Virus record (IMG/VR): IMGVR_UViG_3300042870_001240
Source of the DNA: a virus
Taxonomy: Duplodnaviria > Caudoviricetes
Strand: one strand, 5' to 3'
DNA length: 64,000 nucleotides
The notes under the pieces are model-generated. The model was not told the origin of the DNA. It saw only the letters and a program-made list of their open reading frames with translations, and did no database searches. A program made the position numbers and the translations under genes. Shown here one piece after another: positions 1 to 64,000 of the stretch. Within the stretch, counting starts at the first letter, position 1. Each line of letters starts with the position of its first letter.

Positions 1-1
1 T

Positions 2-1312
2 ATCACAGATAGAGAATTTCCAGATAAGGCGTTCGATATTATTGATGAGGTTGGAGCTAGAAGTCAAGTTGAGGTGAAGATGCCCGAAATTATTGAGAAG
101 TTAAAAGAACAGGCTCAGGACATTAAACAAGAAAAACTTAATGTTGTTAAAAAACAAAACTATGAAGAAGCCGCAAGTCTAAGAGATAAGGAAAGACGAA
201 TTTTAGATAAGTTAGATTCAGAAAAGAAAAAATTTGAGTCTGAATTACAAACACAAAAGAAAGAGGTTACTGTCGAATTAGTATACGAAGTTGTTTCAAA
301 TATGACTAAGATTCCACTATCTAAATTAAATGCTAATGAGACTCAATTATTGGCCAAATTAGACGAAAGATTAGGTAGTAAAGTTATTGGTCAATCTGAA
401 GCGGTGTCAAGAATTGCAAAGTCTATTAGAAGAAATAGATTGGGTATTAAAGACCCTAACAAACCAATTGGGTCTTTTATTTTCTTGGGGTCAACAGGTG
501 TTGGTAAAACACATTTGGCAAAACAATTGGCTAAAGAAATGTTTGGTAGTGAGGAGAATTTGATTAGAATGGATATGTCAGAATTCCAAGAAAAACATAC
601 CATATCTCGTTTAATTGGCGCTCCTCCAGGATATGTTGGTTATGATGAAGGAGGACAATTAACCGAACAGGTTAAAAACAAACCTTATTCTGTAATCTTA
701 TTTGATGAGATTGAAAAAGCAAACAAAGACATCTTTTCAACATTGTTACAAGTATTAGACGATGGTCATATTACTGACGGATTAGGTAGAAAAATTAACT
801 TTAAAAATTGTGTCATCATTATGACTTCAAATATTGGAGTTAAAAAACTACAGGATTTTGGGACAGGAGTTGGTTTTAAAACTTCATCAAACACTTACGT
901 TAAGGAAGAACATAAACGAGACATGTTGAAAAAAGAACTTCAAAAATTCTTTGCTCCTGAATTTTTAAACAGAATTGACGAGGTCGTTATTTTTAACACA
1001 TTAAAACGAGATGAAGTTAAACAAATCGTTAAATTAGAAATGGATAAACTTTGTGAAAGATTAGTTAAATTAAAATATAACATAACTTATGATGAATCCG
1101 TATTGGATTTAATTTCAGAAGTTGGTTTTGATGAAACCTATGGTGCAAGACCATTAAAGAGAGCTATCCAAGACAAAGTTGAGGATTTTATTTCTGAAGA
1201 AGTTTTAAAAGGAGTTATTCTTGAGGACGTTAGTTATATTCTATATGTCGATAACACCGATGTTAAACTAAAGATAGTTAAAAAGACTAAAAAGAAAAAA
1301 GGGGAAAATTAA
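2..1312 (+). CDS. clpC: ClpC-type AAA+ unfoldase, C-terminal part (5' end outside window)
   Basis: Frame is open from nt 2 (ITDREFPDKAFDIIDE). UVR-like coiled coil, Walker A GSTGVGKT, Walker B ILFDEIEK, ClpP-docking-like GVGF loop, YGARPLKR. Confidence 0.92.
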   Translation: MTDREFPDKAFDIIDEVGARSQVEVKMPEIIEKLKEQAQDIKQEKLNVVKKQNYEEAASLRDKERRILDKLDSEKKKFESELQTQKKEVTVELVYEVVSNMTKIPLSKLNANETQLLAKLDERLGSKVIGQSEAVSRIAKSIRRNRLGIKDPNKPIGSFIFLGSTGVGKTHLAKQLAKEMFGSEENLIRMDMSEFQEKHTISRLIGAPPGYVGYDEGGQLTEQVKNKPYSVILFDEIEKANKDIFSTLLQVLDDGHITDGLGRKINFKNCVIIMTSNIGVKKLQDFGTGVGFKTSSNTYVKEEHKRDMLKKELQKFFAPEFLNRIDEVVIFNTLKRDEVKQIVKLEMDKLCERLVKLKYNITYDESVLDLISEVGFDETYGARPLKRAIQDKVEDFISEEVLKGVILEDVSYILYVDNTDVKLKIVKKTKKKKGEN

Positions 1313-1327
1313 TTCCCTTTTTTTTTT
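1295..1327. terminator. Bidirectional intrinsic terminator
   Basis: A-tract, GGGGAA/TTCCCT stem and T-tract between convergent genes. Confidence 0.75.
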
Positions 1328-2153
1328 AATCAAATAGTATGTAATTATTTTTTGGTTTAGGAGTAAAGGAATGTTTTGTATACCCCAATTTCTCAATCAT
1401 TTTTTTACCTATTTCGATTCCACTGTAAACATCTTCAATTACAACATATTCGTTTGGTGTGTGATAATTGTAATACCCGATTGCAAAATTAATACATGAA
1501 AAATCAAAAAGTTGTTTTAACGCATATACGTCAGTATAGGGGTGAGATTGGTATTTTTGTCTTTTCTCAAATCCCTCTGTCAACACCTCATCACAAGATG
1601 TAAAAAATTCAGTATCTCTATCAAATAATTGAACCCCCATACAAAATTCTGAAACCATCCAATTACCAGGAGCATCAAATTGAATCGCATATCCCACATT
1701 TGTGAAGAATATTTTATCCGCCTTTCTTGACCCATGACAACCTGTTTCTTCAGATACAAAGAACGCGGCCTTTAAGTTAGGAAGTTCTTTTAATAACTCC
1801 AAACAAGCATAAATTCCACATTTATCGTCACCACCAATACCTGTTGGGTTACCCTTATCATTATACGCCTTTAAGGACGGCTTCAATTCATTCTGAGCGT
1901 TTGGTAATAATCCCTCACGAATATTGATTGTGTCAATATTGTGTACGGTATCGGTGTGAGCAACAACACATGGAAAATATTCAATATTTTCATCGGTTTG
2001 TTTTGTTGCGTAAATGTTAGACATTCCATCAACAAAAAACGGGATATTGTTTTCAGATAACCAATTGGTGATGAACTCAACCATTTGTTCTTCTTGGTAC
2101 GTTTTGGATGGAACGGACAAAACACTCTTTAAAAGTTCGTAGTCTCTTTGCAT
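1326..2153 (-). CDS. M20/M28-family metallopeptidase
   Basis: AHTDTV, GGDDKCG, SEETGC and QFD metal-binding motifs. Confidence 0.8.
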   Translation of the reverse strand: MQRDYELLKSVLSVPSKTYQEEQMVEFITNWLSENNIPFFVDGMSNIYATKQTDENIEYFPCVVAHTDTVHNIDTINIREGLLPNAQNELKPSLKAYNDKGNPTGIGGDDKCGIYACLELLKELPNLKAAFFVSEETGCHGSRKADKIFFTNVGYAIQFDAPGNWMVSEFCMGVQLFDRDTEFFTSCDEVLTEGFEKRQKYQSHPYTDVYALKQLFDFSCINFAIGYYNYHTPNEYVVIEDVYSGIEIGKKMIEKLGYTKHSFTPKPKNNYILFD

Positions 2154-2162
2154 AACACAAAG

Positions 2163-3566
2163 TTAAACCCTTTTTCGGAAATTCAAGATTTTATTTTCAA
2201 ATAATTCAGGATTATGTAGGAAGTCTTGGAATTCCTCAAGAGTATAACTTCTTGGTTCACCCATTGTCCCACCTGATTTGTAATATGTTAAAAATATTTT
2301 ATTAGTTTTTGGGTCTATTTTTTGAATTCTAAAACTTTCGGATGGATTCCCTCTAGTTAATTTATAAGCTCTATTTAAATCGTATTGTGATAAAACTTTA
2401 TCAATTATTTCTCTAAATTTAGTTAGATTTGGATACTTATTACTATCCTCAATTTCTTCTAATATTTTTTCTAACTCATACTTTGCGTTTCTATTAACAG
2501 AATCGATATCTAAATTTCCACTACCATAGTCGTACATAGAGTCCTCATATGGTCCAACCGACATTGTATGACCAATCTTTGATAACATCTCTGTTAAGTC
2601 CACATGTCTTTCTTTCTCAATATTATACATCGCCAATAAGACATTAACAGTTGTTACATATGAGTAAAAACATCCTGACTTAGCAAATAACCCGTAATTT
2701 TGAAATGCGTCACATAATTCATTTGTTACATACTCTTCAGCGGCTTCTTGCATTGCAGAATTTTTTTCATTTGAAAAATCATCAATAATGTTGTCAATTT
2801 GTCGGCTAAAAGTGTCTCTCAATAATTCTGAAGCATCCTTATATGGTTCGTCATCCTTAAGTTCCGCAATTTCAGGTTTAACATAAATTAAAATTTGTTT
2901 AATTAACGCAATGTTTTCTTCATTAAGCTCACTCATTAAATAACCCTCATCCCAATCATGATATCCCGTATCACTTGAGTAAAACATTGAGTCGTAATGG
3001 TATGATGAACTAAATAAAGTTTTTAAAAACCATATATCCCCCTCACCTAAATCAAATAAATTAAAATAATCCTCATTATCGGTAAATTTAAGTGTAACCA
3101 TACTTTTACCAGGGGTGTTCTTGTTAAATTTGAATCCTCCTATTAATCCATCAATATCGGATAACTTATATACATCAATTTCTTCCCCACCACTAATTCT
3201 CTTTAATGCCCCATAAATGTTACTAACACCAATGGCCTCATAAAGTTTATCTCTAATTACAGGAAATTTCTCAAGAATATCAGTAATTGTTAAACTATTG
3301 TTGTCATAACCAATGTATTCAATTACTCCTTTATGTGGTTTGTGAATTAAATACGATAATGTCGGAGTAAGATAATCACCTTCTTTATCGACAATAATAT
3401 AATTATCCCCATCACGATATCTATTATAATATTTAGAAAAAAATGGAGGCCCAAAATATTTTGCGGACTCCAAAGTGTTACATTTTAATAACATAACCTT
3501 ATCATCTTCATAGAAGATTTGACTACCGTCATAAGCTTCGTTTTTGTTTTCCTCTGTCTCTGTCAT
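2163..3566 (-). CDS. Hypothetical acidic protein; start probably ATG 3566; possible paralog of 63016-64000
   Basis: Long ORF; TATTTAT motif just upstream of ATG 3566; loose similarity to the last ORF of the window. Confidence 0.6.
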   Translation of the reverse strand: MTETEENKNEAYDGSQIFYEDDKVMLLKCNTLESAKYFGPPFFSKYYNRYRDGDNYIIVDKEGDYLTPTLSYLIHKPHKGVIEYIGYDNNSLTITDILEKFPVIRDKLYEAIGVSNIYGALKRISGGEEIDVYKLSDIDGLIGGFKFNKNTPGKSMVTLKFTDNEDYFNLFDLGEGDIWFLKTLFSSSYHYDSMFYSSDTGYHDWDEGYLMSELNEENIALIKQILIYVKPEIAELKDDEPYKDASELLRDTFSRQIDNIIDDFSNEKNSAMQEAAEEYVTNELCDAFQNYGLFAKSGCFYSYVTTVNVLLAMYNIEKERHVDLTEMLSKIGHTMSVGPYEDSMYDYGSGNLDIDSVNRNAKYELEKILEEIEDSNKYPNLTKFREIIDKVLSQYDLNRAYKLTRGNPSESFRIQKIDPKTNKIFLTYYKSGGTMGEPRSYTLEEFQDFLHNPELFENKILNFRKRV

Positions 3567-3649
3567 ATTTATATCAAATAAATACTTTGAAAATTTGTTA
3601 TCGTCAGATTTATTCGTATATTTGTAAAACAATAGTTCTTTAACATCAT

Positions 3650-4063
3650 GGGGGTAAATTGGAATTGACTGACATAGTTGGTTGTTCGGGGCATGTCAAG
3701 GCTGAGCTAACCTTGTAAAACTGGTTTAAATCGATATACGGCAACGTTATCAACAAACTTTCTGCAGTAGGATTAATCCGCACTGAAGAAAATGTTTCAG
3801 TAGCCTAAGGCGAAAAAAACAACGGGTAGATAGACTTATACCTAGGAACAGAACAGTCTTCATGGTGTGACATCTACCATAAAAGGTGTAAACTCTAACC
3901 AATCAGAGGATAATCAGATGGCAGAGGATAAGTTCTCAGTAAACCGAACTGTATAATAAGGGAACTGTGGGATTTCGGATTGTTAGATTAAACAATGACC
4001 TAAACATGTAGTCCTTAATAATCGTTATGGACAACTACGAGGGTTCGAGTCCCTCTATCTCCA
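3650..4063 (+). ncRNA. ssrA: tmRNA
   Basis: 5' GGGGGTA pairs with 3' TATCTCC-A including G3:U. 5' GGAATTGAC, T-arm GAGGG-TTCGAGT-CCCTC. Internal tag ORF 3740-3808 (GNVINKLSAVGLIRTEENVSVA*). Promoter TATATTTG at 3617-3624. Confidence 0.93.
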
Positions 4064-4120
4064 CATTTAACATTTTTGTTCTTTTACTATATTTTGAAAT
4101 ATTTATAGTGAAAGAACAAA

Positions 4121-4801
4121 ATGCCAAGAAAAAAACCTAATTTCCACTATATCTATAAAACCATTTGTAATTTTAATCAAAAATACTATATCGGAATGCA
4201 CAGCACATCTAATTTAGAGGATGGGTATATGGGTAGTGGTAAAAGATTAAGATATTCAATAAGAAAGTATGGTAAGGATAACCACACTAAAATTATTATA
4301 GAGTTTTTACCTAACAGAGAATCATTAAAAGAACGTGAAATTGAAATTGTTAATTCGGATTTATTATTAGATGAAAATTGTATAAATCTTAAAACAGGTG
4401 GTTATGGTGGAGGGAAATTTTATTCTGAAGAACATAAATTAAAATGTTCTAAATCCGGTAATGAAATGTTTTTAAAAAAAATGCAAGATGAGGAGTATCG
4501 GAAAGAGTTTTCGAAAAAATTAAGTAATGCTTATAAAAAACAAGTTCTTGAAGGTAAACGAGAAAAAAAATATTTTTACCATTGGAATGGGAAAACTCAC
4601 ACAGATGAATCTAAACAAAAAATGAGTGAAGTGAAGAAAGGGACTGGTATTGGTATTAAAAATTCACAATACGGGACTTGTTGGATAACTAAAAATAACG
4701 AAAATAAAAAAATTAAAAAGACTGACATTAATCTGTATTTAGATGATGGATGGGTTAGAGGTAGAAATACAGGTATAACCAAAAAGATAACTAAAGTATA
4801 A
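4121..4801 (+). CDS. Free-standing GIY-YIG homing endonuclease (Seg-like) with NUMOD3-like DNA-binding motif
   Basis: YIYKT...KYYIGMH...YMGSG...E pattern; HTDESKQKMSEVKKG motif. Confidence 0.85.
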   Translation: MPRKKPNFHYIYKTICNFNQKYYIGMHSTSNLEDGYMGSGKRLRYSIRKYGKDNHTKIIIEFLPNRESLKEREIEIVNSDLLLDENCINLKTGGYGGGKFYSEEHKLKCSKSGNEMFLKKMQDEEYRKEFSKKLSNAYKKQVLEGKREKKYFYHWNGKTHTDESKQKMSEVKKGTGIGIKNSQYGTCWITKNNENKKIKKTDINLYLDDGWVRGRNTGITKKITKV

Positions 4802-4802
4802 T

Positions 4803-4836
4803 AAAAAACCCCACCTGTTTAGGATGGGGTTTTTTT
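4803..4836. terminator. Bidirectional intrinsic terminator
   Basis: AAAAAACCCCA...TGGGGTTTTTTT between convergent genes. Confidence 0.8.
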
Positions 4837-4837
4837 G

Positions 4838-5137
4838 TTAGGATTTAAATCCCTCAATGATTTGTAATAGTTTGTCAGCTCGTTTGTCAGTATGACTTTT
4901 AGATTCTTGATGAAGTTCATCGATACGTCTATAGATGTGGTCAACAGTAACGTCTAACTCACGTTTATTTTCGTCTAAAATTCTTTGGTCGTAATCAACA
5001 TCTCTTTCATAAGATATTCTGAAATCTTCCAAATCTTTTTTTGTTCTAACAACCTTAACTAACCCCCAAACAAGAGCAACAATAAAAATTATTGCAATAA
5101 TCGAAAGGACACCTAAAGTAAAATAAAATGTTTCCAT
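4838..5137 (-). CDS. Membrane-anchored coiled-coil hypothetical protein (start probably ATG 5137)
   Basis: N-terminal hydrophobic helix followed by a charged helical region. Confidence 0.65.
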   Translation of the reverse strand: METFYFTLGVLSIIAIIFIVALVWGLVKVVRTKKDLEDFRISYERDVDYDQRILDENKRELDVTVDHIYRRIDELHQESKSHTDKRADKLLQIIEGFKS

Positions 5138-5206
5138 TATTTTAAGATTTTGTTTTTTATACCTCAAGGGTAATAAAATATAATGGAGAGTGTAGAAAAA
5201 GGAAAT

Positions 5207-5250
5207 AAAAAAAAGGGAGATAATGATGGCTAGTCAAAATCTCCCTTTTA
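5207..5250 (-). terminator. Intrinsic terminator ending the GOLLD-like/tRNA-Met transcript
   Basis: Minus strand AAAAGGGAGAT...ATCTCCCTTTTTTT. Confidence 0.7.
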
Positions 5251-5636
5251 GCCTAAACATTGTCACTCGGTAAGTTCAACCCGAGGTAGTGATTAGTGAA
5301 ACCTCTACCTAACTTCTATCGTGAGTTGTGATTGGTGTACGACCTAAACGTTTGTATGTTTATTACCCTTTATTAATTTTAAGACTTAAAGGGAACGTGG
5401 TTATAACAAAATCCACATCCTATAAAAAAAGTCCTGACAATTTTTACCACTATATCACCTCAGGTTGTCGTGTCAAAGACAGATTGGTACTTATTACTTT
5501 TTATATTTTCTATGAGGTAGAATCGTGAAGTCACAAGATAAAACAAACACGCAAAGACCCAAATCATTATGTTTTCCTTCAGTTTAAACTCGTGGTGGGT
5601 GTTATGATTTAAAAAAACACGTACGGAGTCACTTAG

Positions 5637-5709
5637 TTGCGGGAGAAGGATTCGAACCTCCGACCTAAAGGTTATGAGCCTTTCGAGCTACCAACTGCTC
5701 TATCCCACT
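5637..5709 (-). tRNA. tRNA-Met(CAT), initiator-like; CCA not encoded
   Basis: Full cloverleaf, anticodon loop CTCATAA, 1:72 mismatch (A:A), A11:U24, A73. Confidence 0.92.
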
Positions 5710-5726
5710 ATATTTGGCTATAAATA

Positions 5727-6590
5727 AGGCTGAGATTACACCTGTTTATGAGAAACTTTAGTAGGATTATTGATTCCCCACATATCCACTTCCTTTTGAG
5801 AAGTATTCCTCAGTGACGATTGGTTAGACCAATCACTTCTTGAGATATCAGTTACTCTCTTATTACTTAACTCTCTTCAAAGATGCCTCTCCGACTCTTC
5901 CTTATGGGAATAGAGGTTTTTGGTAAGAATACAGTCAGACTTGCGGTCTTCATGTGCAATGAACGGCTCATTACTATGTAGTCACCTTTCACTGATACCT
6001 AACGGACACTTTTGCTTATTTTTAGTTAATTTTACTTAATTTAGTATAAGTTACGTGTTGTGGATGAATCAAAGTAGCGGTCCGTTGAAGGATTCGTTCT
6101 CTTTTGGAAAACGAAATACCAAACTACTCCGTGAGATGTCCCCATCTCCATATTTTAAGATTACTTCGTACCAAGACTTTGGTAAGTCTTTGATAAGGAC
6201 AGTAGCGACACCACTCGTTCTCTATCTTACCTTTCGGTTTTAAGTCCCCTCTTATATTGGTAACCGCAATCATGTAGTTGGAGACCACATTTTTTGCTTG
6301 ATACCTATGGGTTATTCTTATTGGAGTTCCCTCCTCAGACTGACAATCCACATTGCCGTTCCACCCAACCACTTTCCCTAAAGCGTTGCCCTCAGTACTA
6401 AAGGTCGGATGATATCCCACTTGTGTACTCGACCTCGGTTTCCCAAGACGCGAACCTACTAACACTTGAAGATTCACTTTATCCCACTTTCGTGGTTTAT
6501 TTAACGACCATACACGGCCGATTATCTTTTTTCAGTTATCTCAGAATCAACCCGAAGGTCTCATCATAAACATCCTGATGGATAATACAA
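5727..6590 (-). ncRNA. Large ornate structured RNA, probably GOLLD class
   Basis: About 860 nt with no credible ORF. Many GC stems capped by GNRA/UUCG loops (accUUCGggt, ccacGAAAgtgg, accGAAAggt, gaccGCAAgtc). 3' end GGUGUAAUCUCAGCC abuts a tRNA, as recalled for GOLLD. Class assignment is from memory, not a covariance search. Confidence 0.7.
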
Positions 6591-6594
6591 TAAT

Positions 6595-7075
6595 TCAAAG
6601 AACATATCGGACGTTTCCGATTTTGTTTTACAAAGATAGTAAACTTTTTTGATTTACCAAATCTTTTTTTGTTTTTTTTTGAGATTAGGAAACCACGATT
6701 TTACAACTAACTGTCAACCCATTCTCATTTTGTTTTACAAAGATAAGACATTTTTTTCAATCTGTCAAATCTTTTTATGGTTATTATAACTGATGCGGTA
6801 ACATATTTCATTTACACTTTAAATGCGAAGGAGTCCCGTAGTCACTTTCCTCACATACAACAGTAGCCCTACGGACCTAGACTGTTTCTATAACCAATTT
6901 CTTCAAAGAACTAAATCAGACGTTCCCGATTTGTTTTACAAAGATAGTAAACTTTTTTGATTTACCAAATTTTTTTTTGTTTTTTTTTAAAAGAACTTTT
7001 TTAAATAAAAAAGGTATTGTATAAATATCACCACTTCTTTCAAATGTTTTACAAAGGTAATAAAAAAATTTTATC
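6595..7075 (-). promoter_or_regulatory. Four tandem Bacteroidota sigma-A type promoters, two followed by boxA-like sites
   Basis: TATCTTTG at 6631-38, 6738-45 and 6939-46; TACCTTTG at 7052-59; each followed by TAAAACA. GTTCTTTGA at ~6595-6603 and ~6903-6911. Blocks ~6620-6680 and ~6930-6985 are near-identical. Confidence 0.75.
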
Positions 7076-7194
7076 TGACAAGACCTGTAGGTTATTTTTT
7101 TATAAAAAATAAATTTAAAAAGAAAAAGTGACGAATAAGTCGACTTATCGTAAATAAACACGTATTTATTTATACAAATAAAAACAACAAATTT

Positions 7195-7347
7195 ATGAAA
7201 AAAGTAATTTTCGCAATAGTAATTGCAGGTAGCGTAATGTTATCATCATGCGGTGGTTCAACCACAAAATGTGAAGTCTCATCGACTGATACAACAACAG
7301 TTGATTCTGTGGTAACTCAAACAGTCGACACCGTTAAAACAAAGTAA
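7195..7347 (+). CDS. Small lipoprotein, 50 aa (not in ORF track)
   Basis: MKKVIFAIVIAGSVMLSSC lipobox followed by a Thr-rich tail GGSTTKCEVSSTDTTTVDSVVTQTVDTVKTK. Confidence 0.8.
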   Translation: MKKVIFAIVIAGSVMLSSCGGSTTKCEVSSTDTTTVDSVVTQTVDTVKTK

Positions 7348-7356
7348 TTAGTTTAG

Positions 7357-7384
7357 TCCCCTTAGAAATAAGGGGATTTTTTTT
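7357..7384. terminator. Intrinsic terminator
   Basis: TCCCCTTA-GAAA-TAAGGGGA plus T-tract. Confidence 0.75.
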
Positions 7385-7952
7385 AATGGTTAATTAATTT
7401 TTTTATTTTATTAATTTCCTCTTTAATAAGTGGGTTACCATTTATAATATTTTCCTTAAAAAACGCATTACCAACAACACCAAATGGTAACGCAATTAAA
7501 TCAATGAATGGATTTCGGGTTTTACCTGTTCTATAAGTGGATGTAGATTTAGTTTCCTTTTCCTTTTTATTCTCAACGTCTTTTTCTCCACCGTTAGATG
7601 TTACAATATTTCCTGATAAAAATTTATTGGCATCAATCTTATCATTATTCTTATCCGTCACCGCATACTCAATTGGAGAATCTCCAACAGTCCCAATAAT
7701 ACTCCCTTGTTTAACTTTATCCCCAACAAATGACATTATTCGATTAACCTTACAAAAATTAGAGAAATAAGTATTACCATTAATATTATGAGCAATTTTA
7801 ATATTACCGTCACATTTAAATTTATCTGAAGATACAACAACACCTTCTGATGGGTTACGTATTACGTCAGAATTATATGAAGAGAACTCAATTGTTTTTG
7901 AAAACATCGGAGAACTTATTCTGGCATTTGGTAATGGATTTAAAATCTTCAT
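7383..7952 (-). CDS. M23 (LytM)-like domain protein, probably catalytically degenerate
   Basis: GVVV...IKIAH...VGDKVKQGSIIGTVG pattern, but the HxxxD and HxH zinc motifs are absent. Confidence 0.6.
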   Translation of the reverse strand: MKILNPLPNARISSPMFSKTIEFSSYNSDVIRNPSEGVVVSSDKFKCDGNIKIAHNINGNTYFSNFCKVNRIMSFVGDKVKQGSIIGTVGDSPIEYAVTDKNNDKIDANKFLSGNIVTSNGGEKDVENKKEKETKSTSTYRTGKTRNPFIDLIALPFGVVGNAFFKENIINGNPLIKEEINKIKKLINH

Positions 7953-8635
7953 AAGTCTATCATTTTTTTAATACGAGCAATTTCCTCATTTAATGGATTT
8001 GTTTTGTCGTTAGTCGATTCTGCCGTAATGGCGTTCCATAGTTTATCACCTGTGGCTTTTAATGACTTACCATCTAGACCTAAGACACCATAAATTGAAC
8101 TCCCATAATTGGTTTTACTTATTGTCGTTGTTGTAGTTACGGAAGAATCAGTTTTTGTATCAGTTTTTGGGGCTTCAGGTGCCTCGACAGCTTTATCTAT
8201 TGAAATTTGTTTACCCTTATAGTTAGCATTAATCCATCTAATAAACTCTCTAAGTGTTGATTGGTTTCCCGAAAAATCTACTCCAGCACCAACTTTTGGT
8301 TGTCCTTGGAATTCTTTATAATGAAAACTATTTTTGGCGTGTTTTCCAATTTTACCATCCGAATCATTTTTAGCGTATGGATTTTCAGTACTTGAAAGTC
8401 CCATTCCTTGTGCCTTTTCAATTAATTTCATCATTACATCTCGATTTGTTGTTCCGATATGTAAATGGTCATCATGGTTAGTCCAAGTTATTCTATCTTT
8501 TATTTTTCCACCATCAGAACCTTTATCAAACTCATCAGCGGGATTTCCTGTTACAGGATTATAAACCAATTCATCGATTCCTGCCAAATCCGATTCGGTA
8601 ACGATTAAAATATCTTCTAGTTTTGTTTTTCTCAT
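7949..8635 (-). CDS. M15/LAS-like zinc peptidase domain with permuted motif order
   Basis: HDDHLH precedes HAKNSFH...GAGVDF. Confidence 0.5.
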   Translation of the reverse strand: MRKTKLEDILIVTESDLAGIDELVYNPVTGNPADEFDKGSDGGKIKDRITWTNHDDHLHIGTTNRDVMMKLIEKAQGMGLSSTENPYAKNDSDGKIGKHAKNSFHYKEFQGQPKVGAGVDFSGNQSTLREFIRWINANYKGKQISIDKAVEAPEAPKTDTKTDSSVTTTTTISKTNYGSSIYGVLGLDGKSLKATGDKLWNAITAESTNDKTNPLNEEIARIKKMIDL

Positions 8636-8658
8636 AGTTATAAATAGTCTAAATACTA

Positions 8659-16994: not shown

Positions 16995-18809
16995 TCAACC
17001 TTTTCTTCTGTTATTACTACTAAAAATATTTGGAGGAGAACTTTTTTTATTTTTTTTAACGTCACCAAACTCTCTTGATTGATAGACTAATGAATCTTTT
17101 TTAATTTCGGTTATCTTCATTCTGTCAACAGGTTTATTTTCTCTAATAGGTTTTATATGATTTACAGGGATATAAACTCCTTTTTGTTGGGTAATTTTAT
17201 TTATTAAATCATAATCAACCTTTGTTTTAGGTAATTTGGGGTTAGTTAGAATATTACTCAACACCTCATTAACAACCATCTTTTTATGTTTAATTTCATC
17301 GAACCCTTCAATAGGGTTAAAATGATTGACAAAAACTTCGTAGAATTGAGATATCTGTAACATAGGTAAAGGTCCAAATGTTTTTTTATTTTCAATGAGG
17401 TTATTATATTTAGTCCTCACTATTGACCCATAACCTGTCTGTCTTGATTGTGTTAAACTATTTTGATGTAGTCTTCTATAAAATAAAACTGTTGGGCTAT
17501 TAATTGATTTACAATTATTTTTATATAACCTACCCATAAAATCTGTATCAGCCGATGTTCTCCAACCTTCAAACCCATTCATAGATAAGAATAACTCTTT
17601 TTTTATACTAAAAACCCCTTCACCCCAAAAGTTTTCTTTACTTACAAAATTATTGTTAGGTGTTTCTCCTGTAAAATTTAAATATTTAGGTCTTACGAAA
17701 TCAATAAACATTTGTAATCTAAGAATTTCTTTAATCATATTTTCCCCCATAACATCATCGGAATCAAAAAATAGAATTATATTTGAATTAGAATTTTTAA
17801 CTAATGTGTTTTTAACAATGTATGGTCCAACATTTTGTTGGAAATAGAAAAATCGTATCCTATCATCAAAAATATTATGTTTAATAAACTCTAAAGTTTT
17901 TTCACAATTATCGATACCCACTAAAATTTCACAATTCAACGACTTTACCGACTCAATAACTGACGATAAACATTGTATTATAAATTCGGTATTATTAAAC
18001 GTAGGTATTATTATTGAAATCTCTTTGTTTGTCAGTATGTTAATTTGAGGTCGGTTAATATATTTTAATTTAATATCATTAAAAGACTCACCATTAACTT
18101 CAATAAAAGGAGCAATCTTTAACACATTTAAAGGTCCATGTTGGTTTTTTATTTGTTTTATTTTCTTTTTTTCGTGATATTTTTTTCTTAAAGGAGAATT
18201 CATACCAGTAATACCACCACCCGTTAAATTCGACTCATGTCTTCTATAAAAAAGACCCACCGTATTTAAAGTTTTTATTTTTTTTCCACTGGACAACATC
18301 CTCCAATAAAACTCACCATCCGAAGCACAAACCCACGGCTCAAACCCATTTGAGTCAGTAAAAACTTTTTTAATTATTCCAAAAGTACCTGAATGGTAGT
18401 TGGAATCAGTCATAACCAATTCTATATTAGTAGGTAATGTAAGTTTTCCTTGGAATGTCCTATACCCATATCTAACATAATCATAAGATTTTAAAGAGTC
18501 GATAACCTTAGTTACTAACGTAGTTAACATAACATCATCAGAATCAAAAAATAATAGTTTATCATATTTTGAAATTGATACCAAAGTATTACGAATAATA
18601 TACGTCCCGACTTTTTCGGTAAAAAAAAGAATTTTAATATTTGGGGGGAATGTTTTCTTAATTAAATTAAGATATGTTAAGGTTTTTTCACAGTTATCAA
18701 TACCAACAAGTAACTCATATTCAGTATTTCCACAAGACTTTACTATAGAATCTAAAGCCTCTTTAATATAAAGAGTGTTATTGTGTGCGGTTACAATTAT
18801 TGATATCAT
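16995..18809 (-). CDS. Tandem double GT2-family glycosyltransferase
   Basis: Two copies of ISIII...GIDNCEKT...FFDSDD...SD. Confidence 0.88.
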   Translation of the reverse strand: MISIIVTAHNNTLYIKEALDSIVKSCGNTEYELLVGIDNCEKTLTYLNLIKKTFPPNIKILFFTEKVGTYIIRNTLVSISKYDKLLFFDSDDVMLTTLVTKVIDSLKSYDYVRYGYRTFQGKLTLPTNIELVMTDSNYHSGTFGIIKKVFTDSNGFEPWVCASDGEFYWRMLSSGKKIKTLNTVGLFYRRHESNLTGGGITGMNSPLRKKYHEKKKIKQIKNQHGPLNVLKIAPFIEVNGESFNDIKLKYINRPQINILTNKEISIIIPTFNNTEFIIQCLSSVIESVKSLNCEILVGIDNCEKTLEFIKHNIFDDRIRFFYFQQNVGPYIVKNTLVKNSNSNIILFFDSDDVMGENMIKEILRLQMFIDFVRPKYLNFTGETPNNNFVSKENFWGEGVFSIKKELFLSMNGFEGWRTSADTDFMGRLYKNNCKSINSPTVLFYRRLHQNSLTQSRQTGYGSIVRTKYNNLIENKKTFGPLPMLQISQFYEVFVNHFNPIEGFDEIKHKKMVVNEVLSNILTNPKLPKTKVDYDLINKITQQKGVYIPVNHIKPIRENKPVDRMKITEIKKDSLVYQSREFGDVKKNKKSSPPNIFSSNNRRKG

Positions 18810-19420
18810 TTCACGGGTTTTTCTCCTTCGTTTAATTTTGATAATGTATTATTATCATGAATAACTAATTTTACATCACCAATTGCTGGAATGTAAATAA
18901 TATTTCTAGTTATTCTAGGTAACAAGTCGTGTACTTGGTCAAAAATCCCATTTTTTACTTTTTTCTGTATTAAAGTTGAAAACATAGAACATACTTTACT
19001 ATAATCCCTACTATGAAAATAATCTTTTCCTGTTAAATCATCATGTTTATAGGGGTGAAAGTTTAAAATAAAATCATCATATTTAGATTTATTATTTTCA
19101 TACAATTGATGTATTTTTTCTATATAATTAGGTGACATATAATCATCACAATCATGTCTTGTTTGGATTGTAATATCATTATTTATCGCATATTCTCGAT
19201 AATCGTTTTTAACGTCCCCAAACATTAAAATCTCAATATTTTTATCAATAGAATCTCTTATTGTTTGATAATGTAATGGGTTCACTATTAAAGCAATTTT
19301 AAAATTTTTATCTGTTTGAGAATTTATTGAGGGTATATAATATTTTTTTATTGCTGAAAAATACTTATTAAACCTTTCATCATCTTTAAAATTACATCTG
19401 GTTACTATTAAATGTTTCAT
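18806..19420 (-). CDS. Putative rhamnosyltransferase-like GT-A protein
   Basis: IVTRCN...SINSQTDKNF...QTRHDCDD pattern. Confidence 0.6.
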   Translation of the reverse strand: MKHLIVTRCNFKDDERFNKYFSAIKKYYIPSINSQTDKNFKIALIVNPLHYQTIRDSIDKNIEILMFGDVKNDYREYAINNDITIQTRHDCDDYMSPNYIEKIHQLYENNKSKYDDFILNFHPYKHDDLTGKDYFHSRDYSKVCSMFSTLIQKKVKNGIFDQVHDLLPRITRNIIYIPAIGDVKLVIHDNNTLSKLNEGEKPVK

Positions 19421-19429
19421 ATTGTTAAT

Positions 19430-20110
19430 TTAACTATTAAAAAATTTATTTCTTACATTATACAATTGAGCTTTATTCCCTAATTTTTGGAATTTTAATA
19501 CAGGACTATACGTTAAAATATCTTTTTTAGTTGAGTTCTCTTTCCCAATCCATCGTTCCCAATAATACCTATGACTTGTTGGTTCAGGGGGAGTAAGATG
19601 TTCTTTAACATACCTTGACCTAATCCAAAAAAAATTATACCAAATAAACCCAAATTCACTAGGAAAAATTCCACCAATGTCTAAAGTTTTATTTTTTAAA
19701 AATTCGTTTAAATATTCTTCATAATTTTCAATTGTGTATTTAAATAATTGTCCTCTTAAAATATTCCTTTCAGGATATTTTACATTAGAAAACATACCTT
19801 TAGTATGAAAATATAAAATTATTGAATCCTCTTTTTGGGATAAGTCGTAGATTGATTTAATTCCTGGATATTCATACATATTTTTTTCAACTCTATTGAA
19901 TATTTGAATCTTCTTAAACTTACTCCATAAATGTTGTTTTATTCGTTTTAACTGTTGGTCATTACACTGTAGACTAATATAAATTTCATCGGCATCATCA
20001 TATATCTTAGAATTTTTTAATGACCATAATTGTTCTAAAACAATTTCCTCCCATTTATCCTCTAATAAGGATGCGAAATATACTATTTTTACTTTTTCGT
20101 CACCAATCAT
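19430..20110 (-). CDS. Glycosyltransferase-like hypothetical protein
   Basis: ILYFHTKG, YNFFWIRS and RYYWERWIG motifs; located in a GT cluster. Confidence 0.5.
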   Translation of the reverse strand: MIGDEKVKIVYFASLLEDKWEEIVLEQLWSLKNSKIYDDADEIYISLQCNDQQLKRIKQHLWSKFKKIQIFNRVEKNMYEYPGIKSIYDLSQKEDSIILYFHTKGMFSNVKYPERNILRGQLFKYTIENYEEYLNEFLKNKTLDIGGIFPSEFGFIWYNFFWIRSRYVKEHLTPPEPTSHRYYWERWIGKENSTKKDILTYSPVLKFQKLGNKAQLYNVRNKFFNS

Positions 20111-20192
20111 AATATCAATCTCTTTATATCAATTAAATATACTTTCGTTTCGAATCTTGTAAATTATTACTCGGTGGAGTTATATAAAACAC

Positions 20193-20219
20193 AAAAGGGT
20201 GTCTTTCAACACCCTATTT
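20193..20219. terminator. Intrinsic terminator
   Basis: AGGGTGT...ACACCCT stem flanked by A/T runs. Confidence 0.7.
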
Positions 20220-20286
20220 GCTTGATTTGGATACCCCCTTTCTTTAATTTGGTTTATCCCGTGTGAGTAATTACCTCACAGGTATT

Positions 20287-22008
20287 TTAAGAAGTTGCTA
20301 ACGCTTTTTGTTTTAACGTGTCGGTAGCAACATTCATCTTATTTTTAACTCCTCCAAGTAACGGACAGATAAAACTTCCTAACGCTTCTTCGATTTTAGA
20401 ACCCAAAGAAGTTTCGTCTAACATATCAACAATTGAGTTTCTAAGTATATCGTAGAACGGACCTTCAAGACCTTTTTCGTGAGTTAATTTTCTAACCGTC
20501 CCTTCAGCAACTGACTTTGAAATTAATTTTGTTAAGAAATTACAATCAGTTAATTTAGGAATGTCCCCAATCGGTAAGTTACCAATAGCGGTGATAACAA
20601 TACTTCCTAACCATCCGTTAGAATCCATAGGAGTTAAATGTTCAACTAACCATTTAGCAATGTATTCTTTAAAATATTCCATAATACCATCAGGTGCATG
20701 ACCAAATAAACCTTTCAATGTATCCCAAAATCCTTCGTTAATAATTTTTTTGTCAAATCCTTGTGAGTTTAAATAAGTCATTTCAGATAACAATTCATCA
20801 AAAAACTTATCTTTTTGTTTTTTAGTTTTAAGACTAACATTTTCTGAAATAATTGATAATCTAGCCTTAACTATTTTACCCTCACTTAACACATTTCTTT
20901 CTTTAGTTTTTTTAGTTTCAATTAAACTTTCTCTAATTAGATTTTTTAATTGTTTTTCTTTACTTTCTCTTTGAACTGTTGACCCTGCATTAACATTTAA
21001 ACTATAGTCAGTTAGACCACCTGTTTGTGTTTGTACGGGATTCGCAAATTGTAATCTTTCCGCCGATTTTGCAAATTTAGGGTAATTATTTATACAATTT
21101 CTAATTACAGGTTTCATCATTTTAAGTCTTTCGGGACTTAACTCTAATTTTTTATCATACGCATTACCGTAAAGTTCAATCGCATTTTTACAAGAAACTT
21201 TTCTTGTTTTTTCATCACCTGATTTAGCACTGTTCACCGCTACATCTAATTTTTTAATAACGTCCGCATCAGCTAAAATATTAGGATTGTAGTACATGTA
21301 ATACGTTGTTTGAAAATCCTTATAAGTTTCAGGATTATCCGATTCAAGTGATAAGTCAGCAACGATATAACCAAAAGAACTTCCTTCAGGTAAATCTTTT
21401 TTCTCAATCCAACCTAATGTTTTCCTTCTTTCAACAGTTTTAGTTGATAAGTCTAAATCGTATTGTTGCGCCCCTTTTTTAACCCAAACTTTTGCGACAC
21501 CAATATTATTTCCTAAGATTTTAACAAGTTCCTCAGCATAAGGTGAATTCTTATTTTCAATAGTTGTAATTGCATCGGATAGTTTAACTAATGTCCAACC
21601 TTCACCTACAGGTTTTTCAACACCCTCGTTCCAAGCAACAACTTGATTTGATGTAAATTCAGCTAAACGGCCTAAAGCTTTTTGTTGGTCAGGAGTTAAA
21701 ATAGAATCTTGAGTTTTATTTAATTTTTCGCAATACCATTTTGTTGTTCTAACAATTTTACCTGCTTTATCTCCTGTGGTTCTCCACTCTCTTTTTCCAT
21801 CAGGGAAGTCAAATACGTGAGGATTAGCTTTATTATCGGGGTTTGTTGATTGTTGGTAAACAACCTCTCCACCCCCCTTTGGGTCAATAAATGGTCCGGT
21901 GACTTTAGGCCAACATCCTGCGGTAAACGCTTTTTGAAGTTTTTCTTCTTTGAATTGAGCTGCCCCTGGATTAAGTACGTCTTCTTTTATAAATCTTTTA
22001 TTTTTCAT
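20287..22008 (-). CDS. Large hypothetical protein, candidate virion internal protein
   Basis: 573 aa; several (I/L)xE sites (LIRESLIE, VLSEG, IINEG); C-terminal amphipathic region. Confidence 0.6.
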   Translation of the reverse strand: MKNKRFIKEDVLNPGAAQFKEEKLQKAFTAGCWPKVTGPFIDPKGGGEVVYQQSTNPDNKANPHVFDFPDGKREWRTTGDKAGKIVRTTKWYCEKLNKTQDSILTPDQQKALGRLAEFTSNQVVAWNEGVEKPVGEGWTLVKLSDAITTIENKNSPYAEELVKILGNNIGVAKVWVKKGAQQYDLDLSTKTVERRKTLGWIEKKDLPEGSSFGYIVADLSLESDNPETYKDFQTTYYMYYNPNILADADVIKKLDVAVNSAKSGDEKTRKVSCKNAIELYGNAYDKKLELSPERLKMMKPVIRNCINNYPKFAKSAERLQFANPVQTQTGGLTDYSLNVNAGSTVQRESKEKQLKNLIRESLIETKKTKERNVLSEGKIVKARLSIISENVSLKTKKQKDKFFDELLSEMTYLNSQGFDKKIINEGFWDTLKGLFGHAPDGIMEYFKEYIAKWLVEHLTPMDSNGWLGSIVITAIGNLPIGDIPKLTDCNFLTKLISKSVAEGTVRKLTHEKGLEGPFYDILRNSIVDMLDETSLGSKIEEALGSFICPLLGGVKNKMNVATDTLKQKALATS

Positions 22009-22030
22009 ATTTCTTATGTTGTTTTTAATT

Positions 22031-23404
22031 TTAATCTACGTTAGTATATTCCGTTTCTCTATCGGGACCTGGTGACGTTGTAGTAGTAGTTCCACCACAA
22101 TTAGCCATAATTTTATCATAAATTTCTTGAGTGATTATCACATCATATCCTTTACTCTTAAGGGCTTTTTCTGTGTCAGAACCAAATTTACCGTCAGACG
22201 TTATTCCTAAACAATCTTGGATTTTTTTGATGTCATCATTTTTACATCCTTTTTTGTATGGGAATGATGTACAGTTAGTCCATGTGGTTCCACCTCCGTT
22301 TGAAACACATTTTTCACCATCCCAAGTTTGACCTTCGGGACATTTATCAACATCAGAGACTAACCCTTCACAAGACATCGCATAATCAGTTCCATTAACA
22401 GTTATAACTATACCACTATCCGTTTCGTCCCATTTTCCTGTATATTTGTCATTTCCTGTGACAAATTTTTTATCATCAAAAAATTTACCACCACCATTTG
22501 TATCAATAGCCTTATTACCCGTATCAGTTATTAACACATAGTCCAAACCTTCTTCACCCATTTTTTGTAAATCCTCTTCTGGAATATTTTTACTAATACA
22601 GTCAGGGAATGGTTTTGAGCCTTCGTCCATCCACCATCTATATAAAAGATATAGTCCACCTGCGGCTAACAGATATTTAAATATTTTACCTCTTGTCATA
22701 CCAACAATTTTAGTTTTGAAACTTTGCCACATTGTTGGTTTTCCTGGTATCGGTTTTAAGTTTTTAGGTCTTTGTTTTACAGGTAGTTTTGTATTTTTTA
22801 CAGGAGGGGTTTTACCACCTTTGACAGGAGGGGTTTTACCACCTTTGACAGGGGATATTTTACTAAGACCTTTTTTATTTGCAAATTTTGCAGCAATTTC
22901 GTCCGCGATTGCTGGGTCGTATCCTTTTTTAACTAAACTCTTACTAACTTGGGTCTGAGTCATGTTCGCATATCTAACGTCTTTAACCGCCATGTCCGCG
23001 GCTTTATTAGTAAGTGTAGTTCTTAAACTACCTGTGGCCTTACCTGTTTTCATAAGTCCTTTTGCTAATTCACTTAATTGGGCTTTATTTAACGTATTTT
23101 TGATTAACGCGGTCATAACTTCATCACCACTACTTAAACCTATTTTTCCGTATATTTTAACATCATTAAATAACGTAACACCAGCCGTATATTTAAGGTT
23201 TCTTGTTGTTTTTAAAGCTAAAGCCGCCGCTTCATCACTAGTTCCCAAAATCGATTTAAGCAAGGCTTTACCCGTTTGTTCGGAAATTATTTTTTTGGAC
23301 TCAACCAATTTAATTATCTCTATGTTTTCACTTAACGTGTTTTTACTATCATAACTCATTAATAGTTTTACTCTGTTAAGTTCTTCTAATACTATGTTTT
23401 TCAT
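22031..23404 (-). CDS. Candidate virion protein with TM helix and C-terminal peptidoglycan-binding-like domain
   Basis: YLLAAGGLYLLYRWW helix; IKKIQDCLGITSDGKFGSDTEKAL; PVKGGKTP repeats. Confidence 0.6.
   Translation of the reverse strand: MKNIVLEELNRVKLLMSYDSKNTLSENIEIIKLVESKKIISEQTGKALLKSILGTSDEAAALALKTTRNLKYTAGVTLFNDVKIYGKIGLSSGDEVMTALIKNTLNKAQLSELAKGLMKTGKATGSLRTTLTNKAADMAVKDVRYANMTQTQVSKSLVKKGYDPAIADEIAAKFANKKGLSKISPVKGGKTPPVKGGKTPPVKNTKLPVKQRPKNLKPIPGKPTMWQSFKTKIVGMTRGKIFKYLLAAGGLYLLYRWWMDEGSKPFPDCISKNIPEEDLQKMGEEGLDYVLITDTGNKAIDTNGGGKFFDDKKFVTGNDKYTGKWDETDSGIVITVNGTDYAMSCEGLVSDVDKCPEGQTWDGEKCVSNGGGTTWTNCTSFPYKKGCKNDDIKKIQDCLGITSDGKFGSDTEKALKSKGYDVIITQEIYDKIMANCGGTTTTTSPGPDRETEYTNVD
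22801..22853. repeat. 24-bp tandem repeat (2 copies plus a partial) encoding PVKGGKTP
   Basis: CAGGAGGGGTTTTACCACCTTTGA x2. Confidence 0.9.
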
Positions 23405-23424
23405 ATCTATTTTGTTTTATTTTT

Positions 23425-24867
23425 TTAAAGTTCGAATTCTAAATCATCCACATTTATATTTTGTTGTAATTGGTCTTGTATTTCTTTTTCCGCTTGTTTA
23501 ATTTGTTCAGGTGTAACTTCACCATTTTCTATTTTTTCAGTACATGTTGCCCCATTTAATCCTAACGCCGCACAAAGTGCCGTTGTGACTAAAAATGCGT
23601 TACCCGCTGATTTAACAATAACACCTTTAGCAGGAATTACCTTACCTAAATCAGGTCTATAGGATTTATTTAAAAAGTCCTTAGCTTTTTGTCCAGTACT
23701 AACAGGTTTAATTTTGGTTGACGCCTTTGTGGCGATTTTGCCTCCACTACCCGCAACCATATCGTCAGTTATTTTACTTAATTGAGCGGTAGCTCTTGAC
23801 CCCCAACTTTTTAATGTTGTCATTCCTAATTTTTCACCAAGCCAAGTAGCGGCTTGGGTTATATAACCACCCAATTTAACTATTCCACCTTTAATGGCGT
23901 TAAATACTTTTAATAATACTCCTCCTTTAGAAACCGCAGCTTTACCTAAACTAGCAAAACTTTTAATCCCCATGGTTGCCGCTTTAACAACTTTACCCAA
24001 GGCAGGTAATAATAATGAAATAGCGTCAATCACAATATCCATAACAGACCATTGATATTCACCCGATTCATATTTACCACTCATCATTTTATATAAATCC
24101 CAAAGAAGTAATGCTCCAAAAATAATAACTGTTGGTATTTGACCGATTGCAGGAATCATAGATATTCCTGTTAATACAGCAACACCACCTGCAGACATAA
24201 CTGCTCCTCTAATACCCTCCATTAAACACTCAACAAAATTATTTGATAAACATTTATATGCGGATTTAACGGCATTTTTAACGGTGTCCCAAAGAGCGGC
24301 ACCTTTTTCTTTAGCGTAATTCCAAATACCTTTTTGTTGTATTTGATTTATTTGTGATGCTCCCCATTTTGCAAATTGTTGGGTTTTTTCTTTACCATAA
24401 TTGTAAACATTTTTAGCTCCTTTGACAACTGCCCTACCCCAATCCGCAGGATTATACCATTGTTCTAAAAGGACCTTAAACGATTCCCATGACTCAGTAA
24501 TTCTTGATTCAATAATAAGTCTATCGACAGATTCGTTAATTAATAATAAATCACCACCAAATATATTCTCCCATTCTTTAATTAAGGTTATGGAATTTTT
24601 GGGTCTGTATATTTCAATAATATTGGCTAAAAATTTTCTTGGTGCTGCGGCGTACTCGACAAGGTCTAATTGACCTGTCTTAAATTTAAAATCAAAATTT
24701 TCTTTCATAATGTCTATAGCGACATTTAAATTATTATAGGTATATGAAAGGTAATTTTTACCATTTAAGTCGTTTAACTGTTCAGAAAGTTTTACAACGC
24801 CTCTATTTGTAAAAACATATTGTAAATTATGTGACACTCCTTCAAAGGATAGTTTTGTTTTTTTCAT
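23425..24867 (-). CDS. Gly/Ala-rich protein with hydrophobic hairpins, candidate ejection protein
   Basis: GGVAVLTGISMIPAIG...IIFGALLLW and IDAISLLLPALGKVVK segments. Confidence 0.55.
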   Translation of the reverse strand: MKKTKLSFEGVSHNLQYVFTNRGVVKLSEQLNDLNGKNYLSYTYNNLNVAIDIMKENFDFKFKTGQLDLVEYAAAPRKFLANIIEIYRPKNSITLIKEWENIFGGDLLLINESVDRLIIESRITESWESFKVLLEQWYNPADWGRAVVKGAKNVYNYGKEKTQQFAKWGASQINQIQQKGIWNYAKEKGAALWDTVKNAVKSAYKCLSNNFVECLMEGIRGAVMSAGGVAVLTGISMIPAIGQIPTVIIFGALLLWDLYKMMSGKYESGEYQWSVMDIVIDAISLLLPALGKVVKAATMGIKSFASLGKAAVSKGGVLLKVFNAIKGGIVKLGGYITQAATWLGEKLGMTTLKSWGSRATAQLSKITDDMVAGSGGKIATKASTKIKPVSTGQKAKDFLNKSYRPDLGKVIPAKGVIVKSAGNAFLVTTALCAALGLNGATCTEKIENGEVTPEQIKQAEKEIQDQLQQNINVDDLEFEL

Positions 24868-24888
24868 CTATTTTATAAATATCGTGGT

Positions 24889-25137
24889 TTACAATAAAGT
24901 GTTGGCTTTTCCTCGGTTAACTTTAACAATATCCGACCATTTAGTTTTTGTCACTTGATTTGCCGGTCCTGTTCTTGCAACACCTGTCTCCCATTTGGTC
25001 ACAGTAGGATATTTTGCACCACCTCCACCACCACCACTTGGTGATGCCGCAGCATCTTGTTCTCCAAGTTCCCCCTCATTTTCTTTTAGGGTATATTCCT
25101 TCATTAAGGAAATTATATAGTCAACATCATTTATCAT
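24889..25137 (-). CDS. Small hypothetical protein with two KW(E/S)...R(T)G.AN repeats
   Basis: ORF preceded by TATTTAT; Gly linker. Confidence 0.65.
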   Translation of the reverse strand: MINDVDYIISLMKEYTLKENEGELGEQDAAASPSGGGGGGAKYPTVTKWETGVARTGPANQVTKTKWSDIVKVNRGKANTLL

Positions 25138-25197
25138 ACTAATAAATATTTTGTTTTGAAAAAAATACGTATATTTGTAGAAATATAAATTATAACT

Positions 25198-25704
25198 ATG
25201 AAAAGACTAATATTTGTTTCTCTATGTGTGATGTTTTTAACGTCTTGTTTAAAATATTCTGAACCAACATTATTAAGTTTAAGTGGTGAATATGTTGTAG
25301 ATAGGATTACTTACTCAAAAGTTGAAAACTCAACTTCACATGGAGATTCCACATATCTTCCAGGAACAACATATATTAACCCTAATGATGTTTTTCCTAT
25401 GGATAGTGTTAGTGTTGGGTTTACCAAATGGCATTTGGATTATAGTGTTATTTCATTTTGTCCAACAACATTACTATCGGGCCAAGTAATTTGGGGTAAA
25501 CAATATTTTTATAAGACTATCGGGAACCATACTATATACGACTTAGGATACATTCAATTCGATGTTAACTCAAGTTCAAGAACGTTTAAAATTATTAGTG
25601 ATGATGTTGAAAGTTTAACATTACGTACAACAGGGTTATGGTCGAGCGGTAGTTCGGGTCCTGAAGAGTCCGTTACAATACACTTAACGAGAATCGGTCC
25701 TTAA
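25198..25704 (+). CDS. Lipoprotein
   Basis: Signal peptide ending LTSC; TATATTTG promoter upstream. Confidence 0.75.
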   Translation: MKRLIFVSLCVMFLTSCLKYSEPTLLSLSGEYVVDRITYSKVENSTSHGDSTYLPGTTYINPNDVFPMDSVSVGFTKWHLDYSVISFCPTTLLSGQVIWGKQYFYKTIGNHTIYDLGYIQFDVNSSSRTFKIISDDVESLTLRTTGLWSSGSSGPEESVTIHLTRIGP

Positions 25705-26012
25705 AATAAATCTGAGTTAGGTAGTTTAGTCGGGTAGATTAAATAGTATTCATTTAAGAATGATGTGATTTCTTGGTCGTCAACAACTTTATTGTCTTCT
25801 TCATAATTGTCATCCTCATAATCTTCATCGAGTAATGTTCTGTAGTTATCTGTTATGTCTGAAACAAAGTCATAACCAAAATCGGTTATTTCGTCAAAGT
25901 CAATTTTATCTTCTCTAATTTCATCCTCTCCATCTAAAGTGGTTCTAAATGTAACATCAAGAGTTTTTGATGAATCATTTAAGTAATATGATACTAATTC
26001 TTTAATTTCCAT
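25701..26012 (-). CDS. Acidic hypothetical protein
   Basis: ORF of 103 aa. Confidence 0.65.
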   Translation of the reverse strand: MEIKELVSYYLNDSSKTLDVTFRTTLDGEDEIREDKIDFDEITDFGYDFVSDITDNYRTLLDEDYEDDNYEEDNKVVDDQEITSFLNEYYLIYPTKLPNSDLF

Positions 26013-26071
26013 GTTTTTTTAATTTAAATAATTTAATTATACATAAGAAATATCTCAAAAATATTGAAAAG

Positions 26072-26626
26072 TTATAGATTTTTAAATCTTCTGAACATAT
26101 CTAATGATTTGTTAACTTGTTCTTGTAGAGAACTAATGATTTCATCATCCTCCTCATCATCGTTAGATAAACCTAAAACATCTTCAATATCCATATCCTC
26201 AAATTCAGGTTCTTCATCATCACCGTAATATGGGTTATACATACTTAAATCTTTATAATCGTCTTCCTCGTTGTCACCATAATCTGTTCCTGGCCAAGTA
26301 CTTGCGTCATCATCTTCAAACGTTCCATGTTCTAAATCATCGTCACCATCACCAATCATATCCAATTGTTCTCCAACACTCACCATGTAAGATTCTTCCT
26401 CCTCACTTTCAAGGACACTTTCGTTAATTCCCATATTTTTATATGTGGTAACCTGACCTTTATTATTAATAGTTATACCCTTTTTATCATTCGCAAAATC
26501 TTGAGTATATAACGGTTGTTCATTTGGTTTGGCGTAGTTTGTTACATATCCGTCATAGACATGTTTATGTTGGTCAAGAATACTAGTTTTTTCCTCATTT
26601 GTCATTTTAAAAAAATATTGGTTCAT
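26072..26626 (-). CDS. Highly acidic hypothetical protein
   Basis: N-terminus TNEEKTSILDQH resembles SKEEKNNILKQH of 60278-61336; D/E-rich. Confidence 0.7.
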   Translation of the reverse strand: MNQYFFKMTNEEKTSILDQHKHVYDGYVTNYAKPNEQPLYTQDFANDKKGITINNKGQVTTYKNMGINESVLESEEEESYMVSVGEQLDMIGDGDDDLEHGTFEDDDASTWPGTDYGDNEEDDYKDLSMYNPYYGDDEEPEFEDMDIEDVLGLSNDDEEDDEIISSLQEQVNKSLDMFRRFKNL

Positions 26627-26687
26627 AATGATTTGTTTTAAATATAAATATGTTGATTTGATGGAATATTTTTTTTATCCTTAAACT

Positions 26688-26978
26688 ATGAAAGTAGATA
26701 TAGACGAATACGCAGAAGGAGCAATCTTATTAGACGGTTTAGAGGAAGCAATTATTGGTATTGTTGAGGAATTTGGTAATGGTAGACGAATACTTTATTC
26801 AAAATCTAAGATTTTATCTATATTACAAATTAGAGACGGAATGACTGAACAAGAGTCCGAAGAATTCTACGATTATAATATTTTAGGACTCTACGCTGGT
26901 GAACAGAACGCTGTCTTTTTAGACTTAAATGTTACCCCAACAAAAAAGAACGATGTATGGGATTTTATTTTAGAATAG
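26688..26978 (+). CDS. Phage hypothetical protein
   Basis: LLDGLEEAIIG...EFYDYNILG ORF. Confidence 0.7.
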   Translation: MKVDIDEYAEGAILLDGLEEAIIGIVEEFGNGRRILYSKSKILSILQIRDGMTEQESEEFYDYNILGLYAGEQNAVFLDLNVTPTKKNDVWDFILE

Positions 26979-27587
26979 GTGAAAATAAGTCTCAACTACC
27001 ATAGTAGCGTATCTTGAGATGTATCTATTAATATTCTCAAGACTCTCTTCTTTACCTTGAGCTTCTAACGCTTTAATTGTTCCATTAATCATTTCTGATT
27101 GAGATTGGTCAGCTCTCTCTAAAACCTTTTCAGATACGTCCTCATCAATATCTTTGTATTTGAATTCGTGTTCAATTCTATCCTTACCCATATATAAGTA
27201 TGGTGCCGCTCCAAACATATTTGTAATACCTGATTCTCTAATGTCCATTAAATAACTTTTTAAAAACCTCATATTAAAGTGTTTAAAAATATCAATATTT
27301 TTTAAGAATACTCTATTTTGGTCGTCAATTTCTGTAATACTTTTTTTAGTAATTACTCTCTCCTTAACAGGATTAGATTTTTTTTTATCTTTAGGAGTGT
27401 CCCATAAATCAATACTTGATATTAACGCTAATTTACTACCACCATCCCAAGATACAGTATATTGGTCATCACCGAATACTTCTGAATGGGCAATTACGGT
27501 TCCTTGTTCTCCTGGTGATACGGAAGTTTCTCCATCCATATGAAGTAATACTACTCTATCACCGACATTTAATTTAGGGTTTATCAT
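26970..27587 (-). CDS. Hypothetical protein with SH3-like N-domain (DUF4314-like) and RESGITNMF C-domain (DUF5049-like)
   Basis: VGDRVVLLHM..GEQGTV...WDGGSKLAL; IRESGITNMFGA. Confidence 0.5.
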   Translation of the reverse strand: MINPKLNVGDRVVLLHMDGETSVSPGEQGTVIAHSEVFGDDQYTVSWDGGSKLALISSIDLWDTPKDKKKSNPVKERVITKKSITEIDDQNRVFLKNIDIFKHFNMRFLKSYLMDIRESGITNMFGAAPYLYMGKDRIEHEFKYKDIDEDVSEKVLERADQSQSEMINGTIKALEAQGKEESLENINRYISRYATMVVETYFHLF

Positions 27588-27637
27588 TTTTTCACTATTG
27601 TTATGACAATAAATATAAACAAAGTATTTATTATCAT

Positions 27638-28270
27638 ATGAGTGTTACCATTTTAATTACCGAAGAACAAAAAAGAAAATTATTATCCGAATCATCTGGT
27701 GATGGTCTTGGGGACATTATTAAACAAAATTACAAATTTGCGGAAAAAATTATTAAAGATTCTTCACAACAAATTGGTATTAATCTAGAATTTTTAATTA
27801 CTTGGGGAGCAACTATTGGTGGTTTTGTTGGCCCGTTGGAAGATTTTCTTGCAAATAGACATCCTGAACTTTCAGACCTTGAGATTAGTTTAATCTTGAT
27901 GGGCGTTATTGCGACCTACTATATTGATAATAAAATATTTGTAACTAAAATACACAATAAAATAAAAGAAGAAGGGTTAATAAAACCGTTTAAAACAGTT
28001 CTAACAAAAAGTGAAGAACTAAAAGAAGTTTTTTTAGATTTTATTAGTAGTTTAGGGATTACTCTTCATAAGGTGACTAACATCATGAGTTACACTTTTA
28101 TTATTCCACTAATCCCAATGATTTATAATTTATCCAAAGGGTCTCCTGATTCGGTTGAGCCATCACATATTGCACAACGATTATTTGGTTTTGGACTTCT
28201 AACTATTTCAGGAATAATTTTAAAAGAATTAATCAATAAGTTGATTAAACGGTTCCGAAGTAAAAGTTAA
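27638..28270 (+). CDS. Hypothetical membrane-associated protein with ILITEEQ N-terminal motif
   Basis: MSVTILITEEQKRKLLSES; hydrophobic segments. Confidence 0.65.
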   Translation: MSVTILITEEQKRKLLSESSGDGLGDIIKQNYKFAEKIIKDSSQQIGINLEFLITWGATIGGFVGPLEDFLANRHPELSDLEISLILMGVIATYYIDNKIFVTKIHNKIKEEGLIKPFKTVLTKSEELKEVFLDFISSLGITLHKVTNIMSYTFIIPLIPMIYNLSKGSPDSVEPSHIAQRLFGFGLLTISGIILKELINKLIKRFRSKS

Positions 28271-29241
28271 GGTTTTTTATACTTCAACAATTTATTAATA
28301 ACGATTTTTTGTTCCTTATCATTTAACTGGTGAATTTCTCCATGAGTTTTAAACCAATTTCTAACAACCGTTTCAAACGGCACTTTTCGTAGTCTTGAAA
28401 GTCGTTTAAAACCTGCGACTTGGGCAGGAATCTCATGAGCCTGTAAGTAATATTTTAATGGGACAGTTTCTTCTTCATCATCATCATCAAATTCTCCACG
28501 ATATTCTTGTAATGAATGTTCCAACTCATGAGCCAACACCTCATTCAATTCACCAATTATCTCATATAATGACGTTTTTAAATCTGATGGATTATACACA
28601 ATACTAATTTCAATAGTGTCGTCCTCTGGCGAATATTCAGCATTTAATTTATATCCATCAAAACTATCGTCATGACTAACATATAGGTCAACAGAAAATT
28701 CAACAGGGAACCTATCGAATTCATACCCACCACCATAATCATTGTCGGGTAAGGTGTAATCACCTTCCTCTTCGGTTTTTAAAATCTTTACAATGTCTTT
28801 AACAACATTTCTAATCGCATATCTTGTCATTTTTTGTTCTTGTATATTTTCTTTTTCAGGTAATTCTATATTAATTTTACCAATATGAATTTTAATATTA
28901 GGGTCAAAGTTAATCAAAATATTTCTAATATCTCCAAGTATTTGTTGTTTAAAGAAAAATAAATTATTGTCAAAAAAACTCTTCCAAAACTCTTGTTCTT
29001 TCGTATCATTAGAACTAAATATTAGTTGACTTAACTTATCTCTAAAATTAAATATTGTTAAGGAGATGTTGATATAATCATAATACTGTCCAACACTAAT
29101 CCTTTTTGTATACCCAATGATTTCAAATTTATAATCTAAATCCACAATTGTTATGGTGTTAAAAATCATAAGTCCTTGGTAGTTAAAGGTCTTATTCTCT
29201 AAAAACTTATTAAGTCTATTAATCTCTTGGTTGGTTAACAT
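28267..29241 (-). CDS. HExxH zincin-like protein
   Basis: VLAHELEH...AHEIPAQ. Confidence 0.6.
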   Translation of the reverse strand: MLTNQEINRLNKFLENKTFNYQGLMIFNTITIVDLDYKFEIIGYTKRISVGQYYDYINISLTIFNFRDKLSQLIFSSNDTKEQEFWKSFFDNNLFFFKQQILGDIRNILINFDPNIKIHIGKINIELPEKENIQEQKMTRYAIRNVVKDIVKILKTEEEGDYTLPDNDYGGGYEFDRFPVEFSVDLYVSHDDSFDGYKLNAEYSPEDDTIEISIVYNPSDLKTSLYEIIGELNEVLAHELEHSLQEYRGEFDDDDEEETVPLKYYLQAHEIPAQVAGFKRLSRLRKVPFETVVRNWFKTHGEIHQLNDKEQKIVINKLLKYKKP

Positions 29242-29294
29242 TATTATAAATATATTTAGTTGTCTTTAATGTTCGTTTTTACTATACTTTAATT

Positions 29295-29714
29295 ATGGAA
29301 TTATTAAACACTCACCCAATCAAAAAATCCGACTTAGGGTTTCATGGTAACCTATTTGGGGGTAAGTTATTAGCTTGGATTGATGCTGCTGCGGCAGGAT
29401 ACTCAATGCAACTATGTGATTCGCCAAGAATGGTTACCGTCTCAATTGATAAATGTAACTTTGAGAAACCCGCAAGGGAAAGTCAATTATTAAAAATTTA
29501 TGGGTTCCCAACGGAAGTTGGTAATACATCAGTTACCCTTTATATGGAGGCACGAGCTCACAATGTGTATACAGGTAAACAAATATTAGTTCTAAAAACA
29601 CATATTAAATTTGTCCATATTGATGAAGAAGGTAACCCAATTCCAATCGGAGAAAAAGGTAAAAATAGAATTAATCAATTAATTGAATTAAATACAATAA
29701 AAAATGATGAATAA
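29295..29714 (+). CDS. Acyl-CoA thioesterase (HotDog, YciA-like)
   Basis: HGNLFGGKLLAWIDAAA, MVTVSIDKCNF, VGNTS, FVHID. Confidence 0.88.
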   Translation: MELLNTHPIKKSDLGFHGNLFGGKLLAWIDAAAAGYSMQLCDSPRMVTVSIDKCNFEKPARESQLLKIYGFPTEVGNTSVTLYMEARAHNVYTGKQILVLKTHIKFVHIDEEGNPIPIGEKGKNRINQLIELNTIKNDE

Positions 29715-30729
29715 AAAATTTGACTTCAAAGACATTACGTTAGTTCCTGAAACTATCTCCTCAATCAATAGTCGTTCACAAATTGACATTTTTACCGAGG
29801 ACAATAAATTACCAATTTTTGTATCCCCGATGGACACTGTAGTTGATGATGAAAATTACAATTTATTCTTAGATAAAAAATTGGAGGTCTGTTTACCTAG
29901 ATTTCAACACGGTAATAATACATTTTCGTCAATTTCATTAGATGAATTTGAATATGTGCTTGAATGGTATGGTAACGATGAATCAGACGAGGAGATTAAT
30001 ATTCTCGTAGATATCGCAAATGGTCATATGGTAAAATTATATGACCTATGTAAAAAGTTTTGTGAAATTAGAACAAATCCAAAACATAGACTAATTGTTG
30101 GTAATATCGCAAACCCAAAAACCTATGAAAAGTTTGCAAAACTTGGTGTTGATTTTATTCGTGTGGGTATTGGTGGTGGTAGTGGTTGTTTAACATCAGC
30201 AAATACAGGTGTTCATTACCCAATGGCGTCATTAATTAACGAGTGTTATCAAATCAAAAAAAACGGTGGATATACGACTAAGATTATTGCTGATGGTGGG
30301 TTCAGAAATTATGACGATATTATTAAAGCGTTAGCTCTTGGTGCGGATTATGTTATGTTAGGTGGAGTATTAAACAAAACATTAGAGTCTTGTTCTCCAA
30401 CTAAATTATTCAAATTGATTACATTGTCTGATGAGCGTTCTTCATATCTTTGGAAAACCTTCCCAAAAACTAGGAAGTATTTTTATAAAGAATTTAGAGG
30501 AATGAGCACTAAGGAAGTCCAAAGAAAATGGGGTAAAAAGAACCTAACAACGTCTGAAGGAATTGTTAAATATAATCAGGTGGAATATACTTTAGGGTCT
30601 TGGATTGACAACTTTAAGGATTATTTAAAGTCAGCAATGTCCTACACAAATTCATCTACTCTTGAGGAGTTTAAAGACTCTGAATTTATTTTCATAACTG
30701 AGAACGCATTAAAAAGATTTAATAAATAA
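29704..30729 (+). CDS. guaC: GMP reductase / IMPDH-family protein
   Basis: VDIANGH, RVGIGGGSGCLT, IIADGG, ALALGADYVMLG, FRGMST. Confidence 0.8.
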   Translation: MMNKKFDFKDITLVPETISSINSRSQIDIFTEDNKLPIFVSPMDTVVDDENYNLFLDKKLEVCLPRFQHGNNTFSSISLDEFEYVLEWYGNDESDEEINILVDIANGHMVKLYDLCKKFCEIRTNPKHRLIVGNIANPKTYEKFAKLGVDFIRVGIGGGSGCLTSANTGVHYPMASLINECYQIKKNGGYTTKIIADGGFRNYDDIIKALALGADYVMLGGVLNKTLESCSPTKLFKLITLSDERSSYLWKTFPKTRKYFYKEFRGMSTKEVQRKWGKKNLTTSEGIVKYNQVEYTLGSWIDNFKDYLKSAMSYTNSSTLEEFKDSEFIFITENALKRFNK

Positions 30730-30879
30730 CTAACATATTTAATCTTGTGAAAAATTATTCTAAAATATTATATGACATATATGTCAGAGTCTATTTAACT
30801 ACAATTAAAGTTACCGAAATACTTAAAATTTTCCTATAATTCACTATCTATTACCATTATAATCCCTTATCTTTGTTGT

Positions 30880-31299
30880 ATGAAAAAAATACTGTATATT
30901 GTTAGAGGGATTCCGGGTTCAGGAAAATCAACTTTTGCCGAAAAATTAGTTGGTGAAGACTTTTTAGTTTGTGAGGCGGACAAATATTTTATTGATAAAG
31001 AAACGGGTGAATATAAATTTGACGTTTCTAAAATCAAAAATGCTCATAAATTCTGTCAAGATAGGGTGGAAACCTATATGAAAGATTCATTATTGAATGA
31101 CCAATTTTATCGAGAAATCGCGGTATCTAATACGTTCACACAAGAGTGGGAAATGGAAATCTATTTCAAATTAGCGAAACAATATGATTATACTGTTTTT
31201 ACGGTGATTGTCGAAAATCGTCATGGTGGGGTAAATCAACACGGAGTTCCTGAAGATAAGATTCAATTAATGAAAGATAGGTTTGAAATAAAATTATAA
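30880..31299 (+). CDS. P-loop kinase, polynucleotide-kinase-like (AAA_33)
   Basis: VRGIPGSGKST, EADKYF, VSNTF, HGVP. Confidence 0.8.
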   Translation: MKKILYIVRGIPGSGKSTFAEKLVGEDFLVCEADKYFIDKETGEYKFDVSKIKNAHKFCQDRVETYMKDSLLNDQFYREIAVSNTFTQEWEMEIYFKLAKQYDYTVFTVIVENRHGGVNQHGVPEDKIQLMKDRFEIKL

Positions 31300-31303
31300 A
31301 GAC

Positions 31304-31510
31304 ATGGAAAAATCATCAAAAATATTATGGTTGATACTATTAGTGTCAAGAATCTATATTACATATAAATTAATTACTTTATTGTATTTAACCCAATTAA
31401 ATCCTGTTGAATATCCGATGGATAAATTAACTTGGTGGGGTTATTTATTGTTATTTGATATTTGGTTACAACTCGTGTTACCACCAATGGAAAAGAATAA
31501 AGAAGATTAA
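31304..31510 (+). CDS. Small membrane protein
   Basis: Two hydrophobic segments. Confidence 0.6.
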   Translation: MEKSSKILWLILLVSRIYITYKLITLLYLTQLNPVEYPMDKLTWWGYLLLFDIWLQLVLPPMEKNKED

Positions 31511-31528
31511 TTTTTTTTATAACCCCAT

Positions 31529-31565
31529 CGAAAAACCCACAAATCTTTACTTTATGGGATGTAAG
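31529..31565 (+). mobile_element. Solo IS200/IS605 left-end-like hairpin
   Basis: CGAAAAACCCACAAATCTTTACTTTATGGGATGTAA, near-identical to the copy at ~55501-55536. Confidence 0.5.
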
Positions 31566-31622
31566 ATAAATTCAGATGAATAATTCAGAATAAATGAATA
31601 TTTATAAATAAAGAAATTTCAA

Positions 31623-32132
31623 ATGAAAAAAATTACTATAGACGAGCAAAAACTTCGTAAAATAATTAGACAACATATTTTAGAAGAACAACGCATCGAA
31701 CCTAAAAAAGACGGTGAACAAAAACAAAGATGTGTTCCTGAGAATGTTATCCCATTAGACCATATTGTTGGTCCTTCTAAGAACTTTAAAAACTACACTT
31801 CAAGTCTCTATAAAAGAGACGGTGGAATTAACGGTATGGTCGATACTTTAGATATGTTAAAAACATTAAGACTTCATGACGTTAATGATGGTGGAGAACA
31901 TTTATCATATAACCTAATGAACCATATCAACGGTTTTAGAAATAAGAATTATCATGATGAGACAAACAACGAATGTATTAAAGCAATGGATAAGGTAATT
32001 GAATTATACAAAGAAAATGAGCACGGAGAAGAATTGGTTAAGGATATTGAAAAAGTATTAAAACATTCAGACCCAACACCAAGAGCTAAAGAATATTTAA
32101 AGAGATGTTTAACATTAGTAAAAGAAAAATAA
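31623..32132 (+). CDS. Hypothetical protein with targeting-like N-terminus
   Basis: MKKITIDEQKLRKIIRQHILEEQ; TATTTAT upstream. Confidence 0.7.
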   Translation: MKKITIDEQKLRKIIRQHILEEQRIEPKKDGEQKQRCVPENVIPLDHIVGPSKNFKNYTSSLYKRDGGINGMVDTLDMLKTLRLHDVNDGGEHLSYNLMNHINGFRNKNYHDETNNECIKAMDKVIELYKENEHGEELVKDIEKVLKHSDPTPRAKEYLKRCLTLVKEK

Positions 32133-32271
32133 TCCTCGAAAGAGGGCTTTTTGGACCGTTATCGTTATGATAACAAAATTAAGGGGGAAGTTCGCTACTA
32201 CCCCTTTTTTTATGCGGACACTAATAATAGGAATAAATTGATAAATGTATATATTTATTAATAAAAAAGTT

Positions 32272-32550
32272 ATGAAAAAATTCTTTAATCAATTGTTTTG
32301 TGATAACAATTCAATCAACGAAAAATCTGTAGTTGGGGTTATGGCATTTATTATGATGTCTCTATTCGCTTGTGCGGATATCGTTACAGGTTTTTTAGGT
32401 AAACCATTAGTTATTAACGAGTTTATCTTTAACTCATTCCTTATCTTAGTGTTAGGTTCATTTGCTATCGGTTCTGTTGACAAATTTGTCCACAAGAAAC
32501 ATGGTAGTGATGATTCTGAAACACCAAGTAACGAAGAAGTTGTAAACTAA
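32272..32550 (+). CDS. Two-TM small membrane protein, holin-like
   Basis: Two TM helices and a charged C-terminus. Confidence 0.5.
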   Translation: MKKFFNQLFCDNNSINEKSVVGVMAFIMMSLFACADIVTGFLGKPLVINEFIFNSFLILVLGSFAIGSVDKFVHKKHGSDDSETPSNEEVVN

Positions 32551-32552
32551 TT

Positions 32553-32580
32553 TAAACCCCTCAAATGAGGGGTTTTTTTA
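32553..32580. terminator. Bidirectional intrinsic terminator
   Basis: AAACCCCTCAAATGAGGGGTTTTTT. Confidence 0.8.
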
Positions 32581-33153
32581 TTGTAAGAATTTAATAATCT
32601 TCTCTTTAATGCCATATTGTTTAATCCCCTCACTACTACTAGGTGTATGGACAAAATTCTCCAGTCCCCACTTTAAATTACCTGATATATCACCATACCT
32701 CGCCGACATATCTAAATCATCAATCGCAACCCAATGAGTAACTTCAGGATGTTCGTATAACCACACACCAATTTCGTGAGCTCTTGTTTCTTCCAAATCA
32801 GTATTCGGATGAAAATATTTTAAATCGGGGGATAAACTATTTGTTGTCAAACCTATTGGTTTTTTAATAATTCCTTGTGAAAGGTAATATTCACCAATTT
32901 CCTCTAATGTTGCGTGATGTCTCCAATCAGATGAAACAACAATCTCCGCACCTGTCTTTTCTAAAATGTCGTTTAAAACTTTAATCGCCTTTTTATTAAA
33001 ATTATCAAAACGGAATTCCACCGGCACGTTTTTGACAATCGGATTAGGATTCGAATAAGCTTTCGTTTTTTTAAATCGACTACCCCATTCTGAATACAAA
33101 CAGATGACACCATCGTTATCTAAAAATATTACTTTCATATTATTTAATTTCAA
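32578..33153 (-). CDS. HAD-superfamily phosphatase, RNA-repair type (HAD_SAK-like)
   Basis: IFLDNDGVI, IVVSSDWR, WVAIDD. Confidence 0.8.
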   Translation of the reverse strand: MKLNNMKVIFLDNDGVICLYSEWGSRFKKTKAYSNPNPIVKNVPVEFRFDNFNKKAIKVLNDILEKTGAEIVVSSDWRHHATLEEIGEYYLSQGIIKKPIGLTTNSLSPDLKYFHPNTDLEETRAHEIGVWLYEHPEVTHWVAIDDLDMSARYGDISGNLKWGLENFVHTPSSSEGIKQYGIKEKIIKFLQ

Positions 33154-33637
33154 ATGCGTTTAATATAACACGTTTTAGTTTTTTAGCATCTTCTTTATTA
33201 CCAATCACAACACCATCTTTAATAGTGAACGCGTGTCCTTTAACCAATATGAAAAATGTGCCGGCAGGGTTCTGTTTTGTAAACGTGCCAACGGTCATGC
33301 TTCTCATAACAAATCCTTCTTTTGTTTTAACCTTATATCTCAATGAGTAGTTATTAAGACCGTCTTTTTTTTCACCCAATCGTTTAACCTTTTTATAGTT
33401 TACTTGTATCTTATTTACTACAAGACCCATCATACTATTGACAGTATGAAATGTCCCTTGTCTATCGACACGATTAAACTTCTCTTTAACGAACTTATGT
33501 GCTTTGTCATATTGTAGGTCAAAGCAAGATGCGAATGCTCTAACAACACAATCATTAATTTCCCCTTTGGCAATTATAGAATCACTATAACCGATTATTC
33601 CTTCAGATGTCATACAATATGGTAACTCGTTCTTCAT
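33140..33637 (-). CDS. Phage hypothetical protein
   Basis: NDCVVRAFA...GHAFTIKDG; TATCTTTG promoter. Confidence 0.7.
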   Translation of the reverse strand: MKNELPYCMTSEGIIGYSDSIIAKGEINDCVVRAFASCFDLQYDKAHKFVKEKFNRVDRQGTFHTVNSMMGLVVNKIQVNYKKVKRLGEKKDGLNNYSLRYKVKTKEGFVMRSMTVGTFTKQNPAGTFFILVKGHAFTIKDGVVIGNKEDAKKLKRVILNAFEIK

Positions 33638-33669
33638 ACCTCAAAGATACAAAAAAAATCGATATAAAC

Positions 33670-33702
33670 AAAAAACCCCTAAAAATAATTCAGGGGTTTT
33701 TT
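33670..33702 (-). terminator. Terminator after dnaK
   Basis: AAAAAACCCCT...AGGGGTTTTTT. Confidence 0.75.
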
Positions 33703-33718
33703 GACAATGTGGATTAGG

Positions 33719-35590
33719 TTACTTATTATTCACCTCTTCAAATTCGACATCGGAACCATTAAATTCCACATCACCTGTTTGGTCATTAACCTGGTCATAC
33801 AGGTCCTGTGAAATCTTTTGGAATTTTAGATTCACCTCATCAACTAATGATTTGGATAATTCTACGTCCTTTTTACTGTGAGCCTCTTTTAATTTTTCAA
33901 GAGTTGACGTTATCTCAGACTTTTGTTCTTCGGATATTTTACCTTCCAAATCAGTTAACGATTTTTCAACGTTAAAAATTGTGCTGTCTGCGATATTAAT
34001 TGCGTCAGCATCTTCTTTTGCTTTTTTATCAGACTCAGCATTAATTTCGGCCTCCTTTTTCATTTTTTCAATCTCCTCTTTAGATAATCCTGAAGAAGAT
34101 TCAATTCTAATTGATTGTTGTTTGTTTGTTGCTTTATCCATTGCCGAAACATTTATAATACCGTTAGTATCAATATCAAAAGTAACTTCAACTTGAGGAA
34201 CACCTCTCATCGCAGGTGGTAAGCCATCTAAATGGAATCTACCAATAGTTCGGTTATCTCTAACCATACTCCTTTCTCCCTGCAAAACGTGAATTTCAAC
34301 TGACGGTTGATTATCAACTGCCGTTGAGAATACCTGTGACTTCTTAGTTGGAATCGTGGTATTTGATTCAATTAGTTTTGTGAATACTCCACCCATTGTT
34401 TCAATACCCAAAGATAATGGTGTTACGTCTAATAACAATACATCTTTTACGTCTCCCGCTAATACACCACCTTGGATTGCCGCACCAAGAGCGACCACCT
34501 CATCAGGGTTAACTCCTTTTGAAGGTTCTTTACCAAAGAACTTTTTAACCGCATCTTGTATTGCCGGGATTCTTGTTGTTCCACCAACAAGGATAACCTC
34601 ATCAATATCAGAAACCTTAAGTTTTGCATTTTTCAATGCCGTTTTACAAGGTTCAATGGTTCTTTTAATTAAGTCGGCAGAAAGTTGTTCAAACTTTGCT
34701 CTCGTTAATGTTTTTACCAAGTGTTTTGGTCCAGTTGCATCGGCACTTAAATAAGGTAAGTTGATTTCTGTCTGAGGAGATGATGATAATTCAACCTTTG
34801 CTTTTTCAGCACCTTCTCTTAACCTTTGTAATGCCATAGCGTCTTTTGAGATATCTAAACCACCATTATCGTTCTTGAATTCCTCAACCAAGAAATCAAT
34901 AATGACTCTGTCAAAGTCATCACCACCTAAATGAGTATCCCCATCGGTAGATAATACCTCAAACACCCCATTACCAAGGTCTAATATAGATACGTCATGT
35001 GTACCACCTCCACAGTCAAATACAACGATTTTCATGTCTTTTGACATCTTATCAAGACCATACGCCAACGCCGCGGCGGTAGGTTCATTGATTATACGTC
35101 TAACAATTAATCCAGCAATTTCACCAGCTTCTTTAGTCGCTTGACGTTGTGCGTCGTTAAAATACGCAGGTACGGTAATAACCGCCTCAGTAACTTCAGT
35201 CCCCAAATAATCTTCAGCGGTTTGTTTCATCTTTTGAAGAATCATTGCCGAAATTTCTTGTGGTGAATACAATCTATCTTCTATAGATACTCTTGGTGTG
35301 TTCCCGTCACCTTTAACTAATTTATACGGAACTCTACCAACCTCACCTTTACTTTCGTCAAATGTTAAACCCATAAATCGTTTGATTGAGTAAACCGTTT
35401 TTTCAGGGTTTGTTACCGACTGTCTTTTTGCAGGGTCTCCGATTTTTCTTTCACCACCATTAATGAATCCAACAATTGAAGGGGTGGTTCTTTTTCCTTC
35501 ACTGTTTGTAATAACGACAGGTTCTCGTCCTTCCATGACCGTTACGCACGAATTTGTAGTTCCTAAATCTACTCCTATTATTTTTCCCAT
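33719..35590 (-). CDS. dnaK: Hsp70 chaperone DnaK
   Basis: [40 protein letters not shown]. Confidence 0.97.
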
Positions 35591-35678
35591 GTGTTTTGAT
35601 TTTTTATAATTATAATTTAATTTTATTATGGAATCAAGTCCATACTATTACATTAAATTACGTGCCAAATTAATTAAC

Positions 35679-35741
35679 CTGACACAATGACCTACTTTAC
35701 TGACAAAATGTCATAATTAATTGAATTAGACTGACAAAATA
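35679..35741. promoter_or_regulatory. Array of CTGACA boxes upstream of dnaK
   Basis: CTGACA at 35679, 35700 and 35731; perfect inverted repeat TGACA-AAA-TGTCA at 35701-35713. Confidence 0.5.
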
Positions 35742-35743
35742 GG

Positions 35744-36781
35744 TTAATCAGGGGATAACGAATATAGTTTGATGAATCTTCTTTTCAGTTGTTTACCAGC
35801 ATTGTTGATTCTTGCTTGAAATCCTTTCATTAAACCCAAAATATGACTAGATTTTTCAATCCTCTTATTTGGTTGTAATTTCTGATATTTTAACTGTTTG
35901 TAGTAATCGGTTATAAACCAAATATAAAGATTTTTCATTATAGACACAATACTGTCGGGTTTTTGGTTTTCAATTTTTTCAATTAAGGTATCGAACATAA
36001 CATCAGCGTTAAATTTTTCCATAACTTCCGCTGCCATATAATATCGGTGTTTTTTAAATTCTTCAAAGGGCATTCTCAATCTAACCCCATACATTTCTTG
36101 CACCATTGCTCTCATTTCATAAGGTTCGGAAAAATATACCATTTGAAGAAATTCACTCCAAACTTCGAATATATCTCTTGGGATATTGTAGTTTTTACCA
36201 CCTGAATGACTTAACGCACTATTAATATTCCCTAACCCACTTAAAGACCTTTTATAAAATTCTAACATATGATTACACTCATGTGAAATACTATCGATTA
36301 AATCAGACATTAAATCATCAATATACTCTTCCGTAAAATCTTTTCTAATATAAACATCCAAATCAAATTTAGCATTTAATGTGTCGTCAAGTTCTGATAA
36401 TATGTGTTTTGGTAAATCTTTACTTGGTCTCTTTATAAAAGAATATTTCCCAACTTTAGACTCTATCTGTTCCGCACCTCCACCAGTACTAAATTTATAG
36501 GGCATCTGACTATTACTTTTGACATAGAGATTTAAGTCAATTCTAATCTCCTCAATTGGAAATTCAAGGTAACTCTCGAGGTCTTGTTTCCACACTCTCG
36601 ATAAATCTTTAAGTCCAATCACCAACTTTTGTTTACCAGGTTGCTTATGTTTTGTAAAGTCAATTACAATAGGTCTTGTTTTTTCATAAATTAAGTTAGC
36701 ATAATCCACGGAAGCTCTGGAAACCCCCATGTCTTCATTAATAAGTTTGGTATATTGGGATTCGTTTACAATAATTTTCAT
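35744..36781 (-). CDS. HExxH zincin-like protein with targeting-like N-terminus
   Basis: MKIIVNESQ; ISHECNH...PYEMRA. Confidence 0.6.
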   Translation of the reverse strand: MKIIVNESQYTKLINEDMGVSRASVDYANLIYEKTRPIVIDFTKHKQPGKQKLVIGLKDLSRVWKQDLESYLEFPIEEIRIDLNLYVKSNSQMPYKFSTGGGAEQIESKVGKYSFIKRPSKDLPKHILSELDDTLNAKFDLDVYIRKDFTEEYIDDLMSDLIDSISHECNHMLEFYKRSLSGLGNINSALSHSGGKNYNIPRDIFEVWSEFLQMVYFSEPYEMRAMVQEMYGVRLRMPFEEFKKHRYYMAAEVMEKFNADVMFDTLIEKIENQKPDSIVSIMKNLYIWFITDYYKQLKYQKLQPNKRIEKSSHILGLMKGFQARINNAGKQLKRRFIKLYSLSPD

Positions 36782-36851
36782 ATTAATAAATATACTAAAA
36801 AATTATTACAAGTGTTTATTTTTAAAACTTTATCACTATTTATTTAAAAGT

Positions 36852-36910
36852 ATGAAAACAAATAAAAATAATAAATCATAACGGAATCCTCCTTCGGGAG
36901 AATTTTTTTT
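36852..36910 (+). promoter_or_regulatory. Candidate Asn-responsive attenuator: leader peptide MKTNKNNKS* plus terminator
   Basis: uORF 36852-36881 with three AAT codons, then a CTCC-TTCG-GGAG hairpin and T8, about 40 nt before the asnA-like start. Confidence 0.65.
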
Positions 36911-36949
36911 GCCCATACGTAAACAATAAAAATAAATAAAAAAAAACAG

Positions 36950-37774
36950 ATGAAAAACACAAAAATTTACAACGAACTAGTTCAGAAATTAAGAACATTC
37001 TTTTTGGATAAAGAATTTATTGAGGTTCCAACTCAATCAAGATTATCAATTTTGGCCGCGTGTGAGAATCCACATTCTGTTAAAACATTTGAGTATGGTG
37101 GCGAAATTTGGCCCCTCCCTCAAACAGGTCAAATGTGGTTAGAACATGAGTTACTTAAAAACCCTGAATGGCCAGGAGTGTTTTGTATATCAACTTCTTA
37201 CCGAGAAGAGAAAAATCCAATTCCGGGTCGACACGAAACGATTTTTCCGATGTTCGAATTTGAATCTAAAGGAACAATGATTGATTTAAAAAATTTAGAA
37301 ACAGAGTTGTTAAATTACTTAGGATTTGACGAACCTAAGTCGGTTACTTACGAAGGTATGTGTTCAAGATATGGCACACAAATTTTAGAAGACGAACACG
37401 AGAGTAAAATGTGGAAAGAAATTGGTGAAGTAGTTTCATTAGAACATTTCCCATTAAGAACTAACCCATTTTGGAATATGAAACACGGGACTGATTCAAT
37501 TTTTAATAAGATTGACGTTATATTATTTGGTCAAGAAACCATTGGTAGCGCAGAGAGAAGTTGTGATGTTGATAAAATGAGGGAGATGTTTTATACGATT
37601 GAAAATGGTGGGTATTCTGCAAAGTTGTTTGAATTATTTGGTAAAGAAAGGGTTGAAAAAGAACTTGAGGAATTTCTTTCTTACGACTTTTTTCCTAGAT
37701 TTGGAGCCGGAATTGGTCTTACAAGATTATCAAGAGCATGGGAGTTAAATTCCGTCAATTTGGAAATTATTTAA
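36950..37774 (+). CDS. asnA: Asparagine synthetase A-like protein (class II aaRS catalytic domain only, AsnRS paralog)
   Basis: Motif 2 SYREE...GRH...FPMFEFE, ETIGSAER, motif 3 GAGIGLTR; no anticodon-binding domain. Confidence 0.75.
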   Translation: MKNTKIYNELVQKLRTFFLDKEFIEVPTQSRLSILAACENPHSVKTFEYGGEIWPLPQTGQMWLEHELLKNPEWPGVFCISTSYREEKNPIPGRHETIFPMFEFESKGTMIDLKNLETELLNYLGFDEPKSVTYEGMCSRYGTQILEDEHESKMWKEIGEVVSLEHFPLRTNPFWNMKHGTDSIFNKIDVILFGQETIGSAERSCDVDKMREMFYTIENGGYSAKLFELFGKERVEKELEEFLSYDFFPRFGAGIGLTRLSRAWELNSVNLEII

Positions 37775-37796
37775 ATTATTTATATCTTTATACTTT

Positions 37797-37979
37797 ATGG
37801 CAAAAAAAACAAATATAAAAGAAGTCGAACACAGGAAGTGGGAACGAGTTTATGAGGACGAAGATAGTATTTCCATATGGAGGTACGATAGTAAAAAAAG
37901 TTTGATAAATCCTTATGAGGTTGAAATCAAATATAAAAACGAAAAAAGGTCCTCGAGTAAACGAAAAAGCGAGGATTAA
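37797..37979 (+). CDS. Small hypothetical protein
   Basis: ORF of 60 aa. Confidence 0.55.
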   Translation: MAKKTNIKEVEHRKWERVYEDEDSISIWRYDSKKSLINPYEVEIKYKNEKRSSSKRKSED

Positions 37980-38004
37980 TAAATCTCTCTTTATATTTAT
38001 TGTT

Positions 38005-38430
38005 ATGAAATTAATTGGGTTACTTAAAGAAGAAACAAGTAAAAGTCGAATGATGAGACTCCTTAAAGATATGGGGTTTTCTAAGGAGGACGCTGAAGAT
38101 GAATTAGATGAAATAACCCATTATGTTAAAACCTTACCCGAAAAAATTAAATTATACAGAATTTTGGCGGTTGATAGTGAGGATAAAATTAATACTAAAG
38201 AGCTTGGGTGTCACTATTCTACAAGTAGAAAAGATTTGATTAATTCTCATACCTACGTCACAGGTTCAGGTGAAGAACATTATATCGTTACGGTAGTATC
38301 TCCTAAAAGTTTTATAGATGTTAATGAAACAATTGCAAACATAATTTTATATCCAAACGAACAAGAGATTACTTTAAAAAATAAAGGTAGAGGTGTTGAG
38401 GTGGTTTCAGTTAAAAAAATTAAACCTTAA
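38005..38430 (+). CDS. Hypothetical protein (start ATG 38005, MKLIGLLKEE)
   Basis: TATTTAT 5 nt upstream of the ATG. Confidence 0.6.
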   Translation: MKLIGLLKEETSKSRMMRLLKDMGFSKEDAEDELDEITHYVKTLPEKIKLYRILAVDSEDKINTKELGCHYSTSRKDLINSHTYVTGSGEEHYIVTVVSPKSFIDVNETIANIILYPNEQEITLKNKGRGVEVVSVKKIKP

Positions 38431-39107
38431 GAGTCCTTTTCTTTAGATGCGTATTTAACACCCATTATGGTTCCTATAATACTAAACGCATTTGTTAACA
38501 AAATACCAAACATATTTGACCATGTTGACCCAATGATTTGAGTATCTTTATTCATAAATAAAGAAATCATATACATAATTGTGGTAATTACACCAACAGA
38601 CATTATAACGCCTAAAGCGACCTTAACGATTGTTCCAATCAACTCGGTTTGACTTTTCTTTTGTAATAAATCTAAATCATTCATGGCGGCGTGTTTGGCG
38701 TTTTCTGCCTCAAGACGAGCCGATTCGGATTTACTCATAGCTATATGTAACTCTTCACTTATTCTTTGATTATCTTCTTTCCATGCGATTAATTCTCCGT
38801 TCTGAATTTCAATCTGTGTTTTGGTTTCCTCAACACTGGTTAAAGTTTCTTGTAACTCAACCATCATTCTTTGATTTTCTAAATTTAAATCGGATAACTC
38901 TTTATTTTGAGATTGGATTTGTTTTGTCATTTCCAATCTTCTTCGTCTAACTTCCTTGTCTTTAGAAACACAATAATCAATATACTCTTTAAATTCCTTA
39001 TCATCAGAGGTATCAATTACTTTGGCAATATTACCCTCAAGGGTAATATTTTTTGACTTATTTAAATCAATTAATTGTTGTTTACTATTTTTATCAAATA
39101 CTATCAT
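38427..39107 (-). CDS. Coiled-coil protein with two C-terminal TM helices, co-transcribed with the two-component genes
   Basis: Start overlaps the response-regulator stop; long heptad region; two hydrophobic helices. Confidence 0.65.
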   Translation of the reverse strand: MIVFDKNSKQQLIDLNKSKNITLEGNIAKVIDTSDDKEFKEYIDYCVSKDKEVRRRRLEMTKQIQSQNKELSDLNLENQRMMVELQETLTSVEETKTQIEIQNGELIAWKEDNQRISEELHIAMSKSESARLEAENAKHAAMNDLDLLQKKSQTELIGTIVKVALGVIMSVGVITTIMYMISLFMNKDTQIIGSTWSNMFGILLTNAFSIIGTIMGVKYASKEKDS

Positions 39108-39535
39108 TTATATACTTTAAATGGTGCGGTTCTGTTCTTGTAACTTTCGTAATCTTGTCTAAATTCCTCCAATCTTGGTTCTATATCATCAGATTTGATA
39201 ATCCAAAACTGAGCCCCAGCCTGAATGGCTTTAGCTTGTTCTTCAGGTTCATTACTTGAAGATATAATACCGATAACTACGTTATTACCGTATTCAAAGT
39301 TAACCTTACGGATAAGTTCAATACCGTCAAAGGACGAACCGATTATATTTAAATCCACAAACACGCATTCAGGTTTACCGTTTGGGTTCTTTTGCCAATC
39401 GGAAAATAATTTAGCCGCCTCGTCAGAGCTATTTAAACTTTTTAACGACAAAGTAATGTCTAATAAGGAACAACTGTCCTCAAAAACCAAATGGAATAAG
39501 TCCTCGTCATCCACTAACAAAATTGAATCAATCAT
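39104..39535 (-). CDS. Single-domain response regulator (receiver only)
   Basis: LLVDDED, VFVDLN (phospho-Asp), ISSS, IIKS. Confidence 0.88.
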   Translation of the reverse strand: MIDSILLVDDEDLFHLVFEDSCSLLDITLSLKSLNSSDEAAKLFSDWQKNPNGKPECVFVDLNIIGSSFDGIELIRKVNFEYGNNVVIGIISSSNEPEEQAKAIQAGAQFWIIKSDDIEPRLEEFRQDYESYKNRTAPFKVYK

Positions 39536-39548
39536 ATTTTTTCTTTTT

Positions 39549-41480
39549 TTATTTTATTTTTATTTTCATTTTAGTACCAATTTCATTCTTCTCACAAGTA
39601 ATCTTAAACTTATGTTCTTCCAAGATTGCGACACAAATATTTAACCCTAATCCAGTCCCAGATTCTTTTTGTCCTTCTTTTCTTGTATAAGGTTTGGATA
39701 AATAATTAAAATCGTCTTGAGTAATACCTCTACCGTTATCTTGTATGTAAATTGAATCCTCATCACCATATACCTTAACAAACTTTGTTTCGGAGTCGTT
39801 ATATTTTAAACCATTCCTAATTAGATTATCAACTGCGGTACAGAACAACGGTTCATTAAGTTCAATGGTTGGTAAATTATCGTCTAATATCACCTGACTT
39901 ATATAAGCCGTTGATGATAAATAATCTGCAAGAATATTTTTTACATTACATTCGGTCTTGTTTAATACCACATCTTTCTTAACTAGATTGGTAAACTCAT
40001 AAACCCCTTTATAAACTTTTTGTGAGTGTTTAAGACCTTCCTTAATCATTTTAAGTGGTGCCTCAATTTTAAGGTTAGTAATATCTTCTTGGGATAATCT
40101 CCTTTCTAATGAATTAACCCCTCTTGGTATATAAGTATTAATCCCTGAGTGCATATCATGTCTTAATATTTTAGCCGCGTGTTCTAAGTAGGTATTTTTC
40201 TTTTCAATTTCCTTCTTTTGTTCATAAGAAGTAGTAATGTCTGTAGCGATTTTCATAACACGATAAATCTTACCATCAGTACCAATAATAGGATTGTAAG
40301 TCGCCTGTAGATATACTAAAGACCCGTCTTTTTTGACTCTAACAATTTCACCTGAAAATAACTCACCATTATTTAATTTTTCCCAAAAAAGAGAATAGTC
40401 ATCGCTTTTCGAATATTCATCGTCAATAAAAATTCTGTGGTGTTTTCCGACAACCTCATCTTGTGACGAATATCCCATAGTACCTAAAAACAAGTCATTC
40501 GCAAAAATAATGTTACCTTCTAAATCAAATTCAATAACGGCATTAGATTTGTTTATCGCATTCATTCTATTCCGAATCTCCATCTCTTTTTTCTTAAGTT
40601 CCGTAACGTCTTGTCTAATTGATGAAAACCCGTCTAACTTACCATTCTTATCGAATTTTGCTTTGATGAATGTGTCAACGTAATATAATTCTCCTGATTT
40701 TCCTTTATTGGTAACAACGTCATTCCATATTTCACCATTCATTACCGTCTTATACATCTTACCCCAATAACCGTCAGGTTGTAATCCCGAATTAACAATA
40801 ATATGGTCCTTGCCTTTTACTTCGTCTAAAGACCATCCAGAAACTTCCTCAAATTTTTTATTAACGTAGGTTATTTTACCGTATTTATCAGCAACCGAAA
40901 CAATTGCGGCACTATTTAAAAAATTTTCAGTTTCTTTATTTATTCTCAATAAATCATTTCCTTCTTTAACTGAATAAGTAAAACTATAAAGAGATGATAA
41001 TAGTTGTGCAAAATCAACCTCAGAACTATCCCACTCTCTAAGTGTTAGTGACTCAATACAAATTACCCCAATGGTTTCCCCTTTATAAATAATAGGAACA
41101 TCTAACATAGATTTTACCCCAAGAGGTTTTAAATACGTTTCGGTAAAACAAGAAGTCGCTTGGTGTATTTCGGCATCATTTGCAATGATAATTGGGTTTT
41201 CTAATAACGCTAAGAAATAGGATTGGAAATCTTTTTTATAAAGTGTTATGTCTTGATACCAACTGTTTTCAGATTTAATATGTAATTGTTCACATATAAT
41301 TTCAGACTTATCTTCATTGTATAACCATATTGAACACCTATCGGCATTTATTGATTCCGTAACTTCTTTAGTTAATACTTTAGCACCTTCAGTTGTATTA
41401 CCTTCATAAAATAAAGGATTGTGTGATTGGGAGATAAGTACCTTATTTAATTTTTTAGTATAGTCAAGATGTTTTATCAT
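39549..41480 (-). CDS. Cytoplasmic sensor histidine kinase: GAF-PAS-PAS-HisKA-HATPase
   Basis: GAF (ADRCSIWL...LDVPI...GVICIE), two PAS/PAC domains, H-box ILRHDMH, N-box DNLIRNGLKY, QDNGRGI, GTGLGL; no TM helix. Confidence 0.9.
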   Translation of the reverse strand: MIKHLDYTKKLNKVLISQSHNPLFYEGNTTEGAKVLTKEVTESINADRCSIWLYNEDKSEIICEQLHIKSENSWYQDITLYKKDFQSYFLALLENPIIIANDAEIHQATSCFTETYLKPLGVKSMLDVPIIYKGETIGVICIESLTLREWDSSEVDFAQLLSSLYSFTYSVKEGNDLLRINKETENFLNSAAIVSVADKYGKITYVNKKFEEVSGWSLDEVKGKDHIIVNSGLQPDGYWGKMYKTVMNGEIWNDVVTNKGKSGELYYVDTFIKAKFDKNGKLDGFSSIRQDVTELKKKEMEIRNRMNAINKSNAVIEFDLEGNIIFANDLFLGTMGYSSQDEVVGKHHRIFIDDEYSKSDDYSLFWEKLNNGELFSGEIVRVKKDGSLVYLQATYNPIIGTDGKIYRVMKIATDITTSYEQKKEIEKKNTYLEHAAKILRHDMHSGINTYIPRGVNSLERRLSQEDITNLKIEAPLKMIKEGLKHSQKVYKGVYEFTNLVKKDVVLNKTECNVKNILADYLSSTAYISQVILDDNLPTIELNEPLFCTAVDNLIRNGLKYNDSETKFVKVYGDEDSIYIQDNGRGITQDDFNYLSKPYTRKEGQKESGTGLGLNICVAILEEHKFKITCEKNEIGTKMKIKIK

Positions 41481-41544
41481 AATAATAAATATACGTTAAT
41501 ACTTTACTTTTCATTATTATAAAATATTTATAATAAAAAACATT

Positions 41545-42363
41545 ATGACTAAATTAGGTTCAAAGGGAGATGTTGTTAAACAAATCCAACAAAAATTAGG
41601 AATTACCGCTGATGGTAATTTTGGTCCTGGTACAGAAAAATCGGTTAAAGAATGGCAAACCAAAAATGGTTTAACCCCCGATGGTGTCGTAGGACCCTCA
41701 ACTTTAGAAAAAATGGGGATTACTTCTGTCATTAAAGAAGATGTAATCATTCCGTCAGGAGGTCCATTAAGTCTTGAAAAATTAAAGGGTCATATTCCTG
41801 ATTCAGTAATCGCTCAAATCCCCGAGACGGCAATTAAATTTAACATTACAAACAATTTAAGGTTGGCTCATTTCTTGGCACAATGTAGTCATGAATCAGG
41901 GGGGTTTAAAGTGTTCCAAGAGAATTTAAACTATTCTGTTGATGGTCTTAAAAAGATATTCCCAAAATATTTCCCCGGTAATCTTTCAGAATCTTACGCA
42001 AAACAACCTGAAAAAATCGCTTCAAAAGTTTATGGTGGAAGAATGGGTAATGGTGATGAATCAACTAAAGAAGGATATAAGTTTCGTGGCCGCGGTTTTA
42101 TCCAATTAACCGGAAAATCAAATTACACTAACTTTACTAAGTTTATTGGTGAAGATTGTGTGGCAAATCCTGATTTAGTTTCGACAAAATATCCGTTGGC
42201 ATCTGCGGCTTTTTTCTTTAATAATAATAATCTTTGGTCTATTTGTGATAAAGGAGCTTCAGACGATGTTGTAACACAAGTAACAAAAAGAGTTAATGGA
42301 GGTACTATAGGTTTACCTGACAGAATCAAACATTTTAAAGAGTTCTATTCTTTATTATCATAA
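41545..42363 (+). CDS. Endolysin: peptidoglycan-binding domain plus GH19 chitinase-like lysozyme
   Basis: GSKGDVVKQIQQKLGITADGNFGPGT; AQCSHESGGF; GRGFIQLTGKSNY. Confidence 0.9.
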   Translation: MTKLGSKGDVVKQIQQKLGITADGNFGPGTEKSVKEWQTKNGLTPDGVVGPSTLEKMGITSVIKEDVIIPSGGPLSLEKLKGHIPDSVIAQIPETAIKFNITNNLRLAHFLAQCSHESGGFKVFQENLNYSVDGLKKIFPKYFPGNLSESYAKQPEKIASKVYGGRMGNGDESTKEGYKFRGRGFIQLTGKSNYTNFTKFIGEDCVANPDLVSTKYPLASAAFFFNNNNLWSICDKGASDDVVTQVTKRVNGGTIGLPDRIKHFKEFYSLLS

Positions 42364-42389
42364 AAAAACCCCCTACTAAGGGGGTTTTT
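42362..42389. terminator. Bidirectional intrinsic terminator
   Basis: AAAAAAACCCCCTACTAAGGGGGTTTT. Confidence 0.8.
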
Positions 42390-42392
42390 AAT

Positions 42393-43091
42393 TTATAGGA
42401 AAACCAATTCATTAGTTTTTGAGTCCCATTCAATAGATAATGGTTTGTTATAGTAATAATAAGACTCATTAAGAACAGATGCGTTAATGTGGTGAGTATC
42501 ACCATCAAATACATATCCATACCCTGAGTGAATATGCCCACAAACATGAATTTTAGGTTTTACAACTTTAATTCTGTCGGCAAGTAATTCACACCCCAAA
42601 TTTTGAGTTTGGCCAATTACTTTATCAACATACCCCCAAGCAGGTCCATGAGTGATTAAGATATCTGTGTTCATTGGAATTAAATCCCATTTTGATTTAA
42701 GTTCTTCACCATTTCGAGGAAGATTAAACGCCCAATTATGAAACTCAGGTTGCCAAGGACTACCGTAAATTTTAACCATGTCGTCATAATTTTCGCCCAC
42801 CATTAATAACCCATCTTGTAAGTAATCAAACGATTTATACGAATCAATTATTTGCGTAGTTTGCTCAACATTGTCTTGGAATCCCCAATCATGGTTTCCC
42901 GCAATGAACACTTTAGTGTCGTAGTTATCCAAACCGTCAAACCATTTACAGAAGTCTTCGATTTCGTGTTTATAACCCATACTTGACATGTCTCCAGCAT
43001 GAATCAATATGTCTCCACCAGTCAAATGTTTTGTGATTTGATGATGTTTTGAGTGTGTATCAGATATAAAGGTAATTTTTAATTTTCCCAT
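42393..43091 (-). CDS. Metallophosphoesterase (MPPED/239FB-like)
   Basis: ISDTH, HAGD, AGNHD, ITHGP, CGHIH. Confidence 0.88.
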   Translation of the reverse strand: MGKLKITFISDTHSKHHQITKHLTGGDILIHAGDMSSMGYKHEIEDFCKWFDGLDNYDTKVFIAGNHDWGFQDNVEQTTQIIDSYKSFDYLQDGLLMVGENYDDMVKIYGSPWQPEFHNWAFNLPRNGEELKSKWDLIPMNTDILITHGPAWGYVDKVIGQTQNLGCELLADRIKVVKPKIHVCGHIHSGYGYVFDGDTHHINASVLNESYYYYNKPLSIEWDSKTNELVFL

Positions 43092-43232
43092 TGTAGTTTG
43101 TTTTTATTGTACAAAATATACAATCGTTAGTATTATTACGAACCATACGATTAACAATAATAAGTCAATATTTTCTTTTAATTTTTTCATCTTATAAATA
43201 TAGTATTTTTTTTTGATTAATAAAAAAGTTCA

Positions 43233-43868
43233 TCAATCCCACCACCCTTTTATTCCACTTCCATCAAACCATTCATCCCAAAGGTTATCGTTTTTAACGT
43301 CTTTTTCACTTTGAGCATCGTATAGTTTACGATATTCTTCATGATTTTGACCTTTTAGTAATTTAAAAAGTTCTTCCCATTCTTGCCCTTCGATTTCGTA
43401 AGACCTGTTGTATACTTTACGATTATGTTCTTTTTCTTCAGGGGTATCATTATCAACTAAACGACTACATCTTGGGTTGTCTTCAACATCTTCAAATTCC
43501 CAAGGATGATGAACAACTTCACCTAACTCAGACTCTGCCATTTCGATGTACTTATCCTCATTGTAGTTTCGGATTAATTCAATTGCTCTACGCATGGCAA
43601 TAATTTTTTTCATTCTTGGCCCGTCAACCTCATTTCCATATTTTTCTAAATTGTCGGACATATGTACCAATGAAGTTTCCACAAACTGTAACATTGAATG
43701 GTTGTCCCACCAATAATGGTTAAACAATGGTTTTCTAAACCTCCAAACATTCTTAACAAAACGTCCAATGTCTCTTCTGAAAAAATCATATGTTTTATAC
43801 CACCAAGTATTATGTCGTATTAATCTTTTAAGACTATTCCCAAAAGTATCCACAAATTCTATATTCAT
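43233..43868 (-). CDS. Phage hypothetical protein
   Basis: ORF of 211 aa ending GWWD. Confidence 0.7.
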   Translation of the reverse strand: MNIEFVDTFGNSLKRLIRHNTWWYKTYDFFRRDIGRFVKNVWRFRKPLFNHYWWDNHSMLQFVETSLVHMSDNLEKYGNEVDGPRMKKIIAMRRAIELIRNYNEDKYIEMAESELGEVVHHPWEFEDVEDNPRCSRLVDNDTPEEKEHNRKVYNRSYEIEGQEWEELFKLLKGQNHEEYRKLYDAQSEKDVKNDNLWDEWFDGSGIKGWWD

Positions 43869-43872
43869 AACT

Positions 43873-44106
43873 TTAAATTTTATGTATTAATTTAGCAAAA
43901 TTATCAACTATTTCAAAATCCACTTCCGGATTATTATTAACTCTAGCTTCAAAATTATCAAACATTTCTGATAATAATGAGAAATTCTCCACATCTTCTG
44001 GGTGTAGTGGTAGTGAGTTTTGATTCTTCTTTACAATGTTTTCTCCCAGAATTTCATCATAAATTACTATCCAACCTAATTTTGTTTTTTTAATTATTCC
44101 TTTCAT
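43873..44106 (-). CDS. Hypothetical protein
   Basis: ORF in an operon-like run. Confidence 0.6.
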   Translation of the reverse strand: MKGIIKKTKLGWIVIYDEILGENIVKKNQNSLPLHPEDVENFSLLSEMFDNFEARVNNNPEVDFEIVDNFAKLIHKI

Positions 44107-44152
44107 CTCCTAATCATTGAATATTTTATTAAAAAATTTATTTATAATCCAC

Positions 44153-44404
44153 TTACTTAGTTCCCACACAATTATTACTACTAGTACTTTCATAGTTTTT
44201 TCTCAATTCAAACGTTTTGATTTTAACTAATTTACCAAAATTATCGTTTAATTTTTCCTTTCTCTCATCAGGTATTTCATTTTTCCATTTCCTAATGAAT
44301 TGTCTAAATAATTTTTCGGAAGTGCTGATTTGAGATTCTGTTAAACAAGATTCTAACACTTCTATAACCCAAGCGTATTCGTTTTGAACATTAGTGAATT
44401 CCAT
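44153..44404 (-). CDS. Hypothetical protein
   Basis: ORF in an operon-like run. Confidence 0.6.
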   Translation of the reverse strand: MEFTNVQNEYAWVIEVLESCLTESQISTSEKLFRQFIRKWKNEIPDERKEKLNDNFGKLVKIKTFELRKNYESTSSNNCVGTK

Positions 44405-44407
44405 AGT

Positions 44408-44626
44408 TTATTTTTTAAATTGTTGATTAATCTTATTAAGACTTGAAAATAATTGGTTAATATCCAAGTTATTAGGTAATTGTCCTCCGTCTTTTGGAAG
44501 GAGGTTCTTCATATTTGATATAGAGTCAAACATTTTTTTACCGAATTTCTTCCACCAAATATACAACATAATTGTGATAGTTAATAGAACTACGACTAAT
44601 AAAGTTAAGATAATATTTAAAAACAT
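44408..44626 (-). CDS. Small membrane-anchored protein
   Basis: N-terminal TM helix followed by WWKK. Confidence 0.65.
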   Translation of the reverse strand: MFLNIILTLLVVVLLTITIMLYIWWKKFGKKMFDSISNMKNLLPKDGGQLPNNLDINQLFSSLNKINQQFKK

Positions 44627-44670
44627 AATTTTGAGATTTTGATTAATTATAGGATAAAAATCCTAACACA

Positions 44671-44973
44671 TCAATCGGTTATAATTAAATCCAAGAATTT
44701 TTTTATAGTACGTCTTACAATTTTTTCATCGTAATCAGGAAAATCTTCAGATATAAAGTTATATATCTTACTGACTAAGTATTTTTTGTTTTTTTCAACA
44801 ATATGTGCTTTATCGTCAATTAAAACATAGTGCATACCTTTATAAAATTCGTTGTCAATTACCGACACAGGACAATGTCTTCTAAGATACGTTAAAATTT
44901 TTGGGTCGGTATCATCTAGATACTTATCAAGAATATCTTTTTTCTCTTGCTCGGTTATAATTAATCTTCCCAT
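44671..44973 (-). CDS. Hypothetical protein with LIITEQE N-terminal motif
   Basis: MGRLIITEQEKKDILDKY; TATTTAT upstream. Confidence 0.7.
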   Translation of the reverse strand: MGRLIITEQEKKDILDKYLDDTDPKILTYLRRHCPVSVIDNEFYKGMHYVLIDDKAHIVEKNKKYLVSKIYNFISEDFPDYDEKIVRRTIKKFLDLIITD

Positions 44974-45003
44974 ACTCATAAATACACTTATACTTATAAA
45001 GAT

Positions 45004-45276
45004 ATGAGAAATTGTTTAACAGTCCTACTAAATATTGTCTTTCAAAAAGATTTAGAACTACTTTACGGTAAGGGAACTTTAGTTGAGGTTAACGAATTCA
45101 AGTATTGTACCACAACAAAAAACTATATTGTCGATTGTACCTTGAAATTAACCGATATTGTTCTATTTGAGGAAAGTAATGCTGGTGGATTACAATTTTT
45201 AGTCGAGGAGTCTTTAAAATACACAGGATTAGAAAAAAACTCAGTAACACTAATAACTTCATACGATTTAAGATAA
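45004..45276 (+). CDS. Hypothetical protein
   Basis: ORF of 90 aa. Confidence 0.55.
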   Translation: MRNCLTVLLNIVFQKDLELLYGKGTLVEVNEFKYCTTTKNYIVDCTLKLTDIVLFEESNAGGLQFLVEESLKYTGLEKNSVTLITSYDLR

Positions 45277-45339
45277 ATGTGGAAATAATATTTGATTATT
45301 GTTTTGTTTGTTCTTATGTTTATATAAAATTATACAAAA

Positions 45340-45765
45340 ATGAAAAAAATTGAAAACGGTAACACCGTAACAGTTAATTACACAGGTAGATTAGAAGATG
45401 GGTCTGTATTTGACACTTCACTAGTTGAGGGTCGTGAACCATTAACCGCAGTTTTAGGTGAAGGTAAATTAATCAAAGGTTTTGAGATGGGTTTACTTGA
45501 GATGTCTGAAGGCGAAAAGAAAACAGTTGAAATTGAGTCTGTGGATGCTTATGGTCAATACCGAGAGGAATTGATTACCGAAATCCCAAAAACTCAAGTT
45601 CCTGAAGGAGTTCAAGTCGGAGAAACATTACAAGGAATGAGTCCTCAAGGTCCTGTAATCATCAAAATACTTGAGGTTGGTGATGAATTGGTTAAGATTG
45701 ACGCTAATCATCCGTTAGCAGGTAAGAAATTGATTTTTGATTTAGAAGTTGTTAGTGTCTCTTAA
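45340..45765 (+). CDS. slyD: FKBP-type peptidyl-prolyl isomerase, SlyD-like
   Basis: VTVNYTGRLEDGSVFDTS, LIKGFE, AYG, DANHPLAGKKLIFDLEVV. Confidence 0.9.
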   Translation: MKKIENGNTVTVNYTGRLEDGSVFDTSLVEGREPLTAVLGEGKLIKGFEMGLLEMSEGEKKTVEIESVDAYGQYREELITEIPKTQVPEGVQVGETLQGMSPQGPVIIKILEVGDELVKIDANHPLAGKKLIFDLEVVSVS

Positions 45766-45778
45766 TTGAGATACTAAC

Positions 45779-46264
45779 TTATTCTATGATAAATGGGTCA
45801 CCATCACTAATTTCAGGGTCATTGTACTCTATTCTCTCAATATCGCTATCACCATAATCCCTAATATCTCCTTCATGGTCATAATCCCAAAAGTCTTCAG
45901 TAATACGTTTAGATGAGTCATCTTTTAACGATGGTATTGTTACGTAGTGAACCGTATAAGTTTTATACACTGTTTGAGTTTCAATTGTTTCGGCATCAAT
46001 CCTAAATGTTACTGCTCTCTCAATGGAGTTTGAATAATCCCCGTTATTAATGTTACTGTAATTTTCCACACAATAATTTAAGTATTGTATACTATACTCA
46101 TCATCACGTTTAGGTATAGAAAAATATCTGAAAACAACAGTTACACTATCGGGCTCAACACCACTAACACGGTAATTCCTTAATTCCTTTTGTAATTTTA
46201 CAAGGGAATTTTGTGCGACAATGTACTTGACAATCAACATTTCTTTTTTGGTTAACTTATCCAT
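45779..46264 (-). CDS. Hypothetical protein
   Basis: ORF; TATTTAT upstream. Confidence 0.65.
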   Translation of the reverse strand: MDKLTKKEMLIVKYIVAQNSLVKLQKELRNYRVSGVEPDSVTVVFRYFSIPKRDDEYSIQYLNYCVENYSNINNGDYSNSIERAVTFRIDAETIETQTVYKTYTVHYVTIPSLKDDSSKRITEDFWDYDHEGDIRDYGDSDIERIEYNDPEISDGDPFIIE

Positions 46265-46338
46265 ATCTGATAAATATGATATAATTTGATTAATTAAAGT
46301 ATTTCAACTAACTTTATATAAACAATTAAAAAAAAATT

Positions 46339-46671
46339 ATGAACGAAAAAATGAAAACCGTTGTTGACAACGTTAAAAAAGTGTTAAAAAGTATTACTAT
46401 CTATTCCATTATTGGTCTATCTTGTATCGCATCCTTCTTTATTGGGTATTACTACAATAAGATGAATAACAAACCGCAAGAGGTAAAAACAGAGGTAATT
46501 AAAGTTAAACAACGTGATGTTAATTTAGCTATCGACCAAAACAACAACTTAATCATCATTGACATTAAGTCAGGAGATTATACTATTTATGAAGACTCGA
46601 TAGGTAACACAATCTTCTCATTGTATGCAAAAAATGTGTGGGGACAACACACTCAAGTAACTAATCCTTAA
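46339..46671 (+). CDS. Membrane-anchored hypothetical protein
   Basis: TM helix near the N-terminus; directly upstream of the transglycosylase. Confidence 0.65.
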   Translation: MNEKMKTVVDNVKKVLKSITIYSIIGLSCIASFFIGYYYNKMNNKPQEVKTEVIKVKQRDVNLAIDQNNNLIIIDIKSGDYTIYEDSIGNTIFSLYAKNVWGQHTQVTNP

Positions 46672-46682
46672 AAACTAAATCC

Positions 46683-47237
46683 ATGAGTATACAAAAAACA
46701 TTATTAGTTGTCTTATTTTCAATCGCTGTCATAGTTTTACTATGTTCTAACGAATTAAAAAAAGATATTATATATAAGTCTTTTGATAGGATAGATTTTG
46801 GTCATAGTAGTGACATCAACAAACCATCATCAATATTGATGTATGAAAACTTGGAGAAGTATTCTAAAGAATACAAGATTCCAAAACACATTATTTATAA
46901 TATCGCATTTTTAGAAACACGATACGAGGGGCCGTTTGATTGGGGTTACAATCCCGAAAGAACATCCCCCGTTGGTGCGGTTGGTCCAATGCAAGTTATG
47001 CCTTCGACCGCTGATTATATTTGTCATAAAAAAGTATCAGTTAAAAAATTAAAGACGGACATTAGATTTAACATTGAGACGAGTGTCAAATTATTACAAA
47101 TACTATATAAAAAATATGGGAATTGGGAAATAGTTTGTGGTTGTTATAATACGGGTCGACCGATGATTAATGATTACGCACGTTTTTGTGATAAAAATAA
47201 AAACTATCAAAAAAATTGGAAATACCTTAAGTACTAA
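46683..47237 (+). CDS. Soluble lytic transglycosylase (SLT) domain protein with signal anchor
   Basis: FLETRY, GAVGPMQVMPSTA, YNTG. Confidence 0.85.
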   Translation: MSIQKTLLVVLFSIAVIVLLCSNELKKDIIYKSFDRIDFGHSSDINKPSSILMYENLEKYSKEYKIPKHIIYNIAFLETRYEGPFDWGYNPERTSPVGAVGPMQVMPSTADYICHKKVSVKKLKTDIRFNIETSVKLLQILYKKYGNWEIVCGCYNTGRPMINDYARFCDKNKNYQKNWKYLKY

Positions 47238-47623
47238 TCATACATTTTCTTTTCAATTCTAGGGTATTTCTTTTCAAACTTCTTCATCACTTGTCCTGAT
47301 ATTGCATTAGCCTCATCTTCATTTTGACCACCAATATCTGGACCTCGTCTTCTATTTAAAACTTTCATCTGATATTCATGGGTCCATTCGTGAGCAAGTG
47401 TTCGTAAAATATCTCGGTTAATTCGACCTTTAGTTAAAACTCGTAATTCACCATCATGAGTTCTTGACCCTGTTGTCATTTCACCAATCCTGTCACCCAA
47501 AAAAACTATTGTTACGTCTTTTTTTAGGGGATATTCTTTTTGGAGAAATTTAATAAAGTTATTATAGAACTTATATTCGTCCTTTTCAATCCCTGAATTT
47601 CTGTGTATAACGGTAACTTTCAT
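47234..47623 (-). CDS. Small HExxH zincin-like protein (start ATG 47623)
   Basis: RTLAHEWTHEYQ...EDEANA. Confidence 0.65.
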   Translation of the reverse strand: MKVTVIHRNSGIEKDEYKFYNNFIKFLQKEYPLKKDVTIVFLGDRIGEMTTGSRTHDGELRVLTKGRINRDILRTLAHEWTHEYQMKVLNRRRGPDIGGQNEDEANAISGQVMKKFEKKYPRIEKKMYD

Positions 47624-47672
47624 ATTATTATAAATATAGTAGACTAAGGTATAATTACACAAAATTTACTCA

Positions 47673-48206
47673 TTAGTTGTTTTTTAAATATTCTGTAAAC
47701 GTTTGACAAACTTTATCTTTATCAGAGATTAATAACTCATCAACATTTAAATTAGTAATACATTCAATTATTTCAGGAACTGAACTCCATAGGATAGACC
47801 CTTCATCAGGTTGTGAATATTTCTCATCCACCAAATACTGAACAACCGTATTATCCTCGGTAGTTATAAATCCATGAGCAAATCCTTTTGGGACATATAA
47901 TTCATATCCCGAATTTACTTCGTATATAAAACATTTACCGTAGTCTTCAGAATCTTTACGTAAATCAACAACAAAATCAATAATGTTACCCGTAATAACT
48001 TTAACTAACTTAGTTTGAGCATATTCCCCCGATTGATAGTGTAATCCTCTAAGAGTATATTTCTTAGGGTTTACACTAATATTACTTTGTAACCATTCCT
48101 TAATTAAATAAAGGTGATTCCCATCTTTAAATTTAAGAGGTAAGGGGGCAAATGTCCCCCTATTATCTTTGAATACGGGGTCGTATATTAATAAACTTTT
48201 TTCCAT
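47673..48206 (-). CDS. rfbC: dTDP-4-dehydrorhamnose 3,5-epimerase
   Basis: DNRGTF, LRGLHYQ, KLVKVITG, YVPKGFAHGF, S.KD. Confidence 0.92.
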   Translation of the reverse strand: MEKSLLIYDPVFKDNRGTFAPLPLKFKDGNHLYLIKEWLQSNISVNPKKYTLRGLHYQSGEYAQTKLVKVITGNIIDFVVDLRKDSEDYGKCFIYEVNSGYELYVPKGFAHGFITTEDNTVVQYLVDEKYSQPDEGSILWSSVPEIIECITNLNVDELLISDKDKVCQTFTEYLKNN

Positions 48207-48207
48207 T

Positions 48208-49329
48208 TTAATTTGATAACGGTGCTTTTATACTTGGATGTGATTCATAGTTTTCTAGTATCACATCTCCAACTGAACTACAGAATATACCATCCCTAAC
48301 GTGTACCGTTGGTAACTTCATAGGTTCTCTACTAATTTGTTCTTTCGCCTGTTCAATATGATTTGAATATAAGTGAACGTCACCTAGATTACCAATCAAT
48401 TCATCAGGAACCATATTCATCTCATCGGCAATCATCATCAATAATAAACCGTATGATGCAATATTGAACGGTAGTCCAAGTAGTGTATCTACTGAACGTT
48501 GATTCCACATTAGAGAGATTGCTCGTTTAGGGTACCCATTATCATCTAACCATTTAGAGTATGAATAATCTCTATCCAGACTATCATTATGACCAAATAA
48601 ATCACATCTTCCTTTATGACTCAACTCTCTTGTATAAACTTGAAAACCATAATGACAAGGTGGAAGCACCATTTTATCTATCTCACCTACATTCCAAGCA
48701 TTAACCATTAATCGTCTTGAGTCTGGATTTGTTTTAAGGTCGTTGATTAGGTTTTGAATTTGGTCAATTGAATTATTTTGGTACGTTACTTTAACATCAT
48801 ATTTACTATAATCACCACCATCATGAATTAAGTCCATAACTTTAACTTTGTCAGAACTTTTTACATTTTCTAAATCATAATTTACTACATTCTTTCTTCC
48901 CCACTTTCTCCACTGCTTACCATAAATTGGACCTAATTCACCCCACTTCTCAGCAAACTCATCATCTGTTTTGATTTTGTTGATGAATTCTTCTATTGTT
49001 AAAAGTATAGGTCTAACTCCATACTCCCCAATTTTACTGCCTTCTTTAAGAATATAGTACTTATACGCATCACCATCCCAAATATGACAATTGTTATCAA
49101 CAAGGAATTTAATGTGTGTATCACCTCGTAAGAACCAAAGAAGTTCTGTTACAATTGATTTCCAAGCCATCTTTTTAGTTGTGAGTAAAGGAAACCCATC
49201 ACTCATTTTATGACGTATTTGTCTACCAAACACTGATAGTGTTCCCGTGCCTGTTCTGTCTTGTTTAGTCACTCCATTATCTAAGATGTCTTGAAGTAGG
49301 TCTGTGTATTGTTTATCTAATTTATTCAT
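48208..49329 (-). CDS. thyA: Thymidylate synthase
   Basis: DRTGTGT, LGPIYGKQWR, LPPCH, QRSVD, GLPFNIASY. Confidence 0.95.
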   Translation of the reverse strand: MNKLDKQYTDLLQDILDNGVTKQDRTGTGTLSVFGRQIRHKMSDGFPLLTTKKMAWKSIVTELLWFLRGDTHIKFLVDNNCHIWDGDAYKYYILKEGSKIGEYGVRPILLTIEEFINKIKTDDEFAEKWGELGPIYGKQWRKWGRKNVVNYDLENVKSSDKVKVMDLIHDGGDYSKYDVKVTYQNNSIDQIQNLINDLKTNPDSRRLMVNAWNVGEIDKMVLPPCHYGFQVYTRELSHKGRCDLFGHNDSLDRDYSYSKWLDDNGYPKRAISLMWNQRSVDTLLGLPFNIASYGLLLMMIADEMNMVPDELIGNLGDVHLYSNHIEQAKEQISREPMKLPTVHVRDGIFCSSVGDVILENYESHPSIKAPLSN

Positions 49330-50005
49330 AACTTTCTATTGTTTTATTGTTGTATGTTATTGTGATTAGTTTGGTTGGTATGTTTAAGTCACTTAGTAAA
49401 TGATGTCTTTCTACATCATCTGGTCTTTGGTCTATACCGCCAGTATAAATTGGGTTATTAAAAGCGTATGTATATAAATCTTGTCTAATTTCTTTATTGA
49501 TTTTATCTGCCAATAATAATCTTTCTTCCAAACTCAACTCTCTTTCCTCAATCTTTAATCCCCACTTTTCAGAGAACTCTGGATTGGTTTTACATTTGTT
49601 GATGAATTCTTCTTGTGTTATTCCGTTATAATGACCAGGTGGTGAAATGTGTGTTTCACCATTTTCAGTTTTAATAACTTTAGTTTGTGTATAGTTCTTA
49701 TAAGCCTCATCAATTATTGATGTTGAATATTCCACGTCTTCATAAGCACCGTCAGGTCCAATTTGAAAATCATCACTTACGTATGGTTCATTTTCCAATC
49801 CGTCCATTAAAGTTACATCCCAATCATTATCAATATCCTGAGCATGTTTTAACTCTGCATCATAAAACGATTGAATATCAAATTCAATTGGTCCATACTC
49901 TCCATCAGAACAATCAAATACAATTTTATCACCTACAAACTTTATGTATGCGTTTCTCGACCACTTAGAGTCACCTTGATATATTACTGTTTCTTTGTTG
50001 TTCAT
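49322..50005 (-). CDS. Hypothetical protein
   Basis: ORF translationally coupled to thyA. Confidence 0.65.
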   Translation of the reverse strand: MNNKETVIYQGDSKWSRNAYIKFVGDKIVFDCSDGEYGPIEFDIQSFYDAELKHAQDIDNDWDVTLMDGLENEPYVSDDFQIGPDGAYEDVEYSTSIIDEAYKNYTQTKVIKTENGETHISPPGHYNGITQEEFINKCKTNPEFSEKWGLKIEERELSLEERLLLADKINKEIRQDLYTYAFNNPIYTGGIDQRPDDVERHHLLSDLNIPTKLITITYNNKTIESYE

Positions 50006-50009
50006 CTTA

Positions 50010-50459
50010 TTATAATTTTGTCATCCATAAATAATATTCTGTAGTATTGGATGACCCCATTGAGATATCAACAAATCGAGCACCAAGAATACTTCCCAAA
50101 ATAACATTATTATCGTTTATATTACCACTTAAATTACCAAACGGAGTATTATTTATTGTTAAATTATAAACCGACCCCGTGCAATAAAAACTATATGTGG
50201 ACGCATAAGAATTATAATGATAATTTGTGTTATTGTCAAAAGTTAAAGTGTCGTTTAATGGTAAAATTGTTCCGTATTGTCCGACTCTATATTGAGTGAT
50301 TACCCATGTCTGACCTACAACGGTTTGAGGTGTTGTTATCGGTCCTGTATAAGGAGGAACAACGATTGGTTGATTGTTATTATTGTTTGGGGTTAATTCT
50401 TCTTTCTGACAAGAAAAAAGAAACACAGTTAAAATTACGAATAGAATACTTTTTTTCAT
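50010..50459 (-). CDS. Lipoprotein
   Basis: MKKSILFVILTVFLFSC-QKEE. Confidence 0.8.
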   Translation of the reverse strand: MKKSILFVILTVFLFSCQKEELTPNNNNNQPIVVPPYTGPITTPQTVVGQTWVITQYRVGQYGTILPLNDTLTFDNNTNYHYNSYASTYSFYCTGSVYNLTINNTPFGNLSGNINDNNVILGSILGARFVDISMGSSNTTEYYLWMTKL

Positions 50460-50530
50460 GGAATATTAGTTTTCACAAAAATAGTAAAAATATATCGAAA
50501 TATAAATAAAATATTATCTAAATAACTGGA

Positions 50531-51106
50531 TTATACTTTTTTATCCGCCGGTATGGAATCCGTCAATGATACCGTAAGACCTTTTCCGTATTCGTCTTGT
50601 CTTGATGGTTTTGTTGTGACAACATAATTAGGGTAAGTAAGAACTGCTTGGTCTTTAAGTTTAACTTCAATTCCTTTTCTATCCAAGATTCCTTTAACGA
50701 ACCTTTCACCTGATAAACCTAATTTACCTATAGTAGGGATACCTTTATTACTTACAAAGAAAACCCAATTACCTTCTTCCTTTGTAATTAATTTGGCAAT
50801 ACTATTACCAACTTTCGCCACGTCATTACTTTCCCATTCTTTACTACTTTCATTATAAACATAACCTAATTCAGATTCTTTAGGTAATTTCATGTTAGTT
50901 TTTACCGCCTTATTATTATTTTTTTGTCCCCAAACATTGAAAGTATCCCCATTAGACACAAAATATAATTTATTCGCCATTGTGTTTTCGGAATAACCAT
51001 CCTTTCTTGAGAACACATAGTCATATGTTGGTTCTGATTGTTCTCTAATAACTCTTTTTACAATATTTGCTAAATCGGTTTCGGTTAATCTTATTATTTT
51101 TGTCAT
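50531..51106 (-). CDS. Hypothetical protein with IIRLTETDL N-terminal motif
   Basis: MTKIIRLTETDLANIVKRVIREQ. Confidence 0.75.
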   Translation of the reverse strand: MTKIIRLTETDLANIVKRVIREQSEPTYDYVFSRKDGYSENTMANKLYFVSNGDTFNVWGQKNNNKAVKTNMKLPKESELGYVYNESSKEWESNDVAKVGNSIAKLITKEEGNWVFFVSNKGIPTIGKLGLSGERFVKGILDRKGIEVKLKDQAVLTYPNYVVTTKPSRQDEYGKGLTVSLTDSIPADKKV

Positions 51107-51189
51107 TCCCTATAATTTTATTTCAATAAATAGTTTGTTTTTAAGAAAAAAAGTTTTAGTTTTGTATTGTATCATTAAAACATATAAAA

Positions 51190-51588
51190 ATGAAAAAAAT
51201 ATTTCTAATTATCTCTATGAGTTTGTTATCAGTAACATTATTCTCACAAGTATTTCACAATCAAACTAGTAATAATCTACGATACGCTGGCGGATTAACC
51301 CCCCAAGTTTTTGAGATGTTAGATACTCAAGAAAGACAGATGTTGTTTGATTGTATTTCCGAGTGTGGTGTTAATAAAGATTCTGTTATTTGGATTCAAA
51401 AAAATGTTTACGACAATCTTGATAATCCTGATTATTACCACACAAAAATTGTTATAAAAAGAACTTCAAGTAGAATTTCAATTTCTAAAGTTTACGATGG
51501 TCTCAACACTCTTGAAAAACCTCAATTTATGGTGTTTATTGACCGATATAACGGTGAAACTGAAATCCTACTACAAATGTATTATTAA
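51190..51588 (+). CDS. Secreted hypothetical protein
   Basis: Sec signal ending LFS-Q. Confidence 0.7.
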   Translation: MKKIFLIISMSLLSVTLFSQVFHNQTSNNLRYAGGLTPQVFEMLDTQERQMLFDCISECGVNKDSVIWIQKNVYDNLDNPDYYHTKIVIKRTSSRISISKVYDGLNTLEKPQFMVFIDRYNGETEILLQMYY

Positions 51589-51631
51589 AGAATTTGTATA
51601 ATAAAAAAACCCCTTAATTGGGGTTTTTTTA

Positions 51632-51916
51632 TTATTTTGTTTCTTGTTTTTTACAAAAAGGTTTACCATTTAAATTGAAAATAACATAATTGTCTTCAGT
51701 CGAACCACTTGTTAGTCCTAATTTACCAGAATTAAACCCTGAACAATCTCGTAAACTTTTTAATTTAGTTTCCGACATTTTTGTTACCGTTGTCGTAGTT
51801 GTTACCACGGGGCTTGTTGTTGCGGATGGTGGTGTTGCGGCAACTTGTTCATTAAGATATCTTTTTTCTAATATAAGATTAGCCTCTCGTATTTGTTTTG
51901 TTTTTCTATTAATCAT
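51632..51916 (-). CDS. Small hypothetical protein, candidate virion protein
   Basis: KQIREANLILEKRYLNEQ followed by a Thr-rich linker. Confidence 0.65.
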   Translation of the reverse strand: MINRKTKQIREANLILEKRYLNEQVAATPPSATTSPVVTTTTTVTKMSETKLKSLRDCSGFNSGKLGLTSGSTEDNYVIFNLNGKPFCKKQETK

Positions 51917-51940
51917 GTTGCAAATCTTTAGTAATAAATA

Positions 51941-52195
51941 TTACTGTTTTCTTCTTTTATAAACATAAGTAATAGTATCACCAATTTTATATATGTCATT
52001 TCTTCGTGTTTGTAAAACTTCACCACAATCGGTGTGATAAATATAAAACGGATTAACCTCAATTGTCGACCTTTCCATACGAACCTCAAGACTATCTATT
52101 ACACATTTCTTTACAATATCATTAGGTTCTATTTTATTATTGTTAACACAACCAATTATCGATAACAATACAGAGAATAAAATTAGTTTTTTCAT
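51941..52195 (-). CDS. Small lipoprotein
   Basis: MKKLILFSVLLSIIGC. Confidence 0.7.
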   Translation of the reverse strand: MKKLILFSVLLSIIGCVNNNKIEPNDIVKKCVIDSLEVRMERSTIEVNPFYIYHTDCGEVLQTRRNDIYKIGDTITYVYKRRKQ

Positions 52196-52257
52196 GTTTT
52201 TTTGTAGTAATCTTAGTGGATTTATGATTATAAATCAACTATTTTATATTTATAACT

Positions 52258-53424
52258 ATGAAAGGAATAATTAAAAATATACTGAACGAAGCTCTTGGTG
52301 TACCTGAAGGTATTTTAGAATCTGCCGAAAGACTATATAAAATGTGTTTTAGTAGGATTAGTAAGATTACTGACCCTATTTTAAATGGTTCTGATGAAGA
52401 AGACTATAAATTCATTATTAGGTCTAAATTTAAAATTTCGGATTATACTTTTACTAAAATTAATTTAACCATAAACTTTGTTGAAACCGACCAAGTTGAT
52501 ACCGTTGAGCTTTATTCCATGGGGATTAATCATCAGTCTCAATTTAATGACCGTTTATTAAAACTAATCACGATTATGTCTCCAAACGAAGTTAGTATTT
52601 CAATTCAATTTGCTCTAACAGATACCGCAAAAATTTCAGACGTTATTGAGTTATGTAAACGTTCTAAAGATATTATGACAGCATCATTATCTCACGAATT
52701 AAAACACGCATACGACCATTATAAAAAACCTACACAATCTATAACACAAATTTCTAAGTATCAGGGACTCCAAAAAACAGGGTTTCAAATAAAACCAATT
52801 AGTGTTTTTTTATATTATCTTTACTTTGTCCACGGTGTTGAAAATTTAGTTAGACCTACCGAACTTTCATCATTAATGAAATCTAATAAAATCGGTAAAA
52901 AGGATTTTTACGATTTTTTAACCAATAGTAAAATGTATACTATGATGAAAAACATTAATAATTTTACTTATGAAGGACTAAAGTCGGAGTTAAAAGATTA
53001 TATACCTCAAATAGACGAAATACTTGACAGAGTTAATGAAAAAACATTTAACACTGATGAAGAAAAAATTGATGAAATTTTAAGACTTGTTTATGTTAAC
53101 CTTATTAATAATACTCTTAACACCACTAAATCAATAATGGTAAATAACTTTACTGAGTCTATGTTAGGATTTGCGGGGGAAAAAGACGAACTTTTTAGAA
53201 AAATTGTTAAATCTGTTTTAAAATTTGAAGATAATGAAAAAAAGTTCTACCTTTTCGAGGAAAAGAAATTCAAACATATATCAGGAATTATGATGAAAAA
53301 ATTATCCAAACTTTATTCGATGGCAAAAGATGAAAAATCTTCAATTAAAAATTGGGATTTACACCATAAAATTAATCGAACAAATGAGAATATACAATCG
53401 GAATATAAATTTAAGAGAAAATAG
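52258..53424 (+). CDS. HExxH zincin-like protein with ILNE site
   Basis: MKGIIKNILNEALGV; LSHELKH...VENLVRPTE. Confidence 0.6.
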   Translation: MKGIIKNILNEALGVPEGILESAERLYKMCFSRISKITDPILNGSDEEDYKFIIRSKFKISDYTFTKINLTINFVETDQVDTVELYSMGINHQSQFNDRLLKLITIMSPNEVSISIQFALTDTAKISDVIELCKRSKDIMTASLSHELKHAYDHYKKPTQSITQISKYQGLQKTGFQIKPISVFLYYLYFVHGVENLVRPTELSSLMKSNKIGKKDFYDFLTNSKMYTMMKNINNFTYEGLKSELKDYIPQIDEILDRVNEKTFNTDEEKIDEILRLVYVNLINNTLNTTKSIMVNNFTESMLGFAGEKDELFRKIVKSVLKFEDNEKKFYLFEEKKFKHISGIMMKKLSKLYSMAKDEKSSIKNWDLHHKINRTNENIQSEYKFKRK

Positions 53425-53495
53425 AGATAAGTTTAAACTCACTTATCATATTTTAGATTAATCGTATTTTATGAATACATTTATATTTATTAGTT

Positions 53496-54284
53496 ATGGA
53501 ACCAAATAGACTACTTTTATTATCAAAAAAATTACACCCATCGTTAAGAACCAAGACTCCATCGGTCATCAGCCAATTAATTTTAAAGGACATTCATTAC
53601 GAACCAATTAGAAATCTTTTAACAGGTAAAGAAATAATCATTTTATCGTTTTTAATTAATGGTCTGAATAGAACTGAGGACATTAATAGTTTGTATGAAC
53701 AAATTGTAAGCGGTATGTTTGTTTTTTCAATCCTTGAGGTTGATGATGTGGAACCTGAATACAATTGTGAAAATTGTGGGGGAGATGGGGATGTCATGTG
53801 TAATAACTGTGATGGTACTGGTGATGTTGATTGTTCAGATTGTGATGGGGACGGAGAAATTTATTCAAGCGATGATGATGGTGGAGGTACCTGTAATACG
53901 TGTCAAGGAGGTGGTAATGTCGTGTGTGACGAATGTAATGGTTCTGGTCGTGAGACTTGTTCAGAATGTTATGGTTCAGGTGCCACTTCCAAATACGGTT
54001 ATGTGACAATAACTCAAGATTTCTATGTAAGTTATGACCCTAAAATATATTCTTTATTAGAAACAAAAGATGAAGAAAGTGAAATGGATTCTGAGATTGA
54101 CCATAAAATTACAAAATCGTCAAGAACATTTATTTTTGATAGATTAGAGGGTGATACCGATAAGTTACCTAGCGAAGCATCAAATGAAGATAGAATTTTT
54201 GTTGGAATAGATAAAGGTGATGTTGAGTTTGGAAAGGGGTCGGATAAATTAATTGATTATAATAGTTTAGAACAATACATATAA
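53496..54284 (+). CDS. DnaJ-type zinc-finger repeat protein without J domain
   Basis: Six CxxCxGxG repeats; no HPD motif. Confidence 0.75.
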   Translation: MEPNRLLLLSKKLHPSLRTKTPSVISQLILKDIHYEPIRNLLTGKEIIILSFLINGLNRTEDINSLYEQIVSGMFVFSILEVDDVEPEYNCENCGGDGDVMCNNCDGTGDVDCSDCDGDGEIYSSDDDGGGTCNTCQGGGNVVCDECNGSGRETCSECYGSGATSKYGYVTITQDFYVSYDPKIYSLLETKDEESEMDSEIDHKITKSSRTFIFDRLEGDTDKLPSEASNEDRIFVGIDKGDVEFGKGSDKLIDYNSLEQYI

Positions 54285-54311
54285 GACCAATAATTTCACT
54301 ATATTTGTCAA

Positions 54312-54659
54312 ATGGAACCCATTAAAGACAACGGAGTTAAATTATTGAAAAAGTTCACCTTAAAAAAAGAATACCCATTTGACAATGGGTATGTAAAAGG
54401 TTTTTATGTAATCACCTCAATAAAAAAAACACCATGTCGATGGTTTGGTTTTGAGTTCTTCGTTAAGATAGATGTGATTAATTGTGAATACTTTACATCA
54501 GGAAATTATTGGCACAAACCTGACCCTAAAACATTTAAGAAAAATAAAATTAGGGTTAATCGAATGTTAAAACCGACCATTGGTCAATACCTCGGAACTC
54601 AATTTAAATTTTTTAGTGAAGACTACAGGGTAACTGTATTATCCGTTAAATGGAAATAA
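54312..54659 (+). CDS. Hypothetical protein
   Basis: ORF; TATATTTG 4 nt before the ATG. Confidence 0.65.
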   Translation: MEPIKDNGVKLLKKFTLKKEYPFDNGYVKGFYVITSIKKTPCRWFGFEFFVKIDVINCEYFTSGNYWHKPDPKTFKKNKIRVNRMLKPTIGQYLGTQFKFFSEDYRVTVLSVKWK

Positions 54660-55160
54660 TTATTTTTTTTCTTTAATGTCGATATAGTCGTTAACCTCAA
54701 GAGTACATAAAGTTTTTGGGATTGATACTAAACTAACATCATAGGTGTAAAATAGTTGATATTCTTCAGGTAATGCTTGATATAGAGTCTTAAATAAATT
54801 TTTAAGTTGTCTTCCATGGTTATACCCCTTTTCGAAGTGTTCATCCTGACCACTTTTATTACCCCACGAATAGTCAGAACCAAGATACGAGAATAATGAC
54901 GAGGTTTTAGGTAACACCATTTCAGGTCGTTCAGCATAAAAAGGTCTGATTGGTTCATTATAGTATTTTGAAACAAGATTCCAATCAACATATAAATCAA
55001 TGTAAAGATGAGCATCGTATTTTTGCCAATCAGGAAATAATTCCCACCAAAGTATAAACGGATATTTTTTTGCGGCGGATTTTACGACAAGGTCAATTCC
55101 TCGTCTTTGTTTTTCTGTTAAGTTTTTATCTCTTGATGTTAAAAATTTATTGTCACTCAT
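54660..55160 (-). CDS. Hypothetical protein
   Basis: ORF; TATTTAT upstream. Confidence 0.65.
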   Translation of the reverse strand: MSDNKFLTSRDKNLTEKQRRGIDLVVKSAAKKYPFILWWELFPDWQKYDAHLYIDLYVDWNLVSKYYNEPIRPFYAERPEMVLPKTSSLFSYLGSDYSWGNKSGQDEHFEKGYNHGRQLKNLFKTLYQALPEEYQLFYTYDVSLVSIPKTLCTLEVNDYIDIKEKK

Positions 55161-55250
55161 ATATTAATAAATATACGTAAACATAGAGTTGGTTTCAATC
55201 CATAAGATAAATTGTTAGTAAAAAAATCCCTCTTTGTTAGAGGGGGTTAA

Positions 55251-55436
55251 TTAACTTAACATTGCACGAATCGTATTCATTATTTGAATTTGTTTCGTTT
55301 GGAGTTGTTTGATTCTTGAGGTTTGGCTATCGTTCATTTCAATGTTCTCACCTTTAATTTCAGAAACTTGGTTTCCAAGTTTAGTGTGTTCATTTAATAA
55401 TTTTCCGTATTGGTCTGCTTTCTGTTGGTTGTTCAT
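55251..55436 (-). CDS. Small coiled-coil hypothetical protein
   Basis: ORF of 61 aa followed by a terminator at ~55221-55248. Confidence 0.6.
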   Translation of the reverse strand: MNNQQKADQYGKLLNEHTKLGNQVSEIKGENIEMNDSQTSRIKQLQTKQIQIMNTIRAMLS

Positions 55437-55500
55437 AGTCTAATAATAACATAGTTTATTTAATATTAAATACCATAATTAATAATTTATATAACTCCAC

Positions 55501-55537
55501 CGAAAAACCCACAAATCTTTAGTTTGTGGGATGTAAA
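55501..55537 (+). mobile_element. IS200/IS605 left-end-like hairpin
   Basis: CCCACAAA-TCTTTAG-TTTGTGGG-ATGTAA; second copy at 31529. Confidence 0.55.
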
Positions 55538-55601
55538 GTGGTTTTAGTTAGTTGACTTTTAAAACATTATAGTCCATAATTTAATTATGGAACTACCTAA
55601 T

Positions 55602-56045
55602 TTAGTATGAAACAAATCCATTTGCAATGTTATTGAATAAACTAAGTGCGTTTTTTTCATTTCCAATAAATTTTTCACGTTTCTGTACCGATTTAGGTGT
55701 GTAAAGAACACTGTAAAATAACACTCCTTGAGATTTATAAATCTCAAATTCTCCATATTCTAACTTTTTACCGTCCTTATAAAACTCCCAAGATAAAGGT
55801 TTTTTAATATCAAAACCACCTAAGTTTGTAATTCGAGCGTTAGGTGGAAGTTTAACAACAACTGATGATGAAATCGAATTGGGTTGTTTCCATATACCAT
55901 TTTTTCCTTTTGGATTCATATAGGATAAAAACATATCCAATGATTTTATTTCTTCAGGTGTTAATTTAGTATCAGATTGTTCCTCGATAACTCTTTTAAT
56001 GATGCGGGTTAAATCGTTTTCAGTTAGTCTTACTACTTTTTTCAT
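55602..56045 (-). CDS. Hypothetical protein with VVRLTENDL N-terminal motif (start ATG 56045)
   Basis: MKKVVRLTENDLTRIIKRVIEEQ. Confidence 0.75.
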   Translation of the reverse strand: MKKVVRLTENDLTRIIKRVIEEQSDTKLTPEEIKSLDMFLSYMNPKGKNGIWKQPNSISSSVVVKLPPNARITNLGGFDIKKPLSWEFYKDGKKLEYGEFEIYKSQGVLFYSVLYTPKSVQKREKFIGNEKNALSLFNNIANGFVSY

Positions 56046-56106
56046 AATTATATTTTTAATATAAATATCTATCAAAAAAAAAAACGATTTTTCTGAAAAA
56101 ATATTT

Positions 56107-56220
56107 TTAACCTTGATTTAAAATATATTCTCTAATTGTTTCTGGTGATGCTTCACCAATTGAACAAACAAAATAACCATCAGACCAAAAAGTTTTTTCT
56201 AACCAAAATTCTTGACTTAA
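56107..56220 (-). pseudogene. tnpA: IS200/IS605 Y1 transposase, C-terminal remnant
   Basis: LSQEFWLEKTFWSDGYFVCSIGEASPETIREYILNQG*; catalytic-Tyr helix present, HUH half missing. Confidence 0.85.
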
Positions 56221-56360
56221 AACATCCTTAAACAAGGAATAAACATATTGTCTGGTTATGGAATAGAATCGGACATTAAACAAAAACAGGAGGAGGCGTT
56301 GCCATTAGGTAAGTCTGTGATTTCTGAAGCCCAACCATCTTTAGTGGTTGGGTAGTTCAC
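56221..56360 (+). mobile_element. tnpB: tnpB 3' remnant plus IS605-type right end (omega-RNA region)
   Basis: NILKQGINILSGYGIESDIKQKQEEALPLGKSVISEAQPSLVVG*; end hairpin CCCAACCA-TCTTTAG-TGGTTGGG followed by TAGTTCAC. Confidence 0.75.
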
Positions 56361-57082
56361 GGTAACATGGAATAATAATCATTTTCAAATTGAGGGACTA
56401 ATAATACTTTACCTGAAGATTTTATACCCAATCTGTCGGCCCATTCATACAATTCTTTATTTGGTCTATCACCCATTCCAGATATATGATAAGTTGACAT
56501 CCCCCATCTATAAATCATGGTAGGTTTTCTATTGGCGTCAAATATCTTTGCGTTATTCTTGAAGGTTATGTCAAAGTCTTCACCCCAACTTTTATCAGGG
56601 AATGTGATTCTATTTAAATATGATTTGGTATACACATTACCATTATTAACCATCCCACTAATTTTAACATACTTATTATTTTCAAAGTAATAGTGGTTAT
56701 TACTACGATATATTTCATAACCAGGTCGAGATTTAATATCGTCCTCTGTTAATTTTAATGCGTTTGGAGCCAATAAGTCATCATCGTCTAATCTATAAAT
56801 GTAATCAAAATTACACTGACTAAATCCCCATCTTAACTTTTCAGAGATTGATGAGAACCTTTCAGAACAATTATAAATTTTAATTTGTGGGTGGTTAAAT
56901 ACATATTCGACATCAGGATAGTCATTAATAATTACCATTTCGGATGTCGGGTTGTTTTGTAATAAAAAAGACTGTATTGATTCCTCCAATAGAGGTTGTC
57001 TCTGATAGGTGAGAGTTAGTACTGAAATCATAAGGAAAAGATAAATTATTGATGAGTTATGTAAACCATGATTACAAATCAA
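56357..57082 (-). CDS. GT2-family glycosyltransferase (start probably MISVLT)
   Basis: ISVLTLTY, IIND, RLDDDD, GEDFD; stop codon lies inside the IS right end. Confidence 0.85.
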   Translation of the reverse strand: MICNHGLHNSSIIYLFLMISVLTLTYQRQPLLEESIQSFLLQNNPTSEMVIINDYPDVEYVFNHPQIKIYNCSERFSSISEKLRWGFSQCNFDYIYRLDDDDLLAPNALKLTEDDIKSRPGYEIYRSNNHYYFENNKYVKISGMVNNGNVYTKSYLNRITFPDKSWGEDFDITFKNNAKIFDANRKPTMIYRWGMSTYHISGMGDRPNKELYEWADRLGIKSSGKVLLVPQFENDYYSMLP

Positions 57083-57401
57083 TAATTACTAATTGTTTAA
57101 ACTGAAAATCCCATTTAGAACCATATTCTTCAACCTCAAGACCAAACATTGAATCAACATTTCTTCTAATTGGTTTTGATATTTCCTTTAATTGATGGGT
57201 TTTATATAACCCCACCGAATTGTTCAATACAATATTAATAATCGTACGACTAATCGTCCTATCATCATCATTGTCAAAATCCCCTGACGCCAAAAAAACC
57301 TTTGTTTCGGTAAAGTAAACTTTCTCCACCTCAGGATAGTTCTTGAGTATATAGGACTCTATAGTTTCGGTTAATTTATTTTCTGTTATTATATATTTCA
57401 T
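57072..57401 (-). CDS. Small protein with MKYIITE N-terminal motif
   Basis: MKYIITENKL. Confidence 0.75.
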   Translation of the reverse strand: MKYIITENKLTETIESYILKNYPEVEKVYFTETKVFLASGDFDNDDDRTISRTIINIVLNNSVGLYKTHQLKEISKPIRRNVDSMFGLEVEEYGSKWDFQFKQLVIIDL

Positions 57402-57413
57402 TTCTTTTTTAAA

Positions 57414-57752
57414 TTATAGGTCTGTTAAAACCCAAGTTCTTTTACCATATACATTAACCCTAGGTGTTAGGTCGTTTAAATTATAGGTCTCTCCCAACCA
57501 TTGTTTTATAATATCCTCTATTTGTTTAGATTCCAACCCAAAAATGGATTTTAAAAACGACCAAATTTCATCGTTATTTATATAAACATCCCTATTTTTA
57601 TCATCATGATAATAGTAAAATAATATTAGTTTATTTTCATTAATATAAAATGTTTTACCATTTCTAACTATTGGTTTTAAATCACCAAACTTATCGTTAA
57701 ACCATTTCATGATTATCTGATTTATTCTATTTTCTGTTATTATATATTTCAT
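57414..57752 (-). CDS. Small protein with MKYIITE N-terminal motif
   Basis: MKYIITENRI. Confidence 0.75.
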   Translation of the reverse strand: MKYIITENRINQIIMKWFNDKFGDLKPIVRNGKTFYINENKLILFYYYHDDKNRDVYINNDEIWSFLKSIFGLESKQIEDIIKQWLGETYNLNDLTPRVNVYGKRTWVLTDL

Positions 57753-57774
57753 TTCTTTAAATTAGTCAAAAATA

Positions 57775-64000: not shown

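What the first reader, a model, noticed from the sequence alone, without database searches (positions are those of the whole stretch)
5727..6590. ~860 nt GOLLD-like giant RNA in a probable Bacteroidota jumbo phage, abutting tRNA-Met
Seen: a long non-coding, tetraloop-rich region whose 3' end lies 17 nt from the tRNA 5' end. Established: GOLLD RNAs are ~800 nt, phage-associated, often next to tRNAs, and of unknown function. Inference: RNase P cleavage of the tRNA would release the mature 3' end. The family call rests on recalled 3'-end motifs.
Basis: partly seen in the sequence, partly recalled or inferred. Interest (0 to 1): 0.7.

Follow-up and report, generated by a model that had tools for sequence, protein, structure and literature searches.

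The report
GOLLD cage RNA in lake phage
This is a genuine full-length copy of GOLLD, a known giant phage RNA that assembles into hollow RNA-only cages and still has no known job; here it lies in a large freshwater phage of Bacteroidota, apparently in one transcription unit with a tRNA and a second conserved RNA.

Summary
Rfam's GOLLD model (RF02032) matches the minus strand at 6131..5727 end to end, with 319 bits against a cut-off of 150. That model covers only the 3' 405 nt. The remaining 455 nt (6586..6132) are a 5' domain shared with 18 distinct phage sequences. It forms 21 helices: 97% of cells pair, and 62 of 97 pairs show compensatory changes.

The RNA core is 860 nt. The 117-aa ORF inside it is not conserved.

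Upstream lie a Bacteroidota-type promoter, a covarying hairpin and an invariant boxA-like GTTCTTTGAA. The tRNA(CAT) starts 17 nt after the GOLLD 3' end, with no terminator between them. A conserved stretch of about 390 nt and the first intrinsic terminator (5245..5207) follow. Co-transcription and RNase P release are therefore likely, but inferred.

Relatives without the tRNA carry a terminator 35-70 nt after GOLLD.

The phage and host call is supported indirectly by promoters, a Flavobacteriales-like DnaK, and the same protein on contigs of 0.2-1 Mb.

This is a new member of a known family. The scan has reported GOLLD before on other DNA (33 notes). Interest is modest.

The parts
6939..6969 (-). 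Distal upstream Bacteroidota-type promoter word (TTTG-N19-TAtcTTTG). It is a near-identical duplicate of the proximal one and has its own GTTCTTTGA at 6911..6903.
6738..6769 (-). Middle upstream promoter word (TTTG-N20-TAtcTTTG)
   Evidence: also listed as sigma-70-like
6631..6661 (-). Proximal promoter of the GOLLD unit: TTTG (-33), 19 nt, TATCTTTG (-7). The predicted start is near 6625.
   Evidence: 10 matches in the window against 2.7 +/- 1.5 in shuffles. Conserved in most aligned relatives. The start site is inferred, not observed.
6606..6621 (-). Leader hairpin ATCGGA-AACG-TCCGAT
   Evidence: 6-bp stem. The stem changes on both sides in relatives, e.g. ATCAGG/CCTGAT, TTCGG/CCGAA and TTACTC/GAGTAA in LR745206.
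6594..6603 (-). boxA-like word GTTCTTTGAA
   Evidence: Invariant in 19 of 19 aligned sequences. A Flavobacteriales 16S leader has promoter, short hairpin and AGTTCTTTAAAA in the same order.
6132..6586 (-). GOLLD 5' domain, not covered by the Rfam model: P1, a variable first hairpin and about 20 conserved helices
   Evidence: 97 pairs in 21 helices, 97.1% of cells paired, 62 pairs with changes on both sides against 32.5 in shuffles and 12-20 when slid.
5727..6131 (-). Part of GOLLD modelled by Rfam: the P13/P14 hairpin with CAAAA loop, the A/U-rich linker (about 6076..6010, no tRNA inside) and the conserved 3' domain, including both P21 hairpins (loops CAUAA 5906..5902 and GGCA 5887..5884)
   Evidence: (319.1 bits, E 1.4e-90, full model). 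Helix numbers are my mapping from the text.
5710..5726 (-). 17-nt A/U-rich spacer between the GOLLD 3' end and the tRNA, with no hairpin or terminator
5636..5709 (-). tRNA with anticodon CAT
   Evidence: 60.9 bits; ARAGORN.
5246..5635 (-). Conserved non-coding trailer RNA that begins with AAGTGACTCC directly after the tRNA
   Evidence: Alignments A2 and A3 of six sequences from two clades. nhmmer finds it in 12 loci with scores of 390-433, and a diverged copy in four more.
5207..5245 (-). First intrinsic terminator after GOLLD: stem GGGAGAT...ATCTCCC (5245..5215) and a run of eight T (5214..5207)
   Evidence: The stem changes on both sides in the second clade (GGAAGAA/TTCTTCC). The scan missed it because the loop exceeds 8 nt.

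Best explanation
The region is a gene for a full-length GOLLD RNA. The core is 860 nt, at 6586..5727 on the minus strand. It has the complete, env-38-like set of helices: a large 5' domain and a 3' domain with both P21 hairpins.

Proposed mechanism, step by step:
1. The host RNA polymerase starts at a Bacteroidota-type promoter (6661..6631). Two more promoters lie further upstream.
2. The transcript opens with a small hairpin and a boxA-like word. This is the layout of a ribosomal RNA leader, which would protect a long untranslated transcript from premature termination.
3. Transcription runs through GOLLD, the 17-nt spacer, tRNA(CAT) and a conserved trailer RNA of about 390 nt, to the terminator at 5245..5207.
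4. RNase P cuts at the tRNA 5' end and frees GOLLD with a short 3' tail. tRNA 3' processing frees the trailer.
5. By homology with the solved GOLLD structures, the freed RNA should assemble with copies of itself into a closed RNA-only cage of 12-14 chains. In that cage the 5' domains form the caps and the linker faces inward.

Shown here: family membership, the covarying 5' domain, the order of the parts and the absence of a terminator before 5245.

Inferred: the start site, co-transcription, the RNase P step, antitermination and cage assembly. The cargo or purpose of the cage is unknown for the whole family.
For: - Family: RF02032 at 319.1 bits (cut-off 150), model 1-416, and the only large-RNA family hit in the region even at E up to 1.
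- 5' domain: shared with 29 IMG/VR loci (18 distinct sequences including the window's) and the 635-kb phage LR745206. RNAalifold gives 192 pairs over the whole RNA, 118 of them with compensatory changes. For the 5' domain alone, 0 of 500 shuffles reach any measure, and slid controls fall to 36-42% paired.
- Expression signals: the promoter word is enriched and sits before the RNA genes and several protein genes. GTTCTTTGAA is invariant behind a covarying hairpin. A Flavobacteriales 16S leader has the same layout.
- One unit: there is no terminator-like site between 6600 and 5250 on the minus strand apart from the leader hairpin. The terminator at 5245..5207 is conserved, with compensatory changes.
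- tRNA adjacency recurs. A tRNA-Met lies 10-18 nt after GOLLD in L054, L057 and its copies, L033/L025 and L060. A tRNA-Glu lies at +16 in L032/L046. Relatives without the tRNA have a canonical terminator 35-70 nt after GOLLD, so the mature 3' end lies near CUCAGCCU in both layouts.
- Cage: env-38 GOLLD forms a 14-mer and S. agalactiae GOLLD, which lacks P9, P11a-c and P21b, a 12-mer. The window RNA aligns through both P21 hairpins and the conserved L14, L24, L26 and L27 loop words. What I take to be the self-pairing dinucleotide of loop L21a reads AU here, GC in most relatives and CG in LR745206, all self-complementary.
- Transcription: six lake metatranscriptome runs from five studies hold 28-46% of the sampled words of 5200-7200.
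Against: - No transcript start, end or processing site was observed. Metatranscriptomes can also carry phage DNA.
- The tRNA or the trailer could have a promoter of its own. A sigma-70-like site lies at 5476..5449, though promoter-like sites are no more frequent here than in shuffles.
- boxA function is inferred from resemblance only. The exact 10-mer is not next to the 16S genes of two Bacteroidota genomes, and only a one-mismatch version was seen in one of them.
- Cage stoichiometry cannot be read from sequence. An A-U kissing dinucleotide would be weaker than G-C.
- My assignment of helix numbers to the Rfam structure line comes from text, not from the published figure.
Confidence: 0.88

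Rival explanations
1. GOLLD and the tRNA are made separately. On this view GOLLD ends by nuclease trimming or weak termination in the U-rich tract right after CUCAGCCU. The tRNA and the trailer RNA are then read from a start of their own, so RNase P plays no part in making the GOLLD 3' end.
For: Relatives without a tRNA also have a U/A-rich tract directly after the GOLLD 3' end, so a common tRNA-independent way of forming the end is possible. Most window-type GOLLD genes are stand-alone units with their own terminator.
Against: Only 17 nt separate the two genes, which is no room for the 31-nt Bacteroidota promoter word. None was found there. The P27 stem is 3 bp, too weak for an intrinsic terminator. 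The tight spacing of 10-18 nt recurs with two different tRNA identities.
Confidence: 0.15
2. The DNA is not from a free jumbo phage. It would instead be a prophage or a tRNA/RNA island in a low-GC Bacteroidota chromosome or MAG.
For: GOLLD also occurs in prophages and in chromosomal tRNA arrays. The window holds cell-like genes: DnaK, a ClpB-like ATPase, a GAF-PAS histidine kinase and ThyA. No capsid, portal or terminase gene was identified among the window proteins I scanned. No close match exists among deposited phage genomes.
Against: An identical stretch lies in an IMG/VR viral contig. The DnaK is only 72-76% identical to any bacterial one. Many ORFs have no family, and there are a homing endonuclease, a T4-type RNA ligase and an endolysin. 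The nearest 5'-domain relative in the phages collection is a 635-kb phage. Earlier notes of this scan describe T4-type head genes elsewhere on the same contig, which I did not check.
Confidence: 0.08
3. The stretch 6124..6477 encodes a 117-aa protein, and the apparent RNA structure is incidental.
For: An open frame of 117 aa from GTG (135 stop-free codons) exists on the minus strand.
Against: There is no Pfam hit. The frame is broken or shifted in all relatives below about 90% identity. Their longest open stretches lie at other places and on other strands. Substitutions follow base-pairing, not codon positions. The 3' end of the ORF overlaps the start of the GOLLD CM match.
Confidence: 0.01

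Closest known systems
GOLLD RNA, env-38 form (Rfam RF02032; 833 nt; cryo-EM 14-mer nanocage, PDB 9MEE; bioRxiv 10.1101/2024.12.08.627333)
   Same: Full CM match. The size is similar (860 nt against 833). It has a large 5' domain plus a conserved 3' domain, both P21 hairpins and an A/U-rich linker. It is phage-borne, aquatic and lies next to a tRNA-Met.
   Different: - Here the tRNA lies downstream of GOLLD. env-38 is described as lying downstream of its tRNA-Met, as is the copy in LR745206.
- What I take to be the L21a central dinucleotide is AU rather than GC or CG.
- I could not compare the 5' domain with env-38 directly, because no sequence was available to the tools.
- Assembly is untested.
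Streptococcus agalactiae prophage GOLLD (about 700 nt; 12-mer, PDB 9L0R; review PMC12990946)
   Same: Same family and the same conserved 3' domain.
   Different: The streptococcal form lacks P9, P11a-c and P21b and is about 160 nt shorter. The window RNA keeps P21b and has a larger 5' domain, so it is closer to the env-38 type.
Mycobacterium tRNA-array GOLLD with a tRNA inside the J13/15 linker (Morgado et al. 2020, as cited)
   Same: Tight physical coupling of GOLLD with tRNA genes.
   Different: In the window the linker (about 65 nt) holds no tRNA, and the tRNA follows the 3' end. Linker tRNAs do occur in other IMG/VR loci (L019, L023, L032, L043).
Bacterial ribosomal RNA operon (tandem promoters, leader with boxA, large RNA, spacer tRNA, second large RNA, terminator)
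   Same: The same order of parts: several promoters, a hairpin plus a boxA-like word, a large structured RNA, a tRNA released by RNase P, a second structured RNA and a terminator. A Flavobacteriales 16S leader shows promoter, hairpin and AGTTCTTTAAAA.
   Different: None of the RNAs is ribosomal. Antitermination is inferred from the motif only. Most relatives carry GOLLD alone between the leader and a terminator.
ROOL RNA (phage and prophage RNA forming 6- to 8-mer cages)
   Same: A large ornate phage RNA near tRNA genes that forms RNA-only cages.
   Different: The sequence and fold are unrelated. No ROOL hit was found in the window.

Membership tests
GOLLD RNA (Rfam RF02032) | Covariance-model score at or above the curated gathering score over the whole model | tested here: met
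   319.1 bits against 150, model positions 1-416 of 416, E 1.4e-90, accuracy 0.98.
GOLLD RNA (Rfam RF02032) | Two-part build: a conserved 3' domain preceded by a large, more variable, structured 5' domain, more than about 700-800 nt in all | tested here: met
   The core is 860 nt. The 5' domain has 21 helices with 62 of 97 pairs compensatory. This 5' domain is not detected in the more distant GOLLD loci L004, L019, L023, L032 and L043, which fits a variable 5' half.
GOLLD RNA (Rfam RF02032) | Non-coding | tested here: met
   The internal ORF is not conserved and has no family.
GOLLD RNA (Rfam RF02032) | Phage or prophage location next to tRNA genes | tested here: met
   tRNA(CAT) lies 17 nt downstream. 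A tmRNA and further tRNAs lie within 10 kb. Viral origin is supported indirectly.
GOLLD RNA, env-38-like subtype (14-mer) | Presence of P21a and P21b, with self-complementary loop words | tested here: met
   Both hairpins align to the model. The loops are CAUAA and GGCA. The central dinucleotide is AU, GC or CG across relatives. The helix naming is my mapping from text.
GOLLD RNA | Self-assembly into a closed homo-oligomeric cage | not testable with these tools
   This needs in vitro transcription with mass photometry or cryo-EM. It is inferred from homology only.
GOLLD RNA | Expressed as a stable RNA, rising late in infection | tested here: inconclusive
   Six metatranscriptome runs hold 28-46% of the words of a 2-kb stretch around it.
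rRNA-type antiterminated stable-RNA operon (works-like comparison, not membership) | boxA word in the leader behind the promoter, matching the host's rRNA leader | tested here: inconclusive
   GTTCTTTGAA is invariant in 19 of 19 sequences. The exact word is not next to 16S in two Bacteroidota genomes. One Flavobacteriales 16S leader has AGTTCTTTAAAA after a promoter and hairpin. The other leader is unclear.

The most novel reading that the evidence does not exclude
In this phage lineage GOLLD does not act alone. It would be the first cistron of a dedicated stable-RNA operon built like an rRNA operon: leader with boxA, GOLLD, an initiator-like tRNA(CAT) and a conserved trailer RNA of about 390 nt. 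Its cage would work together with the co-made tRNA and trailer RNA, for example by holding or delivering them during takeover of host translation. That would give the first functional partners for GOLLD.
Probability: 0.15. Interest if true: 0.6.

Novelty: new member of a known kind. Interest (0 to 1): 0.3.

Why it matters
GOLLD is one of the largest bacterial and phage RNAs without a known function. Its cage structure was solved only recently, on environmental and streptococcal sequences that lack a tractable natural setting.

This copy adds no new kind of RNA, but it offers three things:
- A well-populated clade, with 18 distinct close sequences plus a 635-kb phage, and a fully covarying 5' domain.
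- Clear expression signals.
- A recurring fixed arrangement with a tRNA and a second conserved RNA, in a phage common in lake metagenomes and present in metatranscriptomes.

These are useful handles for asking what GOLLD does. As a family call, though, it is ordinary: GOLLD was first found in lake metagenomes, is known to be phage-borne and is known to sit beside tRNAs.

Tried and rejected
- Whole-genome search: no genome is held for this window.
- Megablast of 7000-30000 against phages and tblastn of a 573-aa ORF: no match, so the phage has no close deposited relative.
- The 16-mer AGGTGTAATCTCAGCC as a GOLLD probe: not specific. Of 19 doubtful loci only 5 carry a GOLLD at the Rfam cut-off. 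L013 and L014 are cut short upstream and cannot be judged. L029, L055 and L056 were not tested.
- nhmmer profiles built from the window's clade: too narrow to recognise the distant GOLLDs that the CM finds.
- Exact boxA word near 16S genes: negative in two Bacteroidota genomes. A one-mismatch version was then seen by eye in one leader.
- Coding reading of ORF 6124..6477: rejected.
- Other RNA families: none reaches E of 1 or better within GOLLD, the tRNA, the trailer or the promoter region. The only weak hits lie at 4800-4919, far below their cut-offs.
- Literature search for GOLLD in Bacteroidota or jumbo phages: no paper on this was found in the held library.

Full report
**Observation**

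A search of the whole window against Rfam at gathering thresholds gives one large-RNA hit. It is GOLLD (RF02032) on the minus strand at 6131..5727, with 319.1 bits against a cut-off of 150. The E-value is 1.4e-90, all 416 model positions are matched and the accuracy is 0.98.

- A more permissive search of 4800-7500 finds no other family within GOLLD, the tRNA, the trailer or the promoter region. The only weak hits lie at 4800-4919, far below their cut-offs.
- ARAGORN and Rfam both place a tRNA with anticodon CAT at 5709..5636.

**The half that Rfam does not model**

The Rfam model covers only the P13/P14 hairpin, the linker and the conserved 3' domain, 405 nt here. I tested the upstream 455 nt by comparison.

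- A blastn search of phage genomes found 70.6% identity between 6305-6512 and the 634,780-bp uncultured phage LR745206. That phage carries its own GOLLD at 287 bits just downstream of the match.
- An exact-word scan of IMG/VR with the GOLLD 3' end brought in 58 loci.
- 29 of these loci share both domains with the window. L049 is identical to the window over the 529 bases compared.
- Nineteen distinct sequences align from promoter to 3' end (alignment A1).
- RNAalifold predicts 192 pairs, 118 of them with compensatory changes.

For the 5' domain alone, the covariation test gives the following:

| Measure | Observed | Shuffles (500) | Partners slid by 1-3 columns |
|---|---|---|---|
| Pairs / helices | 97 / 21 | - | - |
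| Cells paired | 97.1% | mean 84.0%, reached by 0 of 500 | 36-42% |
| Pairs with changes on both sides | 62 | mean 32.5, reached by 0 of 500 | 12-20 |

Other points on the 5' domain:
- The single-sequence fold of the 898-nt transcript has z = -4.65.
- Five consensus hairpins end in GNRA tetraloops, and the variable first hairpin ends in UUCG. "Tetraloop-rich" is therefore correct.
- The 117-aa ORF at 6124..6477 has no family and is not kept open in relatives.
- P1 (ATTATC with GATAAT) starts at 6586. LR745206 changes it on both sides (TTACA with TGTAG), as I read. The core is 860 nt.

**Signals around the gene**

- Upstream lies TTTG-N19-TATCTTTG at 6661..6631. From my own knowledge this is the Bacteroidota promoter consensus (-33 TTTG, -7 TAnnTTTG).
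- The word occurs 10 times in the window against 2.7 +/- 1.5 in shuffles. The sites include positions in front of the tmRNA, the RNA ligase gene, DnaK and another RNA locus. Two further copies lie at 6769..6738 and 6969..6939.
- Behind the promoter come a 6-bp hairpin (6621..6606), whose stem covaries, and the word GTTCTTTGAA (6603..6594). That word is invariant in all 19 sequences, LR745206 included.
I tested it in part. The exact 10-mer is not beside the 16S genes of two Bacteroidota genomes. One Flavobacteriales 16S leader does show promoter, short hairpin and AGTTCTTTAAAA in the same order. The other leader is unclear.

**Downstream, and the RNase P idea**

- There is no terminator-like site between GOLLD and the tRNA. 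Seventeen nucleotides leave no room for a promoter.
- After the tRNA comes a conserved non-coding stretch. It begins with AAGTGACTCC and ends in a hairpin (5245..5215) with eight T (5214..5207). The hairpin stem covaries between two clades. This terminator is the first one after the promoter.
- nhmmer finds the trailer in 12 loci. These are the ones with a tRNA-Met after GOLLD, or a degenerate tRNA-like remnant in L041. It also finds a diverged copy about 640 nt behind GOLLD in the L040 group.
- Ten other distinct relatives have neither tRNA nor trailer. Instead they carry a canonical terminator 35-70 nt after GOLLD. My loci do not bear out "always".
- A tRNA 10-18 nt after the GOLLD 3' end recurs with two identities: Met in the window's clade and Glu in L032/L046.
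- Other GOLLDs carry a tRNA inside the linker instead (L019, L023, L032, L043), as the literature describes.
- Co-transcription and release of GOLLD by RNase P is thus the simplest reading. It is still an inference. All I can say is that six lake metatranscriptome runs from five studies hold 28-46% of the sampled words of 5200-7200, and 14 lake DNA runs hold 87-96%.

**What it most likely does**

- Published cryo-EM shows GOLLD env-38 (833 nt) as a closed 14-mer. The 5' domains form the caps and the linker faces inward.
- The shorter S. agalactiae GOLLD lacks P9, P11a-c and P21b, and forms a 12-mer.
- The window RNA aligns through both P21 hairpins and through the conserved loop words of L14, L24, L26 and L27.
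- The central dinucleotide of the loop I take to be L21a is AU in the window's clade, GC in most relatives and CG in LR745206. All three are self-complementary, as a symmetric kissing loop requires. The published variation is GC and CG.
- I therefore expect an env-38-like cage. The stoichiometry and the cargo cannot be derived from sequence, and the function of the family is unknown.

**Phage and host**

The window has no close relative among deposited phages. I found no capsid or terminase gene among the 29 ORFs scanned. Several lines nevertheless point to a large phage:
- It holds a GIY-YIG endonuclease, a T4 Rnl1-type RNA ligase, an endolysin, ThyA, many ORFs without a family, and a tmRNA.
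- An identical stretch lies in an IMG/VR viral contig.
- The exact RNA ligase protein occurs in 66 blocks of the assembly collection, two of them with contigs of 0.2-1 Mb.
- Its DnaK is 72-76% identical to those of freshwater Flavobacteriales. 78 of the 80 best genomic matches carry Bacteroidota names.
- Together with the promoter word, this supports a large phage of freshwater Bacteroidota. Earlier notes of the scan say the same from T4-type head genes elsewhere on the contig, which I did not check.

**Verdict**

This is a new member of a known family, found in the habitat where the family was first discovered. The scan has reported GOLLD on other DNA many times (33 notes). The added value is the defined full-length clade, the expression signals and the fixed GOLLD-tRNA-trailer arrangement.

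Noticed in passing
window 5636-5709 (-): Read by eye, the tRNA(CAT) has initiator-like features: an A1 x A72 mismatch at the top of the acceptor stem, A11:U24 in the D stem, and two of the three G:C pairs of the anticodon stem. The relatives L054, L057 and L033 seem to have a U x U mismatch at 1:72. No CCA is encoded in the window copy.
   Followed up: partly
window 5246-5635 (-): A conserved non-coding RNA of about 390 nt lies between the tRNA and the terminator. It matches no Rfam family and is present in 12 loci, plus a diverged copy in four more. Only two clades are available, so its structure is weakly supported (67 predicted pairs, 19 compensatory).
   Followed up: partly
window 3594-4066 (+): A phage tmRNA (78.6 bits) has a Bacteroidota-type promoter word at 3594-3624. 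It lies 1.1 kb from the end of the GOLLD unit. L043, from a 343-kb IMG/VR contig, also combines GOLLD, a tRNA array and a permuted tmRNA.
   Followed up: no
window 9345-13047 (-): A cluster that looks like RNA repair lies beside the RNA genes:
- T4 Rnl1-type RNA ligase (9345-10376)
- calcineurin-like phosphoesterase (10420-11070)
- cyclic-phosphate-processing receiver domain protein (12625-13047)

Between them sits a short (336 aa) adenylosuccinate-synthetase-like protein (11121-12131). It hits the PHROG named for the PurZ-type enzyme of 2-aminoadenine phages.
   Followed up: no
window 15065-15152 (-): A weak tRNA hit (32.5 bits, 88 nt) that ARAGORN does not call. It may be a long-arm or otherwise unusual tRNA.
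   Followed up: no
window 4121-4801 (+): A GIY-YIG/NUMOD3 homing-endonuclease-like ORF lies between the tmRNA and the GOLLD unit, on the opposite strand.
   Followed up: no
window 6779-6911 (-): The distal promoter copy has its own GTTCTTTGA (6911..6903). A stretch of about 115 nt follows, before the next promoter. It is probably a small RNA, and earlier notes say the same.
   Followed up: no
L009:3502-4460 (+): This relative's GOLLD lacks about 60 nt of the 3' domain, from the P22 hairpin to L26 (my numbering). It is either a natural deletion variant or an assembly fault.
   Followed up: no
L041:4200-4295 (-): Where its sisters have tRNA-Met, this locus has a degenerate tRNA-like remnant that ARAGORN does not call. 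The trailer RNA behind it is intact.
   Followed up: no
L014:2092-2294 (+): A group I intron hit (65.7 bits) lies beside a tRNA array in a 214-kb IMG/VR contig. The locus was fetched by the GOLLD end word.
   Followed up: no
window 33719-35590 (-): A phage-encoded full-length DnaK (Hsp70, 846 bits) is 72-76% identical to Flavobacteriales DnaK. A Bacteroidota promoter word lies at 33672..33642.
   Followed up: partly

What the first reader, a model, noticed from the sequence alone, without database searches (positions are those of the whole stretch)
36852..37774. Phage-encoded amino-acid attenuator controlling an asparagine synthetase
Seen: uORF MKTNKNNKS* (3 of 9 codons are AAT, two adjacent), stop 5-6 nt before a cUUCGg hairpin with a U8 tail, then the asnA-like gene. 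Established: leader-peptide attenuation senses charged-tRNA supply in bacterial biosynthetic operons. Inference: the phage senses Asn starvation and switches on its own Asn supply, useful for an AT-rich, Asn-rich proteome. Such regulation is rarely described in phages. Caveats: Asn/Lys codons are common by chance in AT-rich DNA, and I see no clear antiterminator helix, so ribosome occlusion is the likelier mechanism.
Basis: partly seen in the sequence, partly recalled or inferred. Interest (0 to 1): 0.75.

Follow-up and report, generated by a model that had tools for sequence, protein, structure and literature searches.

The report
Asparagine-codon leader switch in lake phages
A tiny asparagine-rich reading frame plus a transcription stop signal sits before an enzyme gene in this giant lake phage and dozens of relatives, so it is a real control switch; but it probably opens when asparagine is plentiful, and the enzyme is probably not an asparagine synthetase.

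Summary
The uORF MKTNKNNKS* (36852-36881), the cUUCGg hairpin, T8 and the 274-aa gene are as described.

About 50 non-identical related phage loci share the layout: phage promoter box, near-leaderless 8-27-codon ORF, stop codon 18 nt inside to 11 nt before a hairpin of free sequence, T7-9, A-rich spacer without promoter, gene. Across 40 distinct uORFs (29 peptide families), Asn codons are the only enriched ones. They number 130 of 539 against 58±7 expected, and the excess is frame-specific. The closest relatives read MKTNNNNI*.

No antiterminator exists, so this is a single-hairpin, ribosome-occlusion attenuator of the pyrBI/rph-pyrE type.

The gene is an uncharacterised AsnRS/AspRS-like catalytic core, not a demonstrated AsnA. 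Cellular homologues (56-68% identical) often sit in pyrD-pyrE-pyrF operons of genomes lacking pyrB and pyrC. This hints at a pyrimidine-pathway role, but that link is not universal.

The scan had noted similar Asn leaders on other DNA (e1-5373746, e1-5392127).

The parts
36837..36843 (+). TATTTAT promoter-like box of this phage, 8 nt before the uORF ATG. It implies a 5' leader of at most a few nucleotides.
   Evidence: The same box lies 4-7 nt before the ATG of 13 ORFs of 100 aa or more in the window. Only 3 of 77 ORFs have a Shine-Dalgarno-like 4-mer. 42 of 45 related short-uORF leaders have such a box, mostly 5-6 nt upstream.
36852..36881 (+). Leader ORF MKTNKNNKS*. Its Asn codons are at 36861-36863 and 36867-36872.
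   Evidence: Relatives at 89-90% protein identity read MKTNNNNI* and MKTNNNNIY*. Asn is the only enriched residue in 40 distinct uORFs, z=10.4.
36884..36905 (+). Terminator hairpin with a cUUCGg tetraloop. The core is 36889-36900; a C.A mismatch lies at 36888/36901.
   Evidence: -5.7 kcal/mol. In 42-51 unique relatives there is a 7-10 bp stem of many unrelated sequences at the same place.
36903..36910 (+). Uninterrupted T8 (the U-tract of the terminator).
   Evidence: The T-run is 7, 8 or 9 long in all 42 unique leaders.
36911..36920 (+). Conserved GCCCATACGT block directly after the T-run. Its role is unexplained.
   Evidence: GCCC follows the T-run in 22 of 42 unique leaders, although the hairpin sequences differ. 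The block is unique in the window.
36921..36949 (+). A-rich, unstructured spacer with no promoter box. The gene therefore depends on read-through from the uORF promoter.
   Evidence: None of 51 unique spacers holds a TATTTAT-like box. Spacers are 52% A and 16-55 nt long.
36950..37774 (+). 274-aa stand-alone class IIb aminoacyl-tRNA-synthetase catalytic core (AsnRS/AspRS-like, no anticodon-binding domain). The family is uncharacterised (phrog_29758).
   Evidence: Pfam tRNA-synt_2, E=6e-11. phrog_29758, E=5e-100. AlphaFold pLDDT 95.9. Best folds are AsnRS and AspRS at TM 0.72-0.78, and archaeal AsnA at TM 0.72/0.70.

Best explanation
This is a single-hairpin, translation-coupled transcription attenuator.

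How it is built:
- A phage promoter box starts an almost leaderless RNA.
- Its first 9 codons are a leader ORF rich in Asn codons.
- The ORF ends right at the foot of an intrinsic terminator (hairpin plus U8).
- The enzyme gene has no promoter of its own, so it is expressed only by read-through.

How it likely works:
- There is no alternative helix. The only way translation can act is by a ribosome covering the 5' arm of the hairpin while RNA polymerase is on the U-tract.
- A ribosome that reaches the stop codon does this. A ribosome slowed at the Asn codons further upstream mostly does not.
- So rapid Asn decoding (charged tRNA-Asn plentiful) favours read-through, and Asn shortage or poor translation favours termination.

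Status of each step:
- Shown: the conserved architecture, the frame-specific Asn enrichment, the absence of an antiterminator, the stop-to-hairpin proximity, and the lack of a second promoter.
- Inferred: that the uORF is translated, that the hairpin terminates, and the sign of the response.

The controlled enzyme is an AsnRS-like adenylate-forming core of unknown reaction. An Asn-using or pyrimidine-pathway role would fit this sign.
For: 1. Conservation. 51 unique related phage leaders have a terminator 80 nt or less before the gene. 45 of them have a short uORF, and 6 have a long upstream gene that stops 5-13 nt before the hairpin.
2. Asn specificity. In-frame AAY codons number 119 of 508, against 32 and 23 in the other two frames and 53±7 in shuffles. 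NN pairs number 36 against 5±2. No other residue exceeds z=2.7. 27 of 29 peptide families lie above expectation. AAC makes up 34% of leader Asn codons, as in genes (30%), so this is not an AATAAT DNA motif.
3. Close relatives keep or strengthen the Asn run while flanking codons change.
4. Hairpin stems differ in sequence but keep their pairing.
5. The RNA before the terminator is unstructured: median -1.8 kcal/mol, mean z=+0.4 against shuffles, compared with -12.3 for the terminators.
6. The stop codon lies from 18 nt inside to 11 nt before the stem. The last Asn codon lies 13-36 nt before the stem core in about 80% of leaders.
7. Promoter box placement and the promoter-free spacer.
8. Precedents. 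Moving the rph stop codon next to the pyrE attenuator loop relieves attenuation (PMC2784333). Ribosome stalling upstream of the pyrL terminator increases termination (PMC5021804).
Against: - There are no expression data. The only RNA run that holds part of the stretch did not cover the leader.
- The race between a ribosome starting on a 60-nt leaderless RNA and RNA polymerase is tight, and no pause site is evident.
- If the enzyme supplies Asn, the predicted sign would be metabolically backwards. Asn-codon leaders noted elsewhere in this scan precede Asn-tRNA-supply genes and do have antiterminators (unchecked).
- In a minority of leaders the last Asn codons sit at or in the hairpin foot (L007, L013, L063, L067, and less so L008, L058). 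There a stalled ribosome would itself mask the terminator.
- The window's own hairpin is weakened by a mismatch, so this copy may be leaky.
Confidence: 0.5

Rival explanations
1. Classical sign: Asn starvation opens the switch. A ribosome stalled on the Asn codons prevents the terminator from forming, either by steric hindrance at the hairpin foot or by a feature not visible in the sequence. The phage then makes an Asn-supplying enzyme when charged tRNA-Asn is low.
For: - Runs of cognate codons in leader ORFs normally signal starvation-induced expression; this rests on established knowledge of trpL, hisL and pheL.
- The enzyme has an AsnRS-like pocket signature: Q-T-G-Q-M-W-L-E aligns with AsnRS Q-S-S-Q-L-Y-L-E, whereas AspRS has ...L-Y-K-Q.
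- An archaeal AsnRS-like core is an Asn synthetase (PDB 3p8t/3reu).
- In about 7-11 of 37 leaders the last Asn codon is 12 nt or less from the stem.
Against: - No antiterminator or pause helix exists in any family.
- In most leaders the stalled ribosome would end before the stem core.
- The AsnA assignment fails its tests.
Confidence: 0.25
2. A pyrimidine-type (UTP-sensing) attenuator like pyrBI or rph-pyrE. The long U-tract slows RNA polymerase when UTP is low, which lets the ribosome catch up. On this reading the Asn codons are secondary or incidental.
For: - The design is single-hairpin with the stop codon at the hairpin, and 6 loci have a full-length upstream gene in the place of rph.
- The T-run is always 7-9 long and uninterrupted.
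- Cellular homologues of the gene lie in pyrD/pyrE/pyrF operons.
Against: - It does not explain the strong, frame-specific, Asn-only enrichment.
- The leader bodies are A-rich, not U-rich.
- The pyrimidine link of the enzyme is indirect and not universal.
Confidence: 0.1
3. No amino-acid sensing. The hairpin is a constitutive, leaky terminator or RNA-stabilising element, and the short ORF is only the first ORF of a short phage transcript, or a small RNA.
For: - The terminator plus T8-GCC(C) also stands before the gene where a normal gene lies upstream (L024, L036). Similar elements occur in CPR bacteria whose upstream ORFs are not Asn-rich.
- The window's own fold is no better than shuffles overall.
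Against: The Asn enrichment across 29 independent peptide families, its frame specificity, and the narrow stop-to-hairpin spacing all need an explanation.
Confidence: 0.1

Closest known systems
pyrBI (pyrL) and rph-pyrE attenuators of Escherichia coli and Salmonella
   Same: Both have a single intrinsic terminator with no antiterminator. Read-through depends on a ribosome translating up to or into the hairpin. The distance from stop codon to hairpin is decisive (PMC2784333, PMC5021804). Some phage loci have a full-length upstream gene in the place of rph, and two have an ORF that reads through the hairpin as pyrL does (L010, L019).
   Different: The phage leader ORF carries a run of codons for one amino acid (Asn). 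It is near-leaderless and only 8-27 codons long. There is no U-rich pause region apart from the terminator's own U7-9. It is phage-encoded.
Classical leader-peptide attenuators (trpL, hisL, pheL, and pheM-pheST for a synthetase gene)
   Same: A short leader ORF has clustered codons of one amino acid, followed by an intrinsic terminator before the regulated gene. The regulated gene belongs to the aminoacyl-tRNA-synthetase superfamily, as with pheM-pheST.
   Different: There are no alternative 1:2 or 2:3 helices. The stop codon abuts the terminator itself, so the expected response to hungry codons is inverted. No Rfam leader family matches.
Archaeal asparagine synthetase A (AS-AR; PDB 3p8t, 3reu, 3rl6)
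   Same: Both are stand-alone class IIb catalytic cores of about 280-290 aa without the anticodon-binding domain. The fold match is TM 0.72/0.70 and the profile hit is E=4.5e-6.
   Different: It is no closer than AsnRS or AspRS (E=5e-14 and 1e-12). It fails the NCBIfam AsnA model (15.6 bits against a cut-off of 322). The family has a different phyletic and operon context (pyrD/E/F neighbours; genomes without AsnRS).
Asn-codon leaders noted earlier in this scan (e1-5373746, the same gene family in another phage genome; e1-2137886, e1-5291691 and e1-5273931 in bacteria)
   Same: All have an Asn-rich leader ORF followed by a terminator before an Asn-related or aaRS-like gene.
   Different: The bacterial cases are reported with competing antiterminators (unchecked by me). 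This phage family has none.

Membership tests
Classical leader-peptide attenuator (trp/his/phe type) | Short leader ORF with clustered codons for one amino acid | tested here: met
   Asn makes up 24% of 539 codons in 40 distinct uORFs, z=10.4, and the excess is frame-specific.
Classical leader-peptide attenuator (trp/his/phe type) | Intrinsic terminator between the leader ORF and the gene | tested here: met
   A hairpin plus T7-9 is present in 51 unique leaders, at a median of -12.3 kcal/mol.
Classical leader-peptide attenuator (trp/his/phe type) | Mutually exclusive antiterminator (2:3) and pause (1:2) helices | tested here: not met
   The RNA from the ATG to the hairpin loop folds at a median of -1.8 kcal/mol, no better than shuffles. 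No helix engages the 5' arm consistently.
Classical leader-peptide attenuator (trp/his/phe type) | Read-through induced by starvation for the cognate amino acid | not testable with these tools
   This needs reporter or Term-seq experiments. The geometry argues for the opposite sign.
pyrBI / rph-pyrE coupling attenuator | Single terminator; the upstream ORF is translated up to or into the hairpin | tested here: met
   The stop-to-stem gap ranges from -18 to +11 nt for short uORFs and 5-13 nt for six long upstream genes. Two ORFs read through the hairpin.
pyrBI / rph-pyrE coupling attenuator | UTP-sensitive pausing in a U-rich leader | tested here: inconclusive
   The only U-rich element is the uninterrupted T7-9 of the terminator. 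The leader bodies are A-rich.
pyrBI / rph-pyrE coupling attenuator | The regulated gene belongs to pyrimidine biosynthesis | tested here: inconclusive
   About 23 of 80 cellular homologue loci have pyrD-, pyrE- or pyrF-type neighbours. Such genomes lack pyrB (0 of 15) and pyrC (0 of 10) but have pyrD (5 of 5). However, only 9 of 25 CPR/DPANN genomes with the gene have an OMP decarboxylase, and no pyr genes lie next to it in phages.
Asparagine synthetase A (bacterial AsnA or archaeal AS-AR) | Match to the family models | tested here: not met
   NCBIfam PRK06462 (asparagine synthetase A) scores 15.6 bits against a cut-off of 322. There is no Pfam AsnA hit.
Asparagine synthetase A (bacterial AsnA or archaeal AS-AR) | Occurs in genomes that use AsnRS (PMC2330236) and that need a source of free Asn | tested here: not met
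   AsnRS is over cut-off in only 6 of 25 CPR/DPANN genomes carrying the gene. AsnB is already present in 5 of 10 other carriers. MAG incompleteness is a caveat.
Asparagine synthetase A (bacterial AsnA or archaeal AS-AR) | Asp + NH3 + ATP gives Asn | not testable with these tools
   An enzyme assay or complementation is needed.
Asparaginyl-tRNA synthetase | N-terminal OB-fold anticodon-binding domain, and a score over the asnS model cut-off | tested here: not met
   The 274-aa protein aligns only to the catalytic domain, residues of about 140-380 of AsnRS. TIGR00457 scores 19.9 bits against a cut-off of 342.6.
Class II aaRS catalytic core (adenylate-forming) | Motif 2 (S-Y-R-x-E ... G-R-H) and motif 3 (G-x-G-x-G-x-x-R) are kept, with the class IIb fold | tested here: met
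   See the alignments. The AlphaFold model has pLDDT 95.9, and AsnRS/AspRS are the top folds.
EpmA (EF-P lysine ligase) | LysRS-type pocket and a match to the genX model | tested here: not met
   TIGR00462 scores 17.2 bits against a cut-off of 286.9. The protein has the Asp/Asn-type ...G-S-A-E-R... segment aligned to AsnRS G-G-S-M-R.

The most novel reading that the evidence does not exclude
The switch is a two-input pyr-type attenuator. It opens when charged tRNA-Asn is plentiful and when the long U-tract slows RNA polymerase at low UTP. The enzyme it gates is an AsnRS-derived enzyme that opens a route into the pyrimidine ring without PyrB or PyrC. Two candidate reactions are Asn + CO2 + ATP giving dihydroorotate (chemistry like dethiobiotin synthetase), or ATP-driven cyclisation of carbamoyl-aspartate (chemistry like AsnA). 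Phages would use it to turn host Asn or Asp into pyrimidines for their AT-rich DNA.
Probability: 0.15. Interest if true: 0.95.

Novelty: new variant of a known kind. Interest (0 to 1): 0.78.

Why it matters
Amino-acid-sensing leader peptides are a textbook bacterial device. I found no description of an asparagine version, or of one serving a phage metabolic gene, in the held literature.

This one is conserved across a large clade of abundant freshwater giant phages. It is minimal (one hairpin, near-leaderless) and is predicted to respond with the opposite sign to the textbook cases. That makes it a clean natural system for studying how transcription-translation coupling alone can read out tRNA charging.

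It also flags an abundant, uncharacterised aaRS-like enzyme family: more than 8000 90%-identity clusters, found in phages, CPR, DPANN, Chlamydiae and Legionellales-like bacteria. Its operon context suggests a missing step of pyrimidine synthesis in genomes that lack PyrB and PyrC.

Tried and rejected
- Rfam scan of 36000-38500 at E up to 10: only chance-level hits and no leader family.
- Whole-leader fold of the window: z=-0.6. It is uninformative because only the hairpin is structured.
- The simple terminator scan missed this hairpin because of its mismatch.
- RNA evidence: one metatranscriptome run held a small share of the stretch. Its contigs did not cover 36806-37009, so it says nothing about transcript ends.
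- No whole genome is held for the window.
- MAFFT/RNAalifold on the hairpins: the alignment is disturbed by differing loop lengths. All 6 predicted pairs show compensatory changes, but the energy term is weak. I rely instead on the per-locus stems.
- Searching IMG/VR with two distant family members found nothing. A profile was too diverse for the pattern search.
- Chance uORF in AT-rich DNA: rejected.
- AATAAT as a -10-like DNA pause motif: rejected by the frame specificity and the normal AAC share.
- Queuosine-codon sensing (Asn, Tyr, His, Asp): only Asn is enriched.
- A second promoter in the spacer: none in 51 leaders.
- Pairing of GCCC with the 3' arm: no covariation, because GCCC persists with stems that lack GGG.
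- Chlamydiae-wide profile: only 4 of 121 genomes carry the gene, too few for statistics on their own.
- tblastn of a neighbouring phosphoribosyltransferase against phage records gave no link to the phages that carry the gene.
- Source names for the family ("transposase", "aspartyl/asparaginyl-tRNA synthetase") are uninformative.

Full report
**1. The observation**

- A 9-codon ORF, ATG AAA ACA AAT AAA AAT AAT AAA TCA TAA, lies at 36852-36881.
- A hairpin follows, with a C(UUCG)G tetraloop. Its core is 36889-36900, and it extends to 36884-36905 across one C.A mismatch.
- Then come eight T (36903-36910), GCCC, an A-rich spacer, and a 274-codon ORF at 36950-37774.

The gene upstream (35744-36781) is on the other strand. 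No plus-strand gene therefore needs this terminator.

The window is phage DNA.
- It holds T4-type RNA ligase and thymidylate synthase PHROG families.
- The gene's relatives lie on IMG/VR contigs of up to 465 kb, in cyanophages P-SSM2, P-SSM5 and P-SSM7, and in published huge-phage records.
- Earlier notes of the scan call it a huge lake-water phage.

**2. It is not chance**

I fetched 80 related phage loci at 73-83% protein identity, closer relatives at 89-90%, and one at 68%.

Of 63 non-identical upstream regions, 51 have a hairpin plus T-run 80 nt or less before the gene.
- 45 of these have a short ORF (8-27 codons) whose stop lies from 18 nt inside to 11 nt before the stem.
- 6 have an ordinary upstream gene that stops 5-13 nt before the stem.
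- 2 have an ORF that reads through the hairpin.

The stems are 7-10 bp, have many unrelated sequences, and keep their pairing.

The leader peptides fall into 29 unrelated-looking families, for example MKNNKLNNK, MNTRTKSNNNNHSES, MMNNNRNLNINYKKS, MHRKKQNKNNIIM and MENNITNNNYLLNKK. Asn is the only enriched residue.
- Asn codons number 130 of 539, against 57.6±7.0 for nucleotide shuffles (z=10.4). All other residues lie within z=±2.7.
- In the 37-uORF set, in-frame AAY is 119, against 32 and 23 in the other two frames.
- NN dipeptides number 36, against 5.3±2.4.
- 27 of 29 families exceed the composition-based expectation (Wilcoxon p=2e-6).

AAC makes up 34% of leader Asn codons and 30% in the window's genes. 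The signal therefore lies at the codon level, not in an AATAAT DNA motif.

The window's nearest relatives read MKTNNNNI* and MKTNNNNIY*, and they have a perfect stem. The window's G-to-A change created the C.A mismatch.

**3. Anatomy**

TATTTAT is a general promoter-like box of this phage.
- 24 of 77 ORFs of 100 aa or more have it within 45 nt upstream, and 13 of them have it 4-7 nt before the ATG.
- Only 3 of 77 ORFs have a Shine-Dalgarno-like 4-mer. Earlier first-reader notes had also seen the box.
- The uORF sits 8 nt after such a box. In 42 of 45 related leaders a box lies within 30 nt of the uORF ATG, mostly 5-6 nt upstream, and often with a TTGAC-type element about 17 nt further up.

The uORF is therefore placed like the first gene of a near-leaderless phage transcript.

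None of the 51 spacers between terminator and gene holds a box. The enzyme gene can thus only be reached by read-through.

The T-run is always 7-9 long and uninterrupted. GCCC follows it in 22 of 42 leaders. I cannot explain that conservation.

**4. Mechanism**

Folding the RNA from the ATG to the hairpin loop gives a median of -1.8 kcal/mol, no better than shuffles (mean z=+0.4). No helix engages the 5' arm. The terminators fold at a median of -12.3 kcal/mol.

Translation can act only by occlusion.

From established toeprint geometry (my own knowledge), a ribosome covers about 11-12 nt downstream of the first A-site base.
- With the stop codon in the A site, this reaches 4-12 nt into the 5' arm in essentially all leaders.
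- With the last Asn codon in the A site, it ends before the stem core in about 80% of them. The distance from last Asn codon to core is 13-36 nt.

This is the design of the pyrBI and rph-pyrE attenuators.
- Bringing the rph stop codon next to the attenuator loop relieves attenuation (PMC2784333).
- A translational stall upstream of the pyrL terminator raises termination (PMC5021804).

I therefore predict read-through when Asn codons are decoded fast, and termination under Asn shortage.

Four points count against that sign.
- The race on a transcript of about 60 nt is tight.
- No pause site is visible.
- A minority of leaders (L007, L013, L063, L067) carry Asn codons in the hairpin foot, where stalling would itself mask the terminator.
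- The logic would be backwards if the enzyme makes Asn.

**5. The enzyme**

By sequence and fold it is a class IIb synthetase core.
- It matches Pfam tRNA-synt_2 (E=6e-11) and the function-unknown phrog_29758.
- NCBIfam models for AspRS, AsnRS, EpmA and AsnA all score far below their cut-offs.
- A family profile hits AsnRS (E=5e-14), archaeal-type AspRS (1e-12), archaeal AsnA (4.5e-6) and EpmA (1.6e-5).
- The AlphaFold model (pLDDT 95.9) matches AsnRS and AspRS cores at TM 0.72-0.78 and archaeal AsnA at 0.72/0.70.
- Motifs 2 and 3 are intact.
- The pocket segment Q-T-G-Q-M-W-L-E follows the AsnRS pattern (Q-S-S-Q-L-Y-L-E) rather than AspRS (Q-S-P-Q-L-Y-K-Q).

The family is large and unnamed. 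It has more than 8000 90%-identity clusters and 428 50%-identity clusters at E of 1e-10 or better.

**6. An unexpected context**

Homologues at 56-68% identity occur in Saccharibacteria and other CPR bacteria, in DPANN archaea, and in Dependentiae, Chlamydiae, Coxiellaceae-like gammaproteobacteria and others.

With only 1.5-kb flanks, about 23 of 80 loci have a neighbour of a pyrimidine type:
- a phosphoribosyltransferase in 17 loci;
- an OMP decarboxylase in 14 loci;
- a dihydroorotate dehydrogenase or a DHOD-like gene in 10 loci.

One genome has the contiguous order gene-PRT-OMPdc-pyrD.

I then searched genomes in which the gene sits next to such neighbours.
- Aspartate carbamoyltransferase (pyrB) is over cut-off in 0 of 15.
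- Dihydroorotase (pyrC) is over cut-off in 0 of 10.
- Carbamoyl-phosphate synthetase is over cut-off in 1 of 5.
- pyrD is present in 5 of 5.
- All 14 control genomes have pyrB. So do 26 of 31 pyrF-positive Chlamydiae genomes that lack the gene. Fisher's exact test gives p=3e-8.
- AsnB is present in 5 of 10 carriers.

This points to a role upstream of dihydroorotate dehydrogenase, and away from Asn supply.

The link is not universal, however.
- Only 9 of 25 CPR/DPANN carriers have an OMP decarboxylase.
- Only 6 of 25 have an AsnRS over cut-off. That also argues against a free-Asn-making role there, since AsnA-bearing genomes are reported to use AsnRS (PMC2330236).
- Many of these genomes are MAGs, so absences are provisional.
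- No pyr genes flank the gene in phages.

I therefore leave the reaction open. It is an AsnRS-like, ATP-dependent ligase. It is possibly Asn- or Asp-derived ring formation feeding pyrimidine synthesis, less likely Asn synthesis.

**7. How the pieces fit**

If the enzyme consumes Asn, or drains Asp/Asn into pyrimidines, a switch that opens only when charged tRNA-Asn is plentiful makes sense. The strictly long U-tract could add UTP sensing, as in pyrBI. This is inference. I list it as the novel case.

**8. Novelty**

I found no paper on an Asn leader-peptide attenuator, or on a phage-encoded amino-acid attenuator, in the held library.

The scan's own earlier notes report the following. I did not check them, and I do not count them as support.
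- Asn leaders with antiterminators before bacterial asnS, aspS-gatCAB and glnA.
- A first-reader note of the same gene family behind a terminator and an Asn-containing leader in another phage genome.

The present case is a new variant: a single hairpin, a near-leaderless RNA, phage-borne, and with a probably inverted sign.

Noticed in passing
window 11121-12131 (-): A 336-aa ORF matches phrog_1211, '2-aminooxy adenylosuccinate synthetase' (PurA/PurZ-like), at E=2e-69. It may relate to modified-base or purine metabolism of the phage.
   Followed up: no
L038, L061, L065, L066, L069, L072, L078, L080 (the 60 nt before the gene start): Related phage loci that lack the Asn leader share a different upstream element: a GC-rich hairpin followed by C-A10-TTTCT and the ATG. 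This may be an alternative control or translation element for the same gene.
   Followed up: no
L105, L109, L118, L124, L125, L130, L142, L150, L153, L163 (about 60-110 nt before the gene): In Coxiellaceae-like and other gammaproteobacterial genomes, a conserved palindrome AAGTTTGCGCGCAAA precedes the homologous gene (often gene-pyrE-pyrF). It looks like an operator for a dimeric repressor.
   Followed up: no
L110, L131, L143, L146, L156, L166, L169, L172 (CPR bacteria): A hairpin plus T7-8 plus GCC(C) also precedes the homologous gene in CPR bacteria, and the GCC often opens a second hairpin. The upstream ORFs there are not Asn-rich; some end in Ile-Ile-Ile-Ser. The recurrence of T8-GCC across phages and CPR is unexplained.
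   Followed up: partly
cellular homologue loci L101, L140, L142, L153, L139, L168 and others: The uncharacterised aaRS-like gene lies in operons with pyrD, pyrE and pyrF in genomes that lack pyrB and pyrC. It is a candidate missing step of pyrimidine biosynthesis.
   Followed up: partly
window 36876-36953 (-): There is a minus-strand TATTTAT at 36938-36932. A 26-codon ORF runs antisense through the hairpin. The box is not conserved in the closest relatives, so this is probably chance.
   Followed up: partly
window 43105-43190 (-): A 28-codon ORF for a hydrophobic peptide (MKKLKENIDLLLLIVWFVIILTIVYFVQ) starts 3 nt after a TATTTAT box between two genes. It is probably a small membrane protein.
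   Followed up: no
window 33719-35590 (-) and 39104-41480 (-): The phage encodes a full-length DnaK/Hsp70. It also encodes a GAF-PAS-PAS histidine kinase with a receiver-only response regulator, next to the locus studied.
   Followed up: no
proteins P0063 and P0274: NCBI annotation names members of this aaRS-like family 'transposase', which looks like a propagated misannotation.
   Followed up: no

Follow-up and report, generated by a model that had tools for sequence, protein, structure and literature searches.

Module layout in the window

The window, the whole 64,000-nt stretch of DNA analysed, comes from a large, uncultured lake-water phage belonging to a clade of lytic-looking jumbo phages. 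Its minus strand carries a GAF-PAS-PAS histidine kinase of 643 aa (39549-41480), a stand-alone receiver (single-domain response regulator) of 143 aa (39104-39535), and a proposed output protein of 226 aa with a coiled coil and two C-terminal membrane helices, termed CCTM (38427-39107). An endolysin of 272 aa (41545-42363, plus strand) diverges from the kinase across a 64-bp control region (41481-41544). The reading frames and domains named in the original prediction were borne out as described, and so were the shared 64-bp intergenic region with one TATTTAT motif on each strand and the coupling of receiver and membrane protein, in which the ATG of the 38427-39107 frame overlaps the TGA of the receiver gene (ATGA).

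The kinase, delimited by Pfam domains and by alignment to HK853, contains a GAF domain (40989-41381; residues 34-164, Pfam), PAS-A (40581-40916; residues about 189-300), PAS-B (40233-40541; residues about 314-416), a DHp domain (39891-40208) with the phospho-acceptor His441 (codon 40158-40160), and an ATP-binding CA domain of the HATPase_c type (39555-39845; residues 546-642), all on the minus strand. PAS-A was closest to NifL PAS1, at 97 bits, far under the equivalog cut-off. The H-box ILRH441DMHSG aligned with the phospho-acceptor His of HK853 in a match covering the whole DHp-CA core (E = 6e-9), and the N (NGLKY), G1 (DNGRG) and G2 (GTGLG) boxes are all present. The DHp is nevertheless divergent, since it matched no Pfam HisKA-type family even at E ≤ 10. 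The receiver, with Response_reg as its only Pfam domain and a conserved C-terminal tail, keeps D9, D10, the phospho-acceptor Asp61 (D61; codon 39353-39355), S92-94 and K114 intact.

The endolysin joins an N-terminal peptidoglycan-binding domain to a GH19 catalytic domain (PG_binding_1, E = 4e-14; Glyco_hydro_19, E = 1e-9) and matched phrog_181, annotated 'endolysin', at E = 1.5e-63. Two further small membrane proteins of the window are possibly associated with the module. The first, of 72 aa with one N-terminal membrane helix (44408-44626, minus strand), matched no family, and its homologue follows directly after the endolysin in relatives where the endolysin sits just 3′ of CCTM. The second, of 101 aa with two membrane helices (32245-32550, plus strand), is holin-like by topology only and had no significant family match; in the relative L004, a homologue and the endolysin are about 1 kb apart.

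Within the control region, one TATTTAT box is located 4 nt before the kinase ATG (41485-41491, minus strand) and the other 13 nt before the endolysin ATG (41525-41531, plus strand), while a AAAGTAAAGTATT box (41498-41510, minus strand) stands upstream of the kinase TATTTAT box. TATTTAT is not over-represented in the window (65 copies, about 55 expected); it is strongly positioned, since 29 of the 92 window ORFs that remained after greedy removal of overlapping frames have it no more than 60 nt upstream, in most cases at 4-21 nt from the ATG. Among distinct relatives it is found 4-6 nt before the kinase ATG in 37/70 and within 40 nt in 41/70, before the receiver in 1/70 (at 33 nt) and before CCTM in 0/80. 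A loose form of the AAGTAAA-type box was detected in 21 of 70 kinase upstream regions, and in the window the kinase promoter is its sole promoter-context occurrence. The only pointer to late action of the module is the promoter-like TATTTAT box, common to about one-third of the window's genes, which would suggest such timing.

Conservation, distribution and sensor diversity

The trio of kinase, receiver and CCTM is conserved and restricted to phage. Of 156 fetched viral loci, 146 had a tblastn match to the kinase, 147 to the receiver and 151 to CCTM, with order and strand always the same. Genomes of 294-322 kb, rated 91-100% complete, carry one kinase each. A single Response_reg match was obtained in four of five near-complete relative records; the fifth (G004) fell below the threshold and carries the receiver after all (tblastn, locus L154). 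The H and G1 boxes are kept in 71/71 full-length kinases of relatives, the N box in 68/71 and the G2 box in 67/71. All four receiver motifs are kept in 70/70 relatives, and the phosphorylation-site residues listed above are invariant in 27 diverse relatives, over which the mean column identity of the receiver is 87%. Strong purifying selection acts on all three genes: dN/dS is 0.08-0.17 for the kinase, 0.10-0.25 for CCTM and 0.02-0.06 for the receiver, whose synonymous sites are near saturation. The proposal of a phage signalling circuit was thus upheld in that all its parts are intact and maintained by phages, in trio order on about 150 viral contigs.

These phages are uncultured and without a counterpart among 50,697 GenBank phage records, in which searches with the receiver and with CCTM gave no match at the chosen thresholds. 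A receiver scan of 185,579 species genomes recovered six loci only; each belongs to a MAG, and the labels of these MAGs are Verrucomicrobia, Bdellovibrionota, Alphaproteobacteria, Bacteroidetes and Proteobacteria. A homologous, bacterial-looking cassette was observed in L165/L166, L168/L169 and contig C58 of a Bacteroidetes MAG. In L165/L166 and L168/L169 the gene after the receiver (identity to the window receiver 73% in L165 and 65% in L168) overlaps it in the same way and encodes a protein that shares 45% identity with CCTM residues 1-71 in its N-domain and has a HisKA-HATPase kinase core as output in place of the hairpin; the same receiver/N-domain-kinase layout recurs on two short contigs (P0246). 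The GC content of L165 is 41%, and its neighbours are AraC-type, YceI and AP-endonuclease-type genes. The CCTM N-domain was present in 1/401 sampled genomes of the phylum of the Bacteroidetes MAG and in 1/201 of its family, each being the MAG itself.

These loci bear on whether the cluster is a passenger, captured recently from a bacterium and playing no part in the phage life cycle. In favour are its bacterial-type domains and the existence of a homologous cassette in cellular-looking loci, but the selection described above and the maintenance of the trio speak against capture of this kind, as do the hairpin output, absent from the cellular-looking loci examined and found in viral contexts only, and the GC of the module (about 31-32%), which is that of the phage and differs from the 41% of the cellular-looking loci. 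We regard a passenger origin as extremely improbable. Both elements of the refuting scenario in the original prediction, a recent host acquisition lacking conservation and the absence of linkage to lysis genes, are contradicted by the conserved trio and the hydrolase linkage reported below.

The input side of the module varies. The original prediction of a soluble kinase holds for the window protein, in which a hydropathy scan found no membrane segment, but does not extend to the family, as about 51 of 71 distinct full-length relative kinases have one or two predicted N-terminal membrane helices, which form a 2-TM hairpin in about 33 kinases, and a periplasmic sensor domain is present in some. 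The kinases fall into at least eight architectures. A second kinase with a periplasmic sensor was detected in 16 of 61 loci, upstream of the single receiver, its transmitter being 61% identical to that of the window kinase. Sensor domains are shuffled freely while the receiver and the CCTM hairpin are nearly fixed, which amounts to variable input and fixed output.

CCTM and its link to the receiver

CCTM comprises a cytoplasmic N-domain (38892-39107), a variable coiled-coil stalk (38652-38891), a first membrane helix, TM1 (38550-38648), a short outer loop (38514-38549) and a second helix, TM2 (38451-38513), near-invariant in an alignment of 40 relatives, all on the minus strand. The AlphaFold2 model (mean pLDDT 86) predicts a small N-domain, a single helix spanning residues 37-184 that continues into TM1, and a TM2 helix formed by residues 190-223. 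CCTM belongs to no family in Pfam, PHROG, NCBIfam or PADLOC; it matched no holin, antiholin, spanin or XhlA family in Pfam or PHROG (XhlA even at E ≤ 10), and a fold search of Swiss-Prot returned nothing (best E = 1.1). Every listed Atlas cluster that resembles CCTM consists of viral hypothetical proteins.

The stop codon of the receiver gene shares nucleotides with the CCTM start codon in 72 of 76 distinct pairs (4 nt in 39 pairs, 1 nt in 33). Two genes dispense with the separate receiver: P0171, in which PAS-PAS is fused straight to the CCTM stalk and hairpin, and P0138, in which GAF is fused in the same way; their contigs (12 kb and 10.7 kb, respectively) contain no kinase core or receiver. 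P0262 is a further CCTM fusion. The proposal that the membrane protein is the effector of the circuit thereby gains new support from the sensor-to-hairpin and N-domain-to-kinase fusions, which together with the gene overlap suggest that CCTM is the output of the pathway. Structure prediction of the receiver with CCTM residues 1-155 gave an ipSAE of 0.50 (runs 0.50, 0.56 and 0.49) against 0.00 for the best control, with partner pLDDT ≥ 86 and at least 88% of the predicted contacts common to the runs. This was graded as weak support, a mark that 58 of 80 solved complexes reached, as did 2 of 110 mismatched pairs; values up to 0.60 account for only seven of those 80 complexes and both mismatches, counts that apply roughly because the receiver-CCTM run used custom alignments.

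The phage receiver could drive or block a host kinase of the N-domain type, because the bacterial-looking cassette of kinase, 73%-identical receiver and N-domain-kinase exists. The module might therefore mainly cross-talk with host signalling, or the CCTM N-domain might soak up a host receiver as a host-takeover device. The homologous cassette in its three settings is compatible with this, as is a receiver far more conserved than its partners, which would be expected if it had to fit several surfaces. However, the phage supplies its own kinase or kinases and its own, translationally coupled N-domain partner, the cellular version is rare, and the one-component fusions appear to work without any receiver gene; we therefore consider such cross-talk unlikely to be the main role.

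Lysis context and the proposed pathway

Peptidoglycan hydrolase genes often neighbour the module: of 58 distinct loci flanked by no less than 3 kb, 40 have one at a distance of up to 3 kb and 29 have one no further than 500 bp away, while 18 have no recognised hydrolase in the fetched 4-8 kb. The families beside the trio are GH19, Phage_lysozyme and Peptidase_M15_3, with a glucosaminidase beside a fusion gene, and the proximity persists over at least six gene orders and through replacement of the enzyme family. In the relative G006 the GH19 endolysin is about 50-65 kb from the trio; because of this distance and the 18 loci, the linkage is frequent and not obligatory. Both fusion genes lie within clusters of endolysins, membrane coiled-coil proteins and lipoproteins; a small membrane protein with two helices is also present in the GAF-fusion cluster, and a one-helix protein in the PAS-PAS-fusion cluster. 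Five loci of one type (L053-L057) have a Pfam Phage_holin_4_1 gene directly upstream of the kinase, and because CCTM is also present there, it is not simply 'the' holin.

Genes for DnaK, a metallophosphatase and an AsnA-like protein are also persistently near the trio, and the hydrolase linkage may in part be inherited synteny. As a holin, CCTM would be unusually large, and its almost invariant TM2 contrasts with the rapid divergence that is usual for holins.

These genes may well encode, at about even chances, a phosphorylation pathway that belongs to the phage and acts through a membrane hairpin within the lysis module, and lysis control is the best reading because hydrolases of several families recur nearby and a Pfam holin occurs in one locus type. 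In the proposed scheme, the kinase would read a signal through exchangeable sensors (a cytoplasmic GAF and two PAS domains in the window, and also membrane hairpins or periplasmic domains in relatives), autophosphorylate on His441 and pass the phosphoryl group to receiver Asp61. The output-less receiver would dock on the cytoplasmic N-domain of CCTM, both being made by coupled translation, and the signal would travel along the coiled-coil stalk to the two-helix hairpin, which may either form a holin-type lesion or restrain a holin, so that endolysin release would be advanced or delayed.

The pathway could instead be real and govern a membrane process other than lysis, such as superinfection exclusion, regulation of membrane energisation while a 300-kb phage completes its long infection, or inhibition of host cell division or secretion, with the hydrolases as neighbours by descent. 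The loci with no nearby hydrolase, the remote G006 endolysin, the unrelated persistent neighbours and the missing holin-family signature in CCTM would fit this, and a near-invariant TM2 suits a conserved host membrane partner better than a fast-evolving holin. Hydrolase proximity was nevertheless kept through rearrangement and enzyme replacement, both one-component fusions sit among endolysins and spanin-like or holin-like membrane genes, and a holin directly precedes the kinase in one locus type; a role outside lysis thus seems possible, if rather doubtful.

The proposed lysis control by the trio has partial parallels. Single-domain response regulators act by protein contact in CheA-CheY-FliM, DivJ/PleC-DivK-DivL and Cph1-Rcp1, and DivK acts on DivL, itself a kinase. 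The module resembles these in its His/N/G1/G2 kinase and its output-less receiver of about 140 aa, which has the DD/D/S/K residues, and DivK-DivL in that the expected docking target in the bacterial-looking relatives is itself a kinase. It differs in being phage-encoded, in a DHp with no Pfam HisKA match, and in a partner family that was found here in viral contexts only and combines N-domain, coiled coil and two-helix hairpin. In function, the proposed receiver-CCTM step comes closest to T4 lysis inhibition, where the periplasmic antiholin RI and the cytoplasmic RIII restrain holin T (PMC11413866, PMC8385771, PMC6832632). As in that proposed step, a soluble cytoplasmic protein acts on the cytoplasmic part of a large (about 220 aa) membrane protein and shifts lysis time, but T4 senses superinfection by direct protein binding, with neither phosphorylation nor a kinase, whereas an effect on lysis timing would be presumed here; the trio proteins matched none of the T4 t, rI and rIII families in Pfam and PHROGs. 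In Staphylococcus and Streptococcus, LytSR-LrgAB/CidAB couples a two-component system to holin/antiholin-like membrane proteins affecting lysis (PMC3507848). That system is cellular and its LytR binds DNA and controls lrgAB transcription, whereas the viral receiver has no DNA-binding domain and would act post-translationally. XhlA of PBSX XhlA-XhlB-XlyA (Bacillus subtilis) is, like CCTM, a membrane-associated coiled-coil protein, and works with holin and endolysin; unlike XhlA, CCTM has two C-terminal helices and a 150-aa cytoplasmic part, and no XhlA entry appeared in its Swiss-Prot fold search.

The best-known published phage-borne kinase of this class is AgrC of the Clostridioides difficile phage phiCDHM1, encoded with AgrB/AgrD (PMC3901668). 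The phiCDHM1 genes resemble a host-derived quorum-sensing set, whereas the module described here is a complete set of kinase or kinases, receiver and dedicated effector, conserved over a large clade and adjoining lysis genes. phiCDHM1 reportedly has no response regulator of its own. If lysis control by the trio is true, these phages would time lysis by phosphorylation signalling, which has probably not been described for any phage.

A signalling operon conserved among lake phages

The four-gene layout predicted originally from the sequence was confirmed by the ORFs, their domains and the motif positions: a histidine kinase, a receiver and the coiled-coil membrane protein (CCTM) on one strand, divergent from an endolysin across a 64-bp gap with paired TATTTAT motifs. 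The window, with a GC content of 31%, appears to come from a jumbo phage genome. It encodes a T4-type RNA ligase (9345-10376), a thymidylate synthase (48208-49329), a full-length DnaK (Hsp70; 33719-35590, E 2e-254), an AsnA-like class II synthetase-fold protein of 274 aa (36950-37774, phrog_29758) and two tRNAs; the DnaK and AsnA-like genes remain close to the signalling operon in many relatives. An adenylosuccinate-synthetase-like gene is located on the minus strand (11121-12131; phrog_1211, E 1.8e-69, labelled as a modified-adenine pathway enzyme), and if it encodes a PurZ-type enzyme, the phage might have another base in place of adenine in its own DNA. DNA nearly identical to the window was detected in at least 18 lake-water metagenome runs (2020-2024).

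A total of 114 kinase relatives and 251 CCTM relatives were obtained from the protein-guided scans of IMG/VR. In the 156 loci fetched for comparison, tblastn located the kinase in 146, the receiver in 147 and CCTM in 151, invariably in the same order and on one strand. Five large relatives were searched, four of 294-322 kb (91-100% complete, one with terminal repeats) and one of 254 kb (78%), and each harbors one kinase of the window's type; a Response_reg match was found in four of them, while the receiver of the fifth (L154) was found by tblastn. Compared with the window copies, the kinases are 55-91% and the CCTM proteins 52-83% identical, and the dN/dS values range from 0.08 to 0.17 for the kinase, 0.02 to 0.06 for the receiver and 0.10 to 0.25 for CCTM, with synonymous sites near saturation. 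The catalytic motifs are retained in essentially every copy. The operon is mosaic, as the window kinase is nearest to that of L001 (91%) and the window CCTM to that of L035 (83%; L001 71%), suggesting recombination within the operon. One lineage (L087, 5818-6923, and L092) has its receiver and CCTM genes divergent from a GH19 endolysin; no kinase is seen on its two fragments, one of 15 kb and the other of 95 kb (32% complete).

Searches of 50,697 GenBank phage records with the receiver and with CCTM found no match at the thresholds applied. For the kinase core, 16 hits were obtained in this set, all of them weak and below 33% identity, and none was accepted as a precedent; several appear to be bacterial sequence deposited under a phage label, such as Salmonella genome contigs and Acinetobacter 'phage' records annotated qseC or atoS. 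Scanning 185,579 species (one genome apiece) with the receiver alignment revealed six loci, all in metagenome-assembled genomes (MAGs) labelled Verrucomicrobia, Bdellovibrionota, Alphaproteobacteria (two), Bacteroidetes and Proteobacteria. A kinase followed by a receiver is present in all six, and a gene with a CCTM-type N-domain in five, the sixth contig stopping inside the receiver; the Bacteroidetes locus, at least, is a bacterial-type version in which the N-domain is joined to a kinase core. A recent, non-conserved acquisition from a host, the alternative named with the original prediction, does not fit the conservation of the three genes in the viral loci or their dN/dS values.

Kinase forms and the receiver

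The histidine kinase (39549-41480, minus strand, 643 aa) comprises a GAF domain, two PAS domains and HATPase_c (53 bits, cut-off 26), and has no membrane segment. In a full DHp-CA alignment (E 6e-9), His441 (ILRH441DMHSG) aligns on the His of the H-box 'SHELR' of Thermotoga HK853, its phospho-acceptor His260. The H-box motif is kept in all 71 full-length relative kinases, and the N, G1 and G2 boxes, represented in the window by NGLKY at residue 556, DNGRG at 581 and GTGLG at 608, are retained in 67-71 of them. Residues 415-560 matched none of HisKA, HisKA_2, HisKA_3 and HWE in Pfam at E≤10, and judged by its sequence the DHp domain is a divergent HisKA-like form. No NCBIfam equivalog was obtained above its own cut-off; the sole lead from that collection is PAS-A, nearest to the flavin-binding PAS1 of NifL (97 bits), a likeness that hints at redox or energy sensing.

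Substantial variation was observed in the sensory part of the kinases, with at least eight architectures among the relatives, the soluble form of the window being one of them. These forms include a membrane hairpin with GAF, PAS and PAS (707-728 aa), the window type of GAF, PAS and PAS (641-645 aa), a hairpin with PAS and PAS (528-541 aa), a hairpin with a single PAS (423 aa), GAF with PAS (555 aa) and PAS only (353-375 aa). In two further forms, of 440-473 aa, an extracytoplasmic domain of ~110-160 aa lies between a signal-peptide or membrane helix and a second helix. In addition, 16 of 61 distinct loci (L124:2825-4785 and 15 others, e.g. L010:9908-11919) have two genes inserted after the first kinase and ahead of the receiver, one for a lipoprotein (204-214 aa) and one for a second kinase of the extracytoplasmic type; the signal peptides of both encoded proteins end in ...YSQ. 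The transmitter of the second kinase is 61% identical to that of the window kinase, and its position upstream of a single receiver suggests that several inputs converge on one receiver and one CCTM.

The receiver (39104-39535, minus strand, 143 aa) matches Response_reg only, at 33.6 bits (cut-off 30.2). It carries no output domain, residues 5-115 forming the receiver domain and the remaining 28 aa a tail. Residues D9, D10, D61, S92-94 and K114 are invariant among the relatives, the length ranges between 142 and 145 aa in 142 complete copies, and the mean column identity is 87% in 27 sequences chosen for diversity. The matches listed from the homologue search (3,870 clusters) are all phage-clade orthologues at 85% identity or more, a range that leaves cellular relatives outside view. 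Phosphotransfer from kinase to receiver is predicted, with indirect support from the adjacency of the genes, the presence of one kinase and one receiver per near-complete genome, and the transmitter shared by the second kinase.

CCTM as the proposed partner of the receiver

CCTM (38427-39107, minus strand, 226 aa) begins with an ATG that overlaps the TGA of the receiver. Its AlphaFold2 model (pLDDT 86) contains a small N-domain, a single helix from residue 37 to 184 that runs into the first transmembrane segment, and then the second; the turn between the two membrane helices is five residues in the model, and the outer loop ~12 residues by hydropathy. As CCTM lacks a signal peptide and its hairpin is flanked by positive charges on the cytoplasmic side, we infer that both ends are cytoplasmic, with the first 150 residues presumably within the reach of the receiver. 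Class II holins are small proteins with two membrane helices (N-in/C-in) and a charged C-terminus in the cytoplasm; CCTM has a short-loop hairpin and a lysine-rich C-terminus, but also a cytoplasmic N-terminal part of 150 aa, so that it is not small. No family was assigned to CCTM in Pfam, PHROGs, NCBIfam or PADLOC; in particular, no holin family matched in Pfam or PHROGs at E≤1e-3, or in Pfam at E≤10. The PADLOC defence families likewise matched neither the kinase nor the receiver. Kinship with XhlA of PBSX was considered and set aside, as there was no Pfam XhlA match at E≤10 and nothing below E 1 in the Swiss-Prot fold search, where the model found chance helical matches only (best E 1.1). 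A protein atlas search with CCTM returned viral hypothetical clusters only, among the matches listed.

The receiver and CCTM genes are tightly coupled: of 76 distinct pairs, 39 show a 4-nt overlap between the stop of the first gene and the start of the second, 33 show a 1-nt overlap, and in the remaining four the two are within 5 nt of each other. A CCTM profile searched against 1.84 billion representative proteins retrieved 265 relatives, domain-shuffled forms included. In two of these, PAS-PAS (P0171, 371 aa) or GAF (P0138, 360 aa) is fused straight to the CCTM stalk and hairpin, and their contigs (12 kb, in two samples, for P0171; 10.7 kb, with a second contig from another sample, for P0138) contain neither a kinase core nor a receiver. 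Both proteins are, as far as domain order can tell, one-component versions of the pathway, and the fusion of a sensor to the hairpin with no kinase or receiver argues that the sensory signal ends at the hairpin. In another relative, P0199 (348 aa), the CCTM N-domain and stalk are joined to an ABC permease of the FecCD type; this may be a natural fusion or an assembly chimera, and was left out of the evidence.

Five other relatives, P0246, P0256, P0259, P0262 and P0268 (318-349 aa), join the CCTM N-domain, including a stalk start of the RRKRLEITKQIQ type, to a HisKA-HATPase kinase core of the ordinary type. In all three contexts inspected (P0246, P0256 and P0262) the gene begins at the stop of a 143-aa receiver, and where the contigs reach further upstream (P0262 and P0256) the receiver is preceded by a kinase. 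At L165, a locus of this type, the receiver is 73% identical to that of the window and the upstream kinase core, with the same unusual H-box, 60%, while the N-domain is 45% identical to CCTM residues 1-71. This locus looks cellular by its GC content of 41% and its flanking genes (AraC-type, DUF6799 and AP-endonuclease-type), and a second contig with the same protein has YceI upstream. The N-domain-kinase type was also found on a 29.8-kb contig of the Bacteroidetes MAG; the N-domain is rare, occurring in one of 401 sampled genomes of that phylum and one of 201 of that family, both times the MAG itself. A pair of stand-alone receiver and N-domain protein is thus kept, the output being a hairpin in the phages and a kinase core in the bacterial-looking loci, as expected if the N-domain is the docking site of the receiver.

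The predicted complex of the receiver with CCTM residues 1-155 gave an ipSAE of 0.50 (0.50, 0.56 and 0.49 in three runs; best control 0.00), a level rated by the tool as weak support. The tool's mark was reached by 58 of 80 solved complexes and also by 2 of 110 mismatched pairs, only seven of the 80 solved complexes and both mismatches doing so at ≤0.60; these counts apply only roughly here, as self-made alignments were used. The partner pLDDT was 86 or higher, and 88% or more of the contacts recurred across the runs. The gene coupling and the N-domain-kinase relatives point toward the same receiver-CCTM partnership as this prediction.

Putative promoters, lysis genes and a possible lysis switch

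The 64-bp gap between kinase and endolysin carries TATTTAT twice, once per strand, at a distance from the ATG of 4 nt for the kinase and 13 nt for the endolysin. Among 70 distinct kinases, the motif is 4-6 nt ahead of the start codon in 37 and within 40 nt in 41, but it precedes the receiver in only one of 70 and CCTM in none, and many loci show a terminator-like hairpin immediately upstream, so that the three genes look like one transcription unit. Across the window, 29 of the 92 ORFs kept after filtering (e.g. 7949-8635, 23425-24867, 35744-36781, 52258-53424 and 58403-58996, and also genes at 58-61 kb) have TATTTAT upstream, for the most part at a distance of 4-21 nt from the ATG; the total of the motif is near chance, and the enrichment is one of position only. 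If it is a -10-like element, the mRNAs would be leaderless or nearly so. A AAAGTAAAGTATT box (41498-41510, minus strand) was located 6 nt upstream of the TATTTAT of the kinase operon. A loose box of the AAGTAAA type is present in the kinase upstream regions of 21 of 70 relatives, and the kinase promoter is its sole promoter-context occurrence in the window. The AAAGTAAAGTATT box may be an operator specific to the kinase operon; the receiver itself has no DNA-binding domain. Two lake metatranscriptome runs yielded short contigs on CCTM, the receiver together with its CCTM junction, the kinase and the endolysin, although DNA carry-over is possible and transcription is not proven by them.

The endolysin (41545-42363, plus strand) contains PG_binding_1 and Glyco_hydro_19 domains and matches phrog_181 'endolysin' (E 1.5e-63). 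Of the 58 distinct loci with at least 3 kb of flank on either side, 40 have a peptidoglycan hydrolase gene no more than 3 kb from the three genes, and 29 have one within 500 bp; 18 have no recognised hydrolase in the flanking DNA examined. The position of the GH19 gene varies: it is divergent from the kinase as in the window (nine loci), on the same strand directly after CCTM with a gap of ~20 bp (11 loci), 0.4-1.5 kb beyond CCTM, just ahead of the kinase in the same orientation, or convergent further downstream. At L053-L057 (the L054 type), the operon follows a small two-helix protein, a Phage_lysozyme endolysin, a PG-binding protein and a Phage_holin_4_1 protein (27.4 bits, cut-off 22.2). 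A Peptidase_M15_3 endolysin and a small membrane protein come right after CCTM at L039, and L152 has GH19 before the operon and M15_3 after it. The two sensor-hairpin fusions have such neighbours in even clearer cassettes: at L164, the GAF-hairpin gene lies in the order lipoprotein, fusion, two-helix small protein, membrane coiled-coil protein, lipoprotein, small ORF, GH19 endolysin and glucosaminidase endolysin, and at L163 the PAS-PAS-hairpin gene has a membrane coiled-coil protein on one side and a lipoprotein on the other, with a GH19 endolysin 0.8 kb further on. The small membrane genes near the endolysins matched no PHROG family at a useful threshold, and labels such as 'spanin-like' or 'holin-like' for them are guesses from topology only. 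By the same measure, two window ORFs 30 kb away from the endolysin are spanin-like: a 99-aa protein in which a membrane helix at the N-terminus is joined to a charged tail, probably helical and coiled-coil-like (4838-5137, minus strand), and a lipoprotein-like ORF of 50 aa (7195-7347, plus strand). One 209-kb relative has its GH19 gene ~50-65 kb from the three genes; with this case, the 18 loci lacking a hydrolase and the unrelated genes nearby, the linkage, though strong, is not obligatory, and gene order kept by descent may account for part of it.

The best reading of these data is a phage-owned phosphorelay whose last step would be the CCTM hairpin acting as, or on, a membrane component that releases the endolysin. 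The phosphorylated receiver would bind the CCTM N-domain, a formerly unrecognised receiver-docking domain that the bacterial-looking loci would use to control a kinase, and the coiled-coil stalk would carry the signal to a hairpin of the holin or antiholin type. It is possible, though we would not call it probable, that this large clade of freshwater jumbo phages times lysis through the whole of this route, from phosphorylated receiver over N-domain and stalk to a holin- or antiholin-type hairpin switch.

The timing of phage lysis is usually seen as a holin clock, and the classic case with sensory input is the lysis inhibition of T4, the holin T of which has 218 aa. There, periplasmic RI and cytoplasmic RIII act on T (PMC11413866, PMC8385771). 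This is the nearest functional analogy to the proposed receiver-CCTM step, and the resemblance is functional only, with no sequence relation: kinase, receiver and CCTM matched no T4 t, rI or rIII family in Pfam or PHROGs. The AgrC gene set of phage phiCDHM1 reportedly has no response regulator of its own. It is the known case of a phage kinase, an isolated gene set in one temperate phage (PMC3901668). A full-text search across ~8.4 million papers and preprints returned none whose phrasing names a histidine kinase, response regulator or two-component system encoded by a phage, and a survey of 224 jumbo phages names kinase signalling solely to exclude it for its divergent receiver domains (PMC7824862). 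What would be new is the use of classical two-component chemistry by a viral clade, together with a partner new in kind and probably a new task.

A complete pathway of kinase, receiver and proposed effector is owned by phages and conserved in hundreds of abundant lake phages, some of which can, with their predicted cytoplasmic GAF/PAS, membrane and periplasmic sensors, take in several kinds of signal during infection. The fusions delimit a small modular domain encoded after a stand-alone receiver in phage and bacterial-looking loci alike, a candidate new class of response-regulator targets. If the proposed route is true, a lysis clock gated by phosphorylation would be seen for the first time in a virus, together with a new family of such targets, and if the output is lysis, the timing of the burst in natural waters would be a regulated decision and not a fixed programme.
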